Assembly (NCBI GenBank): GCA_002898795.1
Contig: BEIG01000003.1
Span: 1-63,199 of the forward strand
Origin: a bacterium HR30
GTDB lineage: Bacteria; Desulfobacterota; Binatia; HRBIN30
DNA length: 63,199 nucleotides
Direction of reading: 5' to 3'
Part shown: positions 1 through 63,199 of the stretch, piece by piece
How the letters are laid out: every line of letters starts with the position of its first letter
Numbering within the stretch: the stretch's first letter is position 1
Notes under the pieces: generated by a model
Seen by the model: only the letters and a program-made list of their open reading frames with translations
Told to the model about the DNA's origin: nothing
Databases searched by the model: none
Made by a program: the position numbers and the translations under genes

Positions 1-2027
1 TTCCGATCTTTGCGATCGATCACTGCGACCGGTACCACCACGCGGTTGTTCTCGGTAACGGGATCGATGTTTCCCGGCAGTACCGTATTGGCCGTAAATT
101 CCAGTTGGCATCCGGGTGCAGCGGACCGAGTGAAGCGAAGAGTGATCCGAGCTGTGCGTTTGCGACCGGGTGGCACCAAAGCCCGATCCTGGGTACCTGC
201 AGCGCGCCGCTCGAAGTCAGGAGGAGCGACGACCGTGCCCGGCGGGCAGGTGCCATTCGAGGCAGTGAGGCTTATCAGGTGTCCTAGGGGTTCATCCGTT
301 GTCGTCACATCGGCGTTATATACCTTGACCGACAGCGTGCGGCTCCGTTCGGTTTTTCCCGACGGGATCACTACTTTCAAGGGCGCGATTGGGACAACAG
401 CGGTGTCGTGCTGTGCATGCCTGGTTGGGGGCCACTCGACCGAGACAGGAACCGCGCGGCCTCGTTGGGTTTTCCCGTCGCTGGCCACGAGTTCCATGAG
501 GTAGGTACCGGGCTCCAAGTACAGGTGCCTTTGGGAGAAACCGAGAACCGGCTCACTGCCGTCACCAAAATTCCAGGAGTAAACAAGGGCGTCGCGATCG
601 GGATCGATGGATCCGTACGCGGAAACCTGTAACCAAACTCCTGCTACCACCCGGCGTGGAGGGCCGGGATCCGGCCAGGGGGCACGGTTCTGTAAGGTGA
701 ATTCGGATTCGTGGGCGCCAATGTCCGGTGCTAGGCCAGCCGGGCGGACGCGCCCTAAGACGTCCCGGCTTTCTTCATTAGGTACCAATGCAAGATCGAT
801 GGCCGGGCTCGTTGGGGACAGTTGGTATTCCTGTCGATCAGCAAATTCTGGATCTACAGCCAGCGTTCCCTGTCCGAGTCCCGTTTGGGTTGTGTAGCGC
901 AGTGCGTTGATGTCTTGACCTGAAAACGTCTGCGTTCCCTCGCTGCGGCGGAGGGAGATCAAGGGCTCTGTAGAGTCAGGCCGAAAAACGATGTTGTTTT
1001 GCTCCGTCAAGCTCACGTTCGATTCCACCTCGATGGCCTTTGCCCACCCAGCAATAATCGAGTTTTGTAAGGAAACGCTGTAGGGGGCTTGGGTAAACCG
1101 TTCCAAGGGTGCCCGCAGCAGCACGCCCACGCCAGTGTGGTCAGCGACGGATAAATGAACAAGTTGTACGCCCACGCTTTCCGCGCTCGAATTCGTTGTG
1201 AGCAGGCCGGTCCGATTGCGGGCAATGACAGAATTGGCAACCTGGCCTCCTCGGAAGAGCTTTACCCCAGCACAGCCGTTGTCCGTCGCCCAACTTTGCT
1301 CGATGAGCACGCTTTGAGCTGCCAGGTCGAAGCCGTCCTCGCCGTTGCCAGTGGCGCGACAACGAAGGCACTGGAAATCGCTGACATCCTGTTCCACGGC
1401 GAAGCCGTCCGCACCGCCCGCACACCCAGCCCCGTCGTCGTTTGCGATCGCAGCCGTATCCAGAACAGTCACCCCACTGCTTCCTTGGTAGACCCGAATA
1501 CCGGTGCTTCGGTTTCCTTCGACCGTACAGCCCTGAATCGTGACGTTCGATGCTCCCGCGACCCAAATTCCACTCCGGTTGCCGTGAATATAAAGACGCC
1601 GCAACCACACATTGTGGACCCCTGGCCGCAAGAACACGCTCTCGTGGTATCCCGCCCGAATCTCAAAGCCTTCGATGACGATGTACCCCACCCCTTCGCG
1701 CAGATCGAAAGCAGAAAGACTTTGCCCCGGGTCAGGGGACTCGAGAATGGCCCCCGGCATGGCCACCAACGAAACGAGACCCTGGGTGTTACCACTACGC
1801 GAGATAATCACGCTTTCTCGATAAGTGCCCGGCTGCACGATCACCGTGTCACCTGGGTTGACACGGTTTACAGCGTTCTGGATGGTTGCCCAAGGACTTG
1901 CGGCGCTGCCTGAGGCGCTGTCGTCTCCATTTGGAGCCACGTAAAACGTGTCAGCATAGACTGCGCTCCCCAATAGGACGACCGTACACAGGGCCCAACG
2001 AGCCAACTCTTTGCTACTGCCGAACAT
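1..2027 (-). CDS. Secreted right-handed beta-helix (pectin lyase-like, DUF1565-type N-terminus) protein with PKD domain and C-terminal Ig-like domain; 3' end runs off the window
   Basis: Hand translation from ATG at 2027 gives an uninterrupted frame to position 3. It reads: signal peptide MFGSSKELARWALCTVVLLGSAVYA, then DTFYVAPNGDDSASGSAASPWATIQNAV..PGDTVIVQPGTYRE, PbH1-like repeats (IHGNRSGIWV, VEGNRSTGIRV, ATGNGEDGFDL), YQLSPTSPAID..PDIGAHE, and PKD YSWNFGDGS..HLYLEPGTY. It is absent from the ORF track because there is no stop in the window. Confidence 0.88.
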   Translation of the reverse strand, partial: MFGSSKELARWALCTVVLLGSAVYADTFYVAPNGDDSASGSAASPWATIQNAVNRVNPGDTVIVQPGTYRESVIISRSGNTQGLVSLVAMPGAILESPDPGQSLSAFDLREGVGYIVIEGFEIRAGYHESVFLRPGVHNVWLRRLYIHGNRSGIWVAGASNVTIQGCTVEGNRSTGIRVYQGSSGVTVLDTAAIANDDGAGCAGGADGFAVEQDVSDFQCLRCRATGNGEDGFDLAAQSVLIEQSWATDNGCAGVKLFRGGQVANSVIARNRTGLLTTNSSAESVGVQLVHLSVADHTGVGVLLRAPLERFTQAPYSVSLQNSIIAGWAKAIEVESNVSLTEQNNIVFRPDSTEPLISLRRSEGTQTFSGQDINALRYTTQTGLGQGTLAVDPEFADRQEYQLSPTSPAIDLALVPNEESRDVLGRVRPAGLAPDIGAHESEFTLQNRAPWPDPGPPRRVVAGVWLQVSAYGSIDPDRDALVYSWNFGDGSEPVLGFSQRHLYLEPGTYLMELVASDGKTQRGRAVPVSVEWPPTRHAQHDTAVVPIAPLKVVIPSGKTERSRTLSVKVYNADVTTTDEPLGHLISLTASNGTCPPGTVVAPPDFERRAAGTQDRALVPPGRKRTARITLRFTRSAAPGCQLEFTANTVLPGNIDPVTENNRVVVPVAVIDRKDR

Positions 2028-2260
2028 CTTCCAAGGAGGCTTGCAGCGAAAGCTGTGCCGACGGGCACAGTAAGGGCCGGCAAAAACCGCCTGCGCTAGG
2101 AATTTCTTGCGACCGTCATTGCCGTGCCAAGGGAAGCCTCGACCATCAGTGCTGTGGCAGGTGCAGGGAAGCGCCCATGGCCGCGTGCGAAGTGCGTCAA
2201 GCGATGCTTTGGCGACGACCTTCGCCTCAGGGAGGCGTTACGGGGAACGCCAGCGGCTGG

Positions 2261-2737
2261 TTACTCCTCTGAAGAACCTGGGCGAGGCACGGGCGCACCA
2301 CCGAGTTCTGTCCCCGGTTGTAAACAGAGAAGGCGAACGCGGCCCGTGGCGACAATTTGGCCCTGTGCATCGCGAGCGGTCGCTTCCCAAAGCTGGGTAC
2401 GTCGGCCACGGGTAATCGGTGTGGCTGTTACGCGGATGGTGCCAGCTCGAACTGCTCGCACGAAGCTCGTGTGATTTTCGACACCGACCACAGTCAACCC
2501 TCGCTGCATGGCGTCTAGCCCTGCACCGGTGGAGCAGGCTGTCTCAATCGTTGCGCAGTGCATTCCGCCGTGAACAATGCCGTACGGCTGCAAGTGCCGC
2601 TCGTCTACATCGTACTCGAGAATCACTTCATCCCGCGACGCGCTAACGAAGCGTACCCCCATGTGCCGGTCGAAACCGCGCACCAGGACGTCGCCCGTGA
2701 TGGGGTTGGGAACTTTGCTCTCTCCACTCATGACCAC
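2261..2737 (-). CDS. PaaI-family hotdog-fold thioesterase
   Basis: Motif HLQPYGIVHGGMHCATIETACS, followed by VVGVENHTSFVRAV and RGRRTQLWE. Confidence 0.9.
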   Translation of the reverse strand: MVMSGESKVPNPITGDVLVRGFDRHMGVRFVSASRDEVILEYDVDERHLQPYGIVHGGMHCATIETACSTGAGLDAMQRGLTVVGVENHTSFVRAVRAGTIRVTATPITRGRRTQLWEATARDAQGQIVATGRVRLLCLQPGTELGGAPVPRPGSSEE

Positions 2738-2879
2738 CCGCTATAACCAAAAACGCTCGCCGGTCTAGCAGCCCCGTGCTCCGTGCGAAGCCCAGCGGTT
2801 GCGCTATACGAAACCGACCCTGGTGTTCGGGCTTGGTCTCGCTATTGCCGGGAGAGTTTGCAGGAGTGGAGGAGAATCC

Positions 2880-4385
2880 ATGCGACGGTGGAGAGCGGCG
2901 GTCGTGATTTTAGCCGTGGCGCTCGGGTTCTTTGCCGGAGAGGTGTTCGCGTTTGGCTTTGCCGATGTGGTTCAGAAAGCAGAATCTTTAGCGAGCGAGC
3001 CGTACCGCGACTCGAAAGAGCGGGTGCCACAATGGATGCTGGACATGACCTACGACGAATGGCGCGACATTCGGTTCCGAACCGATCGCTCGCTTTGGCG
3101 CGACCAGAATTTGCCGTTCGAGGTGCAGTTTTTTCATCTCGGCCTGTATTATCCCCGACCTGTTTCGATTAACGTGGTCGATGCCGGACGCGTGGAGCAC
3201 GTGCGGTTTTCCCCAGCGCTATTCGATTATGGGAAGAACACCTTTGCCGATCGTATTCCGGACGATATCGGCTTTGCTGGCTTCCGGGTGCACTACCCGA
3301 TCAAGACCCCGACGTACAAAGACGAAGTCATTGTGTTCCTGGGGGCGAGTTATTTTCGAGCCCTCGGCCGCGACCAGATCTACGGCCTCTCAGCCCGTGG
3401 TTTGGCAATCAACACCGTGGAACCGGAGGGCGAGGAGTTTCCATATTTCACCGAGTTTTGGCTCGTGCGTCCAACCGCAGAGGCAACGACCCTCACGCTC
3501 TATGCATTAATGGATAGCCCGAGCGTGACCGGGGCATACCAATTCTTCGTCGTGCCCGGAGTTCAAACGAGGGTGGACGTCGAGGCACACCTGTTCTTCC
3601 GGCTGGACGTGAAAAAGCTTGGCATAGCGCCGCTTACCAGCATGTTCTTTCATGGGGAGAATACCCCTCGTTGTTTCAACGACTTCCGACCCGAAGTCCA
3701 TGATTCCGATGGCCTACTCCTGCTCAGCCGAACGGGAGAGTGGCTGTGGCGGCCGTTGGATAACCCCACTCGGATTCATGTCAGCGCCTTCGAGTTAAGT
3801 GAGCCCAGGGGTTTCGGGTTGCTGCAACGCGACCGTGACTTCGAACACTATCAGGATCTCGAAGCGCGTTCCGAAATGCGCCCGAGCGCCTGGCAGGAAG
3901 TGCATGGCAACTGGGGACAGGGATGGGTGGAGCTTGTCGAACTTCCGACCGACTCCGATATCCACGATAACATCGTGGCGTACTGGCGACCTCGCCAAGC
4001 CCCGCGTAAGGGCGACCGGCGAGAGCTTCGTTACACGATCTTTTGGTATGGGGAAGATGCTGCGCGTCCGCCGGGCGGGCGGGTGGTCGCCACGCGGCAA
4101 GAGCGGACGAAGGAGGGGTTCCAGCGATTTGTGGTTGACTTCCAAGGAGAAGCCCTCAACCGACTGGATGCCGCGAACCCACCGGAGGCAGTTTTGACCG
4201 TGGCCTCTGGCCGAGAAACGGGTGAGATCGTGGAGCATCACGTGGTCAAAAACCCAGTCAATCAGACTTGGCGTCTCGGTTTTCAGCTTCGCGTAGTGGG
4301 CGAGCGTCCCGTTGACCTTCGTGCATTTCTTCGACGTGGCGGTGACGTGCTGACGGAGACTTGGACCTACACCCATATTCCGTGA
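2880..4385 (+). CDS. opgG: Periplasmic glucan biosynthesis protein OpgG/OpgD family (GH186)
   Basis: Motifs YDEWRDIRF, VFLGASYFRA, YGLSARGLAI, EEFPYFTEFW, FRPEVHDSDGL, HDNIVAYW and ETWTY. Signal peptide follows the ATG at 2880 (GGAG RBS). OpgG vs OpgD is not resolved. Confidence 0.9.
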   Translation: MRRWRAAVVILAVALGFFAGEVFAFGFADVVQKAESLASEPYRDSKERVPQWMLDMTYDEWRDIRFRTDRSLWRDQNLPFEVQFFHLGLYYPRPVSINVVDAGRVEHVRFSPALFDYGKNTFADRIPDDIGFAGFRVHYPIKTPTYKDEVIVFLGASYFRALGRDQIYGLSARGLAINTVEPEGEEFPYFTEFWLVRPTAEATTLTLYALMDSPSVTGAYQFFVVPGVQTRVDVEAHLFFRLDVKKLGIAPLTSMFFHGENTPRCFNDFRPEVHDSDGLLLLSRTGEWLWRPLDNPTRIHVSAFELSEPRGFGLLQRDRDFEHYQDLEARSEMRPSAWQEVHGNWGQGWVELVELPTDSDIHDNIVAYWRPRQAPRKGDRRELRYTIFWYGEDAARPPGGRVVATRQERTKEGFQRFVVDFQGEALNRLDAANPPEAVLTVASGRETGEIVEHHVVKNPVNQTWRLGFQLRVVGERPVDLRAFLRRGGDVLTETWTYTHIP

Positions 4386-4403
4386 CGCCGGAGTCGCGGT
4401 TGC

Positions 4404-5699
4404 ATGGTGCTGCTCAAGGGTCTGCGGAGCGCGGCAGCATTTCTCGCTCGGGCATCCCTACGCTTTTACCGTGACGACTGTTTGATGCGGGCCTCCGCCC
4501 TGGCGTACGTTTCGCTACTGTCGCTCGTCCCCTTCTTGGCCGTTGTCTTCGCTGTGTTGAAGGGCTTGGGAGTTCCGCGCAAAATCGAGCCACTCGTTCT
4601 GAGCAGGCTGGCTCTGCCCGCCGAAACTTTCGCGGCGATCCTGGCCGCAATTGAACGGATCAACGGTAGCGTCGTTGGGGCGGTGGGTGGCGTGCTGCTA
4701 CTGAGTTCCGTGATCGGCCTGCTCGCGGCGATCGAAGGAGCGCTCAACCACGTATGGCGCGTCCGGCAGGGCCGCACCTGGTGGCGGCGTCTGAGCGAGT
4801 ACCTCGGTTTGGTGCTGCTCACTCCCTTTCTGCTGCTGGCAGCTATCGCGCTCACGTCTTCGTTGCGCCTCGGACACGTCATTCGTGTCGTCGAGGGGGT
4901 TCCTCTGGCGGGCGAGTTCCTTCGCTGGGGATTGGTGGCCGTTCCAGCGGTACTGAACGCTATTGGGTTGTTGCTTTTTTACGTCGTGCTCCCCAACCGA
5001 GCTCCACACTGGCCGTCCGTTGGTCTCGGTGCGGTGGTTGGGGGAGTTTGCTGGCAGATCGTGCAATGGGTTTACGTTAGCCTGCAAATTGGGGTGGCTC
5101 GGTATAGTGCCGTTTACGGTGCGCTGGCCCAACTGCCGATTACCTTGGTGTGGTTTTATGCGAGCTGGGTCGTCCTTTTGTTTGGAGCCGAGTGTGCGGC
5201 CGTTGCCGAATCGGGCCGCGTGCGAGCTGCCCCTTCCCGCTACCCGTGGAGCATTCTCGCGTTGCAAGTGTTGCGTTCCGCCTGGCTGGCGTTTCTCGAG
5301 GGCAAGACGAGTTTCGATTTGGTCCACTGGGCGAAGCGCCATGCTGTCCCGCTGGAAAGTGCCGTTGATCTTGTCCGCGTTCTTTCGGCATGGGGTTGGT
5401 TGCGTCAGGTGAAGCCCGAGGATAGCTGGCGTTTCCTTGTGGCGCGCCATCCTCGGAGCTGGGAGTTCGATCGGTTAGCCGAGCTCGACGGGAGGACGGC
5501 TCCTGGACAAGTCGACTCGGTAGTGCTTCGGCTTTGGCAATGGATGCAAGCTGAAGCGGCGGAGCGGTGGCGTGGAATTCGGAAGAGTCCGCTCGTAGAC
5601 GAATTATTTCCGGGATTTGCGTCGGACGCCAAATCGTTGTCGGAAGGTGAAACGAAGGGAAGTGGAGCTGGAGAGCAGGGTGGTACGAGGGGAAGCTGA
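4404..5699 (+). CDS. YihY/virulence factor BrkB family membrane protein with a C-terminal extension
   Basis: Motifs RASALAYVSLLSLVP, IEGALNHVWRV and YSAVYGALAQLPITLVWFYASWVVLLFGAE. Confidence 0.9.
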   Translation: MVLLKGLRSAAAFLARASLRFYRDDCLMRASALAYVSLLSLVPFLAVVFAVLKGLGVPRKIEPLVLSRLALPAETFAAILAAIERINGSVVGAVGGVLLLSSVIGLLAAIEGALNHVWRVRQGRTWWRRLSEYLGLVLLTPFLLLAAIALTSSLRLGHVIRVVEGVPLAGEFLRWGLVAVPAVLNAIGLLLFYVVLPNRAPHWPSVGLGAVVGGVCWQIVQWVYVSLQIGVARYSAVYGALAQLPITLVWFYASWVVLLFGAECAAVAESGRVRAAPSRYPWSILALQVLRSAWLAFLEGKTSFDLVHWAKRHAVPLESAVDLVRVLSAWGWLRQVKPEDSWRFLVARHPRSWEFDRLAELDGRTAPGQVDSVVLRLWQWMQAEAAERWRGIRKSPLVDELFPGFASDAKSLSEGETKGSGAGEQGGTRGS

Positions 5700-5825
5700 A
5701 GTCGGATGCAGCGGTGCTTGCATTTGGCCTGGTTGCTCGGCAGAGGATAGTTGTTGCCCTGTGAGTCGAGATTCGGCGCAGATCATCCCCTGCGGGGGGA
5801 TTCTGCGGGAAGAATGGAGGACGAC

Positions 5826-7532
5826 ATGGAAAAGCTGTTGCGCGTGAACATGACTGATTTGAGTTGGCGCGAAGAACCGTTTCCGAGCGAGTGGAAGTTC
5901 ATCGGAGGGCGTGGTCTTTCGGCAAAGATTCTCCTGAAGGAGGTCGATCCCCGTTGCGACCCGTTGGGCCCCGAAAACAAGGTAATCTTTGCTCCAGGTG
6001 TGCTTTCTGGCTCCATGGCGCCCACTTCGGGTCGGATGAGTGTCGGAGGGAAAAGCCCCCTTACCGGCGGAATCAAAGAAGCCAACTCGGGAGGCCAGGC
6101 GGGCCAAAAGCTCGCTCGCTTAGGCTACCGGGCACTGATCGTGGAAGGAAAAGCCAAGGACCCCTCCAAGCGTTACCTCGTGGCTATCGATAGAAATGGG
6201 GTGCAAATTCGTGAATGCCCGGAGTTGGCCGGCTTACGCACCTATGCGGCATCCGAGAAGCTTGCCACGATGTTTTCCGGGCGAGCAGCGTTTATTTTGT
6301 GCGGGCCCGCGGGAGAAAAGGGCTTCTCCGGTGCGAGCGTTGCGTTCACGGACGAGGGAAAGCGTCACCCGGCACGGCACGCCGCACGAGGTGGGCTGGG
6401 TGCCGCAATGGGCGCCAAGGGGTTAAAGGCAGTTGTGGTCGATGATGAGGGCACCCAGGCAAGACAGCCGGCGGATCCAGCGGGCTTCAAACAATATGTG
6501 GCAAAGTTCACCAAAGAGTACAAAGCCGGGCCCCAACTCTTCCAGTTCGGAACTTCGGCCACCGTTCCCTTGGCGAACATGATGAATACCTTCCCAACGC
6601 GGAACCGCAGGGCCATGCAGTTCGAGCATGCGGACAAGCTAGACGGAGCCCGGATCGTTCAAAATTTCGCGACGCGGGGCGGCGGTATGCATCACTGCAT
6701 GACGGGATGCATCGTGCGCTGCTCGAACATCGTGCACGATGCCAATGGGCAGTACGTTACCTCGGCGTTGGAGTTCGAAACTCTGGCGCTGTGCGGTTCG
6801 AACTGCTGTATTGGGGACCTCGATCAAGTGGCCCGCATCGATCGCATGTGCGACGAACTTGGCCTGGACACCATCGAGACAGGCGGGGCCATTGCCTTGG
6901 CCATGGACTGTGGAGCACTTCCCTGGGGTGATGGCGAGGCGGTATTGGCACTGTTGGACAAGGTCGATAAGGGAGACGAGCTTGCCGAAACCATTGCCCG
7001 GGGGGTTGTTGCGACGGCAAAACGTTTCGGCGTTACCGACCGGATTCCCGCGATTCATGGTCAGGGTATCCCTGCGTGGGAGCCGAGGACGCTAAACGCC
7101 ACGGGCATTACGTACGCCACGAGCGCCATGGGCGCCGATCACACGGCAGGTTTGGTCATTGCCAGCTCAGGGGATTTGGCTCGTGCATCGCAGGAGGCAC
7201 AGTTGGTCAACGCCCTCTGTGACTCCAGCGGATTCTGCCAATTTCAGCAGCCCACGATCGAAGACATCAGAACGTTGTACAATTACTTTTTTGGCGCGAA
7301 TCTAACGTTTGAGGAAGCTGCGGACCTAGGCTGGCAATGCATGGTGGACGAGTGGGAATTTAACCGCCGGGCTGGTTTTAAGTTAGAAGAGGCAGATTTA
7401 CCCGAGTGGCTGCGGAAAGAGCCCGTACCCTCGAATGGCGCTGTGTTCGCCGTCCCGCGCGAAGAAATTCAGAGGGTATTCCAGCGCATGCCGATTTCCG
7501 ATGAGTTGCGCACCATGAAGGCTGTGGGGTGA
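5826..7532 (+). CDS. aor: Aldehyde:ferredoxin oxidoreductase (tungstopterin AOR family)
   Basis: Motifs LLRVNMT, IGGRGL, DPLGPENKVIF, KSPLTGGIKEANSGG, AARGGLGAAMGAKGLKA, CMTGCIVRC, EFET, CDELGLDTIETG and GADHT. GGAGG lies 5 nt before the ATG at 5826. Confidence 0.92.
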   Translation: MEKLLRVNMTDLSWREEPFPSEWKFIGGRGLSAKILLKEVDPRCDPLGPENKVIFAPGVLSGSMAPTSGRMSVGGKSPLTGGIKEANSGGQAGQKLARLGYRALIVEGKAKDPSKRYLVAIDRNGVQIRECPELAGLRTYAASEKLATMFSGRAAFILCGPAGEKGFSGASVAFTDEGKRHPARHAARGGLGAAMGAKGLKAVVVDDEGTQARQPADPAGFKQYVAKFTKEYKAGPQLFQFGTSATVPLANMMNTFPTRNRRAMQFEHADKLDGARIVQNFATRGGGMHHCMTGCIVRCSNIVHDANGQYVTSALEFETLALCGSNCCIGDLDQVARIDRMCDELGLDTIETGGAIALAMDCGALPWGDGEAVLALLDKVDKGDELAETIARGVVATAKRFGVTDRIPAIHGQGIPAWEPRTLNATGITYATSAMGADHTAGLVIASSGDLARASQEAQLVNALCDSSGFCQFQQPTIEDIRTLYNYFFGANLTFEEAADLGWQCMVDEWEFNRRAGFKLEEADLPEWLRKEPVPSNGAVFAVPREEIQRVFQRMPISDELRTMKAVG

Positions 7533-7640
7533 GTCTTTTGCCGGTGATAACGTTAGCGGGCCAGGTAGAGGAGCGAGGACTAGCCGGGAGACAACTTGCT
7601 CGTTAAACACCGACCACAGCCGTTGGCTGAGGAGCGAGGT

Positions 7641-7904
7641 ATGGATCAAGATAGCCCAAAGCCCGTACGGCGAACGCTCGTGGGACGTTGGTTACGCATC
7701 GTTCTCGGCTCGGCGTTGGTTGGACTCGGCGTGGTCGGTTTGTTCCTTCCGTTTCTCCAAGGCATACTGTTTATCGTCGTGGGGTTATCGTTGTTGAGCA
7801 CGGAGAGCGAACGAGCCCGACGGCTCCACGAATGGGCGCGCTCTCGTTGGCGCCAACTGCGCCCCCGAGGGGAAGAAAGGAATTCGGTGCATGGTATCCG
7901 ATGA
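7641..7904 (+). CDS. Small two-TM membrane protein (PGPGW-like family)
   Basis: Hairpin TM segment RIVLGSALVGLGVVGLFLPFLQGILFIVVGLSLLSTE, with GGAG/GAGG RBS before the ATG at 7641. Confidence 0.7.
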   Translation: MDQDSPKPVRRTLVGRWLRIVLGSALVGLGVVGLFLPFLQGILFIVVGLSLLSTESERARRLHEWARSRWRQLRPRGEERNSVHGIR

Positions 7905-8238
7905 GAAGGACCGCTTAGGGCAGAAACTGCGCGATGTCGAACGCGCGAGGGAGGACCTGTACTTTGCTGAGCAGGACCGCAAGCTCATCGAGAAAATGCG
8001 GCAGGCCAAGCAAGAAGAAATGGAGGCGCACGTGCGCGAGCTGGCGCGGATGCGCTGTCCCAAATGCGGCGTGCGGCTGCAACACGTGATCGAGCGGGGA
8101 ATAGCGGTGGAGGAATGCCCCCAGTGTCGCGGAGTGTGGTTAGACCACGGCGAACTCGAGGCCATCGCAGGAAGTGAAAAGGAAGGTTGGATTGCCCGTT
8201 GGTTAAAAGGCGAGTTTCGGCGGCCCGAGGGTAAGTGA
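7891..8238 (+). CDS. zf-TFIIB-type zinc-ribbon protein with an N-terminal charged helix
   Basis: MRCPKCGVRL..VEECPQCRGVWLDHGELE. Overlaps the upstream gene. Confidence 0.8.
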   Translation: MVSDEKDRLGQKLRDVERAREDLYFAEQDRKLIEKMRQAKQEEMEAHVRELARMRCPKCGVRLQHVIERGIAVEECPQCRGVWLDHGELEAIAGSEKEGWIARWLKGEFRRPEGK

Positions 8239-8395
8239 ATGGCCGTTTGGTCTAAGCTTATGGTCGCTCGTCCCAGTGACCAGGCCGGCCGGTGTGCACG
8301 ACGTTCTCTCCTGCACTTTGAGCCCCGCTTCTGAAGCCGTTGCACACGAACCGCTAGGTTGTCTGTTGTTGGGCCACCAGAGGGGCGTGGGGGAG

Positions 8396-8430
8396 AAAAA
8401 AGAAGGGCTTCCCGGTTGGGAAGCCCTTCT
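8396..8430 (-). terminator. Intrinsic terminator of the DUF1302-YCF48-RND-DUF1329 operon
   Basis: Perfect inverted repeat AGAAGGGCTTCCC-ggtt-GGGAAGCCCTTCT, followed on the minus strand by a T run, 25 nt after the DUF1329 stop. Confidence 0.88.
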
Positions 8431-8455
8431 TCCTTTGGAACAGAAGTGATGTGAA

Positions 8456-9769
8456 TCAGTCAGAAATGCTGGTTAGATGCTTTAGCGTGAAGTAATCGCG
8501 GGGGAAGTTCGTTTCGATGAACTGCGAGCTATAACGGCCACCAATCGCCGCACGGTTGGTCTTGTCGTTCACGCCGACCACCATGTTCGGGGTGACGGCA
8601 GAGAACGTGCCATCATCGCTCCTCGACCAGTGGTACGCGCACATCGCGTTATAGAAGTACTCCCCGGCCCGGTTGTGAACGAGCTTCCACCAAATGCGGT
8701 ACATGTCCTTGTCCATGAACATGATCACCTTCCCAAAGTTGTAGTACGGGTCCTCAGACTGTCCCTCCAAGATCCAGACTGGGCGCGGAATCATGTTCAA
8801 GTTTTCCACGATAAGCCACGGGGCACCCTTGGCACCGGGGGTCTCGTAGGCGCCCTTGAAGTAAGGAATTTCCACTTCCCAACGGGTTGGTGAAACTTGC
8901 TTTTGTTTGAGGGGCTCGGGGCTCAGAACGGGCGCCAGGATCTTGCCCTCGCCGATGAGTTTCCACTTATAGTATTCGATCTTACCAGCGTAACAATTGA
9001 CGTCGTCGGCAAAGATGTCGAGGCCGGCGACTGGATCGGACCGCGTGGCCGCGTTAACCCGCCGAACCCGCCGCGTGGAGGGGACGTAGAACCAAGCTTG
9101 GTCCTGAGAAGTCCAGTCGTTGATGACTTTCGTCAGACCACCCACTCCATCCACATCCTGTGGTTCCAAGACGTTGGACAAGCTTGTGGCTCGAAGATTT
9201 TCGGGGTTCTCCATTGGTCCCGCAGAACGTCCCAAGAAAGCGTTAATGTGCAACCACAGCTTGATGCGTTTGAACTCGCCGCTGCTGTCGATTCCGTTGA
9301 GGGTAAATGTGGCCCCCTGGCCGTTACCCATCCCATTCGCGGCGTAAAAGTTCCAGGCCATTTTGCAAGCGGCGTACGGTTCTTTGGGATCGATTTTGGG
9401 GAAGGGGTAACCGAAGTAAAAATCAGGCATTTTCCCCGTCTTCTTGTCCTTCAAACCACAAGTTGCCGGGTCAAGATCGTACTTGCCGTCGTTGGCCTCG
9501 CTGGCCTCCCAGAAGCGCTTGGAGTAGTTTTGCTTGAACTTTTCAGGGTCGACCGGAACCACCCGGAACCAGTACTCCCCATTCTTGACGCGGTTGAGAA
9601 TCACCTCCGGCAGCAGATCCTTCCCTCGCTGCCAGTTGTTTTGATCGAGGATCCACGGTTTGTTGTCCTCTTCGGCCTGATCTGCAGCAATGCTCCGCCA
9701 CGGCGCTGCGGCAAACACAAGAGCCGCCAACGCAGTGAGCCAAATCTGGGACCTCTGACCCCATTTCAT
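8456..9769 (-). CDS. DUF1329-family periplasmic protein (LolA-like/lipoprotein-sorting fold)
   Basis: Signal peptide MKWGQRSQIWLTALAALVFAAAPWRSIAA. Motifs GYPFPKIDPKEP..ACKMAWN, AWFYVPSTRRVRR, DDVNCYAG, YWKLIGE and HPYYNFGKVIMFMDKD-type segment. GGAGG RBS. Confidence 0.82.
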   Translation of the reverse strand: MKWGQRSQIWLTALAALVFAAAPWRSIAADQAEEDNKPWILDQNNWQRGKDLLPEVILNRVKNGEYWFRVVPVDPEKFKQNYSKRFWEASEANDGKYDLDPATCGLKDKKTGKMPDFYFGYPFPKIDPKEPYAACKMAWNFYAANGMGNGQGATFTLNGIDSSGEFKRIKLWLHINAFLGRSAGPMENPENLRATSLSNVLEPQDVDGVGGLTKVINDWTSQDQAWFYVPSTRRVRRVNAATRSDPVAGLDIFADDVNCYAGKIEYYKWKLIGEGKILAPVLSPEPLKQKQVSPTRWEVEIPYFKGAYETPGAKGAPWLIVENLNMIPRPVWILEGQSEDPYYNFGKVIMFMDKDMYRIWWKLVHNRAGEYFYNAMCAYHWSRSDDGTFSAVTPNMVVGVNDKTNRAAIGGRYSSQFIETNFPRDYFTLKHLTSISD

Positions 9770-9828
9770 AACCTGACCTCCTGAGACTTTGTTCCTTTTC
9801 TCAAAACCGACCCCAGCAGCAGGGACCG

Positions 9829-12417
9829 TCACTGGGCAGTGCCCAAGGCTGCCTGTCGCTGTTCTGCCAGCATAGCCTTTGTTTTCCGATTCACCAAGAA
9901 CCCCGGTCGCAGGACCTTGACGAAAGCAGGAACCACCACGAGACCACCAAAGGTATTGAAGCTCATGAGGAGCGCAAGAAGCAAACCCATTTCAGCCTGG
10001 AACTTTAAGTCAGAGAACCAGAAGAAGCCCGTTCCTGCAATCATCGTGGAGGCGGTGAAAATAATCGCCTTTCCCGTGGTCGCGGTGGCGTAGTCTACCG
10101 CCTCATCGAGTTTACCAATCTCGTCGTACGTATCGATCATCCGGCTAAAGTGATAGATGCCATAGTCGACACCGACTCCGGCACCAGCAGCCGCGATGGG
10201 CAATGAGTTGACGTTTAAGTCGATGCGGAACCACACCATGAGGGCCTCGGCCGCAAGTTGGGAAAGAACCACCGGAATCATCAAAATCAGAGAGCAGTAC
10301 AGCGACCCATAGGTCAGATAAAGGCAGATGTATACGATCAGGAAGATGAGTCCGAGGTTCTTCCAATACGAGTTCTCCACCTCTTCGTTCACCGCGGCAA
10401 GGATACCGAATAGACCACCGGCGAAACGGAAGTCGACGAACCCCTCTTTGTACTGATCCACGAATTGCCGGGCGTAGGCAATCGAGTTCATGATCACCGC
10501 ATGAGAGTACTCGTGGAACAGCGTGATGATTGAGCCATATCGCGCGCTTGGATCCATGAAAAAGTTCAGCGCCGCAATGTTGGCGTTTTGTGTGAAGGTG
10601 TAAATGATCTGCCCGATTTCCTTGGGGTTCAAGGGAATGATCGACCACTTTGGGTCACCATCGTGTTGCAAGCGGGCAAGCTGTTTGATGATATCCACGA
10701 TGGTGATCGTACCACTGGCGCCTTTGGCACCTTGCATGTGGTAGGCAAACTCTTCCATCGTGGTCAATGCTTCAGCAGACTTCACGCCGTTGGGTTGCTT
10801 GGTGTCCGCAATGATGATCAGTTGGCTGGCTCCGAGGAAGCGTTTGTTGAGGATGTCGTAAGCAACGTTGTAAGGGTGGTCGGCGAAGAGTAAGGCGGAG
10901 CCCGGTGTCATGTCGCCCACCTTGAGTTGCCAGCCCCAGATGGGGAGCAGGGCATAAAGAGCAACGGTAAGAACGATCACGGCCCAACGGCGCCAGCCTT
11001 CGCTGGCGTTAATGACGAGCTGAGTGAACGCAGGGTAGATGCGCTCGCAGTAGGAAAGCCAGTACCATGCGATGACTGGAGACACCGCGATAAAGCAAAG
11101 CATCCCCGGTCCGATGAATTCGAGCGCCCGCGCAATGTTCGGCGGGAAGAGCTGAATGAAACGGTGCATGACGCCCATCCGGTCGATCGCAACCGCCGCC
11201 ACAATCGCGGCAAAAAGAATCGCGGTTCCCGCGCCGATGCTGATACGTGCCCTTGCCCCGTGTGCCGCGTGGTCCACTGGAGGCGGTGGGTCGATGTAAG
11301 AGAGAATGATCGGATGCAAAGTGACTACGCTGATGAAGATGGAAACCACCCAGAAGCTGGCAAAAATAGCCACCTTTTGAATCAGCGGAATCGGCGCCAC
11401 AGCAACGATGAGCAAGCCAATGCCGTCAGTGACGATCGAGGCAATCGCAGGTGCGAACAAGTGCGAGTACGATACGACGATCGCTTGGTTCTTGTCCTTC
11501 AGGCGATAGAACTCTTCATGGTAACGGTCCATAGACTGTACTGAGTGGCTCAGGGCACGGGCCGTTAGAAAGAGCGGGATGACCAGGACCAGTGGGTCGA
11601 GATTGAACCCGAGCCACGCAGCGATCCCCAGCCCCCACACACTGGAAAGAATGCCGGAGAAAATGGGTACCCAGATTCCAGTCCAGGTCCGAAAGTACGA
11701 GTACAGGAGAAACGAAAGCGCCACTGTTGTGAGAACGAAAACCAGTGCGAGCTGGCCGGAATACTGGAGTACCGAAGTGTACAACCAGGGAAAACCGGTG
11801 ATGTGAACACGGTGGTTGTCATCTTCTACCTCCGCCGCCAATTGCATCATTCGGTCGTAGAGGTAACGGAAGTCTAAGGCTTCCTCCCAGAAGCCGGTGT
11901 TGACTACGGCAGCCGTGTCGTCGTTGGCCACGTAGACACCCCGAATATTGGGGTTGGCGTAAACGGCAAATCGCACCCGGTTGGCGTCTTCCTGTGTTTT
12001 CGGCACACCCGGATAGAAAATAGGACGGACCTGGACAGCCCCCTGAGTCGCAGTGGCACTGCTTACGGCTGGGTGAGCGATCGACAGGATTTGGTAGGGA
12101 ACAACGCCCTTTGTGTTGATCATGAATTTGGTGATGTAATCGAGCTTCTGTAGGGTTGTCGGGTTGTAAATGTCCCCCGACTTCACCTCCAGAATCACGT
12201 TCATCACGTTGGCGGTTCCGAACATCTTTCGGAACTCGTGATAAAACTTGATGTACTTGTGCTGCCGGGGATAGAAATCGAAGAAATCCGTGTGCAGCCT
12301 GATCTTGGTGAGCCCGTAGGTGAAAAATAAGGTCATCAATGCGACGAACGCCGTCACCGAGCGGCGGTAATTGAGCAGAAACCGCAAGTACGCTTCGATC
12401 CAACGTTGGGGAAACAT
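9829..12417 (-). CDS. RND/MMPL-family inner-membrane transporter (two-fold repeat, about 12 TM)
   Basis: 862 aa with two periplasmic domains, each followed by TM clusters. Motifs ASIVTDGIG, GVGVDYGIY and FQAEMGLLL. Confidence 0.92.
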   Translation of the reverse strand: MFPQRWIEAYLRFLLNYRRSVTAFVALMTLFFTYGLTKIRLHTDFFDFYPRQHKYIKFYHEFRKMFGTANVMNVILEVKSGDIYNPTTLQKLDYITKFMINTKGVVPYQILSIAHPAVSSATATQGAVQVRPIFYPGVPKTQEDANRVRFAVYANPNIRGVYVANDDTAAVVNTGFWEEALDFRYLYDRMMQLAAEVEDDNHRVHITGFPWLYTSVLQYSGQLALVFVLTTVALSFLLYSYFRTWTGIWVPIFSGILSSVWGLGIAAWLGFNLDPLVLVIPLFLTARALSHSVQSMDRYHEEFYRLKDKNQAIVVSYSHLFAPAIASIVTDGIGLLIVAVAPIPLIQKVAIFASFWVVSIFISVVTLHPIILSYIDPPPPVDHAAHGARARISIGAGTAILFAAIVAAVAIDRMGVMHRFIQLFPPNIARALEFIGPGMLCFIAVSPVIAWYWLSYCERIYPAFTQLVINASEGWRRWAVIVLTVALYALLPIWGWQLKVGDMTPGSALLFADHPYNVAYDILNKRFLGASQLIIIADTKQPNGVKSAEALTTMEEFAYHMQGAKGASGTITIVDIIKQLARLQHDGDPKWSIIPLNPKEIGQIIYTFTQNANIAALNFFMDPSARYGSIITLFHEYSHAVIMNSIAYARQFVDQYKEGFVDFRFAGGLFGILAAVNEEVENSYWKNLGLIFLIVYICLYLTYGSLYCSLILMIPVVLSQLAAEALMVWFRIDLNVNSLPIAAAGAGVGVDYGIYHFSRMIDTYDEIGKLDEAVDYATATTGKAIIFTASTMIAGTGFFWFSDLKFQAEMGLLLALLMSFNTFGGLVVVPAFVKVLRPGFLVNRKTKAMLAEQRQAALGTAQ

Positions 12418-12455
12418 TCGAGCTTAACCTCCGCCAGCCTTCCTAGTGTGCTTGC

Positions 12456-13472
12456 TTAGTAATTTTCCTTGAGTGGGGTCATTTTGTCACGATCGAGTGA
12501 AAGAACCAATCCCCTCGATCCGACGACATAGCCACGACCATCGGGGAATAGTGTAACCCCGCGGAACCAAGACCCCGCCATACGTACCGGAATATCGTAG
12601 AGCTTCCACGTTTTCCCCGCGTCCTGGCTGTACAGCAAGAGGCCGCTGTTGCCCACGGCCCAACCAAAGAGGCCGCGCACAGCCACGTCGTAAATGGGGA
12701 GAACAAAGCCCTTTGGCATCGGTACAGATTGTTTGACCCAGGTTGCCCCGCCATCTTCGGTGACCAACATCACCCCCTCCATCCCGACAACCCAGGCGTG
12801 CTGGTGGTCGAGCGCGGTGACGCCGAAAAGAGTGGTTTCGACTCCGCTTTTTTGCTGCTGCCAGGTGAGCCCTCCGTCTTGGGAAAACAAGATCACCCCG
12901 AATTCTCCCGCAATCCAGACATGCTTCTCGTCGGCGAAGGCAATGGTGTACAAGATCACGTCTCCCGGTTGCACGACTTCGGCGATGTCCGGAGGTAATT
13001 CAATGTTCTCCGGAAGCGAGATTTTTGTCCAGGTATTTCCGCCGTCTTCGGTGCGCAGGAGGGTTCCAAAATCGCCGACAGCCAAACCCTGTTGGCCGTT
13101 GACGAACTCAATATCGAGTAAGTTTCGATTGGTTCCGCTCGGCTGCATGTGCCAGTTGAGCCCCCCGTCTGGAGAGAAAGCAATTTGCCCTCCTTGGCCA
13201 GCCACCCAGAGCTTATCTCCGACGCAGGAGATGGCCACAAAGGGACGCTTCGTGTTTGCGGAGTAAATGCGCCAGTTTTGCCCGCCATCGATCGTGTGAA
13301 AGATGCGACCCAAGTCGCCCACGGTCCACCCTTCGCGAGCATTCTTGAAGCACACGGAGAACAGGTTTTGACGTACTTCTGCGGCGGGCACAGCAGCTTG
13401 GGCAAAAAGGGGAAGTGGCAACGACAACAACATTATGAAAGATGCCAGTAAGTAGACAAGACGCGTTTTCAC
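12456..13472 (-). CDS. YCF48-related BNR-repeat beta-propeller protein
   Basis: Repeated Asp-box motifs (HTIDGGQNW, FSPDGGLNW, RTEDGGNTW, FSQDGGLTW, VTEDGGATW, YSQDAGKTW) plus a signal peptide. GTG start at 13472 is inferred. Confidence 0.88.
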   Translation of the reverse strand: MKTRLVYLLASFIMLLSLPLPLFAQAAVPAAEVRQNLFSVCFKNAREGWTVGDLGRIFHTIDGGQNWRIYSANTKRPFVAISCVGDKLWVAGQGGQIAFSPDGGLNWHMQPSGTNRNLLDIEFVNGQQGLAVGDFGTLLRTEDGGNTWTKISLPENIELPPDIAEVVQPGDVILYTIAFADEKHVWIAGEFGVILFSQDGGLTWQQQKSGVETTLFGVTALDHQHAWVVGMEGVMLVTEDGGATWVKQSVPMPKGFVLPIYDVAVRGLFGWAVGNSGLLLYSQDAGKTWKLYDIPVRMAGSWFRGVTLFPDGRGYVVGSRGLVLSLDRDKMTPLKENY

Positions 13473-13576
13473 CGTGACTTGGCCTCCGTTTGTCGAGTTT
13501 GTGGGAGTTGTAAATACACGCGGCGGTGCGTTGGCCAGCAACCAACGCACCGCCGCCTAGCCGATTGAGACTAGTT

Positions 13577-15571
13577 TTAAATGACGTACTCGAACCGGAA
13601 CTGAACGTTATCCCGGTCCTTGAGTAGGCTCACTCCGCTTCCACCCTTATAAATGTGAGCGTCGAGAATACTATAGTCGATGGCAAAGCGGAATGGGTCG
13701 TACACGATGGTTAGTGCCGGCTGATACACGATGGCACCGCCCCAGTCATAGAAGAAGGTGAACGCTGGATTAATCATCCCACTGCGGAACGAGGTACTGA
13801 TGAACAAGGTGTGGAGGAAGGAGTCCGCCGGCTGGGTGATGAAAATGGGCTCCAGCCTCGGGAACACCGAGCCATTGTAATTAAAATCGATGGCGTCGTA
13901 GTAAATCGGCAATACTTGGCGGTTCGGATTGGGAACAGGGTAGCTTTTCACCTGACCCGTCTGGTTGTCCCGAGCAGTGACCGCGACGGCACTGCAGATC
14001 CCGCGGTCCACAAGCTCTTGGTTGCAGTACAAGGGCCCGTCCGGAGCAGCGTTCTTGATGTGTTTGTAGAAAAACTGCGTGGAGATGAAGAACGTTTGGT
14101 GTGGATTGAGCCACCGAATCCACTGATTTCGGTCGATGCCGAGCACGAAATTGATGGAATCCCGCAACAGCCGCCGTCCGTTACTCCGCCGCCCGGCAGC
14201 CGTTCGCCGCGCTGCGGTGAATTGACCCAGGTTGAACTCGAAGGGGTCTAGGTCTTCCTGTTGAAAAGAAGGCTCATCTTTGAAGTATGCCAGTTCGCTC
14301 CGGATCACGCTGTAGTACTGAGGCAGTGCGAAGGTTGTCGTTACGCCGGAGACTTGTACCCGCGGTGCGGTTTGCACGGCGTGAATTGGGCGACCGCAGT
14401 TACGATTGCTGTAATCCGGACGGGTCGGGTCGCCTGGTGTGGGGCACGGCAAGCCGTCGTTTATGCCGAAAATGAAAGGCCGGACACGTGTTGTTCCGTC
14501 CGGTCGTATTTCGTCTGGCGCCGTGAATACTTGCACTGCAGGGGTGTCGAAGTACGTGTAGTAGTGGGCCAAGCTGAAGGTGGCGTCGAAAGCGTTGAAA
14601 ACAATACGGCCTCCGCCGCGGATGTTTTCGAAGTTACGGGCAGGGGCAAATTTGATCGAGAGCGTGTCATTCGACGGGGCTCCCTGGCTGGGTAGAGCCC
14701 ATGGCGACCCGTTAGGAATTCCCGGAATGAAGCCCACCTTGCTATCGATGGCGGCGTAGCCTTCGATGAATACCTCGGAGAGGGGACCTAAGTCCCCCCA
14801 ATAGTACTGCGCACGTAACATGTCCAATGGAACCCGGCGCTCGTCCAACGGTACTAGAAAGCCGCCAAAGCTTGCATCCAGAGGATTGATGTTGTCCAGC
14901 AGCCGGAACGCATCAGTTTCGCCCCACGATAATAACTGCCGTCCGAATCGAAAGAAGAAGTCGCCGGCCTTGATGTCTAGGTAAGCTTGGAACAGGCGGT
15001 GACGTTGCACGCCCTTTTTACGCAGGTTCTTTCGGAGCTGGTAGATGTCGTAGGGCGTCTGCTGAAATCCGTTGGGGAAGAGAGGCGGACCGATGAAGGG
15101 GTTTGGGGGGTCTGCCTCAGCCAGGCGTTTAAACTCGCGCGCCGTCCGGTATTCTTTCGGACCCCAGTCGTAGATTCCATCGCCTTCTCCGCGGTAAGTC
15201 AGCCCGTAGCTGAGGTCCCGAATTTTGAATGGCAGATCATTCAGCAGGCTCAGGGGACCAATGCCTTCCCGGCGTAGGCGGTCGAGATCGTGCTTGAGCT
15301 CAGCTTCGACGAAAAACCGATTTTGCCTCAAGTGACCCGCAGCGGATCGGGGCCAGGTAGCGGAAGTGGACACGCCGGGATCGTCCGGATCGGGGACCCC
15401 GTCGTGCGTACGCTCGGTGCCGATACGGGCATTCACATACGTTCGCACTCCCAGCTTAATGTCCCCGTCTTTATCCAAAGGTACGGCTTTCGCGGGCGGG
15501 CTCGAGAAGTACATCGCCATGAGACCACTGGCAGCCACCCCCCACCAAACCTTGCGCCAGAAACGCAGCAT
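13577..15571 (-). CDS. DUF1302-family outer-membrane beta-barrel protein (paralog 1)
   Basis: Signal peptide. Motifs LFQAYLD, RFGRQLLSWGETDAFRLLDNINPLD and DRDNVQFRFEYVI. GGAGG RBS before the ATG at 15571. Context with DUF1329, YCF48 and RND. Confidence 0.8.
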   Translation of the reverse strand: MLRFWRKVWWGVAASGLMAMYFSSPPAKAVPLDKDGDIKLGVRTYVNARIGTERTHDGVPDPDDPGVSTSATWPRSAAGHLRQNRFFVEAELKHDLDRLRREGIGPLSLLNDLPFKIRDLSYGLTYRGEGDGIYDWGPKEYRTAREFKRLAEADPPNPFIGPPLFPNGFQQTPYDIYQLRKNLRKKGVQRHRLFQAYLDIKAGDFFFRFGRQLLSWGETDAFRLLDNINPLDASFGGFLVPLDERRVPLDMLRAQYYWGDLGPLSEVFIEGYAAIDSKVGFIPGIPNGSPWALPSQGAPSNDTLSIKFAPARNFENIRGGGRIVFNAFDATFSLAHYYTYFDTPAVQVFTAPDEIRPDGTTRVRPFIFGINDGLPCPTPGDPTRPDYSNRNCGRPIHAVQTAPRVQVSGVTTTFALPQYYSVIRSELAYFKDEPSFQQEDLDPFEFNLGQFTAARRTAAGRRSNGRRLLRDSINFVLGIDRNQWIRWLNPHQTFFISTQFFYKHIKNAAPDGPLYCNQELVDRGICSAVAVTARDNQTGQVKSYPVPNPNRQVLPIYYDAIDFNYNGSVFPRLEPIFITQPADSFLHTLFISTSFRSGMINPAFTFFYDWGGAIVYQPALTIVYDPFRFAIDYSILDAHIYKGGSGVSLLKDRDNVQFRFEYVI

Positions 15572-15661
15572 AACCAACCCTCCTCTGTCTCCCAGCACCG
15601 ACCCACAGTCGGTTCCTTGGTGTGCTTGTTGCCGCGAATCCCTACGCTAGGCGTCGGCCCC

Positions 15662-16957
15662 ATGTCAAGTAAATCGACACCGGTGGCCCGAGGGGCCAGC
15701 GTTTTGGCTTTCTTTGGTTCGATCGCCAGCGCCTGGTGCGCGACGGCTGCGCTCACGGAAACTAGAATGCCACCGGAGCGAGCGCTCGAGGTCATCTCGG
15801 TATCAGCGGAGGAGCTGTCCGGCCTGTGGGGATGTTCAGTAGACCGTGTTGCGGCGTGGAGCTGCGATCGGCGATGTGTGCTCATCTTGTCGCAAGTAGA
15901 CGAGCGCGATCGGATGGGTCGGTGGGCTTTGGATTTCGGCACCGATGATTCCGAGGAAGAACAACGAGGTAGCCTCGACCAGACGGATTGGGTCCTTGCC
16001 CAGGTTACGGACCTTGGCCAACCAGCCCCTGTGCCGCCGTCCGAGGCGGCATACGCTGTGCGCGTGAGCGACCCTTCAGCGACTTTCGTCCGCTGGCTTT
16101 ACCTCGGCTGTCGTAGCGGTGCCCCGATCGCGGGCGCCCAGCGGGATCCCCGCGTGTCGGTCGAGCCCCAGCTCGACTTGGTTCGGATGCGCCGCATCAG
16201 CGTGGGCTTTTCTGGCGCGTTCCCGGATCGGTTACTTTTGAACGGGGAGCAAAATCTCCTCGACCGCCTGAAGTTACGTGCCGAGGCCCGGTTCTTGTTC
16301 GGACTCCTGGGAGTACGGCGGGACGAGTCGCACCTCCAGGGTCGCGTGCTCGGGTGGCGAATAGGCCCTCTTCGGGCAATCCGAGCGCAGGAGCAGTGGG
16401 TGTACCTAGGCTGGGGCATTCGCACTCCGGTATTTCGTTCTTACGCCATGTTTTACCCGGATTACCTCGATATTCCCGTCTCGCTGCGGTTGCGCTTTCC
16501 TGCCACGCACTTTTTCTCGGCAATCCGCATCCAAGGCTACGTGGATTTTCGCGACTTGCGCGGTTGGTCGCTGCTTCTCCCGGATGACCCGGTTGCCTAC
16601 TTCATCGACGGCCGCACGACCCCGCAGGAAAAAGCGCTAGCGGTGCGCAATCCGCAGTGGTTCGCTCTGCGTGGCCCAGATCTTACCTTCGTCCAGTATT
16701 TCGGCTTGAGCCCTTCGCTGCACTCAGTGACACGGCGGTTCCTCTACCGCGACGATATTCGTGCTGCCTTTCCCCCGGAGGCGGTGCCCGGCGAAGTGCC
16801 CGGAGTCGGGTACGAACTCACCCACTGGCAGGGCGTAGGCTCAGGAGTGCACTCGCTACATGCCACGAGCTTTGTCGTACCGAGCACGCTCCCGCCCGAG
16901 CAACTGATCGCTGCTCAGCGACAACCCCTGACGATCCAAGTGCAACCCTTGCAATGA
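15662..16957 (+). CDS. Hypothetical exported protein (431 aa)
   Basis: Signal-peptide-like N-terminus from the ATG at 15662. Protein-like composition with motifs SQVDERD, NLLDRLKLR, GPLRAIR and YRDD..PPEAVPGEVPGVG. The upstream part of the track ORF is antisense to the DUF1302 gene. Confidence 0.72.
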   Translation: MSSKSTPVARGASVLAFFGSIASAWCATAALTETRMPPERALEVISVSAEELSGLWGCSVDRVAAWSCDRRCVLILSQVDERDRMGRWALDFGTDDSEEEQRGSLDQTDWVLAQVTDLGQPAPVPPSEAAYAVRVSDPSATFVRWLYLGCRSGAPIAGAQRDPRVSVEPQLDLVRMRRISVGFSGAFPDRLLLNGEQNLLDRLKLRAEARFLFGLLGVRRDESHLQGRVLGWRIGPLRAIRAQEQWVYLGWGIRTPVFRSYAMFYPDYLDIPVSLRLRFPATHFFSAIRIQGYVDFRDLRGWSLLLPDDPVAYFIDGRTTPQEKALAVRNPQWFALRGPDLTFVQYFGLSPSLHSVTRRFLYRDDIRAAFPPEAVPGEVPGVGYELTHWQGVGSGVHSLHATSFVVPSTLPPEQLIAAQRQPLTIQVQPLQ

Positions 16958-17028
16958 TCCCCAGAGGGGTTCATTCCACCCAGCGTTGTTGCCAGTGGGG
17001 CTGAATCTCCTAAGGACCCAAGAATCGT

Positions 17029-18843
17029 TCAGATCACGTAGTCAACGCGGAACTGGATGTTGTCGCGGTCCCGCAAAAGCCCGATCCCGCTGCCACCTTT
17101 GAGTCGCCGCGCGTCGAGAATGCTGTAATCGACGGTAAAGCGGAATGGATCGCGAACCAGGGTCACCCCCGGTTGATACACAAACGCGCCCACCCAGTCG
17201 TAAAACACAGCAAGCGTAGGGTTGACTTGCCCACCGCGGTACGACGTGGTGAGGAGCAAGGTTTGCAAGAACGACGTTGCGGGTTGGCTGACCATCACCG
17301 GTTCCAGTGGCACGCCAAGCTGAGGCAACAAGGTGTCCACGACGGGTAAGACTTCGCGGTCGGGATTGAGGCGTCCATCGGCGGTGAACACGCGCGTGCC
17401 GGCCGCATTGCGAATGTGCTTGATGAAAAACTGCGTGCTGAGAAAAAACGTGTTGCTTGGGTTCAGAAACCGCAGCCAAACGTTCGCGTCCCAACCAACG
17501 AGCAGGTTAACCGAGTCGCGCAAGCGGCGGCCGCCAGTGGTGCCTCGTTGGCCGAAGAGGAACGGGTCGAACTGATACTGCGTGTACGCAGGCTCATCCT
17601 TGAAGTACGCTGCTTCCGACCGGAGCACGCTGTAAATTTGTGGGATGGCAAAGGTCGTGGTCGCACCAAACACTTGCACCCTGGGGGCGGTGAGGTGGAC
17701 GTGAACGGGGCTACCGCAGTTGTTTCGATTCGGATCGTTCCCCCGAAATGGAAACCGTGGGTCGAGCGGACAAGGACGGCCGTCATCAAAAGCCTGGAGC
17801 GGGATTCCCCGCACGGTGAACAGTTGAGCCGCAGGCAGGTCGAAATAAGTGTTGAGATAGGCCACGCTGAAGGTTGCATCGCCCCAGTTGAAGACGAACC
17901 GGGCACCACCGCGGGCGTCGTCGAAGGTGCGCTTCGGACCAAACGTAAACGTGCGCACCTCTGTTCTAGGCGCGCCGAACGATGGCAGAGTCCACGGGGA
18001 GCCCGGAGGGATGGAGGGAATGAAGCCGACTTTGTTGTCGATGGCGAGGTATCCTTCGAGAAAGGCGTCGGTGAGCGGTCCGACCGACCCCACTCGGCAC
18101 TGCGCTCGCAACATGTCGAGGGGGACTCTCCGCTCGTCAAGCGGGATGAGAAAGCCGCCGAAGCTCGAGTCGAGGGGATTGATGTGGTCGAGAAGTTGAA
18201 AGACGTCCGACTCTCCCCACGACAGCACCTGCCGGCCCAACCGTAGGAAAAAACGCCCAGAGGAGCCTTCGATGTAAGCTTGGAAGAGCCGCTCGCGATG
18301 CGAGGCTACACGACGGAGATGCCGACGGGCGGCAGCGATGTCTGGTGCCGTTTGGTTAATGGCAGGCAGGGGTAGACGCAAAAGAAAGTCCAAAGAGTCC
18401 GCGGTTGCATATTCTTTGGGTCCCCAATCGTAAACCCCGTCGTATTCGCCGCGAAAAGTGAGGTGGTAACCCACGTTGCGCAGGCGAAAAGGCAGATCCT
18501 TTAACAGGGACAGAGGGCCGACTCCTTCCTGAATCAATCGGTCGAGGCGGTGGTCGAGTTCAGCTTCCGCGAAGAAGCGGTTTTGCCGCAGGTGGCCAGC
18601 GGCCGAAAAGGGGAACGTAGCCGAGGTGGAAGGGAAGATTTGGCTCCCTACCCGGTTCGGAATCCCCTGATGGGTATCCTCGGTGCCAATGCGAGCGTTG
18701 ACATAAGTGCGGACCCCCAATTTGATCGTTCCCTCACGATCGAGGCTCACTGCCCACGCCGGTTGCCCAGTCCCGATCGCGACCAGTAACGCACCGAGCC
18801 CCACCCGCCGACCACAACGCGCCATCTCGAGCGACCTCCTCAC
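17029..18843 (-). CDS. DUF1302-family outer-membrane beta-barrel protein (paralog 2)
   Basis: Collinear with paralog 1 (IKLGVRTYVNARIGTE, AAGHLRQNRFF, DERRVPLDMLRAQ, DRDNIQFRVDYVI). Start is GTG 18843 or ATG 18825; both have an RBS. Confidence 0.8.
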   Translation of the reverse strand: MRRSLEMARCGRRVGLGALLVAIGTGQPAWAVSLDREGTIKLGVRTYVNARIGTEDTHQGIPNRVGSQIFPSTSATFPFSAAGHLRQNRFFAEAELDHRLDRLIQEGVGPLSLLKDLPFRLRNVGYHLTFRGEYDGVYDWGPKEYATADSLDFLLRLPLPAINQTAPDIAAARRHLRRVASHRERLFQAYIEGSSGRFFLRLGRQVLSWGESDVFQLLDHINPLDSSFGGFLIPLDERRVPLDMLRAQCRVGSVGPLTDAFLEGYLAIDNKVGFIPSIPPGSPWTLPSFGAPRTEVRTFTFGPKRTFDDARGGARFVFNWGDATFSVAYLNTYFDLPAAQLFTVRGIPLQAFDDGRPCPLDPRFPFRGNDPNRNNCGSPVHVHLTAPRVQVFGATTTFAIPQIYSVLRSEAAYFKDEPAYTQYQFDPFLFGQRGTTGGRRLRDSVNLLVGWDANVWLRFLNPSNTFFLSTQFFIKHIRNAAGTRVFTADGRLNPDREVLPVVDTLLPQLGVPLEPVMVSQPATSFLQTLLLTTSYRGGQVNPTLAVFYDWVGAFVYQPGVTLVRDPFRFTVDYSILDARRLKGGSGIGLLRDRDNIQFRVDYVI

Positions 18844-19014
18844 CCTTGAACCCTCCCGTGTTTTTGTTCCGCAGGGCTTACGGCGAAGCCAAGCCTTCCG
18901 TCAAGCACAGGCGAGCCCCAACCCGCCCGCTTCTCGACGATCCACTTTATAAACTATATACAGTAAGAAGAGACAAGTTGACAGTAAAATACCTTTCGTG
19001 GCACAAAAGCTTCG

Positions 19015-20541
19015 ATGTCGTCGCGCGTCCTTTCTGGGGCTGTTTACGGAATCGATGCTTTGCTCGTGGAGGTCGAGGTCGAATTCCTGCCCGGATTGCC
19101 TCGGCTCGACATTGTTGGGTTGGCCGAGGGACCCGTGCGGGAAAGTAAGGAACGTGTACGCGCCGCTGTGAAGAACAGCGGCTTTCGGGTACCCGGTGCT
19201 CGGATCGTGATCAATTTGGCACCAGCCGATGTGAAAAAGGATGGCTCTGCTTACGATCTTCCGATCGCGTTGGGAATTTTGGCCAATCAAGAGGTGTTGC
19301 CGAAGGAGCGCCTCGGGCAATACATGGTTCTAGGTGAGCTTTCCTTGGACGGGCGGGTGAAACGTGTCCGCGGGGCCCTTCCGATCGCTGCAGCAGCGCG
19401 GCGTTACGGTTTTCGGGGGGTGCTCCTGCCGGCGGAAAACGCGGCAGAGGCAGCGGTGGTCGATGGCATTCAAGCCATCCCGGTGACGAGCCTGGTGGAA
19501 ACAGTCGGATTTTTGCTGGGGCACGTGAGCATCGATCCCGTGCGGGTCGACCTGGACGCTCTGTTTCGGGAGGCGCAAACACACGAAGTCGACTTCAGTG
19601 AGGTTCGTGGACAACTCCATGTCAAGCGCGCGCTCGAAGTGGCGGCGGCCGGGGGCCACAACGTATTGATGGTGGGGCCGCCGGGTTCGGGGAAAACGAT
19701 GCTAGCAAAGCGAATCCCAACCATTCTTCCACCATTGACCCTGGGCGAGGCTTTGGAGACGTCGCGGGTGCACAGTGTGGTTGGGTTCATGGATGGTCGG
19801 GCGTTGATCACTACGCGCCCCTTCCGTTCTCCCCATCACACGATTAGCGACGCAGGCTTGATTGGTGGGGGATCTATTCCGAAGCCCGGCGAAGTGAGCC
19901 TTGCGCACAACGGTGTGCTGTTCCTCGACGAGCTCCCCGAATTTCGAAAGAACGTGCTCGAGGTGTTGCGGCAACCCTTGGAAGAACAGCGCATTACCAT
20001 TTCCCGGGCTCTCGCTTCGATCACTTATCCCGCGCGCTGCATGCTCGTAGCAGCCATGAATCCTTGCCCTTGCGGATTTTTAGGGGATCCCCAGAAAGAG
20101 TGCACTTGTTCGCCCCTGCAAATCGAGCGTTACCGGTCGCGGATTTCGGGGCCACTGCTCGATCGAATCGATATCCACATCGAGGTGCCTGCCGTCCAGT
20201 TCCGCGACTTGGCGCGATCTCAACCGGCCGAGCCGTCGGCTGCGATTCGTGCGCGGGTGGACCGTGCCCGGGCTCGTCAACTGGAACGATTTCATGGCCG
20301 GAAGATCTACTGCAACGCCCAAATGGGTAGCCGGGATTTAGCTCGTTTCTGCCGCCTCGATAGCCAGGGGGAGCAATTACTCGAAACAGCGATGCTCCGC
20401 CTAGGATTGAGCGCACGCGCCTACACCCGGGTACTGAAGGTGGCGCGCACGATTGCCGACCTCGAAGGGCTGGATGCCATTCAGGCTTCGCACATTGCCG
20501 AGGCCGTTCAGTACCGCTCGCTCGATCGGCCCGTTGCTTGA
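19015..20541 (+). CDS. comM: YifB/ComM Mg-chelatase-like AAA+ helicase
   Basis: Motifs [61 protein letters not shown] and AAMNPCPCG. Confidence 0.95.
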
Positions 20542-20552
20542 GGAGAGAAGCC

Positions 20553-21695
20553 ATGGAGTGTTGCTCGGCGGTAAGCTCGCCCCCATTTGCTCCACGGGGT
20601 CCGGACGACTGGCGTTGGTGGATTGCGTTGCGAATGGTGCAAGGTGTTGGACCGGTGGTGTATCACTCCTTGCTCCGAGTTTTCCACGAGCCCCGGCAGG
20701 TGTTTGCTGCGGGGCTCGATGCGTTGGAATGTTGCGGGCTTCGGCCAGAAGTGGCACGGGCGGTTCATGGCTTCGATCGGTGGGCCGAGGTGGATCGCGA
20801 TCTCGACCGACTGCAGCGGGCTGGCGCCGTGCTCGTCACCTGGCACGACCTTCACTATCCCTCTCTCTTGCGGCACACGCACGACCCTCCTCCCTTCCTT
20901 TACATGCTCGGAGAAATGCATCCTGCTGACACCTTGTCCGTGGCTGTAGTCGGCTCGCGCCACCCAACTGCTTACGGTTTGCGCATGGCAAGAGAGTTAA
21001 CGGTCGGCCTCGTCCAGTTCGGCTTCACGATCGTCAGCGGGCTCGCCCGTGGAATCGACGCTGCAGCTCATTGGTCGGCCCTGAAGGAAGGAGGCCGTAC
21101 GATTGCGGTTCTCGGATCCGGAATCGACGTGATTTACCCGCCTGAGCACAGAGCTTTAGCCCGCAAGATCGTCACCCAAGGGGCGCTGTTGAGCGAGTTA
21201 TCGATGGGAGCGCAGCCGGATGCGGAAAACTTTCCCGCCCGCAACCGAATCATCAGTGGGATGACCCGTGGGACGGTTGTCGTTGAGGCTGCGGAAAAAA
21301 GCGGATCGTTGATTACGGCTCACGCAGCCGCGGAGCAGGGCCGGGAAGTCTTTGCCGTGCCCGGGCCAGTGAGCGAACGCTCCAAGGGTACCCACAAGCT
21401 GATTCGAAGTGGGGCTAAACTTACCGAGTGTGCGCGAGACGTGATCGAAGAAATCGCGCCACAATTGCTTGCGACCCAAGTAACACCGTCGGTGCGGCAG
21501 CGCTCTTTGCCCCTCGAGGCGCGGCCCCTTGTCGAGCTCCTGCGCACACAACCGCTGCACGTTGACGAACTGATTGCTCGCAGTGGGCAGCCGGCGACAC
21601 AGGTCCTCGCGACACTGCTCGACCTCGAGTTGCAAGGCGTTGTGCAGCAACTGCCCGGCAAATGCTTTGCTTTGGTGGAGAGTGGTTCTGGTTGA
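20553..21695 (+). CDS. dprA: DNA-processing protein DprA (Smf)
   Basis: Motifs VAVVGSR, VSGLARGIDAAAH, FPARNRIISG, VVEAAEKSGSLITA..A.EQGREVFAVPG and a C-terminal Z-alpha-like domain. Confidence 0.96.
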   Translation: MECCSAVSSPPFAPRGPDDWRWWIALRMVQGVGPVVYHSLLRVFHEPRQVFAAGLDALECCGLRPEVARAVHGFDRWAEVDRDLDRLQRAGAVLVTWHDLHYPSLLRHTHDPPPFLYMLGEMHPADTLSVAVVGSRHPTAYGLRMARELTVGLVQFGFTIVSGLARGIDAAAHWSALKEGGRTIAVLGSGIDVIYPPEHRALARKIVTQGALLSELSMGAQPDAENFPARNRIISGMTRGTVVVEAAEKSGSLITAHAAAEQGREVFAVPGPVSERSKGTHKLIRSGAKLTECARDVIEEIAPQLLATQVTPSVRQRSLPLEARPLVELLRTQPLHVDELIARSGQPATQVLATLLDLELQGVVQQLPGKCFALVESGSG

Positions 21696-21728
21696 CGAAG
21701 GGGACAAGCCGGCTAGAAGTTACCACCC

Positions 21729-24044
21729 ATGGCCAAAAACTTGGTGATTGTCGAATCGCCCGCAAAGGCGAAAACCCTGCAGAAATACTTGGGGAGCGAC
21801 TACCAGGTGAAATCCTCGGTGGGTCATATCAAGGACCTGCCGAAGAGCCGGCTCGGTGTGGACGTCGAACATGAGTTCCGCCCGGAGTACGAAGTCATTC
21901 ACGGCAAGCGCAAGATCCTCAACGAACTACGTCGTGCGGCCAAAGATAAGGAGCAAATTTTCTTGGCCCCTGATCCCGACCGCGAGGGGGAAGCCATTGC
22001 CTGGCACATTGCCGAGAGCCTTGGGGTGGATTCGGAGCGAATCCGGCGAGTACTCTTTCACGAGATCACGAAGCGCGCCGTGTTGGAGGCGCTGCAGCAT
22101 CCGCGCGAGCTTGATCGCAACCTGTACGAGGCGCAGCAAGCGCGGCGCATTCTGGATCGGCTGGTCGGCTACGAAATCAGCCCATTGCTATGGAAGAAAG
22201 TCCGGCGTGGTCTTTCGGCTGGGCGAGTGCAGTCGGTGGCTGTTCGCCTCATTGTCGACCGCGAACGAGAAATTCGTCGCTTCAAGCCGCAGGAATACTG
22301 GAGCATCACGGCACGGCTCGAAGGGAAACAGCCACCGCCATTTGCCGCGCGGCTCATCAAAATAGGGGAGCGGAAACTCGACCCCGAATCCTTTCGCATC
22401 GAGAATGAGACGGCGGCGCAGTCCCTCGTGGAGCGACTGCGAGGAGCAGAGTTCAAGGTTGTACGGGTAGAAAAAAAGGAACGCAGACGCTTTCCGGCGC
22501 CACCTTTTACGACCTCCCGGCTGCAACAAGAAGCGGCTCGGAAACTGGGCTTTACGCCAACGCGGACGATGCGCATTGCGCAGCGACTGTACGAGGGCGT
22601 GGAGTTGGGCCCGGAGGGGTCGATAGGTTTGATCACGTACATGCGGACCGATTCAACTCGCGTTTCTGCCGAGGCGCAAAACAACGCCCGAACCTGGATT
22701 GGCGAGAAGTTCGGTAGCCACTACTTGCCTCCTCAGCCTCCGGTTTACCCGAGCAAAAAGGACGCGCAGGATGCCCACGAGGCTATCCGGCCGACCTCGT
22801 TCGAGTATCCGCCGGAAAGAGTGCAACCATACCTCAAACCGGAGGAGTACGCGCTGTACAAGCTGATCTGGGATCGGTTCATCGCAAGCCAAATGTTGCC
22901 TGCCGTGTTTGACCGGACCACGGTCGATATTGCGGCTGCCGACACCCTGTTTCGCGCTACGGGCCAGGTGATGAAGTTTGATGGATTCACGCGCGTTTAC
23001 ACCGAGGGCCGCGATGAAGAGCCGCAGAAGACCGACGAAGACGAAGGCGACGCCGAACTCTTGGAGGGGCAGTTGCCTCCGCTCGAGGAAGGGGAGACGC
23101 TGAAGTTGTTGGACCTTACGGCGGCGCAACACTTCACCCAGCCGCCTCCACGGTTCACCCAAGCGAGCCTCGTCAAAGAGCTAGAGGAAAAGGGCATTGG
23201 GCGTCCGTCCACTTACGCCACCATCGTCGGCACCATTCTCAACCGGGAATACGTGGTCGAGGATAAGTCCAAACGTTTGCGCCCGACGGAGTTGGGCTTT
23301 TTGGTGACCGATCTGCTTGTGCAGGCTTTTCCGGACATCTTGAACGTGGAGTTCACCGCCGGGATGGAGGAAGAGTTGGACAAGGTCGAAGAGGGCAAGG
23401 AGCGGTGGACGGAAACCCTTCGCCGATTCTACATACCGTTCCGGCGCGACCTGGAGCAGGCCGAGGTGAATATGCGCGACGTAAAAAGCGGGCAGCCCAC
23501 AGAAGTTCCATGTCCGAGCTGCGGCGCGCAGATGATGTTGCGGTGGGGACGTACGGGGGATTACCTTGCCTGCTCTCGATACCCCGAGTGCAAAACTACC
23601 CGTAATTTCGTGCGGGAAGAAGACGGAAGCATTCGCATTGTGGAGCGAGAAACAACGGAAGAGATCTGCCCGCAATGCGGTAAACCGATGGAGGTACGCT
23701 ACGGCCGATTCGGAAAATTCTTAGGTTGTTCCGGTTACCCTGAGTGTAAAACCGTTTTGCCTTACGAACGCCCGCGCGAGACAGGTGTGCATTGCCCCGA
23801 CTGTAAGGAAGGTCAAATCTTGGAGAAGCGCTCGCGCGCAGGCAAAACGTTCTTTAGTTGTAGCCGGTATCCACAGTGCCGTTTTGCCACGTGGGATCGC
23901 CCGATTCCGGAGCCGTGCCCGGAATGCGGAGCACCCTTTGTCGTCGAGAAAACCACAAAGCGGCAAGGCACGGTTCGCCGTTGTCTCGCGGAAGGATGTT
24001 CTTATCGGGAGACGGTGGCCGACGCACTGCAAGAGGTTGGCTGA
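21729..24044 (+). CDS. topA: DNA topoisomerase I with C-terminal zinc ribbons
   Basis: Motifs LVIVESPAKAKT, DPDREGEAI, LSAGRVQS, ITYMRTDS, QDAHEAIRP, GIGRPSTYA and four Cys4 ribbons. Confidence 0.98.
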   Translation: MAKNLVIVESPAKAKTLQKYLGSDYQVKSSVGHIKDLPKSRLGVDVEHEFRPEYEVIHGKRKILNELRRAAKDKEQIFLAPDPDREGEAIAWHIAESLGVDSERIRRVLFHEITKRAVLEALQHPRELDRNLYEAQQARRILDRLVGYEISPLLWKKVRRGLSAGRVQSVAVRLIVDREREIRRFKPQEYWSITARLEGKQPPPFAARLIKIGERKLDPESFRIENETAAQSLVERLRGAEFKVVRVEKKERRRFPAPPFTTSRLQQEAARKLGFTPTRTMRIAQRLYEGVELGPEGSIGLITYMRTDSTRVSAEAQNNARTWIGEKFGSHYLPPQPPVYPSKKDAQDAHEAIRPTSFEYPPERVQPYLKPEEYALYKLIWDRFIASQMLPAVFDRTTVDIAAADTLFRATGQVMKFDGFTRVYTEGRDEEPQKTDEDEGDAELLEGQLPPLEEGETLKLLDLTAAQHFTQPPPRFTQASLVKELEEKGIGRPSTYATIVGTILNREYVVEDKSKRLRPTELGFLVTDLLVQAFPDILNVEFTAGMEEELDKVEEGKERWTETLRRFYIPFRRDLEQAEVNMRDVKSGQPTEVPCPSCGAQMMLRWGRTGDYLACSRYPECKTTRNFVREEDGSIRIVERETTEEICPQCGKPMEVRYGRFGKFLGCSGYPECKTVLPYERPRETGVHCPDCKEGQILEKRSRAGKTFFSCSRYPQCRFATWDRPIPEPCPECGAPFVVEKTTKRQGTVRRCLAEGCSYRETVADALQEVG

Positions 24045-24131
24045 TCCCAGTACGCGGCTTTTCCGTGGCAGTTTCCCTGCCTTGTCTTGCTGCCACGAGC
24101 AGATAGAAGCATCTGAGTCAACGAGGTTTCC

Positions 24132-25511
24132 ATGACATCGGTGTCTAAGTTAGGCGCGATTAGAGAGCCGGTCACGATCATCGGTGGCGGCTTAGCTGGC
24201 TCCGAAGCCGCCTGGCAATTGGCGCAGCGGGGCATTCATGTGGTCTTGTACGAAATGCGACCACAGCGGCCAACCGAAGCCCATCAGACCGACCGCTTGG
24301 CCGAGCTCGTTTGCTCCAACTCGTTCCGGAGTGCGAGCTTGGACACGGCCGTAGGCCTGCTGAAGGAGGAGATGCGTCGGTTGGGCTCGCTCATCTTGGC
24401 CGCGGCTGAGCGGACAAGCGTGCCGGCAGGCTCCGCCCTCGCGGTGGATCGTGAACGATTTGCCGAAATCGTTACCGCAGCCATTACCTCCTGCCCCCGA
24501 ATTACTGTGGTGCGCGAGGAAGTACGCGACATCCCGGAAGGGTTGTGTTTGATCGCAACTGGCCCGCTGACCTCTCCCGCTCTCTCTTATGCATTACAGG
24601 AACTCCTTGGGCACAAGTATTTGTACTTCTACGACGCCATCGCGCCGATCGTCACCGCTGACTCCATTGACCGCTCCGTTGTTTTTTCCGCTTCTCGTTA
24701 CGGCAAGGGTGGCGACGACTACCTGAACTGCCCGATGACCCGGGAGGAGTACTACGCCTTTGTCGACGCAGTGTTGGCAGCCGAAAAAGTGCCGGTTCGC
24801 GATTTCGAGCGTTGCGTGTACTTCGAAGGTTGTATGCCAATCGAGGAGATGGCTCGGCGCGGGCGGGATACGCTGGCTTTTGGGCCCATGCGGCCTGTGG
24901 GTCTGGTGGATCCCAGAAGCGGGCAGCGCCCTTATGCTGTGGTGCAACTCCGTCAGGACAATGCGGCCGCTACTCTCTACAACATGGTTGGCTTCCAAAC
25001 GAAGATGACGTATCCAGAGCAGCGGCGCGTTTTCCGTATGATCCCGGGGCTCGAAAAAGCGGAGTTTGTGCGACTCGGCAGCCTGCACCGAAACACCTTC
25101 ATCAATTCGCCGCGGGTCTTGTCACCTACCTTGCAGCTGCGGCGTCGGCCGACAACGCTCTTGGCCGGCCAGTTGGTCGGGGTGGAGGGTTACGTGGAAT
25201 CCGCAGCGACCGGCTTGCTCGCTGGTTTGAATATCGCGCGGCTCGTGGCCGGGCTTCCCTGTGTGGTGCCGCCAGCCACGACAGCTCTTGGCTCGCTGCT
25301 GGCTTACGTATCCGACCCAAAGAGGCGGGACTTCCAGCCGATGAATGCGAACTACGGCCTTTTTCCTCCGCTCGATGGTAGGGAACGTGGTCGTGAAAAA
25401 CGGGAACGGCTGGCCAAAAGGGCGCTTCACGACCTGGAGGAATGGATCCATCACAACGGGCTTGCGCCGGTGACGTGTTCCGTGGAACGAATTACGGCGG
25501 TCGGGCCGTGA
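24132..25511 (+). CDS. trmFO: Folate/FAD-dependent tRNA m5U54 methyltransferase TrmFO
   Basis: Motifs [57 protein letters not shown] and [10 protein letters not shown]. Confidence 0.97.
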
Positions 25512-25538
25512 AGGAATAGGCTCCTCAGGGAGCAATGC

Positions 25539-26153
25539 ATGTTAGTCGGAGAGCACATGACTTCGCCTGTGGTGACTGTAACCCCAGAGGCTACAGTGGC
25601 CGAGGCGCGCAAGCTGATGCGGGTTCACGACATTCGCCACCTGCCGGTGACGGAACGATCCCGGTTAATCGGCATCGTGGCTCGTAGCGACCTAAACTGG
25701 CCGTCGAGCGCGCGCGTTCCAGACGAAACCCCGGTGGCGGAAGTGATGAGCGGAAACGTGATTGCGGTCACCCCGCGCACGACAATGGAAAATGCCGCTA
25801 GCCTCATGCTCGCAAACAAAATTGGTGCGTTACCGGTCGTGGACGAGGAAGAACACGTGATTGGCATCCTCACGGCTGCTGACATTCTCTCCGTGTTCCT
25901 CGATGTGATGGGGGTGGGTTCCAGGGCGCGCCGAATCGAGATCCGACTGCCGGATCGCCCTGGCGCGCTGGCCCCGGCGGTGCAGTGCATTGGCGAGCTT
26001 GGTGTCAACATCGTCAGCGTCGTGTCTGCACGGGAGTTCGAGGGCTGGCGGACACTCGTTCTGCGCTTGGCTACTGACGACCTCGAGCCGGTGCTTACAG
26101 CGCTGGCCGACCGAGGAGTGGAGGTCGTATCCACGGGTGAAGGCGACGACTGA
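25539..26153 (+). CDS. CBS-pair + ACT domain protein (AcuB-like)
   Basis: Two CBS repeats (IRHLPV..LIGIV; IGALPVV..VIGILT) followed by an ACT domain (LPDRPGALA..LGVNIVSV). Confidence 0.88.
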   Translation: MLVGEHMTSPVVTVTPEATVAEARKLMRVHDIRHLPVTERSRLIGIVARSDLNWPSSARVPDETPVAEVMSGNVIAVTPRTTMENAASLMLANKIGALPVVDEEEHVIGILTAADILSVFLDVMGVGSRARRIEIRLPDRPGALAPAVQCIGELGVNIVSVVSAREFEGWRTLVLRLATDDLEPVLTALADRGVEVVSTGEGDD

Positions 26154-29100
26154 ATCTTTGCTCCCAAGCTCACCCGATACACGACGCGCACTCGAACATT
26201 TTGGCGTCGCGTGGGAACGGCTTTGCAACTTCCTCAACGGGCCAGGAGCAGGTTGGTTCCCGCCGGAACTGTTGCCGTTGCTCCCCGAAATGCTGGCTTC
26301 GGCCGCCGATCCCGCAGCGGCTCTGGCGAGCTTAGAGCGTTTGGCTGATCTAGGCGGCACGGAGCAGGCGGAACAGAAGGAAAAGCAATGGTGGGTGGAT
26401 CTCCTGATTTTGCTCGGAGGTAGTCCGTCGCTGGCCAACTGGCTTGTAGCGCAGGGGCTGGGATGGGTGGGTGTTTTTCAGTCCACGCGGCAAGCCACGA
26501 AGGCCACGGCTGCGGAGCACGTGGAGCGATTGGCGGAATTCATTCCGTGCTCGTGGCCGGCCTTTGCCGATGCACTCAGGCACTACCGGCATCGAGAATA
26601 CCTGCGCATCGCTCTTCATGATTTGCTTGGCAGGTATTCGGTGGAAGATACCTGGCGCGAACTGAGTGAACTCGCCGCCGGAGTCGTGGAGTGCGCTTAT
26701 CGGTGGGCCCGCCATCGTGTGGAAGAGGATCACGGCAGGCAGCTCGAACCATCATTGACAGGGGCGAGATTTGTCGTTTTGGGCATGGGCAAGCTCGGAG
26801 GAAACGAGCTGAATTTCAGTTCTGATATCGACCTGGTGTACTTGTACGAATCTACCGAGGGCCCAAGCCTGGATGACACAGCGGAAACCCTTTCGCCCCG
26901 CGCGTATTTTACCCGGTTGGCGGAATGGCTGACGCGAGCGCTGCAGGAGGTGACCGCGTCGGGCTTTGCGTTCCGTGTCGACTTGCGGTTGCGTCCGGAC
27001 GGAATCAACGGCCCGATCGTGAACTCCGTGTCGAATGCGCTGCTGTATTACGAGTCGTACGGCCAAACTTGGGAACGCACCGCGCTTCTCAAGGCTCGGC
27101 CCGTGGCGGGGAATTTGGAGCTCGGGGAACGCTTCCTCATGGACGTGCGCCCGTTTGTATTTCGGCGCTACCTCGACTTTGCCACCCTCGCAGACATGCA
27201 ACGAATGAAGGCGCAAATTGATGCCGAGCTCAAAAAAAAGGGTGACGACTACAATGTGAAACTCGGCCGCGGCGGCATTCGTGAGATCGAATTTTTGGTG
27301 CAAACGCTGCAACTGGTTCATGGCGGGCGGGACGAGCGGGTGCGTTGTCGCTCCACTGTGGAAGCTCTCGAACGCTTGGCCGCCTGCCGGTACTTACCTC
27401 GTGCGGATGCGCAGGCACTGATCTCCGCCTACCGTTTCCTGCGAAACGTGGAGCACAAGCTACAAGTTGAGGCGCAGCGCCAAACCCACACCATTCCTGC
27501 CGATCCCCTGAAGCAAGACATCCTCGCTCGACGTCTGGGTTACCACGGTGAGAGCCCTCGGGAAGCGTTTTGGAAAGAACTCGGCCAGCATACGGAAAGT
27601 GTGCGGCAGGCATTCGAGAAGCTGTTTTTTCAGCCTGCCACGGAGCGACGAGCCCAGGTTGTCGATGCTGAGGAGCGCATTATCCAAGCGCTTGCCGATC
27701 GTGAGGAGGCTGTGGGTCTTCTCGGCGCTCTCGGCTTTCGTGATCCGGAGCTCAGTTACGAACACTTGTTGTTCTTGCGCGACGGCCCACCGTCTGCACC
27801 TTCGAGCCCGCGGCGGCGGCAGGTTTTGTTCGAGCTCATGCCAAGCTTGTTGGCCACCATGCGCCAGTCTCCCTACCCGGATCTCGCGCTTCAAAACATG
27901 GCTAGTTTCATCGCCGCGGTGGGAGCCCGCACGAGTTTCCTCATGCTACTGCGGGAGAACCCGGGCACCATGCGCATGCTGGTCCGAGTGTTCGCCACGA
28001 GCCAGTACCTGGCCAATCAGTTCATTCGCCACCCGGAACTCTTGGACTCACTGGTCCGCGCCGACCTCGTTCGCGTGCGCCGTAGCCGCGATGAGTTGTC
28101 GGCCGATTTGGCGAGCTTCCTTGACGCAGCCGAGGACTTCGAAGCAAAGCTCGATGCGTTGCGGCGTTTCCGAAACCAGGAATTTTTGCGGATCGGAGTG
28201 AACTGTGTCGAGGATTTGCTGACGGAAGAAGAGGTTGGCGAGGAACTGACCACTTTGGCTGACGTGTGCGTGGAGGCAGCGGTGGATGTGGCTGCCAGTG
28301 AAACGCGGAGGAAATTTGGACTAACCCGTTTACCCGGACGTCTAGTTATTCTCGGTTTAGGCAAGCTCGGCGCCGGCGAGCTTAACTTCAACTCCGACTT
28401 GGACTTAATTTTTGTGTACGATCCCTTCCAGGACGCCGAAGGGGCCGTTACGCCTCACGAGGTCTTCACCTGGTTGGCCCAGCGCCTCATCACGATTTTG
28501 CAGGTGCCGACGAAGGAAGGGATCGTTTACCGCATCGACACTCGCTTGCGCCCTTCGGGTCACTCGGGGCCTCTCGTTTCTTCTCTCACGGCATTTCGTC
28601 TGTACCACGAGCAGAGTGCACAGGTCTGGGAGCGTCAGGCTCTGATTAAAGCGCGCCCTGTGTCCGGGGAAGAAACTTTGGCTCGAGAAGTTGCGGAAGT
28701 GGTGGAAACATTTGTTTACCGTGCGCCGCTACGGCCTGAAGACGTGCGAGAGATTCGCCGCTTGCGGGGGCGGATGGAACGGGAGTTGGCTCGAGAGCGC
28801 TCGGATCACATCAATATTAAGACGGGCCGCGGCGGCCTGGTGGACATTGAATTTCTCGTTCAGATGTTGCAGCTTCATTGTGGGTTTACTCAGCCGCGCG
28901 TTCGGCAGCGGGCCACGTTGTCGGCGCTGGCCGCGTTAGGGGAGCTGCGGATTTTGCCGGAGACCGATGCGCAGGTACTTGCCTCGGGATACCGATTTTT
29001 GCGCCGGCTGGAACAAAGCCTGCGCTTACTGCACGACCGCCCGGTGGAAGATCTCGAACGGCATGATCTAGACCTGGTCGTTGTGGCCCGCCGGCTCGGC

Positions 29101-29232
29101 TTTGGCCACGCCCCTGATCCGGCGCAAGCACTCTGGCAGGAGTACGTGACGCGGCGCGAGACCATTCGCTGTCTCTATGAGTCTTGGTTCGACCGAGCTG
29201 AACGTGGCGAGTTGAAGTGCACTGCGGGATAG
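26137..29232 (+). CDS. glnE: Bifunctional glutamine synthetase adenylyltransferase/adenylyl-removing enzyme
   Basis: Two NTase motifs (GMGKLGGNELNFSSDIDL; GLGKLGAGELNFNSDLDL), RVDLRLRPDG, RIDTRLRPSG, and KLGRGGIREIEF/KTGRGGLVDIEF. Start is uncertain (GTG 26137 or TTG 26158). Confidence 0.95.
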   Translation: MKATTESLLPSSPDTRRALEHFGVAWERLCNFLNGPGAGWFPPELLPLLPEMLASAADPAAALASLERLADLGGTEQAEQKEKQWWVDLLILLGGSPSLANWLVAQGLGWVGVFQSTRQATKATAAEHVERLAEFIPCSWPAFADALRHYRHREYLRIALHDLLGRYSVEDTWRELSELAAGVVECAYRWARHRVEEDHGRQLEPSLTGARFVVLGMGKLGGNELNFSSDIDLVYLYESTEGPSLDDTAETLSPRAYFTRLAEWLTRALQEVTASGFAFRVDLRLRPDGINGPIVNSVSNALLYYESYGQTWERTALLKARPVAGNLELGERFLMDVRPFVFRRYLDFATLADMQRMKAQIDAELKKKGDDYNVKLGRGGIREIEFLVQTLQLVHGGRDERVRCRSTVEALERLAACRYLPRADAQALISAYRFLRNVEHKLQVEAQRQTHTIPADPLKQDILARRLGYHGESPREAFWKELGQHTESVRQAFEKLFFQPATERRAQVVDAEERIIQALADREEAVGLLGALGFRDPELSYEHLLFLRDGPPSAPSSPRRRQVLFELMPSLLATMRQSPYPDLALQNMASFIAAVGARTSFLMLLRENPGTMRMLVRVFATSQYLANQFIRHPELLDSLVRADLVRVRRSRDELSADLASFLDAAEDFEAKLDALRRFRNQEFLRIGVNCVEDLLTEEEVGEELTTLADVCVEAAVDVAASETRRKFGLTRLPGRLVILGLGKLGAGELNFNSDLDLIFVYDPFQDAEGAVTPHEVFTWLAQRLITILQVPTKEGIVYRIDTRLRPSGHSGPLVSSLTAFRLYHEQSAQVWERQALIKARPVSGEETLAREVAEVVETFVYRAPLRPEDVREIRRLRGRMERELARERSDHINIKTGRGGLVDIEFLVQMLQLHCGFTQPRVRQRATLSALAALGELRILPETDAQVLASGYRFLRRLEQSLRLLHDRPVEDLERHDLDLVVVARRLGFGHAPDPAQALWQEYVTRRETIRCLYESWFDRAERGELKCTAG

Positions 29233-29254
29233 CAGCGTACCGACGCAAGTTTTG

Positions 29255-29283
29255 TTGACTGCCCCGAAACGGTGAGCTAGCGA
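29255..29283 (+). promoter_or_regulatory. Candidate sigma70 promoter for ilvE
   Basis: TTGACT-N17-TAGCGA, 22 nt before the GTG start. The -10 match is weak. Confidence 0.4.
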
Positions 29284-29305
29284 ACTCACCTTCGAGGAGC
29301 GGCTG

Positions 29306-30223
29306 GTGGAGAAAACCCAATACATTTGGCTCGATGGCCAGTTTGTACCATGGGATCAAGCGCAGGTTCATGTGCTCACGCACACGCTCCATTACGGGTT
29401 GGGGGTCTTCGAAGGCATCCGTTGCTACGAGGGAACCAAGGGGGGCGCTTGGATCTTTCGTTTGCCGGAGCACATCGAGCGGCTGTTTAGCTCCGCCCAT
29501 ATTCTCGGGATAGAAATCCCGTTCCCCCGTTCGGCCATCGAAGCAGCGTGTGTGGAGTCGATCCGGATCAACCGCTTAAGGGCGGGGTACATTCGTCCGT
29601 TGGTCTTCTTAGGGGATGGCGAAATGGGATTGGCCGCTGTTCAGAACCCGGTGCGGGTTGCCATCGCTGTGTGGCCCTGGGGTGCGTATTTGGGCGATGA
29701 AGGAGTGCGCCATGGCGTGCGGCTGAAAACCTCGTCTTTTCAAAGGATGCACGTGAATACCTTTATGACCAAGGCCAAAGCTGTGGGGAACTACGTGAAC
29801 TCCATCTTGGCGGCCATAGAGGCGAGGAAAGCTGGTTACGACGAAGCCATGATGCTCGACACAGAGGGCTTCGTCGCTGAGTGCAGTGGAGAAAACCTCT
29901 TTATTGTGAGGAGAGGCGTAGTGAAAACGCCTCCGCTGACATCCGTTCTCGAAGGCATTACTCGCGCTTCGGTGCTGACCTTACTGGATTCCATGGCCGT
30001 GCGCTGCGTGGAGGAACGCTTTACTCGCGACGAGGCATACATCGCAGATGAAGTCTTCATGACGGGCACGGCGGCCGAAGTCACTCCCGTTCGGGAAATC
30101 GATGGTCGTCTGATCGGTAGTGGAATGCCGGGACCGATTACCCGTGCATTACAGGAGCGTTTTCGTGCGGTGGTGTGTGGCGAGGTGGAGCAGTACCGCC
30201 ACTGGCTTACCCCTGTGGATTGA
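29306..30223 (+). CDS. ilvE: Branched-chain amino acid aminotransferase
   Basis: Motifs [41 protein letters not shown] and [14 protein letters not shown]. Confidence 0.97.
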
Positions 30224-30250
30224 CCTGTGGCACTTTCGGCGCAATTTGAA

Positions 30251-30279
30251 TTGACACAGCCGGACGATCCGATTATAAG
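30251..30279 (+). promoter_or_regulatory. Near-consensus sigma70 promoter for pair A1-B1
   Basis: TTGACA (30251-30256), 17-nt spacer, TATAAG (30274-30279). Confidence 0.85.
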
Positions 30280-30368
30280 CGCGCTGCCTGGATGTGGGTG
30301 GTGCAGAGGAAGAGGAAAGCGCCGTGTGGCGGGCCTTGGCGACGGGGGACGCGACGGAGGTACGGGGA

Positions 30369-31559
30369 GTGAAGGGTAAACTGAGCCGTTGGGTGGTTCG
30401 ATGTGCCATCGTCACCGGGGTCCTCTCTGGAAGCTTCCTGCCTGCGTTGTGTGTGCGCGCTGAGGTTACGGTGGAACGTGGAAGTTCCGTTCTGATTTTT
30501 CCCAAGGTGATTTCGGACTCCGATGGTTTGCTCACCCGCGGTTATCCGGTGGAAACCATCATCCAAATTTCCAATACCTCGAACTCGTTGGCGTTTGCGC
30601 ATTGCTTTTACGTCAATGCTGCCCCGCTCGACCCACGGCAGCCCCCAGGTCCCTTTAATCCACCGCAGTGGCAAGAAGTGGACTTTGATATTGTGCTGAC
30701 CAAGCAGCAGCCGACGTACTGGGTGGTGGGTCAAGGTAGAAGGGTGGATCCGACCGATCCTCAATGTAGCCGCGTTCCGCCGGTGCTCAATTGTCCCAAC
30801 GCGGGATTCGATCCAGGAGCCATCCCAGCCGTGCCACCGAATTTCCAGGGGCAGCTCGTTTGTATCGAGGTCGATGCGGCGGGCGCGCCGTTGAACGGTA
30901 ATCGCCTCAAGGGTGAGGCGACCTTGGTTACTCCCGTAACCCGTACGGTTCAGAATGTTACGATGCGTCAGGGCGAGGTAAGCAAATACAACGCAGTGGG
31001 AATCGTTGGTCTTAACACGGATACTAACTCCAACGACGGTGACCTCACCCTGTGTCTCGGCGGCCCGCCGCGGCCTGGTTGCCCTAGTGGCGCAGAATAC
31101 AACGCGTGCCCTGATGCGGTGATCTTGAATCACTTCGCTGACCGTGCCTCGATGCCAGCGTTGCCCGTGAACGACATCCCCAATTCCCGTGTGGATACCG
31201 AGGTGACGCTGGTGCCATGCACGCAGGATTTCGAAAACCAGGTGCCGGGGACAGTGGTGGTGCAGTTTCGGGTGACCAATGAGTTCGAAAATCTGTTTTC
31301 TGCCAGCACGACCGTAACATGTTGGTCGAACTTCCGCCTGTCAGAGGTGGCTCGGATTTTTGATTTGAGCTTCCTTGGGACGCGATTTGCCCAAACCCGG
31401 ATGTTCCCTGGTGGCCCAGAGCAGCCTGGGTTCGTTGGCGTTTCGGAAGAGTTTTATAATGACGGACGAGGCATGCTTTCGCGCGCGGCGCTCAACTTGC
31501 TCGTAGAAGGGGAGCGTGCTCGCGGAGACATGATCACCATCCCTGAGGTGGCGCCATGA
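30369..31559 (+). CDS. Secreted Cys-rich protein of unknown family, subtype A (A1)
   Basis: GTG at 30369 with GGAGG 8 nt upstream. Signal peptide ends CVRA|E. Paralogous to the next three genes. 9 Cys in the mature chain. Confidence 0.85.
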   Translation: MKGKLSRWVVRCAIVTGVLSGSFLPALCVRAEVTVERGSSVLIFPKVISDSDGLLTRGYPVETIIQISNTSNSLAFAHCFYVNAAPLDPRQPPGPFNPPQWQEVDFDIVLTKQQPTYWVVGQGRRVDPTDPQCSRVPPVLNCPNAGFDPGAIPAVPPNFQGQLVCIEVDAAGAPLNGNRLKGEATLVTPVTRTVQNVTMRQGEVSKYNAVGIVGLNTDTNSNDGDLTLCLGGPPRPGCPSGAEYNACPDAVILNHFADRASMPALPVNDIPNSRVDTEVTLVPCTQDFENQVPGTVVVQFRVTNEFENLFSASTTVTCWSNFRLSEVARIFDLSFLGTRFAQTRMFPGGPEQPGFVGVSEEFYNDGRGMLSRAALNLLVEGERARGDMITIPEVAP

Positions 31560-32737
31560 GCCGACATCGAATTTGGGTCACCATCTTGGCTGCGCTAGGG
31601 ATTGTCGGTTCTGCCGCGGCCCAACAGGTAGCTTCTGACCGAGCTGCTGCCATCCTTGTGTTCCCGAAAGTAGTGGTGGACACGGCCAACAGCGCCGGCC
31701 GGGGTCGGTTGGACACCCTCATCCGGATTAGCAACACCCTGAACAAGCCGGTCCGGATGCAATGTTTCTGGGTCAACGCGAACGGTCACTGTTTCAACGC
31801 TCCCGGGATCATTTGCGATCCTACGCTGCTGCCGCGGGACAATCGCTGCCCCTCGAACTCGGTGTGCGTGCCCGGTTGGCAGGAAACGGATTTCATCGTG
31901 CAGCTCACGGCGCGTCAGCCTGTGGCGTGGCTTGCCTCGATGGGCGCGACGCTTTGCAGTGATACGGCTGATCCGAACCTGCCCTGCTTCCCCATAGGCG
32001 GGGCCGGTCGGCCGAGCCCCACGAACAACTTGGAAAGCCGCGTGCCCGCCGTGCAAGAGGACCCGTTTGTCGGGGCGTTGAAGTGCATAGCTGTCGACCA
32101 GAACGATGTGCCCATCGAAGATAATGCGCTGAAAGGCGAAGCGTTAATTGTCCGCTCGGACGTGCAAAACAGCTCGAACTTCTTCGATGTGCGTGCCTAT
32201 AACGCGGTGGGGATTCCGGCTCTTCCGGGCCGGAACAATCGAGACAACGTGTTGGTCTTAGGTGGCAACGGTGCCGAGTACTCGGGATGCCCCAACGTGC
32301 TGATCCTCGACCACTTCTTCGACGGGGCAGAGGATCCCGTTACGCGGCAGTCCATCAGCACAACGCTGACGTTGGTTCCTTGCACCGAAGACTTTCTTAC
32401 GCAGCGGCCAACGGCGATGCCGATTCAGTTCTTGGTGTTCAACGAGTTCGAGCAGCGGTTTTCCACGAGCTTCCGCGACTTCAACTGCTTCCGGGAATTT
32501 CGCCTTTCGGAAATCGATACACGTGTGCCCACGTTTTCGATCTTCCACGCTGGGGTTTCGGGTACGCTCACGGGGCAGACCCGGATTCGGGGTGTGGCGA
32601 GCAACGATCGCACGCGAGGGCAGACGGTTCTGGGGGTTGCGGAAGAGATTCGGTCTGGTGGGGGAAGCGCTGCGTTCCAGTTGCACATGCAAGGGGCTCG
32701 TCCCCAAAGTGACTTCGTTTACCTGCCGATTCAGTGA
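31556..32737 (+). CDS. Secreted Cys-rich protein of unknown family, subtype B (B1)
   Basis: ATGA overlap with the A1 stop. Signal peptide ends SAAA|Q. 11 Cys in the mature chain. Confidence 0.88.
   Translation: MSRHRIWVTILAALGIVGSAAAQQVASDRAAAILVFPKVVVDTANSAGRGRLDTLIRISNTLNKPVRMQCFWVNANGHCFNAPGIICDPTLLPRDNRCPSNSVCVPGWQETDFIVQLTARQPVAWLASMGATLCSDTADPNLPCFPIGGAGRPSPTNNLESRVPAVQEDPFVGALKCIAVDQNDVPIEDNALKGEALIVRSDVQNSSNFFDVRAYNAVGIPALPGRNNRDNVLVLGGNGAEYSGCPNVLILDHFFDGAEDPVTRQSISTTLTLVPCTEDFLTQRPTAMPIQFLVFNEFEQRFSTSFRDFNCFREFRLSEIDTRVPTFSIFHAGVSGTLTGQTRIRGVASNDRTRGQTVLGVAEEIRSGGGSAAFQLHMQGARPQSDFVYLPIQ
32431..32470 (+). repeat. Exact 40-nt direct repeat, copy 1 (in B1)
   Basis: CTTGGTGTTCAACGAGTTCGAGCAGCGGTTTTCCACGAGC, identical to 34975-35014. 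Confidence 0.95.
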
Positions 32738-32765
32738 GAAGGCTATGAAAATCGGCTCTTTTAGC

Positions 32766-32794
32766 TTGACAAGGTGGAACTGTGCAGATATAAG
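32766..32794 (+). promoter_or_regulatory. Near-consensus sigma70 promoter for pair A2-B2
   Basis: TTGACA (32766-32771), 17-nt spacer, TATAAG (32789-32794). Both hexamers and the spacing are identical to the A1 promoter. Confidence 0.85.
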
Positions 32795-32860
32795 GCCGAC
32801 ACTCAATCGAGGGGTTCGCCCTGGCGAACACGGTGCGGCGTGATCGAAAGGAGGAGGGTA

Positions 32861-34015
32861 ATGCGTAGGCAGCGAGGGCTAGTTGGGCTCATGGGACTCG
32901 CGGCGTTGGTCGGTTGGGGTGTTAATGCCCGATTGGCTGAAGCCCGCGTCACTACGGAGCAGAGCGCATCGATTCTGGTGTTTCCGAAGGTGATTGCCAC
33001 CGCGAGCCGGGACACGGTAATCCAAATCACGAACACCTCGAACAATATGCGGCATGCGCACTGCTTTTACGTCGATGGATCGCCGGTGAATCCGGAGCTT
33101 CCGCCTGGTCCATTCAATCCTCCGCGCTGGGTGGAGACGGACTTCGATATTTGGCTCACTCGCCAGCAGCCAACTCACTGGGTGGTTTCCACTGGTCGGT
33201 GGGATGATCCGACAGATGCCTCGTGCCGGGCTGTCGCTTGTAATCCAGGGAACAGCGGTGGCAGCAATGGTACTGCCGATTGCTGTGACGCGGGGTTTGA
33301 CCCCGGCCGCATTCCCCCGATGGGGCCGAACTTCACGGGAGAGCTGAAGTGTATTGAGGTCGATGCATCTGGCTTCCCCGTGCCGGGCAACTCATTGAAG
33401 GGGGAGGCGACCTTGGTCGACCGCGATGCTGGTTCGAGCTTCGATGTCTCGAAGTACAACGCGATTGGACTCAAAGGCTTTGACACCAACAATATGGATG
33501 GTGTGCTTTGCTTGGGTGGTGGAGTCAATGCTTCCTGCCCGTCCGGTGCGGAGTACGAGGCATGCCCACAAACATGGATCCTCGATACGCCGTCGATTGG
33601 TGCCGAGAACCCTGTGCTCGGAGAGGGTAGTCGTGCCTCGGTTGAGCTCACAGTGGTTCCGTGTTCCCAAAACTTCGAGACCCAAGAACTAACGTCGGTT
33701 ACTCTTCAGTTTGCGATCACGAACGAGTACGAGCAGACCTTTTCGGCTTCCACAACCGTTACCTGTTGGGCGACTTGGGCGCTCGATGACATCAATCCGA
33801 TCTTTGACGTAAACGCCGTGGGTGGGAACGTACTGCAAACGCGTATTCGAGCTGCCGCGGGAACACCACGTGGGATTATGGCGGTGGTGGAGGAAACTGT
33901 GTCGGCACCGGGCTTAGGCCGAGCGCGAGTTGCCCACAACCCGCATAACAGTTTTGCTGATCAGTCGGGGCAAGACCTGATCGTGATTCCGGCTGACCAG
34001 ATCCAGGCCCCGTAA
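32861..34015 (+). CDS. Secreted Cys-rich protein of unknown family, subtype A (A2)
   Basis: ATG at 32861 after AGGAGGAGG. Signal peptide ends AEA|R. Shares PPGPFNPP, GFDPG.IP, CPSGAEY.ACP and FSASTTVTCW with A1. 11 Cys. Confidence 0.88.
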   Translation: MRRQRGLVGLMGLAALVGWGVNARLAEARVTTEQSASILVFPKVIATASRDTVIQITNTSNNMRHAHCFYVDGSPVNPELPPGPFNPPRWVETDFDIWLTRQQPTHWVVSTGRWDDPTDASCRAVACNPGNSGGSNGTADCCDAGFDPGRIPPMGPNFTGELKCIEVDASGFPVPGNSLKGEATLVDRDAGSSFDVSKYNAIGLKGFDTNNMDGVLCLGGGVNASCPSGAEYEACPQTWILDTPSIGAENPVLGEGSRASVELTVVPCSQNFETQELTSVTLQFAITNEYEQTFSASTTVTCWATWALDDINPIFDVNAVGGNVLQTRIRAAAGTPRGIMAVVEETVSAPGLGRARVAHNPHNSFADQSGQDLIVIPADQIQAP

Positions 34016-34069
34016 GGGTGCGGTGTCATGCGAGGACAAAGGCTACGTCCTAGGAATGGGGAAAGGAGA

Positions 34070-35287
34070 ATGACGATGCGACAGGTGCGATGGGCTGGCT
34101 GGACAGTGGCTGTCGCCGCGGCACTGTGCGTTGGGCCAGGATCGGCCGTTCAGGCGGATATCGCCTCGGATAAGCCGGCCGCGGTTGTGGTTTACCCAAA
34201 GGTTCAAGTGACGAGCGCGAACGGCGTTGATACAACAATCCGCTTAGCGAACACCAACACGACCAATCCGATTCAGGTGCATTGTTACTACATCAACGCC
34301 AGCTCGTATTGTGTGGGCGGGACGAATGCTGGTAGAAACTGCACACTAAGCCCGACAGTGTGTACCGGTGGGGGCATCTGCTTACCAAGCTGGCAGGAGA
34401 CGGACTTCCGAATCGTACTCACGGCTGGGCAACCAATCGAGTGGGTGGCTTCGGAAGGGCTTTCTGATTCCGACCTGCCACTGCCTCGGGGTGTTTGCGT
34501 GAGAAACCCGACGCGACGGTGTGGCTCGGACGCCGACTGTAACCCATTTCCCGGAGGCACGTGTACGCAAAGCAACGCCGGGACTCGCATCCCGCCTGTT
34601 CCCGACGATCCGTTCGTTGGAGAGCTCCGTTGCATTGCGATCGATCCGCAAGGGAATCCCATTCCCCGCAATGACCTTAAGGGCGAGGGGCAGGTGGTTA
34701 CTGTGGGGCAATCGTCGATTGATATCGCGGGGTACAACGCCATTGGTATCCAGGCGACGGGAGCGTCGGATGGAGTTTCGAATCAGCTCACGCTGGGGCC
34801 TGGCCGTAGCGGCGAGTACAACGGGTGCCCAAACTACCTGATTGTGAACCATTTCTTCGACGGAGCGGCGAACCCTGTTCCGGGTACCGACGCAACGATC
34901 TCCACGAACCTGGTATTGGTTCCTTGCTCCACCGACTATTTGCGGCAGATCCCGGGTTTGGCGGTGGCACAATACTTGGTGTTCAACGAGTTCGAGCAGC
35001 GGTTTTCCACGAGCCGCGCGGTGCGCTGCTACCAGGATATTCCGCTTAGCCGGATCGATACGGCTAACAGCAGTCGTTCGATTTGGAATGTGAGCGTTGC
35101 CGGGACGCTTACCGGTCAAACTCGCGTGAACCCGATTGGGGTACCGTCAAGCAATCCACCATCGATCCCGAGTGGGTTGCTGGGTATTGCGGTGGAGACT
35201 CATACCGGCAACGTGACCAAGAGTGCTGCGTTCAACGTACACATGGCGGGAGATCGTGATCAGGCGGATGTCATGATCATTCCGTAA
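34070..35287 (+). CDS. Secreted Cys-rich protein of unknown family, subtype B (B2)
   Basis: ATG at 34070 after AAGGAGA. Signal peptide ends VQA|D. Shares WQETDF, DPFVG.L.CIA.D, HFFDGA, FNEFEQRFSTS and GTLTGQTR with B1. 13 Cys. Confidence 0.88.
   Translation: MTMRQVRWAGWTVAVAAALCVGPGSAVQADIASDKPAAVVVYPKVQVTSANGVDTTIRLANTNTTNPIQVHCYYINASSYCVGGTNAGRNCTLSPTVCTGGGICLPSWQETDFRIVLTAGQPIEWVASEGLSDSDLPLPRGVCVRNPTRRCGSDADCNPFPGGTCTQSNAGTRIPPVPDDPFVGELRCIAIDPQGNPIPRNDLKGEGQVVTVGQSSIDIAGYNAIGIQATGASDGVSNQLTLGPGRSGEYNGCPNYLIVNHFFDGAANPVPGTDATISTNLVLVPCSTDYLRQIPGLAVAQYLVFNEFEQRFSTSRAVRCYQDIPLSRIDTANSSRSIWNVSVAGTLTGQTRVNPIGVPSSNPPSIPSGLLGIAVETHTGNVTKSAAFNVHMAGDRDQADVMIIP
34975..35014 (+). repeat. Exact 40-nt direct repeat, copy 2 (in B2)
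   Basis: Identical to 32431-32470. Confidence 0.95.
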
Positions 35288-35311
35288 GAGCGAAACGACG
35301 CCCGAAGGTAG

Positions 35312-35346
35312 GGCCGGCCGCGGGTGTCCGTGGCCGGCCTTTTTTT
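35312..35346 (+). terminator. Intrinsic terminator closing the four-gene array
   Basis: 12-bp stem GGCCGGCCGCGG-gtgt-CCGTGGCCGGCC (one G-U pair) followed by T7. Confidence 0.92.
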
Positions 35347-35349
35347 CAT

Positions 35350-36297
35350 CTAGCCCGGAAGTTGGCGGAACACGAAGTCGATAACGGCGGCTTCGATTCG
35401 CGTGCCGTGGAGGCGATTATATTCCTGAATGCCGGTCGGACTGGTGACGTTGACCTCGGTCAGATACCCGCCAATGACGTCGATGCCAACGAAATACAGT
35501 CCATCAGCCCTCAAGCGCGGCGCGAGGGTGCTAACGATCTCGTGGTCTCGCGGGGTAATCTCTGTGGCAACGACGGTGCCACCAGCGTGAATGTTGCCGC
35601 GGTGTTCGTCGGGGCGAGGCACGCGAAGGATGGCGCCGATGGGTTCGCCGTCGAGAAGGAGAATACGTTTATCGCCTTGGCGAGCTTCCGGTAGGTAGCG
35701 TTGCACCATCAGATAGCGGTGACCCTCTTGCGTCATAAGCTCCAGGAGAGCGTTGAGGTTACGGTCACTCGCTGCCGCCAAAAAGACACCTGAACCGCCA
35801 CAGCAATCGAGTGGTTTGATGATCGCGGTTCCTCCCTGCTCGCGGATAAACTCCTTGATTCTTTGGATATCGGAAGTGACCATCGTGGGGGGAATCAACG
35901 TTGGGAAGTACAGGGCGTAAAGCTTTTCGTTCGCCTCACGAAGACCTCGCGGGTTGTTGAGAACGAAGGTGCGCTCGGGGTTCACGAGGCTCAACAGGTA
36001 CGTGGCGAAGAGGTAACTTTGATCGAACGGCGGATCCTTGCGCATGAAAACGGCGTCGTAAAAGTGGAGTGGTTCCACGCGTTCTTCGAAGCGGCGGAAA
36101 GGTTCTCCTTCGCGACTTACGATCGTGCGACGAGCTTGCGCGTACGCGTCCGACCCGCGGGCGAACAATTGTTCGACCGTGCACGTGTACACGTCCACAC
36201 CCCGTGCTTGCGCTTCGAGCATAAAGACGAATGTCGTGTCGCGGTCAGGCAGAATCCGCTCCAGGGGATCCATTACGAAGAGGAATCGTCGGGTCAT
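35350..36297 (-). CDS. gshB: Glutathione synthetase
   Basis: Motifs FLFVMDPL, DAVFMRKDPPFD..Y, NNPRGLREANEK, KPLDCCGGSGVF, GDKRIL, RGNIHAGG, GIDVIG and EVNVTSPTG. Confidence 0.95.
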   Translation of the reverse strand: MTRRFLFVMDPLERILPDRDTTFVFMLEAQARGVDVYTCTVEQLFARGSDAYAQARRTIVSREGEPFRRFEERVEPLHFYDAVFMRKDPPFDQSYLFATYLLSLVNPERTFVLNNPRGLREANEKLYALYFPTLIPPTMVTSDIQRIKEFIREQGGTAIIKPLDCCGGSGVFLAAASDRNLNALLELMTQEGHRYLMVQRYLPEARQGDKRILLLDGEPIGAILRVPRPDEHRGNIHAGGTVVATEITPRDHEIVSTLAPRLRADGLYFVGIDVIGGYLTEVNVTSPTGIQEYNRLHGTRIEAAVIDFVFRQLPG

Positions 36298-36334
36298 ACA
36301 AAACGATCGTACGCGGGCACGGCGTTGCGCGCAA

Positions 36335-37093
36335 CTAGACGACCTCGGCGGTCGCGGTCTGCCGCAGGTCGCCCCAGAGAAACTGAACCAAAGTCAATGC
36401 TGCTACCACGGCAGTTTCCGTGCGTAGCACGCGTGGACCTAGGCGCACTGGCAAGAACCCGCCAGTCTCGAGGACTCGGAGTTCATCCGGTGCAAAACCG
36501 CCCTCGGGACCGATGACAACTGTTACCCCTGCTGGCTTGGGCACGCTCCACGGGAGACCTTTCTCCCCGTCTGGCATCGTTGCCGAGGGGTGCAACACCA
36601 GGCCTAGAGACGGTCTCTCGAGGGGCAGAAGGGCCTCCACCGAAGGGACGCTCACGAGCGTCGGCACGCGACTGCGTTGGCACTGTTTCGTGGCTTCCAG
36701 CACAATTCTTTTCCACCGCTCGAGTCGGCGCTGCTGGTCGTACGCGCGCCCACGTTTCGAGCCGAACACAACGATGCGGCTTGCGCCGAGTTCGGTTGCC
36801 TTCTCTAAGGCGTAGGTCATGCGCTCCTCCCGAACTGGCGCAACGGCTAGGGTGATGTCCAAGGGTGACTCGCTCTGACCCGACAGGGCCTGTACGATGC
36901 GGATTTCCGCCTCGCGCGGGCCAACCCGCTGTAAGACACCAAGTAACTCCGTACCTTTCCCATCGATGACCCGCACGTTGTCGCCCACGCGGAGCCGACG
37001 CACGCGCAAGTGGTGATACTCCTCGCCATCGATGACGATGCTCGCACCACTTCGCAGGGTTGCGGAAGGAGCAAAAAAAGTGGGCAAGCTCAT
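36335..37093 (-). CDS. rsmE: 16S rRNA m3U1498 methyltransferase
   Basis: Motifs HHLRVRRL, LEKATELG, ATKQCQR and IGPEGGF..E..LGPRVLRTETA. ATG at 37093 overlaps the prmA stop. Confidence 0.93.
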   Translation of the reverse strand: MSLPTFFAPSATLRSGASIVIDGEEYHHLRVRRLRVGDNVRVIDGKGTELLGVLQRVGPREAEIRIVQALSGQSESPLDITLAVAPVREERMTYALEKATELGASRIVVFGSKRGRAYDQQRRLERWKRIVLEATKQCQRSRVPTLVSVPSVEALLPLERPSLGLVLHPSATMPDGEKGLPWSVPKPAGVTVVIGPEGGFAPDELRVLETGGFLPVRLGPRVLRTETAVVAALTLVQFLWGDLRQTATAEVV

Positions 37094-37950
37094 GGGCGTT
37101 TTTTGCGAAACCACAAGGCGACCCAGGTTTCGCGTTCCCACCGCTGCTCGACCGTAAACCCGAGCTGCGCATAAGCGCTGCAAATGCTGGGTTCGTCGGA
37201 AACGAGAAACCCAGAGCAAATAAAGCTGCCAAGGGGCTCGAGGTGCAAATGAATTTTGTGGGCAAGCTCTTCCAAAGCATTGCGGTACAAGTTGGCCACG
37301 ATGCAGTCGTAGGCGACTCCGCTGGCTTCCCAAGACTCTGCCACTTGGACGACTGCGGCAACTTCATTGCGCAGGGCGTTTGTTCGGGCGATGGCAAGAG
37401 CGTCCGGATCGATATCGACTGCGTGCACGCGGGGGACACCAAGCTTTGCCAAGGCAATGGCCAGAATCCCGGAGCCCGTGCCAAGGTCGAGAGCGTAGTT
37501 GGTTCGACCCTGTGTCACCGCGCGTTCGATCAGTTCCAGGCACCCGAGTGTACTGGGGTGATGGCCAGTGCCGAAAGCCATGCCCGGCTCGATCACGAGC
37601 GCAATCCGCCCTGGGGGTTTCTCCGAGACCCACGGCGGTTGGATCCAAAGTCGCTCGCCAACCGCCAGGGGCGAGAACCACTGTTTCCACGACTCGCCCC
37701 AGTTCTCCTCGCTCATTTGGTGCACGGTGAGCTGGTGATGCTTGGAACTCACCGCACGCAAGTATCGTTGAACCGCCCGTAGGAGAGCTTGGCGATGAAT
37801 GCGCTCTTCGGGGAAGTAGGCGCGCAAGGTCACAGCTTGGTTGGCTTCTTCCATTTCAATACCGCCGGAGCCTAATTCGAAAAGGAAAGAGGAAAAAGGG
37901 TCGGCCAACTCTGGACTCACGGTTGCTTCGAGTTCGAGCCACCTTCGCAT
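37090..37950 (-). CDS. prmA: Ribosomal protein L11 methyltransferase
   Basis: Motifs ENWGESWKQWF, IEPGMAFGTGHHPST, LDLGTGSGILAI, VDIDPDA and VANL. Start is the ATG at 37950. Confidence 0.94.
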   Translation of the reverse strand: MRRWLELEATVSPELADPFSSFLFELGSGGIEMEEANQAVTLRAYFPEERIHRQALLRAVQRYLRAVSSKHHQLTVHQMSEENWGESWKQWFSPLAVGERLWIQPPWVSEKPPGRIALVIEPGMAFGTGHHPSTLGCLELIERAVTQGRTNYALDLGTGSGILAIALAKLGVPRVHAVDIDPDALAIARTNALRNEVAAVVQVAESWEASGVAYDCIVANLYRNALEELAHKIHLHLEPLGSFICSGFLVSDEPSICSAYAQLGFTVEQRWERETWVALWFRKKRP

Positions 37951-38038
37951 GGAATAACTTTCCTTTTTGCAAAAGCCGATTGGACGCTCAACGACGTTGT
38001 GGTTGGCTTTCAGCGCTCGAAAGAGTAAACGCTTCGCC

Positions 38039-38770
38039 ATGATGCCGAATTGTCTTTGCATTGCGCACCGCGGGGCGTCGGGACATGCGCCGGAGCACAC
38101 ACGCGCGGCCTTCGAGCTGGCGTTGGAAATGGGTGCGCAGATGATCGAGCTCGATGTCCAACTGAGTGCCGACGATGCGCTGGTCGTGTTCCACGACGCC
38201 GACGTGAGCCGCACGACCAATGGCTCGGGAAAAGTGCGGGAACTCTCTCTCGAACAACTGCGGACTCTTGACGCCGGAAGCTGGTTCGATGCGCGCTTTA
38301 CAGGGGAGCGAATTCTTACGCTGGAAGAAGTGCTGGAATTGGTGGCTGGCCGGGTTGCCCTGAATGTTGAGATCAAATCGCCCCGGGAGGACGGCAGCAT
38401 TCTCATTCCCAAACTGATCGCGGCGCTGGAGCATTTCGGAGTGTTGGCGACCACCATAATTTCGTCGTTTGATTGGTGGCTCCTGGGCGATGTAAGAGCG
38501 GCGAACGACCAGGTGCGCTTGGGGTTACTGTGGAGCGATCCTCTGATCCCGTGGCCGTGGGACCGCGCCCTCAAGCTGCAGGCGGCCCACCTACACCCTC
38601 TTTGGGCCGTCGCCAGTCGCGACCGCGTTGATGAAGCGCATGCTCATGGGATGTGGGTGAATGCGTGGACGGTCAACGATCTGCCCACGATGGCAGAACT
38701 CATCCAGATGGGCGTAGATGGGATCATTACCGACTACCCCGATCGCTTGCTCCAACTGTTGCGGGGTTGA
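38039..38770 (+). CDS. Glycerophosphodiester phosphodiesterase
   Basis: Motifs IAHRGASGHAPEHT, ELDVQLSAD..VVFHD, NVEIK, ISSFD, WTVND and GVDGIITDYP. Confidence 0.93.
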   Translation: MMPNCLCIAHRGASGHAPEHTRAAFELALEMGAQMIELDVQLSADDALVVFHDADVSRTTNGSGKVRELSLEQLRTLDAGSWFDARFTGERILTLEEVLELVAGRVALNVEIKSPREDGSILIPKLIAALEHFGVLATTIISSFDWWLLGDVRAANDQVRLGLLWSDPLIPWPWDRALKLQAAHLHPLWAVASRDRVDEAHAHGMWVNAWTVNDLPTMAELIQMGVDGIITDYPDRLLQLLRG

Positions 38771-38858
38771 TTGTATGGGTCCGCTTGACTACCGTCGCGT
38801 GTTCCGTGTCACAACCAGGGAACACGAGAAGAGTTTCGAGGAAAGGGGGTGAGTCTGT

Positions 38859-39059
38859 TTGGCAGGTGTGCGGGTAAAAGAAAACGAACCGCTCGATAGC
38901 GCCATTCGCAGATTCAAAAAGCAGTGCGAAAAAGCCGGAATTTTGGCTGAACTCCGTAAGCGCGAACACTACGAGAAGCCAAGTGTACGGAGGAAGAAAA
39001 AGGAATTGGCGGCCAAAAAGCGTTACCTACGCCGTATGGCGCGGGCAGCGGGCTTGTGA
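38859..39059 (+). CDS. rpsU: 30S ribosomal protein S21
   Basis: [42 protein letters not shown] start. Confidence 0.97.
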
Positions 39060-39093
39060 GGCAAGCCCGTTTGTGAGAAGTCTGTAGGGTCAA

Positions 39094-39579
39094 ATGCCAC
39101 AGCTAACGTGGGACATTGCGATCATGGCATTCTTGGCCCTGGCTAGTCTGCGGGGCTTTTGGCGTGGTGTGTGCCGCGAGTTGGGTTCGCTGTTCGGGTG
39201 CCTTGCGGGCATTGTCATTGGGTGGAGGAGTGCCATGCCCCTGGCAGAGTTTCTAAGGGCCGGAGGCGCTGCCACGGAGCTCGATGCGGCACTGATTTTT
39301 TCTCTCGTTTTTGTGGGGATGTGGGGACTGGGAGGGTTCTTTGGTTGGGTCGGGGAAAAACTCTTCCGTTCCCCCGCAGCCGCTTGGGTCAGCGGAGCAG
39401 GCGGCTTAGTGGTGGGGGCAGCCAAGGGTGCGGTCATCGCCGGCGCAACGTTGGTTTTTGTCCAGTTGTTCGTGCCGCAAGCCGCGGGCCAGTTGGAGCA
39501 GGCAGCCCTGTCACGGTGGCTCACACACAACACGACAGTAGCCGTAACGTGGCTCGTGCAACGACAAATGGAGCCTTAA
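39094..39579 (+). CDS. cvpA: CvpA family membrane protein
   Basis: WDIA..GFWRGVCRELGSLFG and GAGGLVVGAAKG pattern. Confidence 0.85.
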   Translation: MPQLTWDIAIMAFLALASLRGFWRGVCRELGSLFGCLAGIVIGWRSAMPLAEFLRAGGAATELDAALIFSLVFVGMWGLGGFFGWVGEKLFRSPAAAWVSGAGGLVVGAAKGAVIAGATLVFVQLFVPQAAGQLEQAALSRWLTHNTTVAVTWLVQRQMEP

Positions 39580-39589
39580 GACGCTGGCC

Positions 39590-41323
39590 ATGACGGGGTT
39601 TGTGGCGGATGGTACCCTCGAGGAAATTCAGCGGCGCGTTCCGATCTTAGACATAGTTTCCACCTACGTCAGTCTAAAAAGGCAAGGGCGCAATTACGTC
39701 GGTTTGTGCCCGTTTCATGCGGAAAAGACCCCATCGTTCTCGGTGAGCCCAGAAAAGGGGCTGTTTCATTGCTTTGGCTGCGGGGCAGGGGGCAACGTCT
39801 TCACCTTTCTCATGCGCGTGGAGGGATTGGACTTCCGCACCGCGGTGGAACGGTTGGCGGAGAAAGCCGGTGTGACCCTTACGGGATCCGCTTCCTCTCC
39901 TCGCCGGCACACCCGGGAGCGCGCATACGAACTACACCGTGTGGCAGCAGAGTATTTCGCTGGTGCGCTTCGGGGACCCGAAGGCGCTTTGGCACGGGCT
40001 TACCTGGAACATCGGGGAGTGTCTGCGGACACCGCCGAACGTTTTCACATTGGCTTTTGCCCCGCAGGTTCGGGCTTGCAGCAGGCGCTGGCTAGGCGCG
40101 GTGTTAGTCCGGTCGAAGCGCAGCGGTGGGGATTGCTAGGTACCCGCCAGGGCGGTGGGCTCTACGCCCGACTTGGTGGACGGCTGGTGTTCCCCATTCG
40201 CAATCCGGCGGGCAACATCGTCGGCTTTGCTGGGCGATCCTTAGGGGAACAGTTACCCAAGTACGTGAACTCTCCGGAGTCCGAGATCTTCCGCAAAGGG
40301 GAGCTGCTGTTCGGACTCTACGAGGCTCGGCAGGCCATTCAACACACGCGCCAGGTGGTCGTCGTGGAAGGTTACCTCGATGTCCTAGCACTCGCTCAAG
40401 CGGGAATGAGCCAGGTCGTGGCCACGATGGGTACTGCTCTCGGTGAGCGGCAACTCGAAACGTTGCAGCGTATGGCTGAGGAAGTCTTCGTGTGTTTTGA
40501 CGCAGACGAAGCCGGTTGGCGCGCGGCCGAACGTGCCTTTGCCGTGGGGGCCAAGGTCGGGGTGTGGATGCGGGGGATCTTTCTGCCGCCGGGCGAGGAC
40601 CCGGACTCGTTCGTCCGTGGCAAAGGAATCAGCGCCATGGAAAAAGCGATGAAACATGCGATCCCTTTGGCTGACTTCTATTTCGAGCGGAAAGCACCCC
40701 CGTCGGGAGCGCCCCTACCTGTCAAGGCCCGCGCGGCAAGAGAGGTGGCCGCAGTCTTGTCTCTCGTGCGCGACCCGGTGATGGCGCGATTGCTGACGCA
40801 AAGAGCAGCCACTTACCTCGGGGTGGAGGAACATCTCCTCCAAAGCTCGCCACCAGCTCACGGCACATCGCCGTCAGCAACGCAGCCCCAAGCTGCATCC
40901 AATTGGGCTCATCCGGAGGAAACGCTGTTGCTTGCAGCCATGGTGGTCAACCGGCAAGTTGCCCAGCGAATGGCACCAGAGTTAGGGTCGTCTCCCTTTG
41001 TAACCCCGGGTGCCAACGAACTCGCCCAGCGGATTGTCGCTGCTTGGCAGGGTGCTTCCGAACCAGTGGCCTTTGTTGCGGAGCTGCCCGAGGAATTGCA
41101 GGCTATCGTCAGTGCCCATCTGCTAGGAGGTGGCCCCTTGGCAGGTGTGGATGTAATCCAAGTGGCTAGCGATTGTGTCGCCAAGTTGCGTCGGCGTCAG
41201 CAGCGCCTCCGCTTGGAGCAACTGCGCAGGGAACTCCGTGCTGCCGAACACAAAGGAGACCGCACCAAGATTTTGGAGTTACAACGGGAGCTGCAAGAAT
41301 TGCGGCAACTTTCGCAGACATGA
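39590..41323 (+). CDS. dnaG: DNA primase
   Basis: CHC2 zinc finger (CPFHAEKTPSF..FHCFGCG), RLVFPI, KYVNSPES, VVEGYLD and CFDAD.AG. Confidence 0.97.
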   Translation: MTGFVADGTLEEIQRRVPILDIVSTYVSLKRQGRNYVGLCPFHAEKTPSFSVSPEKGLFHCFGCGAGGNVFTFLMRVEGLDFRTAVERLAEKAGVTLTGSASSPRRHTRERAYELHRVAAEYFAGALRGPEGALARAYLEHRGVSADTAERFHIGFCPAGSGLQQALARRGVSPVEAQRWGLLGTRQGGGLYARLGGRLVFPIRNPAGNIVGFAGRSLGEQLPKYVNSPESEIFRKGELLFGLYEARQAIQHTRQVVVVEGYLDVLALAQAGMSQVVATMGTALGERQLETLQRMAEEVFVCFDADEAGWRAAERAFAVGAKVGVWMRGIFLPPGEDPDSFVRGKGISAMEKAMKHAIPLADFYFERKAPPSGAPLPVKARAAREVAAVLSLVRDPVMARLLTQRAATYLGVEEHLLQSSPPAHGTSPSATQPQAASNWAHPEETLLLAAMVVNRQVAQRMAPELGSSPFVTPGANELAQRIVAAWQGASEPVAFVAELPEELQAIVSAHLLGGGPLAGVDVIQVASDCVAKLRRRQQRLRLEQLRRELRAAEHKGDRTKILELQRELQELRQLSQT

Positions 41324-41398
41324 GGCGAGGCCATGCAAGAGCGATTGCGGCGAGGTAAGCTAGTTGCGAACTCTTCCCGGGATCACCGGGAGAAGGAA

Positions 41399-41472
41399 GG
41401 GCCCATAGCTCAGATGGTTAGAGCCGCCGGCTCATAACCGGTAGGTCCCAGGTTCGAGTCCTGGTGGGCCCA
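41399..41472 (+). tRNA. tRNA-Ile2 (anticodon CAU, lysidine type); CCA not encoded
   Basis: Acceptor stem GGGCCCA/TGGGCCC, TAGCTCAG D-arm, anticodon arm GCCGG-CTCATAA-CCGGT, T-arm CCAGG-TTCGAGT-CCTGG, discriminator A. G1:C72 and C4:G69 favour Ile2 over fMet or Met. Confidence 0.9.
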
Positions 41473-41520
41473 TGAAATGGTCACGGTAGTGAAAATCTCA
41501 GATCAAGGAAGGAAAACAAT

Positions 41521-42252
41521 ATGCCGGTGGAATCGGCTCTCGCGCAGCTAGCGGCTTTGCAGAACTTGGATCGGCAGATGCGCGAGAAGATGGAGCAACT
41601 CGAGACCCTGCGTGCACGCTTGAACGAGTGGCGCGCACGGCTCGACACCAGGCGGCAGTCGGTATCTGCGTTGCGCGAAGAGTTACAGTCGCTCGACGGA
41701 AAACGGCGGGAGCTCGAGCGACGGTTGTCGGAAGAGGATGCGAAGATGCGCGATCGGCGCATGCGCTTACAGCGCATTCGAAACGAGCGCGAGGTGCAAG
41801 CTTTGCAACGCGAAATCGAGCTCGGCAAGCAAGCGAATCAGCAACTCGAATCGGATCTGCTGCAGGTTCTCGAGGCTCTGGAACAGTTGCAAGCGCAGCT
41901 CAAGGCAGCAGAGGAAGATCAAAAGGCACTGGAAAACGAGTTTCGCGAGGACAGCGCACGGCATGAGAAGGAGCTCGATGAGCTGGCGCAGGATGTGGAG
42001 CGGATTCGGCGCGAGCGAGATCGTTTGGCGGCTGCCATCGATGCAAACTTGCTGCGCCGCTACGAGCAAATCTTTGAGCGGCGCGAAGGTTTGGCCGTGG
42101 TGGAAATTCAGGAACCGATTTGTACGGGTTGCCACATGAACCTTTCTCCCCAGTTCTTCATTGAACTGCAGCGTGGGGATGAGATTCGGCTTTGTCCCAA
42201 CTGCCATCGGATTTTGTACTTCCGCGTGGACCGAGGTGGTCGCGACGCGTAA
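41521..42252 (+). CDS. Coiled-coil protein with C-terminal C4 zinc ribbon (zf-RING_7; CT398/HP0958-like)
   Basis: Long heptad region followed by CTGCHMNL..CPNCHRILY. Confidence 0.9.
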   Translation: MPVESALAQLAALQNLDRQMREKMEQLETLRARLNEWRARLDTRRQSVSALREELQSLDGKRRELERRLSEEDAKMRDRRMRLQRIRNEREVQALQREIELGKQANQQLESDLLQVLEALEQLQAQLKAAEEDQKALENEFREDSARHEKELDELAQDVERIRRERDRLAAAIDANLLRRYEQIFERREGLAVVEIQEPICTGCHMNLSPQFFIELQRGDEIRLCPNCHRILYFRVDRGGRDA

Positions 42253-42272
42253 AAGCCGCTATATGGGTCGTC

Positions 42273-42633
42273 ACGGAGAGGGCCGGGCGGCCGCTCGGGT
42301 GAGAAATGACCCGGGAGGAAAGTCCGGACTCCATAGGGCAAGGTGGCCGCTAACGGCGGCCTCGAGCGATCGAGGGAAAGTGCCACAGAAAAGAGACGAC
42401 CAGCAAGCCAAGCTTGCCGGAAACGGTGAAAACGGTGCGTCAGCGCACCAGCATTCGTGGTGACACGGGTGCTCGGCAAACCCCACCTGGAGCAAGACCA
42501 AAGAGAGGGCGCGTGGCCCGCGCAGGCCCTCCGGTGCGTCGCTCGAGGCGGTTGGCAACAACCGTCCCAGAGGAATGGCCGCCACCCAGCCCGAACGGGC
42601 GGGAACAGAATCCGGCTTACAGGCCCTCTCCGT
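42273..42633 (+). ncRNA. rnpB: RNase P RNA, bacterial type A
   Basis: P1 ACGGAGAGGGCC/GGCCCTCTCCGT, GAGGAAAGTCCGGACTCC, GGAAAGTGCCACAGAAA, GGCAAACCCCACCTGGAGCAAG and AACAGAATCCGGCTTAC. Confidence 0.97.
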
Positions 42634-42921
42634 TTCTCCGTCCGAAACTTTACCACTAGCGCCGAGCGTGGGTGGGAATAATTCTTCCAGCGCATGGGTA
42701 GCGCCGCGTACGCCGCGGATGGCGGCGTGACAACTTCCTAGTGCGGTCACTCCACGCCTAGGCCTTGGGATAACCAGCCCCAAAGGTTGTCGGCGCACCG
42801 CCGGTCCGCCACTCCGCTGAGTTTGGCGGGGCGTCCCCCTGAGGCCAAGAGACCCTGGCCCCAGCCCTAGGGAACCTTTGAAAGCAGTTTTTTTAACTCT
42901 GCGTTGACTAGGGGTCGCCAG

Positions 42922-42985
42922 TTGGTGTACAGGGGCGGCCATTGGATTAAAGTGGTAGAAAGTGGCATGTAGGGCCATTGGGTGG
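42922..42985 (+). promoter_or_regulatory. MraZ operator (10-bp-phased GTGG repeats), overlapping a candidate promoter with -35 TTGACT at 42904
   Basis: GTGG at 42952, 42962 and 42982. Degenerate in-phase boxes at 42922 (TTGG), 42932 (GGGG), 42942 (TTGG) and 42972 (GGGC). Confidence 0.75.
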
Positions 42986-42988
42986 GCG

Positions 42989-43438
42989 ATGTTTCGGGGC
43001 ACTTTTGAGCATACGGTGGATGAGAAAGGTCGAGTGAGCGTGCCCGCACGTTTCCGCGCGTACTTGGAGTACGTGGAAGATAGGCGAGTCGTCGTCACCA
43101 ACTTCCAGATTGACGGGGTTCCGTGCCTGGACGTTTACCCGCTTTTGGAGTGGCTCAAGCTCGAAGAGCAACTGCGAGCCAAGCCGCAATTCGATCCGGG
43201 AGTACTGAGGTTTGTAATGTACTACGTCGGCAGCGCACACGATTGCGAGATCGACGGGCAGGGCCGGATCTTCCTACCGCCCACGTTGCGCGAATACGCA
43301 GGGCTCAAGCGACACGTGGTCTTTGCCTCTGCCATCCACAAATTCCGCATCTGGGATCGCGACAACTGGCGCAAGGTTCACGCTGCGGCGAGCGAGGTAA
43401 CAAAGCAACCCGAGCTGTTGCAGCAGCTGGGGGTTTGA
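42989..43438 (+). CDS. mraZ: Transcriptional regulator MraZ
   Basis: MFRGTFEHTVDEKGRVSVPARFR and DGQGRIFLP..LREYAGL. Confidence 0.96.
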   Translation: MFRGTFEHTVDEKGRVSVPARFRAYLEYVEDRRVVVTNFQIDGVPCLDVYPLLEWLKLEEQLRAKPQFDPGVLRFVMYYVGSAHDCEIDGQGRIFLPPTLREYAGLKRHVVFASAIHKFRIWDRDNWRKVHAAASEVTKQPELLQQLGV

Positions 43439-43439
43439 G

Positions 43440-43805
43440 ATGGCGGAGCACGTCGTTCTGAGAAACCGAGTTTTACCGGTGAGCGAACCGGTCCGTTCTT
43501 CGCGCCCGAAGACAATGGCCTTGCGCGATCTAGCCGAGCGGCGCGTGCTTTTGCGCATGGTTGTTACCTTAGCTGTTGCCGCAGCGGTTGTTGGGGGAAC
43601 CAACGTTGCTCTTCGATTACGCGTTGCCGAACTTGGCTATCGGCTTGCGGCAACGCAGGAAGCCATCGAGCGTCTCGAGCTCGAGCACAGGGAACTTCGA
43701 GCCCGCGTGGCGCTGAGCGACGACCCCGAACGGCTCTTACACCTTGCGCGGGTTCGGTTAGGTCTTTTTCCCCCCGCGCAGAGTCAAAAGGTTGTGCTGC
43801 CGTGA
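43440..43805 (+). CDS. ftsL: Cell division protein FtsL-like
   Basis: One TM segment, then a leucine-zipper coiled coil ending ERLLHLARVRLGLFPP. Sits immediately upstream of ftsI. Confidence 0.75.
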   Translation: MAEHVVLRNRVLPVSEPVRSSRPKTMALRDLAERRVLLRMVVTLAVAAAVVGGTNVALRLRVAELGYRLAATQEAIERLELEHRELRARVALSDDPERLLHLARVRLGLFPPAQSQKVVLP

Positions 43806-45745
43806 GCTCCTTCGTGCGCTTGACTGATTCACGCCTTCGCCTGGTCAGTGGTTTGGTTATTCTTTTGTTTGGTGCGTGCTTTGCCCGTGCTGCGTACCTT
43901 TCTGTGTGGCAAGCAGAATTTCTTCGCGGCCGTGCTCGCCAGCAACACACGCAGCGGGTCGCGGCTCCGGCGGAGCGCGGCCCAATTGTCGACCGGAACG
44001 GCCAACTGCTCGCGTTGACGCTGGAGGCCAGCGATGTTTTCTTACGCCCGGCCGAGTTCGATCCTGAAGGGGCCGCTCTACTGGCGCAGGCGCTGGGGAT
44101 CCCCGTGGACCTCGTGCGCCAGCGTTTGTCTTCTTCTTCGCCTTTTGTTTGGCTCAAGCGGAACGTGCCCCGCGCGGAAGCGGAAAAAGTTGCCGCACTT
44201 CGTTTGCGGGGCGTTGGGCTGCAGGAAACCCGGCGCCGAGTCTACCCTATGGGGTCTTTGGCCGGACAGGTGCTCGGAACGGTGGACGTCGATCTTCGCG
44301 GCTTGAGCGGGGTCGAAGCCGCTTACGATCGATTTTTGCGGTTTAGCAGGGGCTTCGGGCTGGTCGAGCGAGACGCTCGCGGACAAAGGTTGCGGAGAGG
44401 TGGCGAAGGTGGCGTCAGCATTCGCGACGGGGCTCGGCTGGAACTGACCATTGATGTGAACCTACAACGCGCCACGGAGGCGCACTTGGCAGAGGCTGTA
44501 GAACGAACACGCGCGCTCCAAGGCCTGGCGATCGTGCTAGACCCACGAACGGGCGAAGTGCTCGCTTTAGCGCATTACCCCTGGTTCGACCCAAACGACC
44601 GCAGCAGCGCAGCGCGCGCGAATGCCCGGATCCGTGCCGTGACCGACCCCTTCGAACCCGGCTCTACCTTCAAGGGATTTGTCGTGGCCGCCGGGCTGGA
44701 ACACAAGGTGGTCAGCCGTGACGAGCGTCTGTACTGCGAAGGCGGTCGGTACAGGGTCGGCAATCGCGTCGTTCGCGATCACGACGGCTATGGCTGGCTG
44801 TCGGTGGCTGATGTCATGCGCCACTCGAGCAACATTTGCACCGCCAAAATCGGTGAACGGCTTGGCGCGGAGCGCCTCTATGAGGCTTTAACGCGGTTCG
44901 GTTTCGACCGAATTACCGGTATCGATCTTCCCGGAGAAAAGGCCTATCCATTGCGCCCCTGGTCTCGATGGGCACGCATCCACTTGGTAACGACCAGTTT
45001 CGGCCAGGGAGTTGCGGTGACGCCCATGCAACTGGCTGCAGCGTATGCTGCCCTGGCCAACGGCGGTACGCTGGTGCGGCCTTATGTCGTACGCCGAGTG
45101 GTTGCAGACGATGGTGCCGTCCTGTTCGAAAACCAGCCGCACGTCGTGGGCCAGGCCGTGAGCCCGCAAGTGGCCGCTATTGTCTCGGAGCTGCTCGAGG
45201 GAGTCGTACAATCCGGGACTGGAACGAAAGCACAGATCCAAGGGCTTCGGGTTGCCGGCAAAACAGGTACGGCGCAAAAGGTTGAGATCGGCACCGGCCG
45301 GTACTCCCCGCGCGATCGCATTGCTTCGTTTGCCGGGTACTTCCCGGTCGAGGCCCCACGGTTTGTCGTAGTCGTCGTGATCGATACCCCGCGAACGATG
45401 ACATATGGTGGCTTAGTTGCTGCGCCCGTCTTCCACGAAATCGGTGAGTTTGTTGCCGATCAATTCGGCTTGAGATTGGCCGCGGCAGCCCCGCTTCCCC
45501 CGCCCGTGCTTCCGAGCAGCTCTCCCTCCCTGCGGACAGCGAAATGGGCGGGGGAGGCGGTTTTCTTGGGAATGCCGAGCTTCCTCGGGCTCAGCCTTCG
45601 GGAAGCGTTCCAGCACGCGCGGCGCGCCGGGTGGGAAGTAGAGATAAACGGATGGGGGTATGTGATCGCACAAGATCCGCCCCCGGGAACTTTAGCAGCA
45701 CCAGAGAGAAAATTGCGGTTGACGTTGGCGCCCCCGCTGGGGTGA
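43802..45745 (+). CDS. ftsI: Septal transpeptidase PBP3 with C-terminal PASTA domain
   Basis: Motifs RGPIVDRNG, EPGSTFK (SxxK), SSN and KTG, plus a PASTA domain. Confidence 0.95.
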   Translation: MSSFVRLTDSRLRLVSGLVILLFGACFARAAYLSVWQAEFLRGRARQQHTQRVAAPAERGPIVDRNGQLLALTLEASDVFLRPAEFDPEGAALLAQALGIPVDLVRQRLSSSSPFVWLKRNVPRAEAEKVAALRLRGVGLQETRRRVYPMGSLAGQVLGTVDVDLRGLSGVEAAYDRFLRFSRGFGLVERDARGQRLRRGGEGGVSIRDGARLELTIDVNLQRATEAHLAEAVERTRALQGLAIVLDPRTGEVLALAHYPWFDPNDRSSAARANARIRAVTDPFEPGSTFKGFVVAAGLEHKVVSRDERLYCEGGRYRVGNRVVRDHDGYGWLSVADVMRHSSNICTAKIGERLGAERLYEALTRFGFDRITGIDLPGEKAYPLRPWSRWARIHLVTTSFGQGVAVTPMQLAAAYAALANGGTLVRPYVVRRVVADDGAVLFENQPHVVGQAVSPQVAAIVSELLEGVVQSGTGTKAQIQGLRVAGKTGTAQKVEIGTGRYSPRDRIASFAGYFPVEAPRFVVVVVIDTPRTMTYGGLVAAPVFHEIGEFVADQFGLRLAAAAPLPPPVLPSSSPSLRTAKWAGEAVFLGMPSFLGLSLREAFQHARRAGWEVEINGWGYVIAQDPPPGTLAAPERKLRLTLAPPLG

Positions 45746-45748
45746 CGT

Positions 45749-47176
45749 ATGTTCAATACAGTTGTCGAAAAGGCTGAGCTTGTCGCCGAAATGGAGTGGA
45801 CCATCGGAGAAGTCGTGGACGCCACCAACGGCACGACTCTACTGGCGAGAGACCAGGTCATTCGCGACGTCTGCACCGACTCACGGCGGGTATCGCAGGG
45901 TGCGTTGTTCTTCGCCTTAAAGGGCGAACGCTACGACGGGCACGCGTTCGTGGACCAGGCTTTGGCCAGTGGCGCTGCGGGGGCTGTGGTGAGCATGGTT
46001 CCCCCTGGTGTTGCACCCGAGAAGTGTATCGTGGTGGATGATACCCTGCGCTCGCTGGGTGACTTGGCGGCTTGGACGCGTCGCCGTGAGGGTTGGCGTG
46101 TTGTCGGCCTGACTGGCTCTTCGGGTAAGACCACAACGAAAGAGCTGATTGCCTCCGTGTGCGCGCAAGCGCGGGGAGAAAACAAAGTTTTGAAAACGAA
46201 AGAAAACTGGAACAACCTCGTGGGTTTGCCCCTAACGATTTTCTCCGCTCGCGGGGAAGAAGAAATTGCCGTGCTGGAGATGGGCATGAATCGGTTTGGC
46301 GAAATCCGGCGACTGACCGAGATCGCTCAGCCGGATATCGGGCTCATCACGAATATCGGCTTGGCCCACGCTGGAGGCGTGGGTGGCACCCAAGAAGGGG
46401 TGGCCCGCGCTAAAGGAGAAATCATCGAAGCACTGAAGCCCGAGGCCACCTTCATCGCCAATGTCGAAGACGAGTGGGTTTGTCGACTAGTGCAACGCTT
46501 CCGTGGGCCAAAGATTACCTTCGGAGCGGGCGGTGATGTTCAGGCTCACTGGGTGCGCGACTTGGGACTGGGCGGGGTCGTGTTCGAACTCGATTTGGCG
46601 GGTCAACGGGCAACAGTGCGTTTGCGGCTGGTGGGGGTTCACAACGTTAGCAATGCCTTGGCGGCGGCTGCCGTCGGGCTTGCTCTAGGCTTTCGTGTTG
46701 AGGCGATCGCAGCCGGTCTGGAGTGTGTGGACGTGGTGGCCGGAAGGATGGAAGTGGTGCGGTTGCGGAATGGGGTGACCGTGCTCGACGACGCCTACAA
46801 CGCGAATCCGTCCAGCGTGGAGGCCGCCCTGAAGGTGCTTCGGCGCTTTTCAGGGCGGCCGCTGGTGGTGTTGGGTGAGATGTTGGAGCTGGGCGGCGAG
46901 AGTCAACGCGCTCATCGCCTCGTCGGTGAGCGCGTTGCTGCTCTCGATGTAGCAGCGCTGATTTTGATCGGCGAAGAGACCGAAGCCACTGCCGCGGCGG
47001 CCGAGCAGGCCGGTTTGCCGGGCGAGCGGATTTACCGTTGTCGGAGCTGCGCCGAGGCCGCCGAAGCGGTCTTGCGGCTCTGGTCTCGCGGGGACGTCGT
47101 GCTGGTGAAAGGTTCTCATAATTTGCATATGGAAGAGGTGGTACGCATACTCGTTACAGCCGGGAACTCTCACTGA
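45749..47176 (+). CDS. murF: UDP-MurNAc-tripeptide--D-Ala-D-Ala ligase
   Basis: Motifs [55 protein letters not shown] and LGEMLELG. Alternative start at 45791. Confidence 0.93.
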
Positions 47177-48252
47177 TGCTGTATCACCTTCTCTACCCGC
47201 TGCACACTTCGATCTCCGCATTCAATGTATTTCGCTACATCACCTTTCGCTCGTTGGTTGCTGCATTGCTGGCCTTGGCCATTTCGTTTCTTCTGGGGCC
47301 TTGGCTGATTCAGCGACTCCGAAAAAACCAGATCGGGCAAACCATTCGTCCCGATGGGCCCGAAAGACACCTCAGTAAGGCTGGCACTCCCACCATGGGT
47401 GGAACCTTGATTTTGTTTTCCTTGCTGAGCGCCACGTTGCTCCTTTGCGATTTGACCAATTTTTATGTTTGGCTCCTGGTAGGCGTAACGGCCGCCTTTG
47501 GCGCGATTGGATTTGTCGATGACTATCAGAAAATCCGCCGTGGCAACGGACGGGGGTTGACCGGCCGCCAAAAACTCTTGGCGCAATTTCTGGTTGCCGG
47601 TGTGGCGGCCCTGCTTCTCTACCTCAAACCAGGCTTTTCCACAGAGCTTTATGTGCCGTTTTTTAAAAACATCCATCCAGAGCTCGGTTGGTTTTACGTG
47701 CCATTTGGCATGGTCGTGATTGTGGGGGCGTCGAATGCAGTGAACCTGACCGATGGCTTGGACGGGTTGGCCATTGGTCCGGTCATGACCACGGCTTTCA
47801 CGTACGGCATCTTTGCCTACCTTGCTGGAAGCCCGCGGCTGGCAGATTACCTGCAAATTCCGCACGTCGGCGGTGCAGCGGAACTGGCCGTGTTTTGCGC
47901 TGCCTTGATTTGCGCTGGGTTGGGGTTTCTCTGGTTCAATGCGTACCCAGCAAAAATGTTCATGGGAGATGTTGGTTCCCTCCCCCTGGGGGCGGCACTG
48001 GCCACGGTTGCCCTCGTTACCAAGCAAGAAATCGTGCTCGTGGTTGCCGGGGCTGTTTTCGTAGCGGAGGCGCTGTCGGTGATCTTTCAGGTGGCCTCGT
48101 ACAAAATCCGCCGGAAGCGGATTTTCCGAATGGCGCCGATTCACCACCACTTCGAACTCCTCGGATGGCCCGAGCCGCAGATCATCGTGCGGTTTTGGAT
48201 TGTGTCCGTGGTGGCGGCGCTTCTCGCGTTGAGTACCCTCAAACTGCGATGA
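47176..48252 (+). CDS. mraY: Phospho-MurNAc-pentapeptide transferase
   Basis: Motifs [36 protein letters not shown] and APIHHHFE. Confidence 0.98.
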
Positions 48253-49586
48253 GTGGGGCGTTGGAGGCTAAACGCGTACTGGTTTTAGGTGCGGGTCGGA
48301 CCGGCGTTGCTGTGGCTCGCTTTCTTTGCGCTCGCCAAGTACGGGTTGTGCTGGCTGACCGTGAGCCAGCGAAAATCCTCAAGAGTGACCTCCCATCCGC
48401 AGTAACAGTCTGCACCGAAGAGTCCGGTGCCCAACAAGTGGCAGAGGTCGACTTAGTAGTTACCAGCCCGGGCGTGCCGCCAACGAACTTGGTCCTGCAA
48501 CGTGCACGCGAGCTGCACGTGCCAATTTGGAGCGAGATCGAACTGGCGGCTCGGCATCTAAAGGTCCCCATTGTGGCCGTCACAGGTACGAACGGCAAAA
48601 GCACGACCACGGTACTCATCGGCGAGATTTGCCGCCAAGCCGGAAAGAACGCCTTTGTTGGTGGCAACCTAGGCACGCCGCTCATCGAAGCCGCTGGGGG
48701 CGATCATTGGGCACTGGCGGTGGCGGAAGTGTCGAGCTTTCAACTGGAGTGGGTGGAAAGTTTCCGGCCCCATGTGGGAGTGTTTTTGAACCTCACGCCG
48801 GACCACTTGGATCGTTATCCGGACCTCCACGCCTACGGCAAAACGAAGTTGCGCCTTTTTGCCTGCCAAACTCCAACGGACTTCGCCATCATCAATCGTG
48901 ACGACCAGTGGATTTGGTCGCAGCGGAGCTGCCTCCGTTCCACGGTCCGTTTTTTTGCTCAGGGACCATCCTTGCCTCGTCATGCCTGGGTTGAAGGCGA
49001 CAAGGTTTACGTGTCCGATGAGAGCGGCGATGCCTGGCGACTCGAGCTCTCGGCCTCACCGTTGGTTGGCGCCCACAACCGCGACAATATCATGGCTGCA
49101 GCTTTAGCGGCGCGCTGTTTGGGACTGCCCGAGGGCGCGGTCCAGGCCGCCCTCCAGTCCGTTCGCCCCTTGCCCCATCGGTTGGAACTGGTGCGCGAAT
49201 GGCGTGGCGTGCGTTTTTACGACGATTCCAAAGGAACCAACGTCGGGGCAGTCAAAATGTCGTTGCTAAGCTTTGACCGCCCACTGGTTCTGCTCGCCGG
49301 TGGGTACGACAAAGGAGGCAGTTACGAGTGTTTGGGAGAAGATCTGCGGAATCGTGTACGCCACGCAGTCTTCTTTGGATCGGCCGGGCCGAAGTGGGCG
49401 GCGGAGGTGGGGCGCTTCGTCCCTCATACGGTTGTACCCAAGCTAAGAGAAGCGGTCCGAGTGGCTGCGGAACTGGCACGTCCCGGCGATGTCGTGCTTC
49501 TTTCCCCTGGCTGCGCAAGCTTCGATGAATTTCAAGATTACGCACATCGTGGCCGGTGCTTTCGGCAATGGGTGGAGGAGCTATGA
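48249..49586 (+). CDS. murD: UDP-MurNAc-L-Ala--D-Glu ligase
   Basis: Motifs [41 protein letters not shown] and [14 protein letters not shown] overlap with mraY. Confidence 0.96.
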
Positions 49587-50749
49587 CCAGCTTTAGAACT
49601 ACGATCGTGCTGCCACAGCCTCGAAGCACACGAGGGCCAAGGCCTATGCCGCTTGCGCGGGCGCGGGCAGGAGATCCGTGGTTGATTGGTGCTGTGGCTC
49701 TGCTTCTGGCATTGGGAGTCATCATGGTGTTCAATGCCAGCTACTTTTACGCCCGAGAGGTGTACCGCGATCCCCTCTTCTTTCTCCGGCGTCACCTAGT
49801 GTACCTCGCCCTAGGTGTGGTGACGGCGGCGGTGGCCGCTCGTGTGCCTTGGAGGTACTGGGAAGACTGGGCGCGCAGGCTGTTTTTCTGTGGGCTGCTG
49901 GCCCTCGTGGCTGTACTATTGTTTGGGCACGAAGAAAACGGCGCGCGGCGGTGGCTATCGCTGAAAGTCGTCCCCCTCACTTTGCAGCCAGCGGAATTCC
50001 TGAAAACGATCCTCGTGGTGTATTTGGCCCGCTTCCTCTCGCGCCACCGGGATCGCTTGCACCTTTGGTCGGAGGGGATCTTGCCGCCGCTGTTTTTGAC
50101 TGGCGTTCCGCTTCTGCTCGTGTATCTACAGCCAGACTTTGGCACGGCGATGATTCTCGCGGTAACCGCGTTGGGGATGTTGGTCGTTGCCGGAATTTCA
50201 TGGAGAAAGGTCGGCGTGCTCGTCTTACTCGCTGGCGTAGCTGCTGTTGTGGGTATTCTGGCAGAGCCATACCGGATAGGACGTGTCCTCAGTTTTCTAT
50301 CGCCCTGGGAAAGCGAGCGCGGGTTGGGCTACCAGCTCGTTCAATCGATGATTGCGGTCGGCTCGGGTGGCATCACGGGGGTCGGCTTGGGATCAAGCCA
50401 ACAAAAACTCTTTTTCTTGCCCGCTGCACACACGGACTTCATCTTTGCCCTCATTGGTGAAGAGCTCGGCCTTTTGGGCGTGACGTTGGTGCTGGCGTTG
50501 TTCGCCGTGATTGCCCACCGGGGAATGCGCGTGGCGCTAGGTCACCAGGAACCTTTTGTGCGCTTGCTTGCGGCCGGGCTGACCATCACGTTGGCCTGCG
50601 AAGCATCGCTCAACATTGCGGTGGTGTTAGGCATGGCTCCGACCAAAGGGTTGGCCCTACCGTTCATTAGTTACGGGGGCTCCGCTCTAATCGGGGCGAT
50701 GCTGCGTGTGGGCATTTTATGGAACCTCTCCCGTTCAACGAGTTCGTGA
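49583..50749 (+). CDS. ftsW: Septal peptidoglycan glycosyltransferase FtsW
   Basis: Motifs NGARRW, LQPAEF, QPDFG, GYQLVQS, LPAAHTDFIF..IGEELG, PTKGLALPFISYGGS. Confidence 0.96.
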   Translation: MTSFRTTIVLPQPRSTRGPRPMPLARARAGDPWLIGAVALLLALGVIMVFNASYFYAREVYRDPLFFLRRHLVYLALGVVTAAVAARVPWRYWEDWARRLFFCGLLALVAVLLFGHEENGARRWLSLKVVPLTLQPAEFLKTILVVYLARFLSRHRDRLHLWSEGILPPLFLTGVPLLLVYLQPDFGTAMILAVTALGMLVVAGISWRKVGVLVLLAGVAAVVGILAEPYRIGRVLSFLSPWESERGLGYQLVQSMIAVGSGGITGVGLGSSQQKLFFLPAAHTDFIFALIGEELGLLGVTLVLALFAVIAHRGMRVALGHQEPFVRLLAAGLTITLACEASLNIAVVLGMAPTKGLALPFISYGGSALIGAMLRVGILWNLSRSTSS

Positions 50750-51825
50750 TGCGTATGGTCGTTGCTGGAGGAGGGACGGGCGGACACTTATTCCCCGGCG
50801 TAGCGGTTGCGGAAGCCTGTGTGGAACGAACCGGCGGGGAGGTTCTCTTCATTGGCAGCACCCACGGTTTGGAGGCAAGGGTGCTTCCCCAAAAAGGCTT
50901 CCCATTTGTTGGTCTTGCCGTAAAAGCCGCTCGGGGGCGAGGGTGGCGCGGGTGGGTAGAATTTGCCGGGCAAATGCCCCTTGCAGTACTGCGGGCCTGG
51001 CGCTTGCTCGCCCAGTTTTCGCCCGATGTGGTGGTTGGCTTAGGAAGTTACGGTTCGGTACCCGTGATCGTGGCTGCGTGGGGCCAGCGGATTCCAATTG
51101 TCCTGCTGGAGCAAAATGCCCGCCCAGGGTTGGCCAATCGGCTGCTGGGCCGCTTGGCGACGAAAGTGTGCACTGCGTTCGAAGAGGCAGGGCGTTTCTT
51201 TCCTAGCGGAAAAAGCGTGCACACCGGGAATCCTGTCCGCAGGCTGCGGGCCAGTGTGGTAGCGGCCAACAGGGGACCCCAGGGTTTTCACGTGCTGGCT
51301 TTTGGCGGGAGCCAAGGCGCGCGCTCCCTCAATCGTGCGATGGTAGAGGCTGTGCGCATCTTGCATGGTCGCATCCCGTCGCTGGTCGTTACTCACCAGA
51401 CTGGTGCGGCCGACGAACAGTGGGTCACGCAGGAGTACAACGGCCTCGGGGTTGCGGCCACTGTGTCTGATTTTATCGAGGACATGGCCACGGCCTATGC
51501 CCGCGCGGATTTAGTTGTGTGTCGTGCGGGAGCTACCACCCTTGCAGAGTTGGCTACCGTGGGTAAACCTTCGATCTTGATTCCGTACCCGTTTGCTGCT
51601 GACGACCACCAGCGGGCCAATGCAGAGATCTGGGTGCGGCAGGGTGCTGCGGAGATGATCTTGGATCGGGAGCTTTCGGGGGAGGTGCTGGCGGCAAAAA
51701 TTTTCGCTCTTGTGACCGATCCTGAGCGGCTGCAGAGCCTGTCTCGCAACGCGGCAAAGTTGGCGAGACCAGAAGCCGCCGAGCACGTCGTTCGTATTTG
51801 CGAACAAGTGAGGGGCCGACGGTGA
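50746..51825 (+). CDS. murG: Lipid II GlcNAc transferase
   Basis: Motifs GGGTGGHLFPG, EQNARPG, TGNPVR, FGGSQGA, RAGATT and DDHQRANA. Confidence 0.96.
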   Translation: MMRMVVAGGGTGGHLFPGVAVAEACVERTGGEVLFIGSTHGLEARVLPQKGFPFVGLAVKAARGRGWRGWVEFAGQMPLAVLRAWRLLAQFSPDVVVGLGSYGSVPVIVAAWGQRIPIVLLEQNARPGLANRLLGRLATKVCTAFEEAGRFFPSGKSVHTGNPVRRLRASVVAANRGPQGFHVLAFGGSQGARSLNRAMVEAVRILHGRIPSLVVTHQTGAADEQWVTQEYNGLGVAATVSDFIEDMATAYARADLVVCRAGATTLAELATVGKPSILIPYPFAADDHQRANAEIWVRQGAAEMILDRELSGEVLAAKIFALVTDPERLQSLSRNAAKLARPEAAEHVVRICEQVRGRR

Positions 51826-53246
51826 CGTTCCTTCGCAAACGCGCTCGAAAGGTGCACTTGGTCGGGATTGGCGGCGTGGGAATGAGCGGTATCGCGGAGG
51901 TGCTCTTGCGCCTGGGCTACCGCGTCAGCGGCTCGGATTTGCGGGAGACCGAAACCACGCGTCGATTGGCTAGCCTCGGCGCGCGAGTCGTATATGGGCA
52001 CGAAGAAAGTCACGTGGATTCCGATGTGGAAGTCGTGGTCATTTCTTCTGCCGTACGCTTTTCCAATCCCGAGGTGCTGCGGGCGCGTGCCCTGAAGATT
52101 CCTGTCATTCCGCGAGCAGAAATGCTGGCGGAGTTGATGCGGACGAAATCCGGCATTGCCGTAGCGGGTACCCACGGCAAAACCACAACCACTTCTCTCA
52201 TTGCCGCCGTTTTGGCACGTGCCGGGTTGGATCCGACCGTGGTCATCGGCGGCAAAGTGCACTCCTTGGGCACGAATGCGCACCTAGGCAACGGCGATCT
52301 CATGGTCGTAGAGGCAGACGAAAGCGATGGGAGCTTTCTGTTGCTTTCGCCGGTCTTGGCTGTGGTGACCAACATCGATCCGGAGCACCTCGATTATTAC
52401 GGCGATCTCGACCGAGTGAAGGCCGCGTACCTCGAGTTCATCAACCGAGTGCCTTTTTTTGGTGCTGCGGTTGTTTGCCTCGACGATCCGAATGTTCGTG
52501 CCCTGCTTTCCCAGGCCAAAAAACGTACGATTAGCTATGGGACCACTGGCGACGCGGACTACACGGCCCGGGACGTCACTGTGCAGGGGCTTGAGACGCA
52601 CTTTGTGGTCGAACGACAGGGGCAGTGTTTAGGCGAGTTCGTGGTCCGCATGCCTGGTCGGCATCAGGCGCTAAACGCATTGGCTGCCGTGGCGGTTGCG
52701 AGCGAAATCGAGGTGCCTCTCGACACCGTGCGGCAAGCTCTAGCAGAGTTCCGCGGCATCCATCGCCGGTTCGAGATCTGTGGCGAAGAGGGCGGAGTGT
52801 TGTTGGTGAGCGACTACGGACATCATCCGGCTGAAATTCGTGCCACCTTGGCAGCAGCGCGCGAGGGGTTCCAACGGCGAATCGTTGTGGTGTTTCAGCC
52901 CCACCGCTTCACGCGGACTCGCGATTTGTTCCAGGACTTTTTAAGTGCCTTCGATGCGGCGGATCAGGTGTTACTGACCGAAATCTATCCCGCAGGGGAG
53001 CAGCCGATCGAAGGAATCAACGGAGAGGCGCTGTACCGGGCTTTGAAACGTCGCGGTCACTTGGACGTGGAGTTCGTTCCAGAGATCGCTGAGGTTCCCG
53101 AGTTGTTAGGCCCGAAGCTTCGCCCAGGGGATCTGGTGCTTTTACTGGGAGCTGGGAACATCCACGAAATCGTTGAACCGCTGCGTAAGCGCTTAGCGAA
53201 CCGTGCTTCGTCGCCAATGGTGCATCCATGGGTTGCGAACGGCTGA
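51822..53246 (+). CDS. murC: UDP-MurNAc--L-Ala ligase
   Basis: Motifs HLVGIGGVGMSGIA, AGTHGKTTTT, EADESDGSF, DPEHLDYY, DYGHHPAEI and FQPHRFTRT. Confidence 0.97.
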   Translation: MTFLRKRARKVHLVGIGGVGMSGIAEVLLRLGYRVSGSDLRETETTRRLASLGARVVYGHEESHVDSDVEVVVISSAVRFSNPEVLRARALKIPVIPRAEMLAELMRTKSGIAVAGTHGKTTTTSLIAAVLARAGLDPTVVIGGKVHSLGTNAHLGNGDLMVVEADESDGSFLLLSPVLAVVTNIDPEHLDYYGDLDRVKAAYLEFINRVPFFGAAVVCLDDPNVRALLSQAKKRTISYGTTGDADYTARDVTVQGLETHFVVERQGQCLGEFVVRMPGRHQALNALAAVAVASEIEVPLDTVRQALAEFRGIHRRFEICGEEGGVLLVSDYGHHPAEIRATLAAAREGFQRRIVVVFQPHRFTRTRDLFQDFLSAFDAADQVLLTEIYPAGEQPIEGINGEALYRALKRRGHLDVEFVPEIAEVPELLGPKLRPGDLVLLLGAGNIHEIVEPLRKRLANRASSPMVHPWVANG

Positions 53247-54166
53247 GAGCAAAGGCGGAGGAAGAGCTTCGCGCAAGATTTGGCGGGCGGGTGAAGCGCG
53301 ACGAACCGCTTGCCCGACACACGTCGTTTCGGATTGGCGGGCCGGCAGACTTCTGGCTGGAGATTGAACAGCCGGAGGAAATCGCTCTCGTGCAGGACTG
53401 GGCACGCCGCTTCGGCCTGTCGTGCTGGCTACTCGGTGGGGGAACCAACGTTTTGGTGAGCGACCTCGGGGTGCGAGGCATAGTAATCCGGCTGGGACGC
53501 TCGTTTGCCTATTCGGAGTGGAAACCGAATGGATGGAGCGTGCGCGTGCGGGCAGGAGCGAGCTTGTCTTTGAAGAAGCTCGTGTTGCAGGCGGTCGAGC
53601 AAGATCTCACTGGATTGGAGTTCGCTGAGGGCATCCCCGGAACCGTCGGTGGCGGGTTGCTGATGAATGCCGGTGCGTTTGGCGGCGAGCTTGCCGATGT
53701 CGTGTTGGGGGTGGACTTGGTCACGCCCGAAGGAAGGCAAATTCGGGTGCCCCGAGAGGACTTAAGATTTGGTTACCGGCACTTCGACCTTCCTCGGGGG
53801 ACGGTGGTGACTGCGGTGGAATTTGTGCTCTCGCGCGCCTCGCACGAAGCGGTGTGGCAGCGTTATTGCCAGGCGAAAGAAAAGCGGGAGCGAAATCAAC
53901 CACGTGGGCTGCCTAACGCAGGATCGATTTTCAAGAACCCACCCGGCGAGTATGCCGGGCGATTGATTGAAGCTGTCGGCCTCAAGGGTCATCGAATCGG
54001 CCAGGCGATGTTTTCTCCCAAGCACGCGAATTTCATTGTCAACCTCGGCGGGGCACGGGCGGAGGATGTACGCCAACTCATGCGGGAGGCCCAGCGTCGA
54101 GTGGCAGACCACTTTGGCGTTCATCTTGAACCTGAGGTGCGGCTGATCGGAGAGTGGCGGGAATGA
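53228..54166 (+). CDS. murB: UDP-N-acetylenolpyruvoylglucosamine reductase
   Basis: Motifs HTSFRIGGPA, GGGTNVL, IPGTVGG..MNAGA, NAGSIFKNP, HANFIVN and LEPEV. Confidence 0.96.
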   Translation: MGCERLRAKAEEELRARFGGRVKRDEPLARHTSFRIGGPADFWLEIEQPEEIALVQDWARRFGLSCWLLGGGTNVLVSDLGVRGIVIRLGRSFAYSEWKPNGWSVRVRAGASLSLKKLVLQAVEQDLTGLEFAEGIPGTVGGGLLMNAGAFGGELADVVLGVDLVTPEGRQIRVPREDLRFGYRHFDLPRGTVVTAVEFVLSRASHEAVWQRYCQAKEKRERNQPRGLPNAGSIFKNPPGEYAGRLIEAVGLKGHRIGQAMFSPKHANFIVNLGGARAEDVRQLMREAQRRVADHFGVHLEPEVRLIGEWRE

Positions 54167-54996
54167 GGTTATCTGGCTGGCGATACGGTGTTCCGGCTCG
54201 GAGGCGTCAACTCGGGCACCGATTGAGGACGGGAATGCTCCTCTTCCTGGGCGCGGCAACTCTTGTAGGCGTCGGACGTGGGGTCCCGGAGCTGGTCGAA
54301 AGGGTACGGAAGCACGAGTACTTTCGCGTCCGCACTTTGGAGCTCGAGGGAAACCGCCGCGTGTCGCGGGAACAATTGCTGGCATGGATCGGCTGGGAAG
54401 AAGATGCGAGCGTTTGGGACGTCGATCCTAAGGCTCTCCAGCGGCGGTTGGCGGAGCATCCGTGGATCCATGGGGCAACGGTGCAACGGATCCTGCCTCG
54501 AAGGATTCGGATCCAGGTGCGCGAGCGCAGACCAGTGGCAATGGTTCATGTGAACGGCTCGTTTCAGTACCTGGATCGTTTGGGAAGAGTGCTCGGGCCG
54601 TTACTTCCGGGAGAAGCGCCGGATTTGCCCGTAATCTCCGGCATCGATGAATTTGTTGACGGTGACCTTTCTTCCGTCCACGTACACCGGGCCCTGCAGC
54701 TTTTGCGCATCTGCGACCGGCTTCGTTGCTTCGACAACATTTCCCAGGTCCAGATCGGGCGCAAAGGGCTCGTGGTTGTACCGGTTCGGCCAAAGGTGGC
54801 GATCGTCCTAGGGTGGACAGGACTCGAAGAAAAACTTCGGCGCTCCGCCCGCGTCTTTGCTCATTGGGAAGGGCGCATGGATGAGCTGCGTCTCGTGGAC
54901 GTGTCGTTTCCCAGGGTGGCCGTGTTGAAGCTGGCGCCCAGCCAGCAAGCTCCCGGGCGTCGGGCCAGACCGCGGCCAGGCCGCACGGAAGCGTGA
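54163..54996 (+). CDS. ftsQ: Cell division protein FtsQ/DivIB
   Basis: One TM segment, then a POTRA domain (LEGNRRVS..HPWI...VQRILP..I.VRERRPVA) ending VDVSFP. Confidence 0.9.
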   Translation: MRLSGWRYGVPARRRQLGHRLRTGMLLFLGAATLVGVGRGVPELVERVRKHEYFRVRTLELEGNRRVSREQLLAWIGWEEDASVWDVDPKALQRRLAEHPWIHGATVQRILPRRIRIQVRERRPVAMVHVNGSFQYLDRLGRVLGPLLPGEAPDLPVISGIDEFVDGDLSSVHVHRALQLLRICDRLRCFDNISQVQIGRKGLVVVPVRPKVAIVLGWTGLEEKLRRSARVFAHWEGRMDELRLVDVSFPRVAVLKLAPSQQAPGRRARPRPGRTEA

Positions 54997-55084
54997 GATT
55001 GTTGCCCGCAGGTGATGCTCTGCACCTTGAATTGTGGTATGTGTTAGCAGTGATGTTTGCGGTGGTAGAGGTTGCGGTTCGGGC

Positions 55085-56365
55085 ATGTCGGGAGAGGCAG
55101 AACTCCTAGTAGGTCTCGACGTTGGTGCATCCAAGGCGGCGGCAGTGATCGCAAGGCGGGCAGAGGATGGGCTCGCCGTGCTTGGCAGCGGCTATGCTCC
55201 CTTGGTGTCGGCCGGGCACCTGACCCTTTGCGACACCACGCGTCGGAGTGCCGTCATCGATCTCGACGCTACCACGCGCGCAATTGCAGAGGCGATTCGA
55301 GAAGCCGAACTCACTGCTAGCTGCTCGGTTCACAGCGCGGTTGTTGCGGTGGGAGGGGCACACGTTCGTGGAGTCAATAGCCACGGGGTGATCCCTGTTC
55401 GGCGCGGGGAGGTGACTCCCGAAGACGTGGAGCAAGTGCTCGAGGCGGCTCGCTCTGTTGCCTTCCCTCCCGACCGGCAAGTGTTGCATGTCTTGCCGTA
55501 CGACTACGTCTTGGACCAGCAGGAAGGCATTGCTGACCCGATCGGGATGCTCGGCGCACGGCTGGAAGCGCGTGTGCATGTCGTCAGTGCGTCGGTGTCG
55601 GCCGTGCAGAATGTTGCGAGGTGTTGCGAACGAGCTGGAGTGGAGCCTGCGGAGCTCATTTGGGCGCCGTTGGCGACGGCTGAGGCCGTTCTCACGCCAG
55701 AGGAAAAAGAACTTGGCGTTGCGTTTTGGGATTTCGGTGCGGGCACGACCGACGTGCTGATTTTCTATCGCGGTGGGCTGCGGTGGAGCTTTTCGCTGGG
55801 AATCGGGGGTGCCTGGATTACGAGTGACGTTGCCCACGGGTTACAAACCCCGCTGCGCGAGGCCGAGTTTATCAAAGTGCAACATGGCTGCGCGTTGCGC
55901 AGCATGGTCGACGATGAAGAGCGGGTCGAAGTTCCGGGAATCGGGGGCCGTTCCCCGCGGTTTATCCCGCGCAAAGAGCTTGCGTGGATGATCGAGGCGC
56001 GGGCAGACGAAATTGTGCGGATGCTCTGGCGGGGCGTCGAAGAGGTGGATGCCGACAGGCACGTCCGCTGTGGCTCCGTGATCGCCGGTAGCGGCGCGCT
56101 GCTGCCGGCAATGGATCGGCTCGTGCAGGAGGTAACCGGCAGGGAAGTTCGCTTGGGGGCAACCCGCTGGAGGCACAACGGTAATGGTGAGGAATTCCAG
56201 GAGAACAGGGCGAGCCTCGATCCCGTGTATGCAACGGCTCTTGGTTTACTCCTGCTCCATACGCGGGAACACGATCGCTCGCTGGATGGCTTTCCGGCAG
56301 GGCGGGGGCTGTGGAACTGGACCTGGGGCAGGCTTCGAGCTTTTTGGCGCGCGCTACGAGAATGA
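55085..56365 (+). CDS. ftsA: Cell division protein FtsA
   Basis: Motifs GLDVGASK, NSHGV, HVLPYDYVLD, DFGAGTTD, AEFIKVQHG and a C-terminal amphipathic helix. Confidence 0.93.
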   Translation: MSGEAELLVGLDVGASKAAAVIARRAEDGLAVLGSGYAPLVSAGHLTLCDTTRRSAVIDLDATTRAIAEAIREAELTASCSVHSAVVAVGGAHVRGVNSHGVIPVRRGEVTPEDVEQVLEAARSVAFPPDRQVLHVLPYDYVLDQQEGIADPIGMLGARLEARVHVVSASVSAVQNVARCCERAGVEPAELIWAPLATAEAVLTPEEKELGVAFWDFGAGTTDVLIFYRGGLRWSFSLGIGGAWITSDVAHGLQTPLREAEFIKVQHGCALRSMVDDEERVEVPGIGGRSPRFIPRKELAWMIEARADEIVRMLWRGVEEVDADRHVRCGSVIAGSGALLPAMDRLVQEVTGREVRLGATRWRHNGNGEEFQENRASLDPVYATALGLLLLHTREHDRSLDGFPAGRGLWNWTWGRLRAFWRALRE

Positions 56366-56416
56366 GGAACTCGGTGAACGCAAAGGGCGGAAAAACGCTG
56401 CGGGAGGAGTGGTGAT

Positions 56417-57718
56417 ATGTTTGGGTTGGATGACAGGCGTGGAGACGGTTACGAGTCGTTAGGAGCCAAAATTCGCGTGGTGGCCGTTGGTGGAGCGGGT
56501 GGCCACGCCGTTAACATGATGGTGGAGAGAAACCTGCAGGGAGTGGAGTTCGTCGCCCTGAACACGGATGCGCAAGACCTGGCCGCAAATTTAGCTCCCA
56601 CCAAAATCCAGCTTGGCGAGAAGCTGACCCGGGGCCTGGGCACCGGCGGCAACGCAGAGATGGGTCGCGAAGCGGCTCTGGAAGCTGCCGACGCCATTCG
56701 GCGGGCGCTCCAGGGAGCGGACTTGGTCTTTTTGGCCGCCGGTATGGGGGGCGGTACAGGCACAGGGGCCACCCCGGTGGTCGCGCAGATTGCTCGCGAG
56801 CTTGGTGCCCTCACGGTGGGAATGGTGACGAAGCCGTTTTCCTTCGAAGCCAAGGCTCGGCTGAAGCGTGCGGAAGCCGGAATTCAAGAGCTGCAAGGGG
56901 TGGTGGACACACTGATGATCGTTTCGAACGAGCGCCTCGCGAGCGTCGTCGACAAAGGGACGTTCGTCCTGGATGCGTTCCGGCAGATCGACGAGGTGCT
57001 GTATCAGGCTGTCCGCGCCATTGCCGATCTGATCACGGTCCACGGGTTCATCAACCTGGACTTTGCCGACGTACGCACCGTGATGTCAGAAAAAGGTTTG
57101 GCTCTGATGGGATGCGCTTCGGCTGCGGGCGAAGATCGTGCTGTGCGTGCGGCACAAGCCGCCATGAATAGCCCCTTTTTGGAGGGAGTTTCGATCCAGA
57201 ACGCGCGCGGAGTTCTGATCAACATTACCGGAAGTGCGACGATGACGTTTGGCGAGGTCTATGCCGCAGCGAATTTGATCCGCCAGCAAGTGCAAGACGA
57301 TGCGAACGTCATTTTTGGTGCCGTGATCGACGAGACGATGGAGGACGAGGTCCGCGTCACAGTCGTTGCCACAGGCTTTCGTGCTGCTGAGCTTGGGGCA
57401 GCACCAGTCGAGGTGCCGAGCAGTGGTGCAGCACAGCAGGATGTCCATGCTACGAGTGGAGCGAACGGAAGGCCTGCTGTGGGTTCTGGCTCGCAGATCC
57501 CGAGAGGGGCGGGTCAAAAACAGCGGGTGTTCGTTGGCCGCGTCGAGGACGGGGAGAACGGGCCAGTGTTTCATCCGTCTCCCCCGGCGAGAACACTGGC
57601 GAGCGGCCGACAAGCATCATCCGAGGGGCAGGCAGAGCTTCCTTATGTCGCAAAGCCCGAAGACGAGCAGCAAGAGGACCTCAGGATTCCAGCTTTTGTG
57701 CGGCGTGGCCGTGGCTGA
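56417..57718 (+). CDS. ftsZ: Cell division GTPase FtsZ
   Basis: Motifs NTDAQDL, AGMGGGTGTGATPV, INLDFADVRTVM and C-terminal core DLRIPAFVRR. Confidence 0.97.
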   Translation: MFGLDDRRGDGYESLGAKIRVVAVGGAGGHAVNMMVERNLQGVEFVALNTDAQDLAANLAPTKIQLGEKLTRGLGTGGNAEMGREAALEAADAIRRALQGADLVFLAAGMGGGTGTGATPVVAQIARELGALTVGMVTKPFSFEAKARLKRAEAGIQELQGVVDTLMIVSNERLASVVDKGTFVLDAFRQIDEVLYQAVRAIADLITVHGFINLDFADVRTVMSEKGLALMGCASAAGEDRAVRAAQAAMNSPFLEGVSIQNARGVLINITGSATMTFGEVYAAANLIRQQVQDDANVIFGAVIDETMEDEVRVTVVATGFRAAELGAAPVEVPSSGAAQQDVHATSGANGRPAVGSGSQIPRGAGQKQRVFVGRVEDGENGPVFHPSPPARTLASGRQASSEGQAELPYVAKPEDEQQEDLRIPAFVRRGRG

Positions 57719-57774
57719 GGAGGGCGTTGCTGCCAACGTTGCGCTTCGGCGCCTTCAGGCTATAGCGTGGGCTG

Positions 57775-59559
57775 TTGCTAAGGCAAGGTAAGCCCCGAAA
57801 TCACGAGCAATCAGGTCGTGGCGTCCGCCGTCAGCGCCCGGAAGAGCTGTTTCTGTTCCCGAAAAAACACTCCGGGTCACTGCGCGTTTGCCTGTTGTAC
57901 CCGAACGAATACCGCGTGGCCATGGGTAACCTCGGGTTCCACGCCGTGTACGAGATCTTCGACCAGTTCCCGGGTGTGGTTTGCGAGCGCGCGTTTCTGC
58001 CAGAGCGTGGCGAAACCTGCCGGCGTGGCGACTTGCGGTCATTCGAGACTGGCACACGTGTCCGGGAGTTCGATCTTCTTGCCTTCTCCGTGTCGTTCGA
58101 GACCGATTATTGGCACATCGCCCGCCTTCTGGATTGGGCAGGCTTGCCCTTGTGGGCTTCGGAGCGGCAAGGCTTGCCGCTGGTGATTGCTGGTGGGCCC
58201 GCCGTCTTTCTCAATCCCGAACCCATTGCGCCCTTCATGGATGCGTTTCTCATTGGCGAGGCCGAGGAGATGCTCCCGGAATTTTTAGAGGTCGTCTTCG
58301 ATTGTGGATTGCAGGACCGCGAGCGTTTCCTCCTCGAAGCGGCAAAACGGGTTGCAGGTTGTTACGTTCCGAAATTTTATCATCCTCGCTACGACGGCCC
58401 TGTGCTGGCTGCCCTGGACTACGATGGGCCGTCGGAGCCCAAGGTGCATCGCCGCATCGTCTGGAACCTGGACCAGTACCGCACCACCACGCGAGTGCTG
58501 ACCGCAGACGCGGTTTTCGGCGACATGGTGTTGGTGGAAGCAAGCCGTGGTTGCCAGTGGGGATGCCGCTTTTGCGCGGCGGGCTACATGTACCGCCCGT
58601 TACGGAATCGCTCGGTCGGTCATCTCGTCGATGCCCTGGAGGCGGGGTTAAAGCATCGCAACACGATCGGCCTTGTCGGTGCAGAGATGGCCAGTGTGCC
58701 TGGAGTGGCGCACTTGGCGAGTCTCGCGGCTCAAGCAGGAGGGAGGCTGTCGCCCTCTTCCCTCAAAGCAGACTGCGTCACCCCCGATCTTGCCCGTGCG
58801 CTGGCGGCTGGGAGGACCCAAACGGTGACCGTCGCACCGGAGGCCGGCTCCGAGCGGATGCGGCGCGTGATCAATAAAAATTTGACGGAAGACGATATCC
58901 TCCGCGCGGCCAACTTGCTGGTGGGCGAGGGAGTACCAGACCTGAAACTCTACTTCATGTTCGGCCTGCCAAAGGAAGAATGGGAGGATGTGGAGGCAAT
59001 CGGCCACTTGGTAGAGAAAATCCACACGACGTTGCGCGGCAGCGACGGTGGCCGTAGTCGTGTGGGTAAAATCACGGTGTCGGCAAATCCTTTCGTGCCA
59101 AAACCGTGGACGCCGTTTCAGTGGGAACCGATGATGGGAATTCCCCAGCTTCGGCAGCGCGCCCGGATGCTGGAGCGAATGCTGGCCAAACTTCCGGGAG
59201 TGCGGTTCGATTGTGAGTCTCCTCGGGAGGCTTTTTATCAGACCGTTCTCTCCCGAGGCGACCGACGCGTGGCGGCTTTCCTCGTTGCCGTACATCAGTC
59301 GGCCGGCGATTGGTGGGCGGTCATTCGTGCTTGGGCTCGCAAAGACTCCGGCGGTATTCCTTGGGTGGTCAACTGTCCTCCGCCGGAAGCTTACGTCTAT
59401 CGGGAATACGACGAGAACGAGCTCCTGCCGTGGGACTTCATCGATCATCACTTGAGTAAAGGCTATCTGCGAGTGGAGCGCCGCAAGGCCTACAGTGCCT
59501 TGCAAACTCCACCTTGTGACACGGCCACCTGCCGTACCTGTGGAGCATGCCCCACATGA
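57775..59559 (+). CDS. Radical SAM protein with a B12-binding-like N-domain and a C-terminal Cys4 motif (TIGR03960/YgiQ-like)
   Basis: YPNEYRVAMGNLGF, EASRGCQWGCRFC (CxxxCxxC), APEAGSERMR, FVPKPWTPFQW and terminal CDTATCRTCGAC. Start is uncertain. Confidence 0.88.
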   Translation: MLRQGKPRNHEQSGRGVRRQRPEELFLFPKKHSGSLRVCLLYPNEYRVAMGNLGFHAVYEIFDQFPGVVCERAFLPERGETCRRGDLRSFETGTRVREFDLLAFSVSFETDYWHIARLLDWAGLPLWASERQGLPLVIAGGPAVFLNPEPIAPFMDAFLIGEAEEMLPEFLEVVFDCGLQDRERFLLEAAKRVAGCYVPKFYHPRYDGPVLAALDYDGPSEPKVHRRIVWNLDQYRTTTRVLTADAVFGDMVLVEASRGCQWGCRFCAAGYMYRPLRNRSVGHLVDALEAGLKHRNTIGLVGAEMASVPGVAHLASLAAQAGGRLSPSSLKADCVTPDLARALAAGRTQTVTVAPEAGSERMRRVINKNLTEDDILRAANLLVGEGVPDLKLYFMFGLPKEEWEDVEAIGHLVEKIHTTLRGSDGGRSRVGKITVSANPFVPKPWTPFQWEPMMGIPQLRQRARMLERMLAKLPGVRFDCESPREAFYQTVLSRGDRRVAAFLVAVHQSAGDWWAVIRAWARKDSGGIPWVVNCPPPEAYVYREYDENELLPWDFIDHHLSKGYLRVERRKAYSALQTPPCDTATCRTCGACPT

Positions 59560-59927
59560 TCGTTGGAGTGGGTGCGGACGTTGCAGAGGTGAAGCGCATT
59601 GCTGCCGCGTTGTCTCACCCTACAAGGGGAGAACGCTTCCGCGCGAAGGTGTTTACCCCGACGGAGATTGCGTACTGTGAGCAACGCCGTCACGCGCCAC
59701 AGAATTACGCGGCCAGGTTTGCCGCCAAAGAAGCGACCATGAAGGCGTTAGGTTCTTTCGTTCCGTGGCGCGATGTCGAAGTGGTCCGCGATGGCCACGG
59801 TCCACCCCGGTTGCACCTTCACGGACGCGCTGCGGAGCGCGCTCGCCAGTTAGGGATCGCTCGCTGGTGGCTTACCTTGACCCACACCTCCGACCTCGCC
59901 CTGGCTTGGGTCGTTGCCGAGCGCTGA
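59556..59927 (+). CDS. acpS: Holo-ACP synthase
   Basis: MIVGVGADVAEV, FTPTEIAYC, AARFAAKEA..KALG and LTLTHT. ATGA overlap with the radical SAM gene. Confidence 0.94.
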   Translation: MIVGVGADVAEVKRIAAALSHPTRGERFRAKVFTPTEIAYCEQRRHAPQNYAARFAAKEATMKALGSFVPWRDVEVVRDGHGPPRLHLHGRAAERARQLGIARWWLTLTHTSDLALAWVVAER

Positions 59928-60233
59928 CCCGGAACCGCTGGGCACGGCTGCTTCACGCCGCCGCGTGACCAAGAGCAAGAAAACTACCGCCCAAATGCCA
60001 GTAAACAGGCCCAGGATAGTCCAAAGGTTCGCGGAGTATCCGTTGTTTCTGGCGAAGATGCGGCAGAGGATTGCGTCGATCAGATGGATGGTCACGAGCG
60101 TGGGCCAAAAATGTTCGGTGCTCAGGTGCGGCAGAAGGAACCGTAACCCTGTAGCGTAAGCAACAATGTTCTCCACGTAGTTCACAGGATTCCTGGCCGG
60201 CACCAACCTACGCGGCCGAAGCAGCGAACGCAA
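59850..60233 (-). CDS. Small hypothetical membrane protein
   Basis: Two hydrophobic segments around a 'CRIFARNNGYSANLWTILGLFTGIWAV' core. TTG start is inferred. Its 3' end overlaps acpS. Confidence 0.55.
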   Translation of the reverse strand: MRSLLRPRRLVPARNPVNYVENIVAYATGLRFLLPHLSTEHFWPTLVTIHLIDAILCRIFARNNGYSANLWTILGLFTGIWAVVFLLLVTRRREAAVPSGSGSALGNDPSQGEVGGVGQGKPPASDP

Positions 60234-60277
60234 TGACTGGTTGACCCAGAGTGCATTCTCAAGATATGCAGCGGCGC

Positions 60278-60622
60278 ATGTCGACGAAGTCACAGCGTGA
60301 AGTCAAAAGCGTTCTCGATTGGATCGTGAGCCAGGGAGAGGCAACCTTGAATCAATTGGTGGAAGAGTTGCTCCGTCGGCCTGCGGTCAGCGAGCAGATT
60401 GGCAAGGTGCTGCAACGGGCAGCCAAGACCAAGGGACGCGTCGACCGAAATGTCGAGGCCTTGTTGCACTTGCTAAATCTGCCCAGTCGGTCCGACCTGG
60501 AGAAGCTACGCACGAAATTGGACGCGCTGCAGGGCAGCTTGGTCAATCTCAACATCAAGCTCGATCGGTTGCTGGCCACCCAAGAGCAGCAGCGAGCGAA
60601 GAAAGGCGCTCCGAAAAAATAG
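60278..60622 (+). CDS. Phasin/PhaF-like coiled-coil protein
   Basis: LHLLNLPSRSDLEKLRTKLDAL resembles the LN(L/I)P(S/T)R.D motif of PHA-granule proteins. Basic C-terminal tail. Confidence 0.55.
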   Translation: MSTKSQREVKSVLDWIVSQGEATLNQLVEELLRRPAVSEQIGKVLQRAAKTKGRVDRNVEALLHLLNLPSRSDLEKLRTKLDALQGSLVNLNIKLDRLLATQEQQRAKKGAPKK

Positions 60623-60675
60623 CGCTCCTGCTTTGGAAGCACGAACAACAAGCGCGATATGTAGCCGGGGCTTGG

Positions 60676-61779
60676 TTAGGCCAAGAGGTACCGAGCCATC
60701 TCGCAGAGAGCCGAGACGGACACGGGCGGGTTGCTTTGCACGGGTATCGTGGCCAATAGAGGAAGGCCACTGCTGCGAACCAACTCCGCAAGCGCCTGAG
60801 CATCGCGTTGGCTGCGCTCGGTGAGGGCCAAGTAATTCTCCCAAAGGCGCCGCACGAAAGGATCGTCGATGTTTGGTTTGGTGCGTTGCTGGCCTCCGAA
60901 GCAATGCACCCGGTTTGCCACGACACCAGCAATCGGATAACGGCCACCTTTGAGTTCGGCGGCGAACTCTTGGGCAATGGCAAGGGTGCGAGGTTCAGGG
61001 GTGGTGACGAGGAGGAAAGCGGTGTACTCCTCGCGCAACATTTTCGATGTGCGTTCAGCACGGTCGGCAAAGCGCTGCAACATAGACTCGAACCCGCTGA
61101 CAAAGTCCGCCAAATCCCTCAGCAGGGGTAGCCCGCTCCAACGTTGCAATGCTTCCAAGAGGGCGCGAAACACGAAGCGCGTCGTCCTCGTTGGAGCATT
61201 TTCGACAAGCCGCGCGGGCGCCTGCAGGAGGCCGACAGCACGCGAAGCGAGCAAAGTAAGGAGCCGACTGGGGGCAGCCAGTAAATCACGAACGTGCGCA
61301 CTGGGGGGCGTGTCGACGATGAGAACCTCGTACGTGCCGCTGTCGACGAGGTCGTGGAGCTTTTCCATGGCCATATACTCTGCAGATCCGGCGAGTTCAC
61401 TCGATAGCTCCCGGTAGAGGCGGTTGGCAAAGATGCGTTCCGCCACCTCTTGGTTGGGAGCGAAACGTTGCACCAGCTCGTCGAACATGTGTTTCGTGTC
61501 GAGGGCAAGCGCATCGAACGAGCGAGCCGCGCCATTCAGCTGGATGCGGTGAGGTGTGTGCGAGAGACGATCGAGTCCGAGAGCGGTTTTGAGCCGCTGT
61601 GCCGGGTCGACCGTGAGCACCGCAGTTTTCCGTCCGAGTAGGGCTGCGCTTACCGCCAGAGCCGCAGCCGTGGTGGTCTTGCCAACACCGCCACATCCTA
61701 CGCAAAGGATGAGCTGCTTGGTGCGCAACAAAGAAGTGAGCGAGTTGCGTGCTGCCGTGCTGCGTTCACTAGTTGGCAT
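60676..61779 (-). CDS. ArsA/Get3-family ATPase (Rv3680-like subunit)
   Basis: Motifs VGCGGVGKTTTAAA, LTVDPAQRL, EYMAMEKL, IVDTPPS, VTTPE and VVANR. Confidence 0.9.
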   Translation of the reverse strand: MPTSERSTAARNSLTSLLRTKQLILCVGCGGVGKTTTAAALAVSAALLGRKTAVLTVDPAQRLKTALGLDRLSHTPHRIQLNGAARSFDALALDTKHMFDELVQRFAPNQEVAERIFANRLYRELSSELAGSAEYMAMEKLHDLVDSGTYEVLIVDTPPSAHVRDLLAAPSRLLTLLASRAVGLLQAPARLVENAPTRTTRFVFRALLEALQRWSGLPLLRDLADFVSGFESMLQRFADRAERTSKMLREEYTAFLLVTTPEPRTLAIAQEFAAELKGGRYPIAGVVANRVHCFGGQQRTKPNIDDPFVRRLWENYLALTERSQRDAQALAELVRSSGLPLLATIPVQSNPPVSVSALCEMARYLLA

Positions 61780-62752
61780 GGCTTTTTTTCGTCCGTGGTG
61801 CAGATAGCCATCCCGCCTCGGCGAACAGCTCTTCGAGCAGTTGCCGGCCGCAGCGGCACAACTCTTCTGCGCCCGGTATACCGGAAAAGAACTCCGGAAC
61901 GAGCGCCGGTGCTTTACCGGTGCCGCGGCGGAGGGTACGCGCATGCCGCTCGGACTCTTGCTGCATGGCGACAGCATACCGTGCTGCTTCGAACAGTGGG
62001 CCGCCGTCCTCCTGTTCCACGATTTTTTGGACCTCGCTGCGAGAAAATCTTCGGGGGAACACACGGTTGAGGATTGGGCGGCCCACCGGCAGCAAGAGCT
62101 CTTGGCGCAGAACTGCCCAGGTCTCCAACGTTTCCTCCACTGCGAGCTCTTCAGCCACGCTCACGGGGACTACCAGACATCGCTCGGGGTTGGTGAGCAA
62201 CGCTTCGAGATGGAGTGCCGAGTGCCGGAGCGGGCCGGCAATCACCAAGTTGAGCATTTGCCGAGGAACGCGAAGAAGCTTGCGCATGTGGCCAGTGGCG
62301 GGTCCATCAACGAAAACCAAGTCAAAGCGTTGGCGGCGGTGCCAAAACGAGGCGTCGACCCAAGTCGAAAGATGCTCGAGCAGCAAGAATTCCGCGATCC
62401 CCGGAGCAGCGTTGGTAAGGGCGCGAAAGCTCGCACTCTCGAGTAAACGGTTTGCGAGGAAGGGTAGTTTGAGGAGGCGCGAGAAGTAGTCGCGCACGAG
62501 ATGCTGAGGATCCACCGCCACGGCTGCTAGATGCTCGTCAATCCGCCGTGGTTTCGAGTCGAGTTTGGAGAGGTGGAACAAACCGGCCAAACTTCCGTCG
62601 GCGGCCGTTTCGACTACAAGCGTACGGTTCCCGGCTGCAGCCGACGCCAAACCAAGGGCAGCCGTGATGGTCGTCTTACCCACTCCGCCTTTGCCGGTTA
62701 TGAAAACGACGCGCCCCGCGCCCACAGCGCCAATCCTAGCTAGTGGGCCCAT
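61769..62752 (-). CDS. ArsA/Get3-family ATPase (Rv3679-like subunit)
   Basis: Motifs ITGKGGVGKTT, AAPGIAEF, VDGPATGH, EELAVEET and ILNRV. Overlaps the partner gene by 11 nt. Confidence 0.88.
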   Translation of the reverse strand: MGPLARIGAVGAGRVVFITGKGGVGKTTITAALGLASAAAGNRTLVVETAADGSLAGLFHLSKLDSKPRRIDEHLAAVAVDPQHLVRDYFSRLLKLPFLANRLLESASFRALTNAAPGIAEFLLLEHLSTWVDASFWHRRQRFDLVFVDGPATGHMRKLLRVPRQMLNLVIAGPLRHSALHLEALLTNPERCLVVPVSVAEELAVEETLETWAVLRQELLLPVGRPILNRVFPRRFSRSEVQKIVEQEDGGPLFEAARYAVAMQQESERHARTLRRGTGKAPALVPEFFSGIPGAEELCRCGRQLLEELFAEAGWLSAPRTKKSHAN

Positions 62753-62974
62753 TCAGAGCCAGCACTGCGGGGAAGTTAGAAATCGATATACCCGGAAGGG
62801 GGTGGCCGGCACGCCCCGATTGGGCACGATCGCGGTGGTTCGTTCGTCGGAGGCTTTTGGTACCGGAACAAAATGTGGCAGCACGTAACACCAGTTGGCC
62901 ACCATTTTTCCTGGGGCTGGCCGGGCTACTCTTGCAGAGCTCGAAAAAACACCGGTCCTACATTATGGGTGCGC

Positions 62975-62990
62975 TGGCGCCTGGCATGCA
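62975..62990 (+). promoter_or_regulatory. Candidate sigma54 (-24/-12) promoter for glpK
   Basis: TGGCGC-CTGGC-ATGCA has exact GG-N10-GC spacing and ends about 40 nt before the glpK ATG. Confidence 0.4.
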
Positions 62991-63029
62991 GGATGGAACC
63001 TATTGTGGTGGACTAGCAGGAGAGCAGGA

Positions 63030-63199
63030 ATGACGCGGTACATCGTAGCTATCGATCAAGGAACTACGGGGACAACCGTTTTGGTATTCGACGAAGCAGG
63101 AAAATTGCGCGGAAGAGCATACCAAGAATTCACCCAGTACTATCCCCGGCCCGGTTGGGTCGAACACGACGCGGAGGAGATTTGGCAGTCGACGCTGGC
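63030..63199 (+). CDS. glpK: Glycerol kinase, 5' fragment (runs off window)
   Basis: [46 protein letters not shown], with AGGAG RBS. Not in the ORF track. Confidence 0.9.

Follow-up and report, generated by a model that had tools for sequence, protein, structure and literature searches.

A diverged BagA/BagB-type ATPase gene pair adjoining glpK in Binatia, with a single working ATP site predicted

RESULTS

Organization of the bagAB-glpK locus

The window analyzed in this work is the whole of contig BEIG01000003.1 (63,199 nucleotides) of the uncultured Binatia bacterium HR30. Two overlapping genes of the Get3/ArsA fold, here called bagA2 and bagB2, lie close to its right end, between a gene coding for a phasin-like protein and the 5′ end of glpK. 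The features of the region are the following.

59547 to 59927, plus strand: acpS, holo-ACP synthase (PF01648), part of a conserved ftsZ, radical SAM, acpS block before the pair
59850 to 60293, minus strand: gene for a 147-aa small membrane protein that matches no Pfam family, kept beside the phasin-like gene in many Binatia
60251 to 60622, plus strand: phasin-like gene, whose small helical product has a basic tail; it converges on bagB2, from which 53 nt separate it
60622 to 60642, minus strand: terminator-like hairpin, then TATTTTTTCG, 34 nt 3′ of the bagB2 stop codon
60676 to 61779, minus strand: bagB2, bagB-like gene of type II, 367 aa, ATG at 61779
61769 to 61779, minus strand: overlap (11 nt) between the bagA2 stop and the bagB2 start, ATGCCAACTAG
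61769 to 62752, minus strand: bagA2, bagA-like gene of type II, 327 aa
62753 to 63029, no strand: divergent bagA2-glpK spacer, 277 nt, in which no order-wide conserved motif was found
63030 to 63199, plus strand: 5′ end of glpK, glycerol kinase, 59 aa visible (PRK00047, E = 3.6e-20; TIGR01311, E = 1.1e-16)

Both ATPase genes were read directly in the sequence. The initial annotation had described them as overlapping ArsA/Get3 genes with distinct nucleotide-binding motifs and a divergent glpK 277 nt away, and the coordinates, the 11-nt overlap, the motifs and the spacer were all found again. The overlap suggests that bagA2 and bagB2 are translationally coupled, and 78 of the 80 loci examined in other genomes have the same bagA-then-bagB order. 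BagA2 has the P-loop GKGGVGKT (nt 62672-62695) and the switch II sequence DGPATGH, and its switch I position is occupied by ETAADGS (nt 62591-62611) instead of S-T-D-P-A-H-S, with no catalytic Asp. The P-loop of BagB2, GCGGVGKT (nt 61675-61698), is devoid of the signature Lys; its switch I, TVDPAQR (nt 61594-61614), keeps the DPA sequence, and its switch II is DTPPSAH.

glpK is incomplete because the window is the whole contig and the gene runs into its end. The remainder was located on contig C61 of the same assembly (G000), at 20844-22127, where it matches model positions 57-493 with 599 bits, above the cut-off. At the other end of the pair, the hairpin 3′ of bagB2 is suggestive of a terminator by its position alone, the number of terminator-like sites in the region (5 versus 3.7 expected) being not above chance. 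The other neighbors of the pair in the window are ftsQAZ, a radical SAM gene, acpS, and the genes for the small membrane protein and the phasin-like protein. No arsB, arsD or arsR gene was found near the pair, and the few Cys residues of the two proteins (3 in BagA2 and 4 in BagB2) form no ArsA-type metal site, in keeping with what had been noted initially.

The pair belongs to the BagA/BagB family

The initial annotation had proposed a relationship to the mycobacterial proteins Rv3679 and Rv3680, which are BagA and BagB, the "bacterial Get3-like A and B" proteins (PDB 6BS3-6BS5). The best NCBIfam match of BagA2 was the BagA model NF053622, with 123.6 bits versus 49.8 bits for the BagB model, and that of BagB2 was the BagB model NF053621, with 255.5 bits versus 46.3 bits for the BagA model. 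Searches of the PDB gave the same reciprocal pattern: BagA2 matched 6bs3_A (Rv3679) best (E = 2e-22, versus 6e-8 for 6bs3_B), and BagB2 matched 6bs3_B (Rv3680) best, over residues 21-293 (E = 1.8e-53, versus 2e-7 for 6bs3_A). By both sets of comparisons, gene A corresponds to BagA and gene B to BagB at the level of the family. Neither protein reaches the equivalog cut-offs of these models (400 bits for NF053622 and 521 bits for NF053621), nor does any Binatia genome, and we accordingly classify the pair as a homologue of the BagAB type, without equivalog status.

Relationships to the arsenite ATPases were analyzed with profiles and by phylogeny. The Pfam family ArsA_ATPase (PF02374) matches both proteins. 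Their scores with TIGR04291 (ArsA) are 37-45 bits versus a cut-off of 650, and those with TIGR00345 (GET3/ArsA/TRC40) are 84.5 and 72.1 bits versus a cut-off of 135; none of the five Binatia genomes examined has a TIGR00345 member above the cut-off. In the tree, the canonical Get3/ArsA outgroup was split off with a support of 97, and the two proteins of the window fell inside the BagA (98) and BagB (99) clades, respectively, apart from these canonical members. The outgroup was composed of canonical TIGR00345 members from the phylum sample, as a search for plasmid-borne ArsA gave only three actinobacterial bagB matches. Judged from sequence, both proteins resemble BagA and BagB of M. tuberculosis much more than ArsA or Get3, and the pair is thus of the BagA/BagB type (Rv3679/Rv3680 family) and not an arsenite ArsA, as initially proposed, and the Mycobacterium tuberculosis proteins show the same motif pattern in our alignments.

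Both motif defects map to the same composite ATP site

In the window pair, the signature Lys is found only in BagA2 and the switch I Asp with its DPA sequence only in BagB2. We extracted 216 homologues, in which the signature Lys is present in all 100 BagA and absent from all 116 BagB proteins, and DPA in 114 of the latter. The column of the switch I Asp is occupied by Asp in every BagB protein (116/116) and every outgroup protein (10/10); in BagA of type II, the residue is mostly Ala or Gly. This asymmetry extends over the whole family and is more than chance.

Deviant Walker A ATPases form composite ATP sites at the dimer interface, with the signature Lys given in trans. On the basis of the alignment columns and of this arrangement, both motif defects hit the same composite site, that of BagA, and the BagB site is left complete. 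The initial annotation had viewed the two proteins as complementarily degenerate; the asymmetry itself holds throughout the family, but mutual repair of two half-broken sites does not fit with both defects being located on the BagA site.

Two copies of bagAB are present in most Binatia

A second, less diverged pair was found in the same genome, in the order fabF-bagA1-bagB1 on contig C84. All 41 genomes of the order (that of the window and all 40 relatives searched) carry two bagB-type genes, and each of the five genomes checked has exactly four genes of the Get3/ArsA fold and no canonical Get3/ArsA. With the BagB model, the fabF-linked type I proteins score 310-357 bits versus 250-270 bits for type II. 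The window pair, of type II, is by these comparisons the more diverged of two co-resident copies carried by most Binatia.

The type I pairs of this genome and of other Binatia belong to the same family as the window pair, have the same gene order and motif asymmetry, and co-occur with it throughout the order. They differ in being nearer to the actinobacterial proteins, inside a well-supported canonical clade (99 for BagB), and in their context, after fabF and before a MaoC/mesaconyl-CoA hydratase-like gene. In the maximum likelihood tree, type II looked like an ancient paralogue lying outside the canonical BagAB proteins. This proposal was withdrawn, as an approximately unbiased test did not reject types I and II as one group (p = 0.40).

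The glpK linkage is a single arrangement of Binatia

Synteny was mapped with tblastn and not from gene calls by GC3 or longest ORF, which proved unreliable. The divergent glpK is not unique to this genome: of the 30 evaluable genomes of the order, 21 have it immediately adjacent to the pair and 24 have it no more than 4 kb away, and it also adjoins the pair in Binatia families f5, f7, f93, f95, f97 and f98. The divergent arrangement is kept across several orders at a BagB identity of only 37-45%. The linkage is broken in five other families of the class (f8, f88, f90, f91 and f92), as well as in some of f7. None of the more than 60 non-Binatia loci sampled, mostly of Actinomycetota, has it, nor does an annotated Tsukamurella locus. 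Among the genomes sampled across the class, 90 of 94 with bagB have glpK, as do 7 of 27 without bagB; few independent lineages stand behind these counts.

The initial annotation had taken the adjacency as an independent tie of the ATPase pair to glycerol or lipid metabolism. The linkage is real, but its independence did not hold: it is one lineage-specific event inside the class Binatia and represents a single extra data point, not broad independent support. As the linkage is found only in Binatia, it supports a glycerol or lipid role only modestly.

No common regulatory element emerged from the divergent spacer, whose length ranges from 85 to 281 nt. A simple scan for sigma70 promoters gave no match in the 277-nt spacer of the window. 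A sigma54-like sequence, TGGCGC-N5-ATGCA, was rejected as a conserved element, being present in the window and in none of 17 other spacers, and a k-mer search for a shared operator gave only a GTTCAAGRG-type repeat in three relatives. The gene after glpK, first considered as glpD, codes for a GMC oxidoreductase.

The phasin-like gene is the steadiest neighbor of type II pairs

In other Binatia orders, a gene for a PlsC-like acyltransferase (PF01553) is located between bagA2 and glpK, and it adjoins bagA2 even where glpK is absent. No homologue of this acyltransferase was found in G000 or G002, and the head-to-head position of bagA2 and glpK here most likely followed loss of the acyltransferase gene. 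The conserved block comprises ftsZ, the radical SAM gene, acpS, the small membrane protein gene and the phasin-like gene, then the convergent bagB and bagA, followed by the divergent acyltransferase gene and glpK; in the genus of the window, the acyltransferase gene is gone, leaving glpK head-to-head with bagA.

The steadiest neighbor of type II pairs is the phasin-like gene. Nearly all of the type II loci that we examined, even those without glpK, have a homologue near bagB2, usually as the adjoining, convergent gene; the exceptions are one locus with no match (L010) and one in which it is about 6 kb away (L019). The protein scores 26.1 bits with Pfam Phasin PF05597, below the gathering score of 28.8, and 31 bits with TIGR01837. 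With regard to its being a true polyhydroxyalkanoate phasin, a class III PhaC-like gene was found in G000, G002 and G038 and not in G027 or G267, and PhaC_N was absent; in these five genomes, the phasin-like gene does not track the PhaC-like gene. We also considered whether the neighbors of bagAB share a lipid theme in other phyla, and rejected this, since seven representative lineages gave ParA/ftsZ, NfeD, SPFH, alpha/beta hydrolases, transporters and sensors, among which lipid enzymes did not recur consistently.

DISCUSSION

The pair probably codes for a heterodimeric ATPase of the BagA/BagB type, with the Get3/ArsA fold, a diverged second copy with one working site and a role linked to the membrane or to glycerolipids. 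The dimer is predicted to turn over ATP at the BagB site, where the Walker A Lys34 and the catalytic switch I Asp58 of BagB would be joined by the signature Lys21 of BagA in trans. Lacking both the Asp and a Lys in trans, the BagA site would at most bind nucleotide. Turnover at the single site could make the helical subdomains open and close in the manner of Get3, and this movement might serve to hold and release a hydrophobic or amphipathic partner. From the gene context, a function in glycerolipid metabolism or at the membrane is indicated, and the likeliest partners would be the phasin-like protein or the acyltransferase.

As in the window, BagA and BagB of M. tuberculosis are encoded by adjacent genes in A-then-B order and display the same asymmetry, with GKGG.GK(S/T) and no DPA in A, and G(A/S/C)GGVGKT and DPA in B. 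In contrast, the window proteins are far below the equivalog cut-offs and represent the more diverged of two pairs, and BagA2 is without even the acidic residue that many canonical BagA proteins keep at the position of the Asp. The context also differs, with the phasin-like gene, acpS and glpK in the window, and RidA, MBL hydrolase, whiB4 and ponA2 genes in Mycobacteriales. Get3/TRC40 is a targeting factor for tail-anchored proteins that works as a homodimer with two equal sites, and eukaryotic Get3 has a CxxC zinc clasp. Get3/TRC40 and the canonical bacterial Get3-like proteins (TIGR00345) share with the window pair the SIMIBI-class deviant Walker A fold, the composite-site dimer and the helical subdomain, whereas the pair is predicted to be a heterodimer with one degenerate site, has no CxxC motif, does not reach the TIGR00345 cut-off and branches separately in the tree. 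ArsA (PDB 1F48) consists of one fused polypeptide, has a Cys triad that binds metalloids, and is accompanied by arsB and arsD partners. It has the same fold and two non-equivalent nucleotide sites made from two homologous halves, but the window proteins are unfused and single-domain, with neither the Cys triad nor ars genes nearby.

A less probable but serious alternative is that the pair is a BagAB-type ATPase next to which glpK stands as a matter of inherited gene order, with no functional coupling. The adjacency derives from one ancestral Binatia arrangement that was broken several times, glpK is not found near bagAB in the other phyla sampled, and the spacer varies in length and has no shared motif. 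In addition, functionally unrelated genes such as ftsZ and acpS have been kept in this block; as the whole of it is syntenic, the adjacency may reflect slow rearrangement and not selection. However, the divergent arrangement has persisted in several orders in spite of the extensive divergence of BagB, and the presence of bagB and that of glpK are correlated in the class sample. Neutral synteny also leaves aside the glycerolipid theme among the neighbors, i.e., the acyltransferase, glpK, acpS and the phasin-like protein, and the location of the other copy after fabF.

It appears unlikely that the pair fulfils the role of mycobacterial BagAB, protection against the toxicity of glycerol catabolism, with the linkage as independent confirmation. 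Its homology to BagA and BagB and the conservation of the glpK adjacency in many Binatia argue for this role, and a passage of PMC10597346, citing Whitaker et al. 2020, attributes to bagAB the protection of M. tuberculosis against toxicity induced by glycerol and NO. Of the phenotype given in the initial annotation, in which loss of the pair causes glycerol toxicity that is relieved by glpK inactivation, this passage bears out the toxicity link, at second hand. Nevertheless, the window pair is the copy with the lower BagB scores, both of its proteins fall short of the equivalog cut-offs, and the linkage arose in a single lineage and is absent from the Actinomycetota loci. As the acyltransferase is the immediate neighbor in other orders, glycerolipid synthesis is indicated more than detoxification of glycerol catabolism. 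Finally, a split ArsA acting as the ATPase of an arsenite or antimonite pump, a reading that the PF02374 matches and the names "anion transporter" or "ArsA family ATPase" of homologues in public records might suggest, is highly improbable in view of the TIGR04291 and TIGR00345 scores, the separation from canonical members in the tree, and the absence of arsB, arsD and arsR nearby and of an ArsA-type Cys triad.

Beyond the heterodimeric ATPase that we favor, we put forward a speculative extension, to which we give a rather low probability. Type II BagAB of Binatia might act as ATP-driven chaperones dedicated to a glycerolipid or lipid-body pathway and deliver the conserved phasin-like amphipathic protein or the PlsC-like acyltransferase to a membrane or lipid surface. 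The same role, channelling glycerol-3-phosphate into lipids, could then underlie the sensitivity of mycobacterial bagAB mutants to glycerol. If so, a functionally obscure ATPase family would gain a concrete client. BagAB is needed by M. tuberculosis for tolerance to glycerol and nitric oxide, and the stable neighbors of type II pairs offer candidates for partners, i.e., the phasin-like protein, the PlsC-like acyltransferase, glpK and acpS, with the sister copy behind fabF. The findings also predict that only one ATP site is competent.

The window encodes a diverged BagAB-type ATPase pair

The window, which is the whole contig G000:C3 of a Candidatus Binatia metagenome-assembled genome, carries two ArsA/Get3-fold ATPase genes divergent from the glycerol kinase gene glpK:

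60676-61779, minus strand: gene B (bagB2), 367 aa; P-loop GCGGVGKT; TVDPAQR
61769-62752, minus strand: gene A (bagA2), 327 aa; P-loop GKGGVGKT; ETAADGS at the position of S-T-D-P-A-H-S in Get3/ArsA
63030 onward, plus strand: glpK, 277 nt from gene A; 3' part lost at the contig end

The ATPase genes share an 11-nt overlap, and the rest of glpK was found on contig C61 of the same assembly. The initial annotation had described the pair, its motifs and the glpK spacing, and all details checked agree. The gene downstream of glpK is not glpD but codes for a GMC-family FAD oxidoreductase (C61; locus L008 6970-8586, -), with 90% identity between this genome (G000) and its congener G002. Most genomes of the order also have a second glycerol-kinase-like gene (e.g., G000 C88:4776-6209), which typically falls short of the TIGR01311 cut-off (470-530 against 590 bits); in the genomes of the order it is never close to the ATPase pair.

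Both proteins match Pfam ArsA_ATPase. Their top NCBIfam matches are the Mycobacterium tuberculosis equivalogs, BagA for gene A (123.6 bits) and BagB for gene B (255.5 bits), and their nearest solved structures are the corresponding chains of 6BS3, chain A (Rv3679; E 2e-22) and chain B (Rv3680; E 1.8e-53). The reciprocal cross-scores are 46-50 bits. Both proteins score well below the BagA and BagB equivalog cut-offs, and neither reaches the GET3/ArsA/TRC40 cut-off. In a tree of 92 proteins, from which we disregarded the BagA row of locus L011 as a duplicate of its BagB produced by an ORF-extraction error, ten canonical TIGR00345 members of the same phylum split off as the outgroup (support 97), and the window's proteins fell within the BagA (98) and BagB (99) clades, respectively. 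An identity as arsenite ArsA was rejected, given scores of 37-45 bits against the ArsA model and the separation from the canonical outgroup. The proposed Rv3679/Rv3680-type identity is thus correct at the family level, by profile scores, structure matches and tree alike, and the pair represents a divergent form of a known system that is poorly understood.

Each genome of the order carries two pairs

G000 has a second BagAB-type pair (type I) on contig C84, arranged as fabF-bagA1-bagB1:

C84 (locus L003), 633-1703 and 2-661, minus strand: bagA1-bagB1
C106 (locus L005), 1-429: C-terminus of bagB1

This pair immediately follows and overlaps fabF (L003 1687-2952), and on C106 bagB1 is followed by a MaoC/mesaconyl-CoA hydratase-like gene. 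Other Binatia, along with a few MAGs that carry different labels (L059, L068, L084, L096, L133), keep the order fabF-bagA1-bagB1. Two bagB-type genes occur in each of the order's 41 genomes. Against the BagB model, the type I gene, which sits beside fabF wherever this was examined, reaches 298-357 bits; most type II genes, the kind found in the window, reach about 240-275 bits and a few less. The window's pair is therefore the more diverged copy. In five of five genomes checked we counted exactly four genes of this fold and found no canonical Get3/ArsA. Type I clusters with Actinomycetota and other phyla (support 99 for BagB, 94 for BagA), with type II as a basal grade; grouping the full fabF-linked clade with type II was not rejected by an AU test (lnL difference 4.0, p 0.40). 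Type II may have arisen as an ancient paralogue or through rapid evolution of a duplicate within Binatia.

Motif asymmetry points to a single competent ATP site

Among 216 BagA/BagB sequences from the loci sampled, the P-loop signature position is Lys in 100/100 BagA and in no BagB, where it is S (89), E (9), A (5), C (4), T (4), P (3) or G (2). Of the 116 BagB, 114 carry DPA. In an alignment including canonical members, the catalytic Asp column holds Asp in all 116 BagB and all 10 outgroup proteins; type II BagA has mostly Ala or Gly there, and canonical BagA often retains Glu. ATPases with a deviant Walker A motif use the signature Lys to contact the nucleotide bound by the other subunit of the dimer, and their switch I Asp (D57 in Get3) activates water. 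On this basis the BagB site would be complete, since BagB contributes both the Walker A Lys and the Asp and BagA supplies a Lys in trans, and the BagA site would lack two elements. We infer from these motifs that the dimer has one competent and one degenerate ATP site. The degeneracy had been called complementary; the defects would instead not offset each other, since both would fall on the BagA site and leave the BagB site intact.

glpK linkage is a lineage-specific arrangement

We placed type II bagB relative to the top-scoring glpK throughout the order.

Position of type II bagB relative to glpK in 41 genomes of the order
Only bagA between: 21 genomes
One additional gene between: 3 genomes
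10-32 kb apart: 5 genomes
On separate large contigs: 1 genome
Not assignable, fragmented assembly: 11 genomes

In the class sample of 121 genomes, no more than 4 kb separate glpK from the pair in families f5, f7 (about half), f93, f95, f97 and f98; this does not hold for f8, f88, f90, f91 and f92. As glpK is near the pair in many Binatia genomes, the adjacency is not unique to this one. Of 80 further loci, chiefly from Actinomycetota but including small numbers from Proteobacteria, Acidobacteriota and Myxococcota, just two have a glpK no more than 10 kb away, and both are Binatia type II loci. In an annotated Tsukamurella locus the genes are those of the mycobacterial neighbourhood (RidA, MBL hydrolase, bagA, bagB, whiB, PBP), with no glpK within 20 kb. 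The linkage had been read, alongside the glycerol toxicity on mycobacterial bagAB loss that glpK inactivation reportedly relieves, as an independent tie to glycerol or lipid metabolism; it is moderately conserved inside one class, but it is one lineage-specific arrangement.

Outside the window's order, bagA2 and glpK are separated by roughly 1.1 kb that contain a conserved gene read in the same direction as glpK. This gene is assigned to the PlsC/LPLAT acyltransferases (PF01553 at 27.8 and 48 bits, against a gathering score of 23). It has NRS at the expected HX4D histidine (L116-L129, e.g., L126 6857-7867 (+) and L123 5497-6441 (-)), and the predicted enzyme may be inactive or atypical. It diverges from bagA2 even at loci without glpK (L025, L130, L134, L135). 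Since the gene has no homologue in G000 or G002, the head-to-head glpK of the window looks like a derived state after its loss; in other genomes of the order the acyltransferase gene sits elsewhere.

Beyond bagB2, at the opposite end of the pair, nearly all type II loci have a convergent phasin-like gene, usually accompanied by a small membrane protein gene, acpS, a radical SAM gene and ftsZ. The phasin-like product has the conserved core TKG.VDRNMQ..L.LLNLPSR.DY..L..K.E.LQGSLVNLN.KLDRLL followed by a basic tail, and its Pfam Phasin score is under threshold. A class III PHA synthase-like gene (G000 C47:23592-24596; TIGR01836 score 251 bits, cut-off 365) occurs in G000, G002 and G038 but is missing from G027 and G267; the phasin-like gene does not follow the distribution of such a PhaC-like gene. 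The 147-aa membrane-protein ORF of the window overlaps the acpS 3' end convergently by 78 nt (59850-59927). The true gene is probably shorter, because conservation in relatives is limited to residues 41-128.

Neighbours lend modest support to a glycerolipid role

In M. tuberculosis, bagAB protects against glycerol- and NO-induced toxicity, according to a second-hand account (PMC10597346). A glycerolipid or membrane role in Binatia would fit the shared theme of the neighbours (acyltransferase, glpK, acpS, phasin-like gene), the sister copy beside fabF and a dehydratase, and the persistence of the divergent arrangement at 37-45% BagB identity. Also in its favour, within the class glpK is present in 90/94 genomes with bagB versus 7/27 without, a count driven by few lineages. 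However, the entire block is syntenic, unrelated genes included, and the linkage was repeatedly lost. The bagA2-glpK spacers compared share no conserved motif, and a sigma54-like site is confined to the window. At seven other lineages, bagAB neighbours (a ParA-like ATPase with ftsZ, NfeD, SPFH, alpha/beta hydrolases, transporters, sensors) revealed no common lipid theme. The glpK linkage thus lends a glycerol or lipid role modest support.

The divergent spacers of three relatives (L011, L012, L022) have two elements in common, GTTCAAGRG, which partly forms an inverted repeat, and TATGGTGC; the spacers of the window and its congener have neither. In Thermoleophilia, bagAB and an oppositely oriented ftsZ homologue are 1.5-2.5 kb apart and flank a gene for a ParA/MinD-like AAA_31 ATPase (about 35 Thermoleophilia/Solirubrobacterales loci among L024-L098, e.g., L036 6302-8996), an arrangement that recalls the position of the Binatia pair near ftsZ. 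Acidimicrobiia encode an NfeD membrane protein upstream of bagA and divergently from it, and Actinomadura an SPFH/Band 7 protein (example loci L031 7713-9059, L057 5919-7352 and L034 7565-8674; -); the two families cooperate in membrane microdomains.
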